Source: an uncultured archaeon (lineage in GTDB: Archaea; Asgardarchaeota; Heimdallarchaeia; Heimdallarchaeales; Heimdallarchaeaceae). From it: a stretch of 22,442 bases of DNA. Shown here in pieces: positions 1-22,442 of the stretch. A program made the position numbers and the translations under genes. Where the stretch lies: assembly GCA_964549075.1 (NCBI GenBank), contig CAZJUB010000039.1:1-22442 (forward strand), read 5' to 3'. The notes under the pieces are model-generated. The model saw only the letters and a program-made list of their open reading frames with translations, ran no database searches and was not told where the DNA came from. How positions within the stretch are numbered: the first letter of the stretch is position 1; the number at the start of each line of letters is the position of its first letter.

Positions 1-872
1 TCTCTTTTCGGAGCAATTGCATCTAACTCATCTATAAAAATAATACTTGGAGAATTATCATCTGCATCTTTGAATATACTTCTTAACCTTTGTTCAGATT
101 CTCCATAGAATTTAGACATGATCTCTGGTCCGTTAATAACTATAAAATGAGCAGCTGATTCATTTGCTACAGCACGAGCTATCAAGGTTTTTCCGCATCC
201 AGGAGGACCATGTAATAAAACACCTTTAGGTGGATCAATTCCTAATTTTTCAAATAATTGAGGAAACTTAAGCGGAAGCTCAACCATTTCTCTTATTTTT
301 AGAATCTCTTGATGAAGACCACCAATATCCTCATATGAAACACTTGGTGCAGCTTTTTCTCCTTCTACCAAAGGTTTTTCTGCAACTTTTAGTTGAGTTC
401 CTTCTGTTACAACCACTATCCCAGCAGGAACTGTACTAACAACATTAAAAGGAATAGCTCTTCCAAGAATAGGTATGAGAACTGTATCTTTTCTAGAAAG
501 TGGTTGTCCTAATAATTTTCGTTTTACAAAATTCTCGAAACTAAAATCTATGTTTACAGACATTTGTTCTGGAGCTAGTGTTACTTGACGAGCTACACTC
601 ACTTTTGCTTTTTTAACAACTACTTTATCACCTAGAGAAACACCAGCATTTCTACGAATAACACCATCACATCTTACAATCTCTTTTTTCAAATCTTCAG
701 GATATGAAGGCCATGCTACAGCTGTTGTAGAGCGTTTTCCAACAATTTCCACAATATCACCAGTAGAAACACCTATCTTTGACATTGCCATGCTGTCGAG
801 TCGAACTTTTCCTCTACCTACATCTCGCTGTTTAGCTTCTGCTACTCTAAGGGTTATCTCTTTGTCAGCCAT
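1..872 (-). CDS. cdc48: CDC48/VCP/p97-family AAA+ ATPase, N-domain plus part of D1 (truncated by the left window edge; not in the ORF track)
   Basis: Manual minus-strand translation from the ATG at 872: [26 protein letters not shown]...[14 protein letters not shown]...SYEDIGGL...[41 protein letters not shown] (Walker A)...[17 protein letters not shown]...[15 protein letters not shown] (Walker B). SD-like GAGG lies upstream. Confidence 0.97.
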
Positions 873-1053
873 TTATAATTCCTCAAGTATTAATACAGAA
901 ATTTTAATCTGTTTTTAATTCAACATTAGAGCTTTATAAACTATATTTTATCGGTTTAACTTATATTAGACTTTTTAATATAAAATACTTTTTTTTCTCA
1001 AATTTCTTAAATAGGGTAAAAATAGTATAAAAAAATGGGAGTAATATTCTAGG

Positions 1054-1986
1054 TTAAATCCTAAGTTTTAACTTGAGAGCGCCTTCCTTGCAAGCATCAA
1101 TACATTCCCCACAGTTAATACAGTGTTTATTCGTAACATCTCTATCATATTGGAGAATTGGTACTTGGGTAGGGCAAGCTTTCTCACATTTGTCACATCC
1201 GCTAGTACATCGATTTTTATTTATTCTTAATCCAAATAAACTATATCTACTGAATAATCCTAACATTACACCAGTTGGGCAGAACCACCTGCAATATGCT
1301 CGAGGATAAAGAGTAATGAGCACTAATATTACTACAAATATAATAATCCTGAGGAAGAAAATAAATTTCCATTGTCCTATCTCTTGTCCAAAAGTATCAC
1401 TTTGCATTCCCCAACTTAAGTAATAATAAAGAGTTCCGAATAAAGTAGAAGAAGGATCAATAGTACTGTAAGGCATGTCTTGACCAGGACCAAAAGCTGA
1501 TTTTGAATTAGTATTGTTGAAAGTTATCCCGATAATAAAGGACATAATAAGAATGAAAATTGTAATAAATGTCCCTATTCTGCTAAGGGTTTTAGTAGTA
1601 GGTTTTGAAACTTTTTTCTTCTTTATAGGAATTAACCTAAATAAATCTTGAAACAGACCAAATGGGCATACCCAAGAACAAGTGGTCTTTCCTAGAATTG
1701 AACCAAAGAGTAGGAAGATGGAAAGCGCTAGATAAGGGAAAATCCACAAGGTAAGTACGTATTGTAAAGCTTCAAAAGCATTCCAAACGGTAGTAAAGGG
1801 ACCACCAGAAGGATAAGCAATTGGGAGTAGAATTGGGGTTCTTGCAATACCGAAAATAATTCCATTTATCAAACCAAACATAATAAATTGTACAATAAAA
1901 CGTATAATCCTAATACGATGATCTTGGAAGGGACGTAATGCACGGGAAACAAGAGGTTTTAATTGCTTTGTTGCCATTGTTTTCAC
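1054..1986 (-). CDS. Membrane-bound 4Fe-4S protein, NapH/MauN/YccM-like
   Basis: Several TM helices, two CxxxCP motifs (CSWVCPFG, CRWFCPTG) and two C-terminal ferredoxin motifs (CTSGCDKCEKACP, CINCGECIDACK). The start may be the ATG at 1977 rather than the GTG at 1986. Confidence 0.88.
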   Translation of the reverse strand: MKTMATKQLKPLVSRALRPFQDHRIRIIRFIVQFIMFGLINGIIFGIARTPILLPIAYPSGGPFTTVWNAFEALQYVLTLWIFPYLALSIFLLFGSILGKTTCSWVCPFGLFQDLFRLIPIKKKKVSKPTTKTLSRIGTFITIFILIMSFIIGITFNNTNSKSAFGPGQDMPYSTIDPSSTLFGTLYYYLSWGMQSDTFGQEIGQWKFIFFLRIIIFVVILVLITLYPRAYCRWFCPTGVMLGLFSRYSLFGLRINKNRCTSGCDKCEKACPTQVPILQYDRDVTNKHCINCGECIDACKEGALKLKLRI

Positions 1987-1999
1987 TTACCTTTTATCT

Positions 2000-2176
2000 T
2001 TACCATGGTTTTGGAATCCCTGATATGTATGTATCAAGGAAACTTTTCAATTCAATCTCTGTAAAATGAGAAATATGATCATAAATAAGAGATTGATATT
2101 GTACTATAGCTATAATCAGAAATATGATACCTATTGATATAAAGAATATTAGGAATATTCTAGCTCTTGCGTTCAT
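2000..2176 (-). CDS. Small single-pass membrane protein (58 aa), probably co-transcribed with the 4Fe-4S gene
   Basis: One hydrophobic helix (IFLIFFISIGIIFLIIAIV). SD-like GAGGT lies upstream of the ATG at 2176; the ORF track uses the GTG at 2194. The gap to the downstream gene is only 13-22 nt. Confidence 0.65.
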   Translation of the reverse strand: MNARARIFLIFFISIGIIFLIIAIVQYQSLIYDHISHFTEIELKSFLDTYISGIPKPW

Positions 2177-2305
2177 GATAACTGAAGACCTCACAAATTA
2201 ACTTATAATAAAGTTTTTTGTTTTAAAGTAAATGTTAATTTACTTAATGTAGAAGATTTTTTCTCAAACACAATGCATTTAAATCCATTTGGTTAAATTC
2301 TATTT

Positions 2306-2572
2306 ATGAGCTCAAATGATATGTGGAAAGTAACCCCACTGAAATCATGCATTCTTGCTATACTTGAAAAACGTGGAGGAGTTGTCTTAGAAAATGATCT
2401 TGAAACTCCTCTTAAAGATATGTATGGAGATTATTCTGATTCAGAATTAAATAAGGCTCTTATGACTTTAGAGAACCAAGGTTTGATACACGTTGGATGG
2501 ATATCAAAAACCAAAAGACGTATCCAAATAATGACAAAAGAGATGAGCTTTTTAGCAGTTGGTGAAGATTAG
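2306..2572 (+). CDS. Small stand-alone winged-helix protein
   Basis: Helix-helix-helix-beta-hairpin pattern: ILAILEKRGG.V.E.DL...SDSELNKALMTLENQGLIHV...RRIQI. TTTAAAT lies about 25 nt upstream of the ATG, consistent with a leaderless mRNA. Confidence 0.75.
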   Translation: MSSNDMWKVTPLKSCILAILEKRGGVVLENDLETPLKDMYGDYSDSELNKALMTLENQGLIHVGWISKTKRRIQIMTKEMSFLAVGED

Positions 2573-3822
2573 TCACTGTTATTATAGAAAATAACTAATT
2601 TTCGTCCAATAATATTATGTTCCCGACCTATTGCAACTGGTATCTTTATTGAAAAAAATGCACTTTCATTTTCAAGTTTTAGAGAACTATCCTTTGCAAT
2701 TCTCTCTATATCAGGACTAATTACCATATTATCCTCATATTGGTATTCTGGTATAATTATCACAACCTTGGAGTTAGGTTTGAGGAAAATTTTACTTGTC
2801 CGTAAAACAGCGATATATAGATTTTCTAGCTCAGACATAATATTCTCTGCTTCATCTTCATCTGGTAATTCAGCAAGAAATGGTCCCAGATAAGGTTCAG
2901 TCACAATAGCTCCTACTTTATTGGATAAAATAGCAGATAAATTGCGAGAATCTAGTTTGAATACCTTCCACTTGTCTTTCATTCTAGCTTTTGCAGGATG
3001 TTGCAGAGAAAATTGATTTAGGTTTTCTTTTGTAGCTCTAAAACATTTTGGATCATTATCAACTCCAATGACATCAACACCTATTCTCAGTCCTTGAAGT
3101 AGGATTGTACCTGTACCACAGAAAGGATCGAGAAGTATTTCATCTTTCTGGATTTGAGACAAAAAAACTAAACTTCTTGCTAACTTTATGGAGGTACCAT
3201 GAGTGAAGAATCTCACTTTTCTCCCCTCATCTTGCCTAATATCCAATAATGGATTTGTAACCCATCTTGTTATACCTAAGAAGATTTTCGATTTAATTAC
3301 AAAACCTGTAATCTCAAATCCTCTTTTATTCATATTCTCCTTATGATATTGAAAGGGTGTCTGTTCATAGGTTTCGTTTTTGAACTTCAGAAGTTTTATT
3401 GGAATATCTAAATCGTTAGAAGTGTTACGAATAATTTCTTGTATTTTTCTATGGATATTTGTAGTTAGTTCCCTTGAAGTAGTTTGTATGCTTATAGAGA
3501 TTTTAACTTGTTTCTTAGAATGTTTGTAATTCCTTTGTAATGTATGCTCTATTAAATTTTTAAAATCAGATAACCAATATTTCTCTCTTTGTAAATTCTC
3601 TTCAATTTCTAGTGATCCAGCTTTAACAATGCTCCCAGTATTTTCTAAATGTTTAAGAAATTGTCCTTTTTCATTTTCTGAAAGAGTTAAGAGCAGATTA
3701 TCTTTCCATTCTTGAAAAGAAAGCTCCTTTGGTTTTATTCTTTCAAGAAGAGATGAAATTTCGAGCTTGGATAAATCTCTATTGGATCCATATTTAACAA
3801 AAACAGAGAATTTAGGTTGCAT
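2569..3822 (-). CDS. Trm11/TrmG10-like SAM-dependent RNA methyltransferase (possible N-terminal THUMP-like region)
   Basis: KLARSLV, motif I LLDPFCGTGTILL, GVDND, and a motif IV variant IVTEPYLGP. The ATG at 3822 (MQPKF), 7 nt after the fen stop, is preferred over the ORF-track start at 3849. Confidence 0.75.
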   Translation of the reverse strand: MQPKFSVFVKYGSNRDLSKLEISSLLERIKPKELSFQEWKDNLLLTLSENEKGQFLKHLENTGSIVKAGSLEIEENLQREKYWLSDFKNLIEHTLQRNYKHSKKQVKISISIQTTSRELTTNIHRKIQEIIRNTSNDLDIPIKLLKFKNETYEQTPFQYHKENMNKRGFEITGFVIKSKIFLGITRWVTNPLLDIRQDEGRKVRFFTHGTSIKLARSLVFLSQIQKDEILLDPFCGTGTILLQGLRIGVDVIGVDNDPKCFRATKENLNQFSLQHPAKARMKDKWKVFKLDSRNLSAILSNKVGAIVTEPYLGPFLAELPDEDEAENIMSELENLYIAVLRTSKIFLKPNSKVVIIIPEYQYEDNMVISPDIERIAKDSSLKLENESAFFSIKIPVAIGREHNIIGRKLVIFYNNSD

Positions 3823-3829
3823 GTTAACA

Positions 3830-4867
3830 TCATCCAAAATACGAATCAAGACTTTTCTGTTTTAAAGCTGCTTCTTGGCCTTTCTTTGCTTTTTGAAGAG
3901 TACCATAGACTCGATCCTTGCTAAATCCTCTTTCTTCACAAAGAAATTCAACAACTCCTTCAATATCTATAGATCCAAATTTCAGATCATAATCTTCAGT
4001 GATTACAGGATTTAGAAACACTTTTCGAACCGCATTATAATCCACATCTAAGACAATTTTCTCCTCCTTTTCTAAGACTGTTTCCAAATCGCCATGTTCT
4101 TTGATTAATTTATATGCGGTTTTTGGACCAATACCTTTAACCCCATCTGGATTAAAATCAGTACCTATCAGGATTGACATGTCAACAAGCTGTTCTCGGG
4201 TGATTTCCAAGGTTCTTAGTAATTCTTTTTGATGGTACTCTTCTATCTTCACATTAATAGTCCTATTTGATCTTGGAAGTTTTCTTTTTCCAGACAAAGT
4301 TAAATTTCTAATCAAAATGGGGGAACCAAACAATAAACTATCGTAATCTTGAGAAGCAACCGCCCAAACCTTGCTCTGTTGAACTAAATAAGCAGCTTGA
4401 GATTCACCTTCTTGTGGAGCTTCTACAACTGGAATACCAAGCAATTCTAGAAGTTTTTTACTGTCTTCTACCATTGGTTTTGTTAACTTACTAGTTCTTT
4501 GAGCTACTGTTCTTACTCTTTTCATATCTCCTCTCTCTAGAGCATCTTCTAACTCCTCCCTTGCTTTTGCCTTAACTTCAGCTCTACGACGAATTTCTTC
4601 TTTCTTTAATTGAGAAGGCTCTCCATCAAAAACATAGACAAGTTTTACTCCTTTTTCTAATAATCTTGAATTTCTATATAACAAACCTGTAAGATGACTA
4701 GTAATAGTACCCTCAGAATCTGATAATAAGCTACCATCGTATCCTCTTATTGAAGCAAGAAATTGATAAATTATATTGTATGCGTCAACAGCTAATTTTT
4801 TCTGTCTTAGTTGATCAATCTCTATTTGCATTCCTTCAAATAAATCACTGATTTTTTTTACACCCAT
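3830..4867 (-). CDS. fen: Flap endonuclease 1
   Basis: MGV N-terminus, AVDAYNIIYQFL, TSHLTGL, VFDG, EGESQAA, SQDYDSLLFG, GTDFNPDGVKGIGPKTA (H3TH) and a C-terminal PIP box QKSLDSYF. SD AGGAG. Confidence 0.98.
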   Translation of the reverse strand: MGVKKISDLFEGMQIEIDQLRQKKLAVDAYNIIYQFLASIRGYDGSLLSDSEGTITSHLTGLLYRNSRLLEKGVKLVYVFDGEPSQLKKEEIRRRAEVKAKAREELEDALERGDMKRVRTVAQRTSKLTKPMVEDSKKLLELLGIPVVEAPQEGESQAAYLVQQSKVWAVASQDYDSLLFGSPILIRNLTLSGKRKLPRSNRTINVKIEEYHQKELLRTLEITREQLVDMSILIGTDFNPDGVKGIGPKTAYKLIKEHGDLETVLEKEEKIVLDVDYNAVRKVFLNPVITEDYDLKFGSIDIEGVVEFLCEERGFSKDRVYGTLQKAKKGQEAALKQKSLDSYFG

Positions 4868-4934
4868 TTTAATATTCTCCTAACAAATAATGTTATTTCT
4901 TAAAAGTTAAAAAACTTGTCTAACTAAGGGGTTT

Positions 4935-5615
4935 TTAACCAAAATGACCTGTAAGAGGTACAAAAGCTACACCTCCCATATTCTTTTCTGAGTATTGATT
5001 TTCAGGTTTTCTTGTTATCAACATCAATTCTTGATAAAATCGTTTTCCTACAGGAATAGCTAATTTTCCCCCCACAGCTAATTGTTCTAAAAGTGGAGGA
5101 GGAACTGTCTTGCTTGCAGCTGCAACTGAGATTATGTCAAAAGGTGCTTCTTCTGGATAACCTAATCCCCCATCAGATGTAAGTATAGTAACTCGATCAT
5201 CATAACCAGTTTTTTTAATATTGTTTTTAGCGAATTCAGCTAATTCTGGAATGATTTCTATAGCATAAACATGGCCCAAGTTATCCGCACCTTCAGGAGC
5301 TACCATTTCTGCAAACATTGCTGCATTATACCCACTCCCTGCGCCTACCTCTAAAACTTTATCCCCTATCTGTGGATCTGTACAAGAAGGAGAGATATAA
5401 ATCATAACCATATGAATTGCACTAATTGTTTGACCTGCGAGAATAGGAAGAGGTGTGTCAACATATGCTCTATCAAGATAATTTTCCAAAACGAAGCTTT
5501 CTCTAGGAACTTTAAGAAAAGCATCTGCCATTCTTTCAGTTATTATAATTCGGTGAGCACCTAAACGTGTAAGTACTCCCCTTTTTTCTTCGAGAAATTT
5601 GTTTTGAGGACTCAT
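4935..5615 (-). CDS. pcm: Protein-L-isoaspartate O-methyltransferase
   Basis: KVPRESFV, AYVDTPLPI..GQTISA.HM, VLEVGAGSGYNAA, DGGLGYPEEAPFD and VAFVPL motifs. Confidence 0.95.
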   Translation of the reverse strand: MSPQNKFLEEKRGVLTRLGAHRIIITERMADAFLKVPRESFVLENYLDRAYVDTPLPILAGQTISAIHMVMIYISPSCTDPQIGDKVLEVGAGSGYNAAMFAEMVAPEGADNLGHVYAIEIIPELAEFAKNNIKKTGYDDRVTILTSDGGLGYPEEAPFDIISVAAASKTVPPPLLEQLAVGGKLAIPVGKRFYQELMLITRKPENQYSEKNMGGVAFVPLTGHFG

Positions 5616-5859
5616 ATAAACAACACATGGAAGGTTTCTGTATGATTTCTAGACACGACCATTCTTAATTAGATTTCGGTTACTTTTGAGATAAAAAAAT
5701 GAAAAACTAAAATGTTTTCTATACAATTTTATCAAAATATTATCCGGATGTTTCTTGGGGAGTATCATAAGTTTTTAAAAATGAAATATAATAAGTATAT
5801 ATCAGCGTTAGTAGATTTGTACTAAAATAAGATGGTACCAAATTAAAGGAGATTATCGA

Positions 5860-6162
5860 ATGATATCACAAAAGCAATTTGAGGAGACCTTAAAATCTTT
5901 AGAGTCTCATCCCGGAGTAAGAGGGGTAATTATCACTAGTAATGATGGACTACCTATTTCTAGCACAACCAATCTCAGTATGGAAATGAGAGAAAATGTT
6001 TCAGCTTTGGTTGCCTCATTAGTAGGAAGAGCTAAGGCAGTTGTTACTGAACTCAATGAAGGAGATTTGAATTTCTTCACTTTAGACACAAGTCAAGGAG
6101 AGATTCTTGTTGCTCCTGAAAATGATTATGTATTAATTGTCTTAAGAGAAAAGAATAAGTAA
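5860..6162 (+). CDS. Roadblock/LC7-domain protein (in the mglB position; sequence resembles dynein light chain DYNLRB)
   Basis: Roadblock pattern GVRGVIITSNDGLPISS...VSALVASL...ELNEGDLNFFTLDTSQGEILV. Strong SD AAGGAG. Lies directly upstream of an MglA-like GTPase. Confidence 0.93.
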   Translation: MISQKQFEETLKSLESHPGVRGVIITSNDGLPISSTTNLSMEMRENVSALVASLVGRAKAVVTELNEGDLNFFTLDTSQGEILVAPENDYVLIVLREKNK

Positions 6163-6204
6163 GCTTAAAGAACGAACACAATATCAAAAGTTGATGAGGA
6201 TACT

Positions 6205-6771
6205 ATGAGAAAAGACGCTTCAGGCAAAATGCACTTTAAACTGGTCTTCGTAGGACCTAGTTTAGCTGGCAAAACAACACTACTAAAAAAACTACACACT
6301 GATGTTACTGGAATCAAAAAAGGAGGATTGAATAGTATTGAAGATCCTTCCGGAAGAACAATTTATTTTGATTTTAGCCCATTTATGGCAACTTCTTCAG
6401 TCATTTTAGATATTTACACAGTAGCAGGTCAAAGAAGGCATCGCCATCAACGATCTTTAGTTTTGAAAGGAGTGGATGGTTTACTCTTTGTTGCAGATTC
6501 ATCCAGAGCAATGTTAGCAGATAATGTTGAATCTGCAGAAGAGCTGAAAAACGAGCTGGGAGATAAAATTGGGGGAGAGTTACCCATTGTAATTGCTTTG
6601 AATAAGCGAGATGCACCAGATGCAATGCCTAAAAAAGAATTAGTCGACGCATTGGATTTAGGTACCAATATACCAGTTTATGAAACCATAGCAATTGAGG
6701 GAATAGGTGTAAAAAGAGCTTTTCAATCCCTCTCTAGAGAAGTATTGTTAAAGAAATTATATGCCGTTTGA
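6205..6771 (+). CDS. mglA: MglA-family small Ras-like GTPase
   Basis: G1 GPSLAGKTT, switch I GRTIYFDF (MglA RTLFFDF), G3 variant YTVAGQ (MglA YTVPGQ), LKGVDGLLFVADS, G4 NKRD, G5 ETIA. SD GAGG. Confidence 0.88.
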   Translation: MRKDASGKMHFKLVFVGPSLAGKTTLLKKLHTDVTGIKKGGLNSIEDPSGRTIYFDFSPFMATSSVILDIYTVAGQRRHRHQRSLVLKGVDGLLFVADSSRAMLADNVESAEELKNELGDKIGGELPIVIALNKRDAPDAMPKKELVDALDLGTNIPVYETIAIEGIGVKRAFQSLSREVLLKKLYAV

Positions 6772-6791
6772 TAAGAAAAGGAGGAGAGAAT

Positions 6792-7523
6792 TTAGATTTT
6801 TCCAGGCATTATAAGGATATGATCAATATTTGATGTATCATCTTGATCAATGATAAATCTTGCAACTTTAGCAACATCTTCAACGGCTAACATTCTGGTT
6901 CTATCTACATCTTTTCCATCAAACCACGGAGTATCAACCGATCCAGGATTGATTGTTGCTGCTTTAATATCAGTACCTTTTAACTCATCCCTAAGACTCC
7001 AAACCATCGCTTGAACTGCATGTTTTGTTGCTGCATATAAAGAAGCTCTAGCTCCTGTTTTCAATCCTAGATTAGATGAAGTCACAATTATTTGACCTTT
7101 ATTCTGCTTTTTCAATAGGGGGAGAGTCTTATTCAACCAAAGAAATACTCCACGAACGTTGGTATTGAACTGTTCATCATACTGCTCAATAGTTAAATCT
7201 TCTAAATTACCGAAATAACCTACACCAGCATTTGCAAAAATGACATCCAATCCACCTAATTCTTTTTTAATTTCTTTGATCATACTATCTACAGCTTGTT
7301 CATCACTAACCTCTCCAACACCATAGAAGGCTTTACATCCCTTAGATTTCAAATTATTACAAAGATCCTTCAATCTAGTTTCATTTCGTCCTGTTAGATA
7401 GAAACTATGTTTATCCTTTGCCATTTCCAAAGCTACAGCTTTACCAATTCCACTTGATCCTCCAGTAATAACAATTCTTAGAGGAGCTTTGCTATTTTCA
7501 ATATTCATACATTGAAGATTCAT
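6792..7523 (-). CDS. Classical short-chain dehydrogenase/reductase
   Basis: TGGSSGIG, NAGVG, catalytic Ser followed by YAATK, and INPGSVDT. Confidence 0.95.
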   Translation of the reverse strand: MNLQCMNIENSKAPLRIVITGGSSGIGKAVALEMAKDKHSFYLTGRNETRLKDLCNNLKSKGCKAFYGVGEVSDEQAVDSMIKEIKKELGGLDVIFANAGVGYFGNLEDLTIEQYDEQFNTNVRGVFLWLNKTLPLLKKQNKGQIIVTSSNLGLKTGARASLYAATKHAVQAMVWSLRDELKGTDIKAATINPGSVDTPWFDGKDVDRTRMLAVEDVAKVARFIIDQDDTSNIDHILIMPGKI

Positions 7524-7539
7524 ATCAGCTTAATATTTT

Positions 7540-8928
7540 TTACTTCTTAAGATTATTCAGTAGAGAAATTGAAGTTTTTACACCTTTCTCGAACCATTCC
7601 ACCATCATATTTTCATTTGGAGCATGATTATCTTCATCAGGTTGTGCATAAGGAATAATATACATCGGTTTTCCTGTTGCTTTATAGAGAGAATAAAGAG
7701 GGAGGCTTCCTCCAGCGAGAGGTATTTTTAATGGTTCTACCTCAAATCCTTCTTTGATGGATTTTACCAAAATATCGGTCCATGGCAATTCAAGAGGAGT
7801 AAACATTGGATAAAAGCTTGTTCCGAATTTTACTTTACATCTTTCAAGTATTTGAGAATAAATGTTAGACTCTGACTTTAGTTTATTTAAATGAGTAATT
7901 ATCAACCGCTCTATTTTTTCTGGTGTTTGATTTGGTACTAAACGAATATCTAACTCTGCTACCACCTCTTTAGGAATGATGGTTCTAGCATTTTCTCTTA
8001 CGCTACCAGATTTTATTCCACGAATATTGAAAGTTGGTCGAAACATTAAACGATGAGTGAGAGGTAAGTCCTTTTCTTCACCAAAATAACTTATGCCTAG
8101 CTGTTGTTTGTAAATTTCAGGATCCCTATTAAGATCGTTTGCAGCCTGCAATGCAGCAGCTGTAGGAGTGAAAACGTCGTCATAAAAACCTTCGATTAAA
8201 CATTTACCCATATCGTCCTTCATAGTCTTGAGAATAGAAATAAGATCCCAAACAGGATTGGGTTGGATACCTCCAAAATTACCTGAATGAATATCTCCTT
8301 TTGCAGTTTTCAATTCCAATTGAACTGTTGTTATCCCTCTAGCACCAAACTCTAGAGTCGGTTTCCAAGTGGGATCAGCTGGACCATCAGAAACAACTAC
8401 CAAGTCAATATTTTCAAAGAATTCTTTCTTTTTATTTATAGCTTCATCTATATGAGGTGAACCTAATTCTTCTTCTCCATCTAGAATCATTTTAACATTA
8501 ACACTAAGTTGTTTATGTTTATGAAGACATTCTATAGCTATAATATGAGCGAAGAATTGACCTTTATTATCACCAATACCTCGAGCAAAAATACGTCCAT
8601 CTCTAATCTCAGGTTCAAAAGGAGGAGAGATCCATTCATCTAAAGGTGCAGGTGGTTGAACATCATAATGACCATAAAAAAGGATAGTATAAGGTGCAGG
8701 TGCAGAAATTTCTGTAATCTGCGGTTTCCATTCAGCGAGAATAACCGGATTAGTTGTAGTAGAAATTTGCTCAACATAATTAGCTGTTTGTTTGAGTCTC
8801 TCTTCAAGCCAGTTAGCAGCAAGTTGCGCTTCATCTTTATTCCTAGATATACTAGGGATTCTGATTAAAGAAAATAAATCATCTATAAACACTTGTTTAT
8901 TTTCTTGAAAGAAATCAAAAGCTCTCAA
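7540..8928 (-). CDS. M20-family metallopeptidase (ArgE/DapE/dipeptidase-like)
   Basis: YGHYDVQP, ARGIGDNKG, DGEEELGS, DIHSGNFGG, GGSLP and NHAPNE. TTG start preceded by AGGAAGG. Confidence 0.94.
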   Translation of the reverse strand: MRAFDFFQENKQVFIDDLFSLIRIPSISRNKDEAQLAANWLEERLKQTANYVEQISTTTNPVILAEWKPQITEISAPAPYTILFYGHYDVQPPAPLDEWISPPFEPEIRDGRIFARGIGDNKGQFFAHIIAIECLHKHKQLSVNVKMILDGEEELGSPHIDEAINKKKEFFENIDLVVVSDGPADPTWKPTLEFGARGITTVQLELKTAKGDIHSGNFGGIQPNPVWDLISILKTMKDDMGKCLIEGFYDDVFTPTAAALQAANDLNRDPEIYKQQLGISYFGEEKDLPLTHRLMFRPTFNIRGIKSGSVRENARTIIPKEVVAELDIRLVPNQTPEKIERLIITHLNKLKSESNIYSQILERCKVKFGTSFYPMFTPLELPWTDILVKSIKEGFEVEPLKIPLAGGSLPLYSLYKATGKPMYIIPYAQPDEDNHAPNENMMVEWFEKGVKTSISLLNNLKK

Positions 8929-8965
8929 TTTAATACCTTCCTGATTAAGATTTTAGATTAAATAC

Positions 8966-8973
8966 AAAAAAAA
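8966..8973 (-). terminator. Possible oligo-T archaeal terminator for the 9010-9507 gene
   Basis: T8 run on the minus strand about 37 nt after the stop codon. Weak evidence in an AT-rich genome. Confidence 0.3.
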
Positions 8974-9009
8974 GAGAATTAGAGGTTTTAAATAGTTTCA
9001 CCTAAAATT

Positions 9010-9507
9010 CTAAGCTTTCTGTTTATCTATTCTTCCAGCAAAGAAGAAAAGAAGAGCACAGAGTAAACCACCAATTATACCTGCATAAAAACCAGTACCT
9101 AAACCATCGCTCCAAAGATCACTAATTTTACCTATATAAACATAGAAAAGTATTGTAATAAGAATGGTTAAAACGACAGCCCCAATTGATGCAAAGAAAC
9201 CACTCTTTTCTATTCTAGCATCAACTTCCTTAGATACTTTGAGAATAGGATAAAGCTGTTGCAAAGCAACTAATAGGATGTAAACGAACACAAGTCCAAG
9301 TAGAACAATAAGGAACATATCGAAACCAGGAGTGAAAGAGGTACCTAAACCAAAATCATACCCAGAAACACTACTATAGTAAGTTCCTTCGTACCACCAA
9401 GCAAATTCAAAAGCAAAATTGAGAATGGCACCAACTAAGCTGAGAATCATGATCCCAACATATAAGGCAGGTTTTGTATTTTCAGGAATTTCACGTTGTT
9501 CTGACAT
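9010..9507 (-). CDS. Hypothetical four-TM membrane protein (claudin-like topology)
   Basis: Four hydrophobic segments, a longer aromatic loop after TM1 (AWWY...YDFGL) and LGTGFYAG leading into TM4. TTTTTAAA lies 24-31 nt upstream of the ATG. Confidence 0.8.
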   Translation of the reverse strand: MSEQREIPENTKPALYVGIMILSLVGAILNFAFEFAWWYEGTYYSSVSGYDFGLGTSFTPGFDMFLIVLLGLVFVYILLVALQQLYPILKVSKEVDARIEKSGFFASIGAVVLTILITILFYVYIGKISDLWSDGLGTGFYAGIIGGLLCALLFFFAGRIDKQKA

Positions 9508-9599
9508 AAAGAAAAATAAACTAAAACTTGTTTAAAAATATATTCTCCTACCAAAAATACATAGTAAGAATAGAGAAGTAAAGACAATTAGAGAGTAAA

Positions 9600-9613
9600 C
9601 GAAAGTTTTATTA
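9600..9613 (+). promoter_or_regulatory. Candidate BRE plus TATA promoter of the tRNA gene
   Basis: CGAAAG immediately followed by TTTTATTA, about 45 nt upstream of the mature tRNA 5' end. Confidence 0.5.
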
Positions 9614-9673
9614 AAAAATATAGAACGAATGAGAAGTAGTAAAAAAATACTAATAAGTGGGCCCGTGGCTCAG

Positions 9674-9704
9674 AAAATTTTCACTGTGTGTGAAATTTGA
9701 GCTT
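9674..9704 (+). other. Non-canonical tRNA intron at position 15/16 (D-loop), 31 nt, strict hBHBh'
   Basis: Central helix GCTC(9668-71)/GAGC(9699-9702), 3-nt bulges AG|A and TT|T, inner hairpin AAATTTTCAC/GTGAAATTT and outer pairs TG/CA. Confidence 0.88.
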
Positions 9705-9727
9705 TCAGGTAGAGCAGCGGACTCTTA

Positions 9728-9758
9728 AATCATAGAGTTGCGACTTTATGATGAAAAA
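9728..9758 (+). other. Canonical-position (37/38) tRNA intron, 31 nt, relaxed BHB
   Basis: 10-bp hairpin ATCATAGAGT-TGCG-ACTTTATGAT. Removing it restores the 7-nt anticodon loop CTCTTAA. The central helix CTCT/GAAA has two C-A mismatches. Confidence 0.9.
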
Positions 9759-9916
9759 ATCCGTCGGTCGCCGGTTCAAATCCGGCCGGGCTCGCCAATT
9801 TCCTATATTTTTGAAAGCTAAAATAAATGATAAGATAAACACGCAATTTTCTTAACATTATGTTTCCCTCTAAACAAACAGCTATAAAATATAATTAAAA
9901 GATATTTCAACCCATT

Positions 9917-10846
9917 TTATATGCTCATTTTCTCAGCATATTCTCTCTCCCATTCTTTGATTAGATGTTTCTCCCAAGTGTCTGTGTCGATTAAAAGCTT
10001 GATAGTTTCTTCAAAATTTTTTCTTTCTTCAAAAATCTGAAACGCTTCATCTATTTCTATTCCTTCTTTATACAACCAATCATTACAAAGATCTGCAACA
10101 AAACCTGCAAAGATTCTATAAGCCGCCCTATGTTGCTTATTTTGAGAAATAACTACTGTAAACGCTTTCTTAATCTTCTGTACATATACTATGATATTCT
10201 CGCTTTCCAGAGTCTTTAATTCTCCAAGACCTATTGATTTACCTAAATCTAAAACAGCGGACATAAAAGCAGTTATCAAAGTTGCATCGTAAGGTAAAGA
10301 TAGAGTTAACATCAAAAACACTGGTTGACCTGTTTCTAAAGTAATAAGCAAATCAACATCTTGAATAACAAGAGGTTTATCTAGAGGACCATCATTATCT
10401 TGTTTTATAATATCTTTTCCAGAGCGGATGGTTCTTTTGTTAATAATTAAGTTTAGATTACGCATGAAATAGTAAATTCCTTCTTTCTCCTTCTCTAAGA
10501 ATTCTTCATCTTCTATCCATGGATTAGTCTCTATCATAACTTCTAAAGGTTGGAAATTATCTTGAAAATTCTTCTTAACTCTTTTTACGAGAGATTCATA
10601 AGTTCCTTTTTCTTTAACGATAGTAAGAATATAATCACTTTTCTTCTCACAAACAATTTCATTGTTTCCAAATTCAATTAGTTTAGGAGAACTTTCTCCA
10701 AATTCACCTATAATTGATGTAACTGCAGTAATGTAACTAATTACCTCTACATTCTTTTCTTCTGTTCCCCATTCTTCATCGTAGATTCTATAATATCTAC
10801 AGGATCCAGAGGTTTTCAGTACTAAAACTGCTTTTATCAATTTCAA
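9917..10846 (-). CDS. Protein with two tandem longin-like domains
   Basis: Two repeats of the longin pattern: IKAVLVLKTSGSCRYYR...ISYITAVTSIIGEF...LIEFGNNEIVCEK...LTIV, and DLLITLETGQPVF...DATLITAFMSAVLDLGKSIGLGELKTLESENIIVYVQ...TVVIS. TTG start. Confidence 0.7.
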   Translation of the reverse strand: MKLIKAVLVLKTSGSCRYYRIYDEEWGTEEKNVEVISYITAVTSIIGEFGESSPKLIEFGNNEIVCEKKSDYILTIVKEKGTYESLVKRVKKNFQDNFQPLEVMIETNPWIEDEEFLEKEKEGIYYFMRNLNLIINKRTIRSGKDIIKQDNDGPLDKPLVIQDVDLLITLETGQPVFLMLTLSLPYDATLITAFMSAVLDLGKSIGLGELKTLESENIIVYVQKIKKAFTVVISQNKQHRAAYRIFAGFVADLCNDWLYKEGIEIDEAFQIFEERKNFEETIKLLIDTDTWEKHLIKEWEREYAEKMSI

Positions 10847-10931
10847 ATCACACTAACCTAATATACTTTAAGCTAATATAGCTTAGTAAATAAAAATAAC
10901 TCTTAAAACCTTTCTTTAAGGAAAATCAACA

Positions 10932-11999
10932 ATGAACCAACAGTCTTCAGGAGTTCGTATCTCCTATAAACTAGCAGAATCAATTCTGAAAGAATTGAGA
11001 AAACACAAAGTAATAGACTTATCCTTAGAATTTATTAGAGAAACAGATACACTTGTTATCCCTATCACCTTACCAGAGGAAAAACTAACAGCAATTCTAA
11101 AAAAATACAAAGATAATTATGTATTTACAATTCAAAATTTCGAAAAAAAAGAAGTATCACCAACTAATCTATTTGATGCAGTAAAGGATGATATACCTCC
11201 GAAACTCCACGAATTTATACCAAAATCATATGATGTAATAGGAGATATTGTGATAGTAGATATAAATGAGGAAATAATAAAATATAAAGACAGAATTGGT
11301 TCAGCTCTTCTATCTCTTTTTCCATCTATTAATACTGTTTATCGGAAAGCTTCTGCAGTTACAGGGGAACTTAGAGTGAGAAAAGTGGAGTTACTTGCAG
11401 GTGAGAAAAAATGTGAGACGATACATATCGAACATGGAATCAAAATCTGGGTTAACGTTTGCGAAGCATATTTTAGTCCCCGACTTGGTCATGAACATAA
11501 AAGAGTAGCTGATGAAGTATTAGAAAATGAGATTATCGTTGATCTCTTTACAGGAGTAGGACCGTTTCCTCTTCATATAACTAAAAATGTCATTGCAACA
11601 GTCTTTGCAGTAGATATCAATAAAGTCGCGTTGAAATGTTTGGAAAAGTCTATGGAATTAAACAATCTGAAAGGAAAAATTGCTTTAATTTATGGAGACT
11701 GCAGACTAGTAACTAATTCTCTTCTTCAAGCTGATAGAATCATAATGAACCTTCCAAGTAAGGCTCAAGAGTATTTTGATGTAGTATGTCAGATCATTAA
11801 ACCAGGAGGAATTATATATTTCTATCAATTTGTCCCAGATGAAGAACCAGAGATAAAAATGAAAGAAATTCTTGAAGAAAAACTTAGAGAGCACAAATTT
11901 GTAATCAAAGAGGTTTTAAGCTTTCAAAAAATCAGAGAAAGTGCTCCAAGAGAGATTCATGCCTGTTTAGAAGCTTCTATTTCTCCGTTTTCAATTTGA
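10932..11999 (+). CDS. trm5: Trm5-family (Met-10+-like) tRNA m1G37 methyltransferase
   Basis: PKSYDVIGDIVIV, GELRVR, TIHIEHG, AYFSPRL..EH.R, DLFTGVGPF, AVDIN and DRIIMNLP. Confidence 0.9.
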   Translation: MNQQSSGVRISYKLAESILKELRKHKVIDLSLEFIRETDTLVIPITLPEEKLTAILKKYKDNYVFTIQNFEKKEVSPTNLFDAVKDDIPPKLHEFIPKSYDVIGDIVIVDINEEIIKYKDRIGSALLSLFPSINTVYRKASAVTGELRVRKVELLAGEKKCETIHIEHGIKIWVNVCEAYFSPRLGHEHKRVADEVLENEIIVDLFTGVGPFPLHITKNVIATVFAVDINKVALKCLEKSMELNNLKGKIALIYGDCRLVTNSLLQADRIIMNLPSKAQEYFDVVCQIIKPGGIIYFYQFVPDEEPEIKMKEILEEKLREHKFVIKEVLSFQKIRESAPREIHACLEASISPFSI

Positions 12000-12406
12000 A
12001 TCGTTACTTTCATCTTTGAACTCGGATTCTTCATCAATTCACGTATTTCTTTAGAGATATCTGACGCAGATTTGTCAGCATTTATCATTAATGTTTTAGG
12101 GCAAAGAAAATTACTTTTTCGTATAATAATTGCAGACTCATCAGAAAGTTGAAGATTCGGATGCCCTTTTCCTTTAATTTCCTCATCAAATCCGAGTACG
12201 TTTAAGATAACTTTTACATTGTTATTTTCGTCTCTAAGAAGACTCTTAACTTCGTCTGGCAGATTTAATAGATTAGTTGTTGCTCTTACGCCTAGAATAC
12301 AATCTCCTCTAAAGGTTAAATCAGAATCAACAGTAAATTCAAGTGTTGACTTGTGTCGAGAGGTTACATGAGAATGGCCAAAACACTCGAAGGTAAATAA
12401 CACCAT
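11957..12406 (-). CDS. DUF371 family protein
   Basis: GHSHVTSRHKSTLEFT.D..LT.RGDCILGVRA...GHPNL.L....IIRKS.F....L.I.ADKSA.DI. Confidence 0.92.
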   Translation of the reverse strand: MVLFTFECFGHSHVTSRHKSTLEFTVDSDLTFRGDCILGVRATTNLLNLPDEVKSLLRDENNNVKVILNVLGFDEEIKGKGHPNLQLSDESAIIIRKSNFLCPKTLMINADKSASDISKEIRELMKNPSSKMKVTIQIENGEIEASKQA

Positions 12407-12567
12407 GAAAATTCGTTTTCATAACACTTTAACAAAATTTCGTTTACTGATAATTCAAGTGATTATATCTTCCACTTCAATGTTGCTCCAAATTGTTTAA
12501 ATTAATTAACTTTTGATTAGAAAATATTATATTATTGTAATAAAAAATAAGTTAGGTAGTTGCATTC

Positions 12568-13782
12568 ATGTCTCAAGATTTACCTTTAGAAGAAGCTTAT
12601 GATTGGTTTAATAGTCGTGTTTCATCGAGTATGTCTAGCTATCGAAATAGCGCAGCAAAACAACTTCGATCCATAAAAGATAAAGTAGAAGAAGTTAAAA
12701 GTGCAGCACACAGATTTGATTACTCTGATATTAAAGATCCTGATGTTTACCAAAACTATGCAACCACAATATTTACTAACATCAACGAAATTTTTGAGGA
12801 TCTTGAAACTCCAGAACAAATTACTTACAAAAATCTTGAAGATTTTCTTTCTAATATACAAAGCAAAATTAATTCTTGTATGAATATGCTTTCAAAATAT
12901 CTTTCTTGGTTAAAAAGAGACAGGTCATATAAAGATAAAGTCAAGAGTCTAGATAGATCCCTAACGAGATTAAAAGAAGATGTACATATTTTTGAAACTA
13001 AAACCTTAGTCTCTTATTCAGAAATAGTGAAATTTGAGAGAGTGTTAGAGGATATAGAAAGATTAAAACAACTTGTGGAGCGACAAAATGAACTAGAAGA
13101 AGAAATCGAATCTTATGCTGATGATGTCGAAAAAATAACTAATGAAATAAATGAAAATCAAAGTGCATTAGATGAATTTGAGAATCATCCGGGATTTATA
13201 CAATTAGAAAAAAATAGAAAAGAACTAGAACGAATTGAAATAACTATTTCAAATAGATTATCAGAAATAAAAAAGCTCTCGAGCAAAGTATTGAAAGCTG
13301 TTGATAATAAAAAAGTTGATTTAAATGATTATGATAAAGAGGTTCTTAAAAGCCTAACAAAGGATCCATTAACAGCTTTTGTTAAAGAACCAGAAGGGTA
13401 TAGGGGGATAAAATCATCCTTAAACGTACTAAAAAAAGTCAGCACAGAACCTTCTATTCAGATGAAAAAGGAAAAACTTCAACGTGCATATGAAAATATT
13501 GAGGAAATTTTAAATGATGAGCTACTTGAGTTACAAAAAACTGCTCAGTTTATTGTCAAACAAAGTGAAGCAATAGACTATAAATTCCAAGAAATGCAAC
13601 TAGATGTCAAAATGAAGAAACTCAGAGAATTGATTGATAATCTGAAAATTGATCGAAACAGAATAACATTATCTATTAGAAGAGAAAAAAATGAAGTTGA
13701 AGAGGAAATACAATCCTTAAACAAATCTATTGAAGAAAATATCAATGAATTTACTAATCGCTCTATAAAACTTGTTTATTAG
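12568..13782 (+). CDS. Hypothetical all-helical coiled-coil protein (404 aa)
   Basis: E/K/L-rich heptad stretches at about aa 150-240 and 330-395. No Walker motif or TM segment. Confidence 0.8.
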   Translation: MSQDLPLEEAYDWFNSRVSSSMSSYRNSAAKQLRSIKDKVEEVKSAAHRFDYSDIKDPDVYQNYATTIFTNINEIFEDLETPEQITYKNLEDFLSNIQSKINSCMNMLSKYLSWLKRDRSYKDKVKSLDRSLTRLKEDVHIFETKTLVSYSEIVKFERVLEDIERLKQLVERQNELEEEIESYADDVEKITNEINENQSALDEFENHPGFIQLEKNRKELERIEITISNRLSEIKKLSSKVLKAVDNKKVDLNDYDKEVLKSLTKDPLTAFVKEPEGYRGIKSSLNVLKKVSTEPSIQMKKEKLQRAYENIEEILNDELLELQKTAQFIVKQSEAIDYKFQEMQLDVKMKKLRELIDNLKIDRNRITLSIRREKNEVEEEIQSLNKSIEENINEFTNRSIKLVY

Positions 13783-13892
13783 AGTTTTAAAACAGATATT
13801 CTTCTGTTATTGCTTACTACTTTTGTTGATTTCATACAAAAATGACCTAAACAAAATAAACCTTAAATCTATATTGTATTCATGTTAAACTG

Positions 13893-15095
13893 ATGAATGA
13901 AATGGAAAAATGGACAGCAACATCAGAAGAAATCAAGGAAGGAAAAACAACAGATGTTTACTTTTTAAGAACGATTCAATGTTTAGATAAAGACGGTTTT
14001 GACAAAATCAAAGCATGGGCAGAAGTAACTACTGGAGGAATTCCAAGAGATGGTAAGCAATTATTGTTTTTAGGGCTTCAGGATGTTTTAAACCTCTTTA
14101 TTGAAGCAAAGTTGTCAGTTGATATATATGCAATAGAAGAAGGCACAATTTTACCATTTAAAGATTATAATGGCGTAAGAATTCCTTTTTTAGTCGTAGA
14201 CGGTGTTTATAGAGAGTACGCAAAATATGAAACACCGATGTTAGGACTGCTGTGCTTTCAATCAGGTGTAGGTACCTCGGCACTAAGATTAAGGATAGCT
14301 GCACAAGAAAAAATACTGCTTTCTTTTGGTATTAGAAGAATGCCCCCTGCAATTGCTCCAACAATTGATAGAGCTTGTTATCTAGCAGGTTTTGATGGAA
14401 TTTCATGTGTATTAAGTGCAGAAAAACTTGGAATTCCTGCAACAGGAACCATTCCTCATGCTCTGATCATGATAGAAGGAGGAATCCAACCAGCTATTAT
14501 TTCATTTGATAGAAATATTGACCCTTCAGTTGCCAGAGTAGCTTTAGCTGATACATTTAATGACGAAAGAATTGAAGTTCTTGCTGCTCTTGAAGCTATT
14601 GGCGAGAAACTAGAAGGTGTTAGATTAGATACTCCTAGTTCAAGAAGAGGAAACATGCATGAACTTATCCAAGAGATTAAATGGGAATTAAAACTTCGAA
14701 ATCGTGAGGACCTTAAAATTTACCTAAGTGGAGGTCTGACAGAAACCGCAATTTTAGAATTCAGAGATCTAGTTGATGGTTTTGGAATTGGAACCTATGT
14801 TGCTAATAGCCCAACTGTTGATTTTGCATTTGATATCGTAAACATTGAAGAGGAAGACATTGTAAAACGCGGGAAATTTATCGGAAAGAAGCAAGTTGGT
14901 TACTGCGAAAAATGTGATATTTATCTGTGTGATCGATTTGAAAAAGAGAAAATAATTTGTCCAGAATGCAATAGTGAAATGAAAAAAATGTTGCATAAAT
15001 ATATAGAGAAGGGGCAATTAATTACAAAACTTCCAATTGAAGAAGACATTCGAGATTATGTTAGGAAACAGAAAATTAACTTGAAAGAGATGTGA
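13893..15095 (+). CDS. pncB: Nicotinate phosphoribosyltransferase, archaeal type, with a C-terminal Zn ribbon
   Basis: TTDVYF.RT, YETPMLG, SFGIRR, GTIPHAL, DTFNDE, GVRLDTPSSRRG, SGGL, GFGIGT and CEKC...CPEC. Confidence 0.94.
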   Translation: MNEMEKWTATSEEIKEGKTTDVYFLRTIQCLDKDGFDKIKAWAEVTTGGIPRDGKQLLFLGLQDVLNLFIEAKLSVDIYAIEEGTILPFKDYNGVRIPFLVVDGVYREYAKYETPMLGLLCFQSGVGTSALRLRIAAQEKILLSFGIRRMPPAIAPTIDRACYLAGFDGISCVLSAEKLGIPATGTIPHALIMIEGGIQPAIISFDRNIDPSVARVALADTFNDERIEVLAALEAIGEKLEGVRLDTPSSRRGNMHELIQEIKWELKLRNREDLKIYLSGGLTETAILEFRDLVDGFGIGTYVANSPTVDFAFDIVNIEEEDIVKRGKFIGKKQVGYCEKCDIYLCDRFEKEKIICPECNSEMKKMLHKYIEKGQLITKLPIEEDIRDYVRKQKINLKEM

Positions 15096-15210
15096 AAAAA
15101 TCTAATTTGTTGCCCAACCAAATAAGTTTAAAAGTAATATTGAGAAAAAAGATACAAGTAATAGCTTGGTATATAAAGATTAATAGAGCTAGAAAACGAA
15201 GGTAATCCAG

Positions 15211-15600
15211 ATGGCATTTGGAATAACATTTGAGAATAAGACAAATGAGTTGAAAACTACATTAAGTGATTTGAAAATCAAGGTGCCTGAAATAGAGAGC
15301 GCTGCAATTGTATCAATTGAAGGATTACCAATAGCATCGGTTTTGCCTCAGGAAATAGAAGAGGCTAGATTAGCTGCAATGACTGCGGCAATGCTATCTT
15401 TGGGTGAGAGAGTAGCACAAGAGATGCAAAGAGGAGAACTAGAAAAAATCTTCATCGAAGGAGCTTATGGATACATTATTACAACCGCAGCAGGTCAGAA
15501 TGCAGTATTGACTGTATCTGCTAGAAAAGAAGCAAAACTTGGATTAGTCTTTCTTGACATGGCTAGAGCAGCTCAAGATGTAGAACGCCAATTAAGTTAA
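15211..15600 (+). CDS. Roadblock/LC7-domain protein (long form with C-terminal helix)
   Basis: PEIESAAIVSIEGLPIAS...RLAAMTAAMLSLGERVAQEMQRGELEKIFIEG..GYII...AVLTV.....KLGLVFLDM. Confidence 0.95.
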   Translation: MAFGITFENKTNELKTTLSDLKIKVPEIESAAIVSIEGLPIASVLPQEIEEARLAAMTAAMLSLGERVAQEMQRGELEKIFIEGAYGYIITTAAGQNAVLTVSARKEAKLGLVFLDMARAAQDVERQLS

Positions 15601-15722
15601 AGTTTCTTTTACTATTTTAGTCATATTTTCTAAAGATGAGAGTATACTTTGTTAGAGAGATTTAAACTCATCTTACGAAAAATAAATAAAAACAATTTCA
15701 TTTCAAAGATTGAGCTGAATAA

Positions 15723-16631
15723 ATGAGCAATAAAATTGATGACCAAGAAGCTACGGAAAATTTGGTAGTAAATCTAGGGAAACTTGAGGAAGACATAAAC
15801 AAACTTAGGAACCTTCGGAATGAATACAATCAACGTACTAAAAATGTTTTAACTAAAAGAAATGAAATAAATAAGGAAATTCAAGATCTTTTGGACAAAG
15901 CGAAGGAATTTACTCAAAAACGTGATGATTTAAATCAACAAGTTAAAGATTTGAAACAAAAACGTAAAAATCTTCAGGAATCTTTAGCACAAGATAAACA
16001 AACTCTTGAAGAAATAGTTGAAAAAGAGCAAACTATAGACAAAGGAAACATTCGTAAGAAACGAAACACTATGATTGGAATAAGTAAGAGGATAGATAAA
16101 ATAGAATGGGAATTACAGACTAGTATTCTCGATTCAGACGAAGAGAAAGAGATGATTCAGTCTTTAGAAAAACTTTCAGATCAAGTAAATAAACTAGCAG
16201 AAGAAGTCCATATTACAACTAAACAAAATGAACTCTGGAGAAAAATTTCTTCTACACAAAAAGAAATCAATATTCTTCATATCCAGATTGTAGATGTTGC
16301 AAAAGAATCGCAAATTTATCATAATTTAATGAACCAGCATTTTCAGAAGGTCAATTCTTTAAGAAAAATTGCTACTGAATATCACAAGGAATTTATTAGT
16401 AATAAAAAAACTGCTGATAGTTATCATAAGGAATATCTTGCTAAAGTCACAGAAAAAAATGAATTAAGAAAACAACTTAAGAATGCTCAACAAGAACATA
16501 GAAGGAAAATAAAAGAACGTATTAAGTCCAATATTGAAGAAAATGTCAATAAAGCTTTTGAAAAATATGAAGCTGGTGAAAATCTCAGTTTAGAGGAATT
16601 CAGACTCTTAGTTGAAAATGGGATGATTTAG
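15723..16631 (+). CDS. Archaeal coiled-coil protein (COG1340-like)
   Basis: Heptad repeats RNEYN/RNEIN/RDDLN, IEWELQTSILD..EEKE, ADSYH and the C-terminal GENLSLEEFRLL signature. Confidence 0.85.
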   Translation: MSNKIDDQEATENLVVNLGKLEEDINKLRNLRNEYNQRTKNVLTKRNEINKEIQDLLDKAKEFTQKRDDLNQQVKDLKQKRKNLQESLAQDKQTLEEIVEKEQTIDKGNIRKKRNTMIGISKRIDKIEWELQTSILDSDEEKEMIQSLEKLSDQVNKLAEEVHITTKQNELWRKISSTQKEINILHIQIVDVAKESQIYHNLMNQHFQKVNSLRKIATEYHKEFISNKKTADSYHKEYLAKVTEKNELRKQLKNAQQEHRRKIKERIKSNIEENVNKAFEKYEAGENLSLEEFRLLVENGMI

Positions 16632-16650
16632 TAGTTATCCTTATCTATTG

Positions 16651-17094
16651 TTATAAATCTTCAACTAGTATCAAATAGTCCGCATACATCAAACTATTTT
16701 CTATTACACTTTTTGATGGTGCTATTAGCAGTATTTCTGTCGATTCTCTTGCAGAAGAAATCATGGGTAAGAGGACCTCATCAATAACACCTAAACATAA
16801 AATATCAGTTTGCTGAGTTAGAACAACATCCATCGCTTCAAGTGCCATATGAATCTCTTCATCTGAAGGGACTATTACTGGAGAAATTCCCTTTTTGATA
16901 TATGCACCATATTCTTCTGGTTTAAGCTGATGATCGAAAATTACCATAGATTTTCTAATACTACCAATTTCTTTTATTTGGTCGAGAATATGTATTATTT
17001 GAGTTTCAGAAAGAGTCTCAATTAGTTTACCTGTGAATATACAACTAATGTTTTTTCCTTGTTTTTTCAAGATATTCAGAACTCTTTCAGTCAT
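16651..17094 (-). CDS. NYN/PIN-fold (TIGR00288/DUF88-like) protein with a degenerate active site
   Basis: IHMALEAMD...DILCLGVID..LLPMI..ARE...LMYADYLI resembles the TIGR00288 C-terminal half. The ATG at 17094 is preferred over 17118. Confidence 0.65.
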   Translation of the reverse strand: MTERVLNILKKQGKNISCIFTGKLIETLSETQIIHILDQIKEIGSIRKSMVIFDHQLKPEEYGAYIKKGISPVIVPSDEEIHMALEAMDVVLTQQTDILCLGVIDEVLLPMISSARESTEILLIAPSKSVIENSLMYADYLILVEDL

Positions 17095-17248
17095 ATTATT
17101 TGGTAAACATTTGCACAATTATAAATAATTTCGTTTCAATATTTTTTAAGATTTGAAAATAGTAGATATAAAAAGAGATTAAAAGAGTAATAGTTTGAAT
17201 TTCATAAATATCATATTTCCAACTATTTGATAAATATAGGTGGCTTTA

Positions 17249-18019
17249 ATGCGTTTACCAACTCCTAAATTAATTTACAAGCTTTATGAAAGGAAACTTT
17301 TCTCTGAAATAAAGAATAATCCAATTCCTAAGCATATAGGAATTATTCTTGATGGAAATAGAAGAGGAAGTAAACAATTAGGAGTAGATTATGTAAAGGG
17401 ATATGAACTTGGTGCTCAAAAACTTGAGGAAGTTTTGGACTGGTGCTGGGATCTTGGAGTGAAAGTCATATCATGCTGGATTTTCTCTACTGAAAATTTC
17501 TCTCGTCCAAAGGATCAGGTTGAAAGTATAATGAAATTAGCAGTAAAATACTTTCAGAAAATAAGAAATGATAAGAGAATTTTCAAGAATGAAGTAAGAA
17601 TAAGGGTACTTGGCAGAAGGGAGATGCTTCCTAAAGAGGTTCAAAAAGAAATTGAATTGACTGAAGAAGCAACCAAGCACCATAACAAATATGATTTAAA
17701 TTTGTGTATGGCATATGGTGGAAGAGCAGAAATAGTTGATGCTTTGAAACAAATTCTAGATAAAGCTAAAGAAGGGAGTATAGATTTGAATAATGTTGAT
17801 GAAGAGTTAATAAGTAGTCATCTATACGCTGATGACACTCCAGACCCAGATTTAATTATACGTACTTCTGGTGAAGAAAGGCTATCAGGTTTTCTTCTCT
17901 GGCAATCAGCTTTTTCAGAATATTATTTTACAGATGTTCATTGGCCTTTGTTTAGAAAAATAGACCTTTGGAGAGCGATAAGATCATTCCAAAGAAGAGA
18001 AAGAAGATATGGAGTTTAA
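17249..18019 (+). CDS. uppS: cis-prenyltransferase (polyprenyl diphosphate synthase)
   Basis: PKHIGIILDGNRR, FSTENFSRP, YGGRAEI, PDLIIRTSGEERLSGFLLWQ and C-terminal RRYG. AGGTG SD favours the ATG at 17249 over the GTG at 17240. Confidence 0.97.
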   Translation: MRLPTPKLIYKLYERKLFSEIKNNPIPKHIGIILDGNRRGSKQLGVDYVKGYELGAQKLEEVLDWCWDLGVKVISCWIFSTENFSRPKDQVESIMKLAVKYFQKIRNDKRIFKNEVRIRVLGRREMLPKEVQKEIELTEEATKHHNKYDLNLCMAYGGRAEIVDALKQILDKAKEGSIDLNNVDEELISSHLYADDTPDPDLIIRTSGEERLSGFLLWQSAFSEYYFTDVHWPLFRKIDLWRAIRSFQRRERRYGV

Positions 18020-18028
18020 ATCCAACCA

Positions 18029-18808
18029 TTATTCATAAAAGTCATCTCTTTGCCCCCACTCTCTTTCAAGTGAAGCTATAAGAGTATCAATATTTTGTCC
18101 AGTATTTGCACTTATAGGGATTAAATCCCCCATACTTTTAAATTGGTCTAAAAGCTCTATAATGCTTATCCCTAGTTGTTGAGATAGATTAATTTGCCCA
18201 TAACTCTGAATAGAAGAAATCAAAGTTTCTGGAGATTCAATCCATTTCTCAAGAGACTCCATTTGTTCCTTTTCTATTATATCAGCTTTAGAAATTGCTG
18301 TAATTTGTGGGAGAGACAACTGAAAGTTTACAGACATACTTAAGAGAAGTATGCTTGAGAAACCTTCAGGTTTTATCACTAAAGAAGGATCTATTAAAAA
18401 TATTGAAGCAGGTTGTCCTCCTTCTGATACAATTGAAGAAATTAGACGACCACTGCTTCTGTAAGCAAAGAGTTCAATTTGTCCTGGTGTATCTACCAAA
18501 AGATATTCAGGTTCAATATATTCAATTTCTGATTTTACATCATCAATCTTTGTAGCTATTAAATCCATACTAGCTATCATTGCACCATTAGGACCAAGTT
18601 CTAGTTTATCAATTAAATTATCAATATTCACAATTTCCCTTACATCTATATCAGGATTATAGGGTAAGCGTTTAACTCCGGCATCTAAATTTAGAGTAGC
18701 TACATCCAGATTTTTCTCACTGAACCAATCATATAATGTTCGAGTCAATACTGTTTTACCACTACCTGCAGTTCCCACCATAAAAATTGGATAATATCGT
18801 TTTGCCAT
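18029..18808 (-). CDS. GPN-loop GTPase
   Basis: GTAGSGKT, NLDAG..RLPY.PD.DVR, LGPNGA, DTPGQIELF and SKAD. The ATG at 18808 lies 1 nt after the upstream stop codon. Confidence 0.95.
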   Translation of the reverse strand: MAKRYYPIFMVGTAGSGKTVLTRTLYDWFSEKNLDVATLNLDAGVKRLPYNPDIDVREIVNIDNLIDKLELGPNGAMIASMDLIATKIDDVKSEIEYIEPEYLLVDTPGQIELFAYRSSGRLISSIVSEGGQPASIFLIDPSLVIKPEGFSSILLLSMSVNFQLSLPQITAISKADIIEKEQMESLEKWIESPETLISSIQSYGQINLSQQLGISIIELLDQFKSMGDLIPISANTGQNIDTLIASLEREWGQRDDFYE

Positions 18809-18809
18809 T

Positions 18810-19604
18810 TTAATCAACAAAAGGTTCCATTTTTATATCAGGGATATTCTTTCGAAGAAGATTTTGGAGTTCTTCAATAGCTTTATCTACTTCAGATTCA
18901 GCTTCTTCCCCTAATCCCGAGATGTGTATAATTATTCCTTGTTTATCTTTGTATGCTGGATGAGATTTAACATACAAATCGCCATGCTTATTCTTGATTT
19001 CTAATATGAAAGGAGCTAACTGGCTTTCAATACTTTGAAATATTTGGAATTTTTTCTCATACAATTTTTTATTTTGTTTCTTGTTTAAACGTGGTAAAAT
19101 ATGACGCATAAAGATATCTTTCATCTCTGTAGGGACCCCAGGTAAACAATAAATTTCAATACCAACGAAGTTTAAATAACAAGAAGGGGCTCCTCCAACA
19201 TAATTTTGAAGCACTTCAGCACCTGTAGGCATCAGAGCCATTTTTCTACGTTCTTTTGTTAAACCAGCATTCTTCTTCTTATCATAGTATTTTTTTATTT
19301 GTTTAAGCGCAACTTCATTTTCAACTAAATCTAATTTTGTTGCTTTGGAAAGAACTTCAAGTTGAATATCATCGTAAGTAGGACCTAGTCCTCCAGAGAT
19401 TAAAATTAAATCAGGTTTCCTTTCAAATACTTCTAAGAAAAATTCAGTCGCTAATTTCAAATCATCTCTAATACAAGTTACACGTCTAACTTCATAACCA
19501 AGCTTTGTAAGATGCCTTCCCAAAAACACTGCGTTAGTGTTTGTTGTGACACCTATTAACAATTCATTTCCTAAGCAAACAATTTCAGCTGTAGGTATAT
19601 CCAT
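18810..19604 (-). CDS. COG1058 / CinA N-terminal (MoCF-like) protein
   Basis: GNELLIG.TTNTN, DD, SGGLGPTYDD, KMALMP.GA, LPGVPTEM, ESQLAP and YVKSHP. No PncC deamidase domain. Confidence 0.92.
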   Translation of the reverse strand: MDIPTAEIVCLGNELLIGVTTNTNAVFLGRHLTKLGYEVRRVTCIRDDLKLATEFFLEVFERKPDLILISGGLGPTYDDIQLEVLSKATKLDLVENEVALKQIKKYYDKKKNAGLTKERRKMALMPTGAEVLQNYVGGAPSCYLNFVGIEIYCLPGVPTEMKDIFMRHILPRLNKKQNKKLYEKKFQIFQSIESQLAPFILEIKNKHGDLYVKSHPAYKDKQGIIIHISGLGEEAESEVDKAIEELQNLLRKNIPDIKMEPFVD

Positions 19605-19616
19605 TTTCTTCTCACT

Positions 19617-20687
19617 TTACTTTTCTCTTTGAATTCCCATTTTCGCAATTTCGATTAAGAAATTCTTGTATTTCTCATCCAATGGTGGATTAATATTATT
19701 CAAATATTTGACACAATCCTCAAAAAGGATTTTAGCTTGAGATCTCGAATAATCCAAAGCCCCTGTTTCAACCATTATGTTTTTTACTTGTTCTACTTCT
19801 TCAGGATTTGAATCCCTATTTCCAACTATTTTTGTCAGTAAGTCTTTTTGGTACTTATCAGCATTTTCTAAGGTTTTTATAAGTAGCAAGGTTTTCTTTC
19901 CTTCCTTTAAATCACTATCAGTTGGTTTTCCAGTTTTTTTAGCATCTCCAAAAGTCCCAATAATATCATCGACAATCTGAAAAGCTATTCCAGCAGATTT
20001 AGCAAAATTTTCTAACCCCTCTAACTGCGAATCCTGTGCACCAGCTAAAATAGCACCCATTTTTGTCGCAACTTCAAATAATGCAGCTGTTTTACCTGCG
20101 ACCATTTCCATATATTCTTTTTCAGAAATTAGCAGTTTACCCATAAAATCTGTTTCAATAATTACTCCTCTTACTACTTTGAAGAAGCCTTTATTGAATT
20201 CCAATGATGCTTGGAGAACTTTTTCAGGTGGAAAAACATTAATGTGGATTGCATTATAAGCAACATTATAGAGAAAATCACCTCCGAGAATACCCATAGC
20301 AACTCCGAAGTCTTCCGGATTTTGAATTTCATCATCATAATTCATTTTAGAATAATTTTCAAAGGTTTTATGAAATGCAGCTACTCCTCTCCTTGTTTCT
20401 GCATTGTCCATTATATCATCATGTATAAGACTAGCGTTATGAAGTAATTCTAAGGAAAGAGAAGCTCTTATTATTCCATCTTCATCAATGTTAGGATTAA
20501 TAGCAGCACTTGAAAGTAACATTAAAATTGGTCTGATTCTTTTACCTCCAGAGAAAAGAAATTTTTCAATTTCATTGTAGAAATGACTTAAAAAAGGATT
20601 ATCAAGTTCTTTTGATTTTTCTTCCAAGAATTGTTTCAGAGCTTTTTCGACTTTTTTCATTATTCTGTTGTATTCAGTAAGAAACAT
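19617..20687 (-). CDS. idsA: trans-prenyltransferase, probably geranylgeranyl diphosphate synthase
   Basis: GGKRIRP, first Asp-rich motif LIHDDIMD...RRG, GDFL, KTAALF, second Asp-rich motif FQIVDDIIG, and GKP..SDLKEGKKT. Confidence 0.93.
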   Translation of the reverse strand: MFLTEYNRIMKKVEKALKQFLEEKSKELDNPFLSHFYNEIEKFLFSGGKRIRPILMLLSSAAINPNIDEDGIIRASLSLELLHNASLIHDDIMDNAETRRGVAAFHKTFENYSKMNYDDEIQNPEDFGVAMGILGGDFLYNVAYNAIHINVFPPEKVLQASLEFNKGFFKVVRGVIIETDFMGKLLISEKEYMEMVAGKTAALFEVATKMGAILAGAQDSQLEGLENFAKSAGIAFQIVDDIIGTFGDAKKTGKPTDSDLKEGKKTLLLIKTLENADKYQKDLLTKIVGNRDSNPEEVEQVKNIMVETGALDYSRSQAKILFEDCVKYLNNINPPLDEKYKNFLIEIAKMGIQREK

Positions 20688-20803
20688 AACTATCTTCCAA
20701 ATTCAGTCTGCTTACAAAAAGAAACGTACTATTAAACGTTTATTGATTAATACCAATATTTTCACAAAGCACAAGATATTTGAAAGAGCTTTAAAGAATT
20801 AAT

Positions 20804-21445
20804 ATGAACAAAATGGTTGATCCGTCAAAATTTCCAAATTCAGCTTCTGAGATAGAAGAAAGACTCTTAAAGAAAGACGTCATACGAGATGATTTATTGA
20901 AACTTTCAAGACAGATTATAAAATATTCAGGGCAGAGTATTGAAAGTTTTCATAGAAATAATGTAGAGGATGCAAAAAATAAACTTGATAAAGCCAAAAA
21001 TTCGTTGGATAAAATCAATAAGTTACTCGATGAAGACCAAACAGCTTTAAGTACAGGAATTGTGGGAGTCGCGATGCAAGAATATGCTGAAGCTAGGCTT
21101 TTCTATGAAGTAATTGAAGGTAGAAAACTTTCAAGTGTGGAAGAGATAGAGGTAACAGATCAAGCCTATCTTTTAGGGATTGCTGATTTAATTGGAGAAT
21201 TACGCAGATACTCATTAGAAAAACTTGTTGAAGGAAATGTTTCCAAAGCTAAATACTTCTACAATCTTATGAAAGAACTATATGGAACGTTCTTACAGAT
21301 AGATTATGGGAAGAATCTAATTCCAGATCTTAGAAGAAAAAAAGATACTGCAAGAGTTTTGGTAGAACGTACTTTATCTGATTTGTTTGTTGCACAACAA
21401 AGTAAAAATCTTGAAGAAAAATTAGAAGAAAAAAAGAATACTTAA
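20804..21445 (+). CDS. Translin/Trax (archaeal C3PO) family protein
   Basis: All-helical protein with QEYAEA, YLLGIADLIGELRR and LRRKKD. The acidic catalytic positions appear retained. Confidence 0.92.
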   Translation: MNKMVDPSKFPNSASEIEERLLKKDVIRDDLLKLSRQIIKYSGQSIESFHRNNVEDAKNKLDKAKNSLDKINKLLDEDQTALSTGIVGVAMQEYAEARLFYEVIEGRKLSSVEEIEVTDQAYLLGIADLIGELRRYSLEKLVEGNVSKAKYFYNLMKELYGTFLQIDYGKNLIPDLRRKKDTARVLVERTLSDLFVAQQSKNLEEKLEEKKNT

Positions 21446-22442
21446 CTTGCTAATTTTTTATTAAAAATTATTACACCAATATCCATCAAGTTTGTACCTG
21501 TATAACCTGTGATTATTTCCCCACCATGTTTTTTGAAAAATGAATTAGAATTATTTTCAGCTAAAGCTTTTTTAGCAGTTTCTATTTTATTGGACTCATC
21601 TAAAGTAAAAGGTCCTATTATAGCACCAGCTGCATTTGAGTTTCCATCTATTCCATCTGTACCTAAACTTAACAGATATACAGATATATCTTTTTCTAAT
21701 GAAAGCGCAAAAGATAGAGCTAATTCTTGATTTCTCCCCCCTTTTCCATTTGTAAAATTCAACGTTACAGTTGTTTCACCACCAAATATTCTATAAAAAG
21801 TTGATCGAATAGTATCATCTGAGTTATTTTCTAAATCCCTAACTAGAAGATTTATTTGGTTAGCAAAGTTCTGTCCTACTTCTCTTGATTCACCAATCAT
21901 AGTATCATTTAGAATTTCGGAGTTACCGTTAGAACAGAGGTAATCTTGTAAAAGAGATTGCAATTTTAGATTATCTCCAACTATATAATTCTCAACATGT
22001 TCAAAAAGCTCTTTTTTTGAAGGAGTATCAATAATTTCTGATTTCAATCCTTTTGACAAAATACCCAAGACACTTTCTGGTATTCGTGCTAGTAAAGAAT
22101 GATTTGAAAAAATTTTTTCGCAATCGTTCCAAGTTGTGGTATCAGGAGCTGTAGGACCAGATGCAATACTTGAGATATCATTGCCTAGAACATCAGATAG
22201 GATAATACTAATAATTTTAGCTTGAGTCAGCTGAGCTAGTTTTCCACCTTTTACTTTTGAGAAGTGCTTTCTAATTGTATTAATCTCTTGTATTGATGCA
22301 TTGCTTGATAATAATAAATCTACAAGCGACACATAATCATCAAAAGAGACATCATAATCAGGTTGTTCTAACAAAGCGCTACCTCCCCCAGAAACAAGAA
22401 ATATACAAAAATCTGCTTTAGTTGTTTCCAGTAAAAGGGATA
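21442..22442 (-). CDS. Glycerate 2-kinase, MOFRL family (5' end lies beyond the right window edge)
   Basis: The frame is open to the edge: ...DFCIFLVSGGGSALL, INTIRKHFSKVKGGKLA, SDVLG, IASGPT, GGETTV, GGRNQE, GTDGIDG and TGTNLMD. The ORF-track start at 22374 is internal. Confidence 0.95.
   Translation of the reverse strand, partial: SLLLETTKADFCIFLVSGGGSALLEQPDYDVSFDDYVSLVDLLLSSNASIQEINTIRKHFSKVKGGKLAQLTQAKIISIILSDVLGNDISSIASGPTAPDTTTWNDCEKIFSNHSLLARIPESVLGILSKGLKSEIIDTPSKKELFEHVENYIVGDNLKLQSLLQDYLCSNGNSEILNDTMIGESREVGQNFANQINLLVRDLENNSDDTIRSTFYRIFGGETTVTLNFTNGKGGRNQELALSFALSLEKDISVYLLSLGTDGIDGNSNAAGAIIGPFTLDESNKIETAKKALAENNSNSFFKKHGGEIITGYTGTNLMDIGVIIFNKKLAS

Follow-up and report, generated by a model that had tools for sequence, protein, structure and literature searches.

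The roadblock light chain, DYNLRB, is a universal dynein subunit of obscure origin. The most interesting point raised by the archaeal locus considered here is whether a small-GTPase switch supplied the subunit from which this chain is descended. The locus lies in a window of 22,442 nucleotides, the whole stretch of DNA that was analysed, from an uncultured archaeon of the Heimdallarchaeaceae, and consists of a short Roadblock gene followed by a gene for an MglA-type GTPase. An earlier note had read the two as an mglBA-type pair and had suggested that a DYNLRB-type protein regulates the GTPase, as a candidate function that preceded dynein. The idea that Roadblock proteins regulated NTPases before there was a dynein is traced to Koonin and Aravind (2000), and both protein families are already published for Asgard archaea. 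Thus, an 'RLC7 dynein homolog' was named in Lokiarchaeum (Klinger et al. 2016, via Dey et al. 2016), Wu et al. (2022) give the 'roadblock/LC7/dynein family' as universal among Asgard archaea, Tran et al. (2024, PMC10933270) predict MglA-like GTPases for MK-D1, and models exist of archaeal MglA/MglB pairs (Nat Commun 2026). The Asgard-specific core genes of Liu et al. (2020) include three families of Roadblock/longin proteins and two of GTPases, and these authors name as conserved operons ESCRT and LAMTOR1-like/Rab-like/DENN. Because the families have been described, the value of the locus lies in the linkage between them and in the experiment that it suggests, not in a new type of protein.

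The layout that the earlier note had described, a 100-aa Roadblock followed 42 nt on by a GTPase, was confirmed in the open reading frames. The Roadblock gene occupies positions 5860-6162 of the + strand, and the strong Shine-Dalgarno element ascribed to it is present as AGGAG at 5847-5851 (+), read from the sequence 8 nt ahead of the ATG. The spacer of 42 nt (6163-6204, +) carries GAGGA at 6196-6200, 4 nt before the ATG of the GTPase gene (6205-6771, +; 188 aa). A PCMT gene (4935-5615) lies upstream of the pair and a short-chain dehydrogenase gene (6792-7523) downstream. Both are on the - strand, which leaves the pair isolated as a two-gene unit.

The first gene belongs to the Asgard short Roadblocks, of RBLC7 type, as their orthologue in the Heimdallarchaeaceae. 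Its product matches Pfam Robl_LC7 (PF03259) at E 1.4e-20 over residues 7-95, and scores 73.3 bits for the Robl_LC7 superfamily against a curated cut-off of 23; NCBIfam returned no match to it. In a single-sequence phmmer search of all PDB chains the best match, over the whole length, was 7F8F (E 8.5e-26), followed by some 19 DYNLRB chains at E 4e-16 to 3e-8, human and bovine DYNLRB2 among them at E 3-4e-13, and no MglB chain was matched at E<=10. A profile of 37 Asgard orthologues gave the same order, with 7F8F at 1.5e-40, DYNLRB at 1e-24 to 7e-14, LAMTOR2 at 4e-3, LAMTOR5 at 0.05 and no MglB in the PDB at E<=1. The family is widespread: a match at E<=1e-5 was found in 278 of 301 sampled Asgard genomes, including all 90 of the high-quality ones. 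Close relatives of both the short Roadblock and the GTPase carry the label Heimdallarchaeaceae or Ca. Heimdallarchaeum in their source records.

An AlphaFold2 model of the short Roadblock, built on a 37-row alignment (mean pLDDT 91.5), places the elements in the order a1 4-15, b1 20-27, b2 32-35, a2 41-64, b3 73-77, b4 80-86 and b5 90-97. The chain of 100 residues stops after b5 in this model, which agrees with the earlier statement that, like DYNLRB, it does without an extra C-terminal helix. The top Foldseek matches of the model are 7F8F, at 56% identity, and DYNLRBs. Identity to DYNLRB is 33-37% across the whole protein, and reaches 34 of 93 positions (37%) against a DYNLRB2-like protein of the sea urchin, so the "one third" that had been estimated by eye was close. 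The motif matches proposed with it, EETLK, G-I/L-P-I and MVAP-D/E...LIV, recur in alignments to fly Robl (3L7H) and a human chain (2E8J).

How specific is this kinship? When 1.84 billion cluster representatives were searched exhaustively by phmmer with the short Roadblock, only 429 proteins came back at E<=1e-3. Of the best 150, those 136 that spanned 75 or more positions of the family profile went into a FastTree phylogeny, in which 113 form one clade with a local support of 97. Ten representatives of that clade were looked up; five had names, all five of them eukaryotic DYNLRBs (nematode, cestode, sea urchin, Pyramimonas and Micromonas), and the other five were nameless. The remaining 23 proteins fall among Asgard short Roadblocks, except for P0262, which alone stands outside that group; from ten of these looked up, two clusters were named, both Asgard, and eight were nameless. 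Six long hits of the same search were scanned with Pfam for fused forms, and a GTPase domain was present in none. One long hit, P0233, had no Roadblock domain in the Pfam scan and was discarded as a spurious repetitive match.

The reverse search gave the same answer. Each of the five named eukaryotic DYNLRBs matches all 40 of the fetched Asgard short Roadblocks, and in the 5,280 ORFs of this genome the five find only the gene at 5860-6162 (C39_5860_6162; E 4e-13 to 3e-17), the genome's other Roadblock paralogues giving no match to them at E<=10. A careful IQ-TREE analysis (90 rows, 97 columns) took in short Roadblocks, DYNLRB, bacterial MglB and two further Asgard Roadblock families, which are encoded near the short one and are called 'mid' and 'down' here. 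Short Roadblocks and DYNLRB are set apart from MglB, 'mid' and 'down' at 99/98, and the DYNLRB rows form one clade (100/99). DYNLRB is nested among Asgard rows in 200 of 200 trees of a bootstrap that has not yet settled, and monophyly of the Asgard short Roadblocks is not rejected by an AU test (p 0.396). A grouping of DYNLRB with Heimdall-group sequences in particular was considered, and the tree gives no decision on it. Database and profile searches, the reciprocal search, the tree and Foldseek thus agree with the claim that the protein is of DYNLRB and not of MglB type. Judged from sequences and a predicted fold, the protein truly and specifically resembles the dynein light chain, and the short Roadblock family is the closest prokaryotic relative of eukaryotic DYNLRB.

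An assignment of the short Roadblock as MglB itself was rejected, since the protein, at 100 aa, falls short of the roughly 160 aa of MglB, has neither its C-terminal helix nor its tail, and bears no detectable sequence likeness to it. One trait of MglB is found in it, namely that it is encoded directly upstream of mglA, across the 42-nt gap.

The second gene encodes, to judge by its sequence, a bacterial-type MglA. Pfam holds no MglA model, Arf being its best family for this protein, and NCBIfam gave only a small_GTP match below the cut-off. The assignment comes from PDB matches, led by Thermus MglA (1.5e-31) and Myxococcus MglA (2e-28) with Arf5 next at 1.2e-9, and from signature residues. 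The motifs on which the earlier note had relied are all present in the translation, as GRTIYFDF (50-57), TVAGQ (72-76) and NKRD (133-136), and align with RTLFFDF, TVPGQ and NKRD of Thermus MglA. G3 therefore reads TxxGQ instead of DxxGQ, with the catalytic glutamine (Q76) retained, and G4 is an NKxD motif, N133 K134 R135 D136. Across 25 Asgard orthologues T52, T72, A74, G75, Q76, N133, K134 and D136 are invariant, and the intrinsic R51, beside T52 of switch I, is nearly so. Extra length between G1 and G2 is a trait of bacterial-type MglA (Wuichet and Sogaard-Andersen 2014). The alignment with Deinococcus MglA runs without a gap from GKT to RT, that is from G1 to G2, so the protein has this extra length. 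In a quick tree the GTPases of the Asgard cluster described below group with bacterial MglA and with two paralogues on another contig of this genome (C11), and a long, weakly supported branch (69) parts this MglA group from the genome's 21 other small GTPases.

The gene order around the short Roadblock was compared over about 8 kb at 40 places in 39 Asgard genomes, with ORFs classified by family HMMs. The loci were picked from the best-scoring rows to spread over family codes and are not a random sample; kin among them are not independent, and two (L037 and L047) are near-copies. An MglA-like gene lies downstream of the short Roadblock on the same strand in 26 of the 40, so that the conserved linkage for which a synteny check had been suggested is borne out across Asgard archaea. 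In most linked loci, however, the two genes are not neighbours. A Roadblock gene of the MglB-like 'mid' family, encoding about 155 aa, stands between them in 20 of the 26, and a Roadblock of about 125 aa ('down') follows the GTPase in 19. Median gaps are 65 nt from short Roadblock to 'mid', 87 nt from 'mid' to GTPase and 54 nt from GTPase to 'down'. The short Roadblock directly precedes the GTPase in six loci only, all from the order to which this genome belongs, with a median spacer of 69.5 nt (range 28-131), and in these six the MglB-like gene is absent from the cluster. The pair is the remnant of a wider cluster of short Roadblock, MglB-like Roadblock, MglA and a Roadblock of about 125 aa, from which the MglB-like gene has departed in this archaeal order. 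A full-text literature search found no description of the four-gene cluster; supplementary tables may list it.

The 'mid' family, with a mean column identity of 70%, finds its best solved matches in Myxococcus MglB (1.4e-6), and its orthologue in this genome is encoded on another contig (C8; 203 aa, E 2e-36). FastTree joins 'mid' to bacterial MglB (90), whereas the careful IQ-TREE joins bacterial MglB with 'down' instead (85/72), a placement flagged as a meeting of long branches. Because the two trees disagree, 'mid' is termed MglB-like here and is taken as a probable MglB orthologue only. The best solved relatives of 'down' are a Thor Roadblock, 7F8M (4e-32), and a Roadblock of MK-D1. The earlier description of the locus as an mglBA-type pair accordingly stands in part: the GTPase is MglA-type and has a Roadblock upstream, but in 20 of the 26 linked loci the MglB-like gene of about 155 aa lies between. 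With that gene between the two in 20 loci and kept on C8 in this genome, the DYNLRB-like protein is an extra Roadblock of the module.

Both halves of the broken ancestral cluster survive in the window, which holds a second Roadblock gene together with genes that trail the cluster elsewhere. The long Roadblock (15211-15600, +; 129 aa), 9 kb downstream of the pair, is the orthologue of the fourth cluster gene, with E 7.3e-54 to the 'down' HMM and 2.8e-18 to Pfam Robl_LC7. It is followed by genes for a DUF7121 protein (15723-16631, +; Pfam DUF7121 3.4e-19), an NYN-like protein (16651-17118, -) and a UppS-type cis-prenyltransferase (17240-18019, +; Pfam Prenyltransf 2.4e-77, phmmer 1.4e-90 to the cluster copy). 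The NYN-like protein itself has no Pfam match at E<=1e-3. It was recognised by phmmer (1.9e-15) through a cluster neighbour in another locus, the ORF at 1069-1500 of L032, which matches Pfam NYN at 1e-12. Among the 40 Asgard loci, genes that trail the cluster are of the UppS family in 16, of the NYN family in six and of the DUF7121 family in seven, and UppS directly follows 'down' in 15, at a median gap of 71 nt.

The remaining 14 of the 40 loci have no MglA gene within the fetched stretch. In all five of their genomes that were searched an MglA orthologue is present elsewhere, with no Roadblock within 1.5 kb of it. One of these five genomes encodes a short Roadblock identical to the 7F8F chain; its three Roadblock genes lie side by side, at a distance of about 141 kb from MglA.

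Four known systems bear on what the short Roadblock may do. The 7F8F chain is Odin-RBLC7, from Odinarchaeota LCB_4, which shares family, length class and helix-less fold with the protein studied here but comes from a different Asgard class. It was crystallised, reported to be a homodimer and compared with DLRB1 (Tran et al. 2024, PMC10933270), and the same authors propose for it a groove that takes a helix, likening it to DYNLRB, which binds the intermediate chain, and to LAMTOR4/5, which bind LAMTOR1. In the 7F8F-identical locus (L039) two Roadblock genes and no GTPase follow, whereas here MglA follows directly; the available text of Tran et al. does not mention a GTPase neighbour of Odin-RBLC7. 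DYNLRB1/2 (LC7, km23, Robl) has the same order of secondary structure without a C-terminal helix, and the two families are reciprocal best relatives that share one clade. The partner of DYNLRB is the dynein intermediate chain, whereas the genomic partners of the archaeal protein are an MglA-type GTPase and other Roadblocks.

The MglB-MglA systems of Myxococcus xanthus and Thermus thermophilus (3T12, 3T1Q, 6IZW) contain a GTPase of the same family as the one here, and in 62 of 81 bacterial loci mglA is immediately preceded by a Roadblock gene, as it is in this one. However, bacterial MglB ORFs are mostly of 158-170 aa against 100 aa for the upstream Roadblock in the window. It is the Asgard MglB-like protein, of about 155 aa and encoded upstream of mglA, that has the size and position of bacterial MglB, itself of about 160 aa, and unlike the bacterial pair Asgard archaea have this gene in addition to a separate short Roadblock. 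Ragulator resembles the Asgard module in combining short Roadblocks, which have no C-terminal helix, and long ones, in its case LAMTOR2/3, with a small GTPase, and its LAMTOR4/5, of the short type, bind the helix of a partner (Tran et al. 2024, PMC10933270). It differs in its weak sequence likeness, as the LAMTOR2 and LAMTOR5 values given above indicate, and in that the GTPase here is MglA-type and not Rag-type; no LAMTOR1-like gene was identified.

The reading favoured here, with a probability of roughly 0.55, is that the short Roadblock is a helix-binding adaptor within an MglA switch of several Roadblocks, and that the pair is what is left of the Asgard cluster that encodes this switch. By analogy with 7F8F, which is 56% identical, the protein would homodimerise. 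Because it lacks the C-terminal helix its groove would be free and could take an alpha-helix of a partner, in the manner of DYNLRB with the intermediate chain or LAMTOR4/5 with LAMTOR1. As the adaptor in the MglA/MglB switch, the helix-bound protein would tie the GTPase to a scaffold or effector, and GAP or GEF activity would more probably come from the MglB-like protein. The most obvious candidate for the helix donor is a linked, helical protein of 404 aa encoded at 12568-13782. A complex prediction for two short Roadblocks and MglA, run without controls, scored 0.00 and bears on binding in neither direction. That the MglB-like gene is separate makes the short Roadblock more likely an adaptor than the GAP itself.

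The last point separates this reading from one, built on the earlier note's idea of a GTPase regulator and considered rather unlikely, in which the DYNLRB-like dimer of this lineage became an MglB-equivalent platform, with GAP and/or GEF activity, once the MglB-like gene had left the operon. Direct adjacency in all six sampled loci of this order, at gaps of 28-131 nt, and the isolation of the pair as a transcription unit are what such a takeover would lead one to expect, and dimers of Roadblock and longin proteins are general platforms for GTPases (Tran et al. 2024, PMC10933270). Yet the genome retains a well-conserved MglB-like orthologue on C8, and in 20 loci the short Roadblock and the MglB-like gene coexist in one cluster. 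Moreover, the short protein is without the C-terminal helix and tail of proteins of MglB size (about 160 aa), and no sequence likeness to MglB is detectable in it.

Less probable again is an explanation by inherited gene order, under which the short Roadblock acts elsewhere, for example as a scaffold for another GTPase or for a cytoskeletal assembly. UppS, NYN and DUF7121 genes share the conserved neighbourhood of the Roadblock cluster, and therefore inherited order alone can keep unrelated genes together, UppS and NYN being clearly unrelated ones. The absence of the GTPase from 14 of the 40 loci and the distance of about 141 kb between MglA and the three Roadblock genes in the 7F8F-identical genome also speak for it. 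Against it are the same-strand, operon-like spacing across many family codes and the fact that, of the genes in the cluster that broke up in this order, it is the short Roadblock that has kept its place beside MglA. The link between Roadblock proteins and small GTPases is, in addition, well documented in the literature.

The adaptor reading has a bolder form, in which the roadblock chain of dynein itself began as the helix-binding subunit of an Asgard multi-Roadblock/MglA switch, the 404-aa protein would be a ligand resembling the intermediate chain, and the Heimdall-group short Roadblock would still work with MglA. This form is put forward tentatively, as a speculation with the odds against it. 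If true, dynein inherited a ready-made adaptor from a small-GTPase module for polarity or trafficking. The nearest archaeal relative of DYNLRB is tied in the genome to an MglA/MglB-type switch in most of the Asgard lineages sampled. The linkage offers DYNLRB a concrete function before dynein, as an adaptor in a small-GTPase module, and one that can be tested. The proteins required are few and soluble: the short Roadblock, MglA, the MglB-like protein, the long Roadblock and the helical protein.

The candidate third component, the 404-aa protein (12568-13782, +), is modelled by AlphaFold2 as all-helical (pLDDT 89.4). It matches no Pfam family at E<=1e-5, with only sub-threshold matches at E<=1, and in a protein atlas it meets unnamed archaeal clusters only. 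Foldseek found no match for it in the PDB at E<=0.001, and kinship with the dynein stalk was rejected, the matches being weak, generic coiled-coil ones with stalks at TM below 0.3. Of 46 genomes of the order, 43 contain a match at E<=1e-8. In three loci (L020, L021 and L022) the pair has a homologue as its immediate neighbour, placed in one case ahead of it on the same strand, in one divergently and in one behind the GTPase. Among the 27 genomes of the window's family, the helical and short Roadblock genes are on different contigs in 13; the other 14 have both on one contig, 27 kb apart in a single case and within 12 kb of each other in the remaining 13.

With some 8.4 kb of unrelated genes between its two halves, the locus looks like one cluster that has been broken apart. 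Of the ancestral Asgard cluster, the second half is found at 15211-18019, 9 kb downstream of the Roadblock-MglA pair, and comprises a long Roadblock gene (129 aa), DUF7121, an NYN-like gene on the minus strand and a UppS-type cis-prenyltransferase gene. Also in the window, at 12568-13782, is a gene for an all-helical protein of 404 aa that belongs to no known family, and for which structure comparison against the PDB gave no meaningful match. Its proximity to the pair is kept across differently rearranged genomes of the order Heimdallarchaeales.

The MglB-like middle Roadblock of this genome is encoded on another contig, C8 (67517-68128, minus strand), as an orthologue of 203 aa versus the usual ~155 aa. 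A small GTPase gene, of a non-MglA type, lies 1.7 kb from it (65250-65840, plus strand). In an alignment of middle Roadblocks from 17 Asgard loci, mean column identity is 70%, exceeding that of the GTPase (63%) and of the short Roadblock (48%), and an acidic C-terminal tail is conserved beyond the Roadblock core. By this measure the middle Roadblock is unusually conserved across the phylum. At one Asgard locus (L032) the MglB-like gene seems to be broken into a pair of ORFs, 106 and 99 aa long, placed at +244 and +615 relative to the short Roadblock start; this apparent split may reflect a frameshift or an assembly error.

Two MglA-like paralogues are found on a further contig of the same genome, C11, both on the minus strand (62534-63298, 254 aa; 49894-50652, 252 aa). 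Both are longer than the GTPase core, and they cluster with the MglA set, apart from the genome's 21 other small GTPases. Asgard MglA-like GTPases, including that of the window (6205-6771), carry both extra length between G1 and G2 and a Thr in place of the G3 Asp, as seen in their alignment. In Wuichet 2014 the extra G1-G2 length is a trait of bacterial MglA, and the archaeal Group 4 is described as different. That analysis, which is older than the Asgard genomes, may want revisiting.

Upstream, in 8 of 40 Asgard loci selected among the best-scoring short Roadblock matches (L041, L042, L043, L050, L051, L053, L055 and L056), a gene for a protein of ~543 aa directly precedes the short Roadblock gene on the same strand, at about 2140-3830 in short-Roadblock orientation and with a median gap of 190 nt. 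One of the eight copies, that of L041, was scanned against Pfam, and its weak matches were to the Sec23/Sec24 trunk, beta-sandwich and zinc-finger domains and to VWA.

Follow-up and report, generated by a model that had tools for sequence, protein, structure and literature searches.

Results

A lysine tRNA gene with two introns

The window, which is the whole 22,442-nt stretch of DNA analysed here, is contig C39 of a metagenome-assembled draft archaeal genome (3.23 Mb in 217 contigs, 89.7% complete, 32% G+C), labelled G000 in the comparisons below. An earlier note on this DNA had considered an Asgard origin likely, and this is in agreement with the relatives of the neighbouring TYW2/Trm5-like gene, which at eight loci are those of Candidatus Heimdallarchaeota archaeon. 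The window also encodes FEN1, a weak match to a longin domain and other archaeal genes.

Positions 9659-9797 contain a tRNA gene with three exons and two introns (Table 1). When the exons are joined in silico, the product has 77 nt and is called tRNA-Lys(ctt) by ARAGORN, as the earlier note had proposed, with introns at 15/16 and 37/38 and at the same coordinates. The spliced tRNA-Lys(CTT) has an acceptor stem of 7 bp (with one G-U pair), a D-stem of 4 bp, an anticodon stem of 5 bp (with one G-U pair) and a T-stem of 5 bp; the discriminator base is a G, the CCA end is encoded and the conserved loop bases are intact. In congeners, the 15-nt word of the promoter-like element listed in Table 1 is also found in front of the tRNA-Lys(TTT) genes.

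Table 1 Features of the interrupted tRNA-Lys(CTT) gene in the window
Feature	Position	Strand	Basis or remark
A/T-rich promoter-like element (archaeal BRE/TATA type)	9602..9616	+	43-57 nt upstream of tRNA; read from sequence, putative function
Exon 1: tRNA positions 1-15 (acceptor 5' strand, U8, G9, D-stem 5' strand, A14, G15)	9659..9673	+	in-silico cloverleaf; alignment of spliced orthologues
Intron 1, 31 nt, D-loop 15/16, strict hBHBh', member of a 31-nt family	9674..9704	+	BHB counts, family members, compensatory h' changes
GAGC in intron 1: 3' strand of central BHB helix, pairs with G10-C13 (9668-9671)	9699..9702	+	sequence, fold, BHB counts
Exon 2: tRNA positions 16-37 (remainder of D-loop, D-stem 3' strand, position 26, anticodon stem 5' strand, CTT, A37)	9705..9727	+	cloverleaf; orthologue alignment
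Intron 2, 31 nt, canonical 37/38, relaxed motif	9728..9758	+	H 2/4, h' 10, h 5
Exon 3: tRNA positions 38-76 (A38, anticodon stem 3' strand, variable loop, T-arm, acceptor 3' strand, discriminator G; CCA at 9795-9797)	9759..9797	+	cloverleaf; orthologue alignment
Run of five T, putative transcription stop	9808..9812	+	read from sequence

That standard scans would miss or mislabel such a gene is what is observed. ARAGORN in its default mode finds no tRNA in the unspliced DNA of the window, and in intron mode (-i) it wrongly reports a tRNA-Ile(tat) with a 61-nt intron in place of the lysine gene. The Rfam search over the window matches no family at the gathering score, the tRNA model giving a partial match of 26 bits at 9700-9786, under its cut-off of 29 bits.

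A DNA search and the compiled tRNA lists contain no second Lys(CTT) gene in G000, and neither a Lys(TTT) nor a tRNA-Tyr gene is found in this 89.7% complete assembly. The gene at 9659-9797 is therefore the sole lysine tRNA gene found in the assembly, which, given this completeness, is to be read as the sole one found. When compared with DNA sequencing runs, the gene is covered without differences and without intron-less joints in four runs; contigs of two of the runs (X1 and X7, one or both possibly being the source sample) extend over 9450-10000, again with 0 differences and without any joint that lacks an intron. The sequencing runs listed for window positions 9300-10300 are all DNA (22 of 22, mostly salt-marsh metagenomes), with no RNA run among them.

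Splice-site motifs and folding of the precursor

The bulge-helix-bulge (BHB) motifs were counted by the rule that exon positions -6 to -3 of the 5' site pair with intron positions -6 to -3 of the 3' site, forming the central helix (H), with bulges of two exon bases and one intron base at the 5' cut and of two intron bases and one exon base at the 3' cut. In intron 1 the central helix between 9668-9671 and 9699-9702 has four of four Watson-Crick pairs, and the bulges are AG/A and UU/U, of 3 nt each. The outer helix h' has 7 bp, one of them G-U, and the outer helix h has 2 bp (G9 with C 9706 and U8 with A 9707). Since each of the outer helices has at least 2 bp, intron 1 is a strict hBHBh' motif, as the earlier note had it; h is nevertheless minimal and energetically unfavoured, its addition costing energy in the nearest-neighbour model. 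Removal of the intron at the bulge positions gives a standard cloverleaf with the D-loop length of intron-less orthologues. When intron 1 is shuffled with its boundaries fixed, a 4-bp central helix is obtained in 1,681 of 200,000 shuffles, a 4-bp helix together with an h' of at least 3 bp in 140, and together with an h' of at least 7 bp in 3.

It had also been proposed that the GAGC of intron 1 competes with the true D-stem in the precursor. This competition follows from the use of G10-C13 by both, and in the minimum free energy (MFE) fold of the precursor (-56.4 kcal/mol, z = -4.9) the 5' strand of the D-stem is indeed paired with the intron. The bulged geometry, however, is not the one seen in this fold, where a continuous 8-bp helix runs across the 5' splice site and the 5' bulge is absent, so that the structure is not a BHB; the BHB conformations of the precursor are at -41 to -43 kcal/mol.

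Intron 2 has an h' of 10 bp, and its h is the 5-bp anticodon stem. When considering the strict definition, in which positions 32-35 form a 4-bp helix with the intron, only two of the four pairs are present, and intron 2 fits a relaxed BHB motif. There are runs of A at both ends of this intron, which make 36/37 or 38/39 equally possible from the letters, and a hand check finds that 37/38 alone sets both cuts between helices.

Other kinds of element were considered for intron 1 and rejected. A length of 31 nt is far too short for a group I or group II intron, and no Rfam family is matched at the gathering score in the window. It is likewise too short for a C/D-box guide RNA, and box-like words are not seen by eye in the G000 copy.

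D-arm introns in other tRNA genes of the genome

A rough census of the genome, made with ARAGORN with and without its intron mode, Rfam matches and a scan for T-arm and acceptor sequences, puts the number of tRNA genes at about 36 and that of interrupted ones among them at about 15; one Leu(TAA) gene that contains a run of N is left out. The enumeration of BHB motifs combined with ARAGORN accepts too many spliced variants, with an ambiguous ranking, and the interrupted genes were settled by hand. At least three tRNA genes other than the lysine gene have introns in the D-arm, and in each a cloverleaf is formed after removal. These are the genes of initiator tRNA-Met (C104; 14/15, 32 nt, H 4, h' 6, h 0), tRNA-Asp (C50; 21/22, 31 nt, H 3, h' 6, h 2) and elongator tRNA-Met (C139; 23/24, 32 nt, H 4, h' 5, h 3), the last of which also has an intron at 37/38. 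Introns in the D-loop and D-stem are thus ordinary in this genome. The expectation of the earlier note that the 15/16 intron would be rare and little described has to be given up, because of these further cases and because D-arm introns of Asgard archaea are already published (PMC11291895; 10.64898/2026.10.13.758758). The bearing on the origin of the eukaryotic 37/38-only system that the earlier note suggested would be speculative.

The splicing endonuclease

Two EndA-family genes are found in G000, with PF01974 matches of 101.8 and 39.2 bits. One, on contig C61, encodes a protein of 183 residues that is closest to the catalytic subunit of the Aeropyrum pernix enzyme (3P1Z_B, E 2.8e-37), and its Lys39 aligns with Lys44 of the A. 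pernix specificity loop; the second paralogue, on contig C42 and of 180 residues, is divergent and EndA-like. Two distinct genes, one of them catalytic and with the loop lysine, are expected for the broad-specificity (alpha-beta)2 enzyme, and from its sequence the genome appears to encode an EndA of this type, in line with what had been anticipated. The (alpha-beta)2 EndA of A. pernix cuts a BHB intron of the D-loop in vitro, the K44A mutation abolishes this cut, and transplanting the specificity loop into another EndA confers cutting of D-loop BHB introns (Hirata et al. 2011, PMC3241643), while Asgard archaea, a Heimdall genome included, are described as having an (alpha-beta)2 EndA with the L1 loop (Kaneta et al. 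2018, PMC5829648).

A family of 31-nt introns with four host genes

A search with a 69-nt query retrieves a second locus, in the congener G014, where a tRNA-Lys(TTT) gene has a near-identical 31-nt intron, also at 15/16. An exact pattern finds the motif in five of 83 genomes of the class and a covariance model of the D-arm plus intron finds it in six of 47 genomes of the order, in both cases only within the genus. With a covariance model of the intron and six upstream bases there are strong matches (E <=1e-10) in nine of the 25 genus genomes, one match each; none of the 25 has two copies, and the other 16 have no strong match. The weaker matches of this model all have E >=0.017, and the six that were inspected are not in tRNA genes. 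The exact pattern, which excludes the G000 variant, was also scanned against a metagenome collection, giving one stretch with a Lys(TTT) copy like that of G014, and against viral contigs, giving none.

Four host genes are found. The intron is at 15/16 in Lys(CTT) of G000 and G024, in Lys(TTT) of G014 and of the one metagenome contig, and in Tyr(GTA) of G001 and G016, and it lies after G19 of the D-loop in Pro(GGG) of G009, G011, G013 and G018. After removal of the 31 nt, ARAGORN finds a tRNA for every host. The four Pro(GGG) genes are named tRNA-Ala(ggc) by this program, because it places their second intron differently, and Pro(GGG) was read by hand from the anticodon loop and the acceptor stem.

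The copies outside G000 have 24-30 of 31 positions in common across the four host types, and the G000 copy has 17-21 of 31 in common with the others. Only the G000 copy forms a strict BHB; in the others there are three central pairs and a G.A mismatch, with an h' of 4-5 bp and an h of 0-2 bp, the partner of G10 giving a G-C pair in G000 and G.A in the metagenome copy and the eight further copies of the genus. Upstream of the insertion the exon reads GCTCAG in three of the hosts and GCTTGG in Pro(GGG), and in both the CTY can pair with the GAG of the intron. Six family copies align without gaps, and in this alignment G000 departs from the other five at three h' pairs, each with both partners replaced. 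When scored as covariation, 83% of the cells are paired in register, versus 8-47% with the partner displaced by one to three columns, and the observed score is reached by one of 500 shuffles. This covariation sets the G000 lineage against the rest and so represents a single evolutionary event.

Intron content of the Lys(CTT) orthologues

When 40 relatives are searched at the DNA level and the spliced genes aligned, 19 genomes of the genus besides G000 prove to have an intact Lys(CTT) gene. In this survey of relatives, which had been recommended, intron 1 is absent from 18 of the 19 and present in G024 alone, where it is accompanied by a 37/38 intron as in G000. Of the remaining genes, two have no intron (G011 and G012), nine have a 37/38 intron only, six have a different intron of 30-32 nt in the 3' strand of the D-stem (three of these also with 37/38) and one has an intron in the T-loop (G007). 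In all orthologues without intron 1 the D-loop has 9 nt, which is the length in the product spliced at 15/16. The 37/38 introns of these genes are not all related; among 14 genes, that of G000 included, there are four central pairs in nine, three in three and two in two. FEN1, which is about 5 kb from the tRNA gene in G000, is on one contig with it in at least 11 congeners, and the locus is taken to be orthologous on this ground.

Empty and filled alleles

The comparison of filled and empty alleles defines the inserted segment precisely. For Pro(GGG), identity of the empty alleles of G014 and G024 to the filled ones is 98-100% beginning at the base that follows the intron, and the 5' exon is joined to this base directly; the difference is exactly 31 nt, there is no duplication and no other boundary is possible. 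For Lys(TTT), the empty alleles of G009, G011, G013, G018 and G024 are 98-100% identical to the filled allele of G014, and the upstream regions are near-identical. For tRNA-Tyr, the match to 19 genomes starts only where the intron has ended, and the site is filled in G001 and G016 only. In each of G011, G014 and G024 one host gene is filled and the remaining hosts were found empty. No features of a mobile element are seen in the 40-70 nt of flanking sequence compared between filled and empty alleles.

A FEN1 protein tree was used for placing the carriers. It includes 24 of the 25 genus genomes (G016 has no FEN1 match) and is rooted at the midpoint, with seven of 21 inner branches drawn open. 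All eight carriers that can be placed are in one clade of 12 species (support 87/83). Within it, one sub-clade (100/96) consists of G000, G001 (Tyr) and the non-carriers G020 and G023, and another (100/99) consists of G009, G011, G013 and G018 (Pro), G014 (Lys-TTT), G024 (Lys-CTT) and the non-carriers G006 and G010. The end branches in the 100/99 sub-clade are 0.005-0.028 long, and those of G011, G014 and G024, with the intron in three different host genes, are 0.005-0.010.

Discussion

Proposed route of splicing

It is possible to outline how the gene at 9659-9797 would be processed. Its transcript would be a precursor of about 139 nt plus a leader, from which both 31-nt introns would be removed by the archaeal protein pathway, with EndA cutting and an RNA ligase joining. 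Intron 1 would supply a decoy 3' strand of the D-stem, the GAGC, together with a hairpin, and with tRNA positions 8-15 these would form the bulge-helix-bulge, which EndA would cut 3' of G15 and 5' of U16. Formation of the authentic D-stem and of the tRNA core would have to wait until intron 1 has been cut out and the exons ligated. Intron 2, at the usual 37/38 site, is also expected to be removed by the broad-specificity (alpha-beta)2 EndA, which its degenerate central helix would make necessary. Transcription, cutting at these bonds and the order of removal are predictions made from the sequence. With the A. pernix evidence, and with Asgard archaea having the (alpha-beta)2 type, this proposed route would be the textbook one for the enzyme type.

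Alternative explanations

Taken together, the data indicate that 9659-9797 is very probably a real two-intron tRNA-Lys(CTT) gene that is spliced via the EndA pathway. A mis-assembly could in principle have placed the two 31-nt stretches, the genome being a metagenome-assembled draft of 217 contigs, and the X1 and X7 contigs that reproduce the region may themselves derive from the source sample; these contigs nevertheless agree with it throughout, the arrangement recurs in G024 at both sites, and the chance of an artefact is negligible. Scarcely more plausible is a decaying pseudogene, or a gene in which the insertions are retained, with the AAG lysine codons being read by another tRNA. The incompleteness of the assembly and the restriction of the sequencing runs to DNA would leave room for it, but the spliced form keeps all four stems as well as the conserved loop bases and the CCA, the BHB of G000 is the best of the family (H 4 versus 3), the h' changes are compensatory, the locus is syntenic with that of relatives and no other lysine tRNA gene is found in the G000 assembly. 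The exact position of the cuts requires more care, as a register shifted by one base on each side (16/17), with an intron of 29 nt at 9675-9703 and a D-loop of 11 nt, also has a 4-bp central helix, with an h' of 6 bp and an h of 3 bp, and its product is accepted by ARAGORN as tRNA-Lys(ctt). It is the comparison with relatives that selects 15/16: the D-loop of intron-less orthologues has 9 nt and not 11, the homologous introns share a length of 31 nt and can be aligned gap-free, the Pro(GGG) host leaves no ambiguity about the 31-nt boundaries and, as judged by eye, the shifted register loses a central pair in G024. Cutting at 16/17 is accordingly regarded as quite improbable.

The distribution of intron 1 can be explained in two ways. 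The presence of the intron in different genes of very close species is read here as movement between genes, and intron 1 is thus likely to be a member of a family that has changed its host gene; within the 12-species clade at least three such changes would be implied, and Lys(CTT) 15/16 is perhaps the older site, as it is found in both sub-clades. The same distribution could have arisen without movement, from an ancestor with the intron in all four tRNA genes followed by losses down to one, or from the sorting of polymorphic ancestral alleles. Precise intron loss is known for archaeal tRNA genes, the confinement of the carriers placed by FEN1 to a single clade speaks in its favour, and the shared Lys(CTT) host of G000 and G024 would fit an old residence. 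Such a history would, however, require many exact losses on the very short branches that lead to G011, G014 and G024, it would have to explain why not one of the 25 genomes has retained two copies, and identity between empty and filled alleles is 98-100% once the 31 nt are set aside. Ancestral copies without movement are for these reasons considered unlikely, though they are a more serious competitor than the alternatives weighed above. Beyond the change of host gene itself, a more specific proposal is put forward tentatively, and with more doubt than belief: intron 1 may be a BHB mini-intron, present in single copy and encoding no protein, that moves in a conservative, cut-and-paste-like manner and has in this way passed among Lys-CTT, Lys-TTT, Tyr-GTA and Pro-GGG in one Heimdall-group genus, landing at the exon word GCTYRG, where its own GAG would rebuild the central helix.

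Comparison with known systems

In a study of three Asgard genomes, 92-95% of the tRNA genes are interrupted, often at non-canonical sites, and additional introns were recognized by inspection of the structures (Valentin-Alvarado et al. 2024, PMC11291895). A recent preprint (Goswami et al. 2026, 10.64898/2026.10.13.758758) reports that the D-arm introns of Asgard archaea are systematically missed by tRNAscan-SE, half of 541 distinct missed intervening sequences being in the D-arm, and that gains are many and recent. Families within one genome that extend across tRNA types account there for 1.5% of 1,062 sequences at 80% identity, versus 28.3% in Thermoproteales. As they are described in these two sources, the 'hidden' introns resemble those of G000 in being short (with a median of 22-23 nt), in using non-canonical D-arm sites with several introns per gene, in being missed by finders, in having BHB-forming boundaries, in their repeated gain and loss and in the occurrence of an (alpha-beta)2 EndA in most genomes. 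The focal lineages of both are Atabeyarchaeia, Jordiarchaeia and Freyarchaeia, unlike the Heimdall lineage of G000. The intron 1 family, with a single copy per genome, would moreover not be visible in the within-genome copying test of the preprint.

The arrangement is also similar to that of the biochemically characterized cases (PMC3241643; PMC5829648): a D-loop intron, alone or together with a canonical one (tRNA-Glu of Methanopyrus kandleri has introns at 20b/21 and 37/38; Kaneta et al. 2018, PMC5829648), and a heterotetramer-type EndA with the key lysine in the CSL (L1) loop. The A. pernix and M. kandleri cases are shown by biochemistry, unlike that of G000, which is known as a sequence. 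With its site at 15/16, compared with the sites of those cases, the G000 intron has a central helix formed with the whole 5' strand of the D-stem.

When compared with the tRNA-intron transposition of Thermoproteales (Fujishima et al. 2010, as related in PMC4033280, PMC4090602 and 10.64898/2026.10.13.758758), the intron 1 family is alike in that near-identical introns occur in tRNAs of different specificity and not at one position only, always at BHB-capable sites and with no protein encoded by the element. Similar introns are thus present here in at least two tRNA types, as in that system, and several copies per genome are not: the many copies per genome of Thermoproteales, as reported in these sources, differ from the one copy per genome of the present family, whose host differs between close species. 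The same sources place the phenomenon in Thermoproteales, and the present family is from Asgard archaea, with exact filled and empty alleles in near-identical genes. The heterogeneity of tRNA-Thr(GGU) in a population of Caldiarchaeum subterraneum (Sugahara et al. 2012, PMC3293823) is likewise a recent intron gain seen by comparing close genomes; that study implicates a 1.8-kb element carrying a recombinase gene, and none is seen here in the 40-70 nt flanks, which are near-identical between the filled and empty alleles compared.

Significance

The G000 gene adds a well-supported example to the class of genes that was described in 2024 and 2026, and it shows again that such genes are missed by default tRNA finders. 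In the literature that was searched, no report was found of a tRNA-intron family that switches its host gene between Asgard species, a point on which the supplements of the preprint may bear. The preprint 10.64898/2026.10.13.758758 closes with the statement that how such introns arrive remains open, and to this the comparison between species adds four host genes and two D-loop positions. The intron 1 family is a snapshot of intron gain and loss of the kind requested in field reviews (PMC4033280), and it offers a defined substrate, enzyme and target word for bench work. If the proposed relocation of the mini-intron is true, it would give Asgard archaea their first clear case of tRNA-intron mobility, and it would provide a live system for studying how these introns arrive, for example by reversal of the EndA and ligase reactions on RNA, followed by copying back into DNA.

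Introns in the D-arms of other tRNA genes

The introns found in the D-arm of tRNA-Asp and of elongator tRNA-Met (see the table) have a common core of 17 nt with two mismatched positions, as judged by eye, and both copies are present within one genome, G000, which is the draft genome that also contains the window. From this resemblance, these introns would be a second intron family across two tRNA types. The intron of the initiator tRNA-Met has a design like that of intron 1 of tRNA-Lys(CTT), as its 3' portion is a copy of the 3' strand of the D-stem, and in both genes this strand is copied in the intron. The D-loop insertion of tRNA-Pro(GGG) in the congener G006 is unrelated to the 31-nt family (introns like intron 1) and is located a few bases ahead of the site of that family. 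In the CAT-anticodon tRNA, the T-loop is unusual, having A as its first base rather than TT.

Locations and introns of the tRNA genes and of the ORF (G000, genome of the window; G006, congener; C, contig; L121, locus)
Feature	Location	Strand	Remark
tRNA-Asp	G000:C50:8078-8186	-	D-arm intron at 21/22
Elongator tRNA-Met	G000:C139:3960-4093	-	D-arm intron at 23/24
Initiator tRNA-Met	G000:C104:4825-4934	-	32-nt intron at 14/15
tRNA, anticodon CAT (Met or Ile2)	G000:C132:909-1032	-	48-nt intron at 37/38
tRNA-Pro(GGG)	L121, G006:C95, about 87675-87830	-	D-loop insertion, ~30 nt
ORF adjoining tRNA-Lys(CTT)	window 9917-10846	-	weak longin-domain match

The adjoining ORF

The ORF matches the first longin domain of FUZ/MON1/HPS1 weakly, at 21.9 bits, below the cut-off of 26.1 bits. 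This longin domain is eukaryote-like, and such domains are frequently reported from Asgard genomes.

Introns of tRNA-Lys(CTT) in the genus

In six congeners (loci L012, L014, L015, L017, L018, and L019), tRNA-Lys(CTT) has an intron of 30 to 32 nt in the 3' strand of the D-stem, and these introns look like a single family. The corresponding gene of G007 (L030) has a T-loop intron in place of the 3' D-stem intron. The 37/38 intron of G000 (window 9728-9758) is similar to the 30- to 31-nt introns of G002, G003, and G018 (loci L006, L009, and L011) but dissimilar to the 22-nt intron of G001 and G020, its nearest relatives by FEN1. It therefore seems that the canonical 37/38 intron turns over as well.
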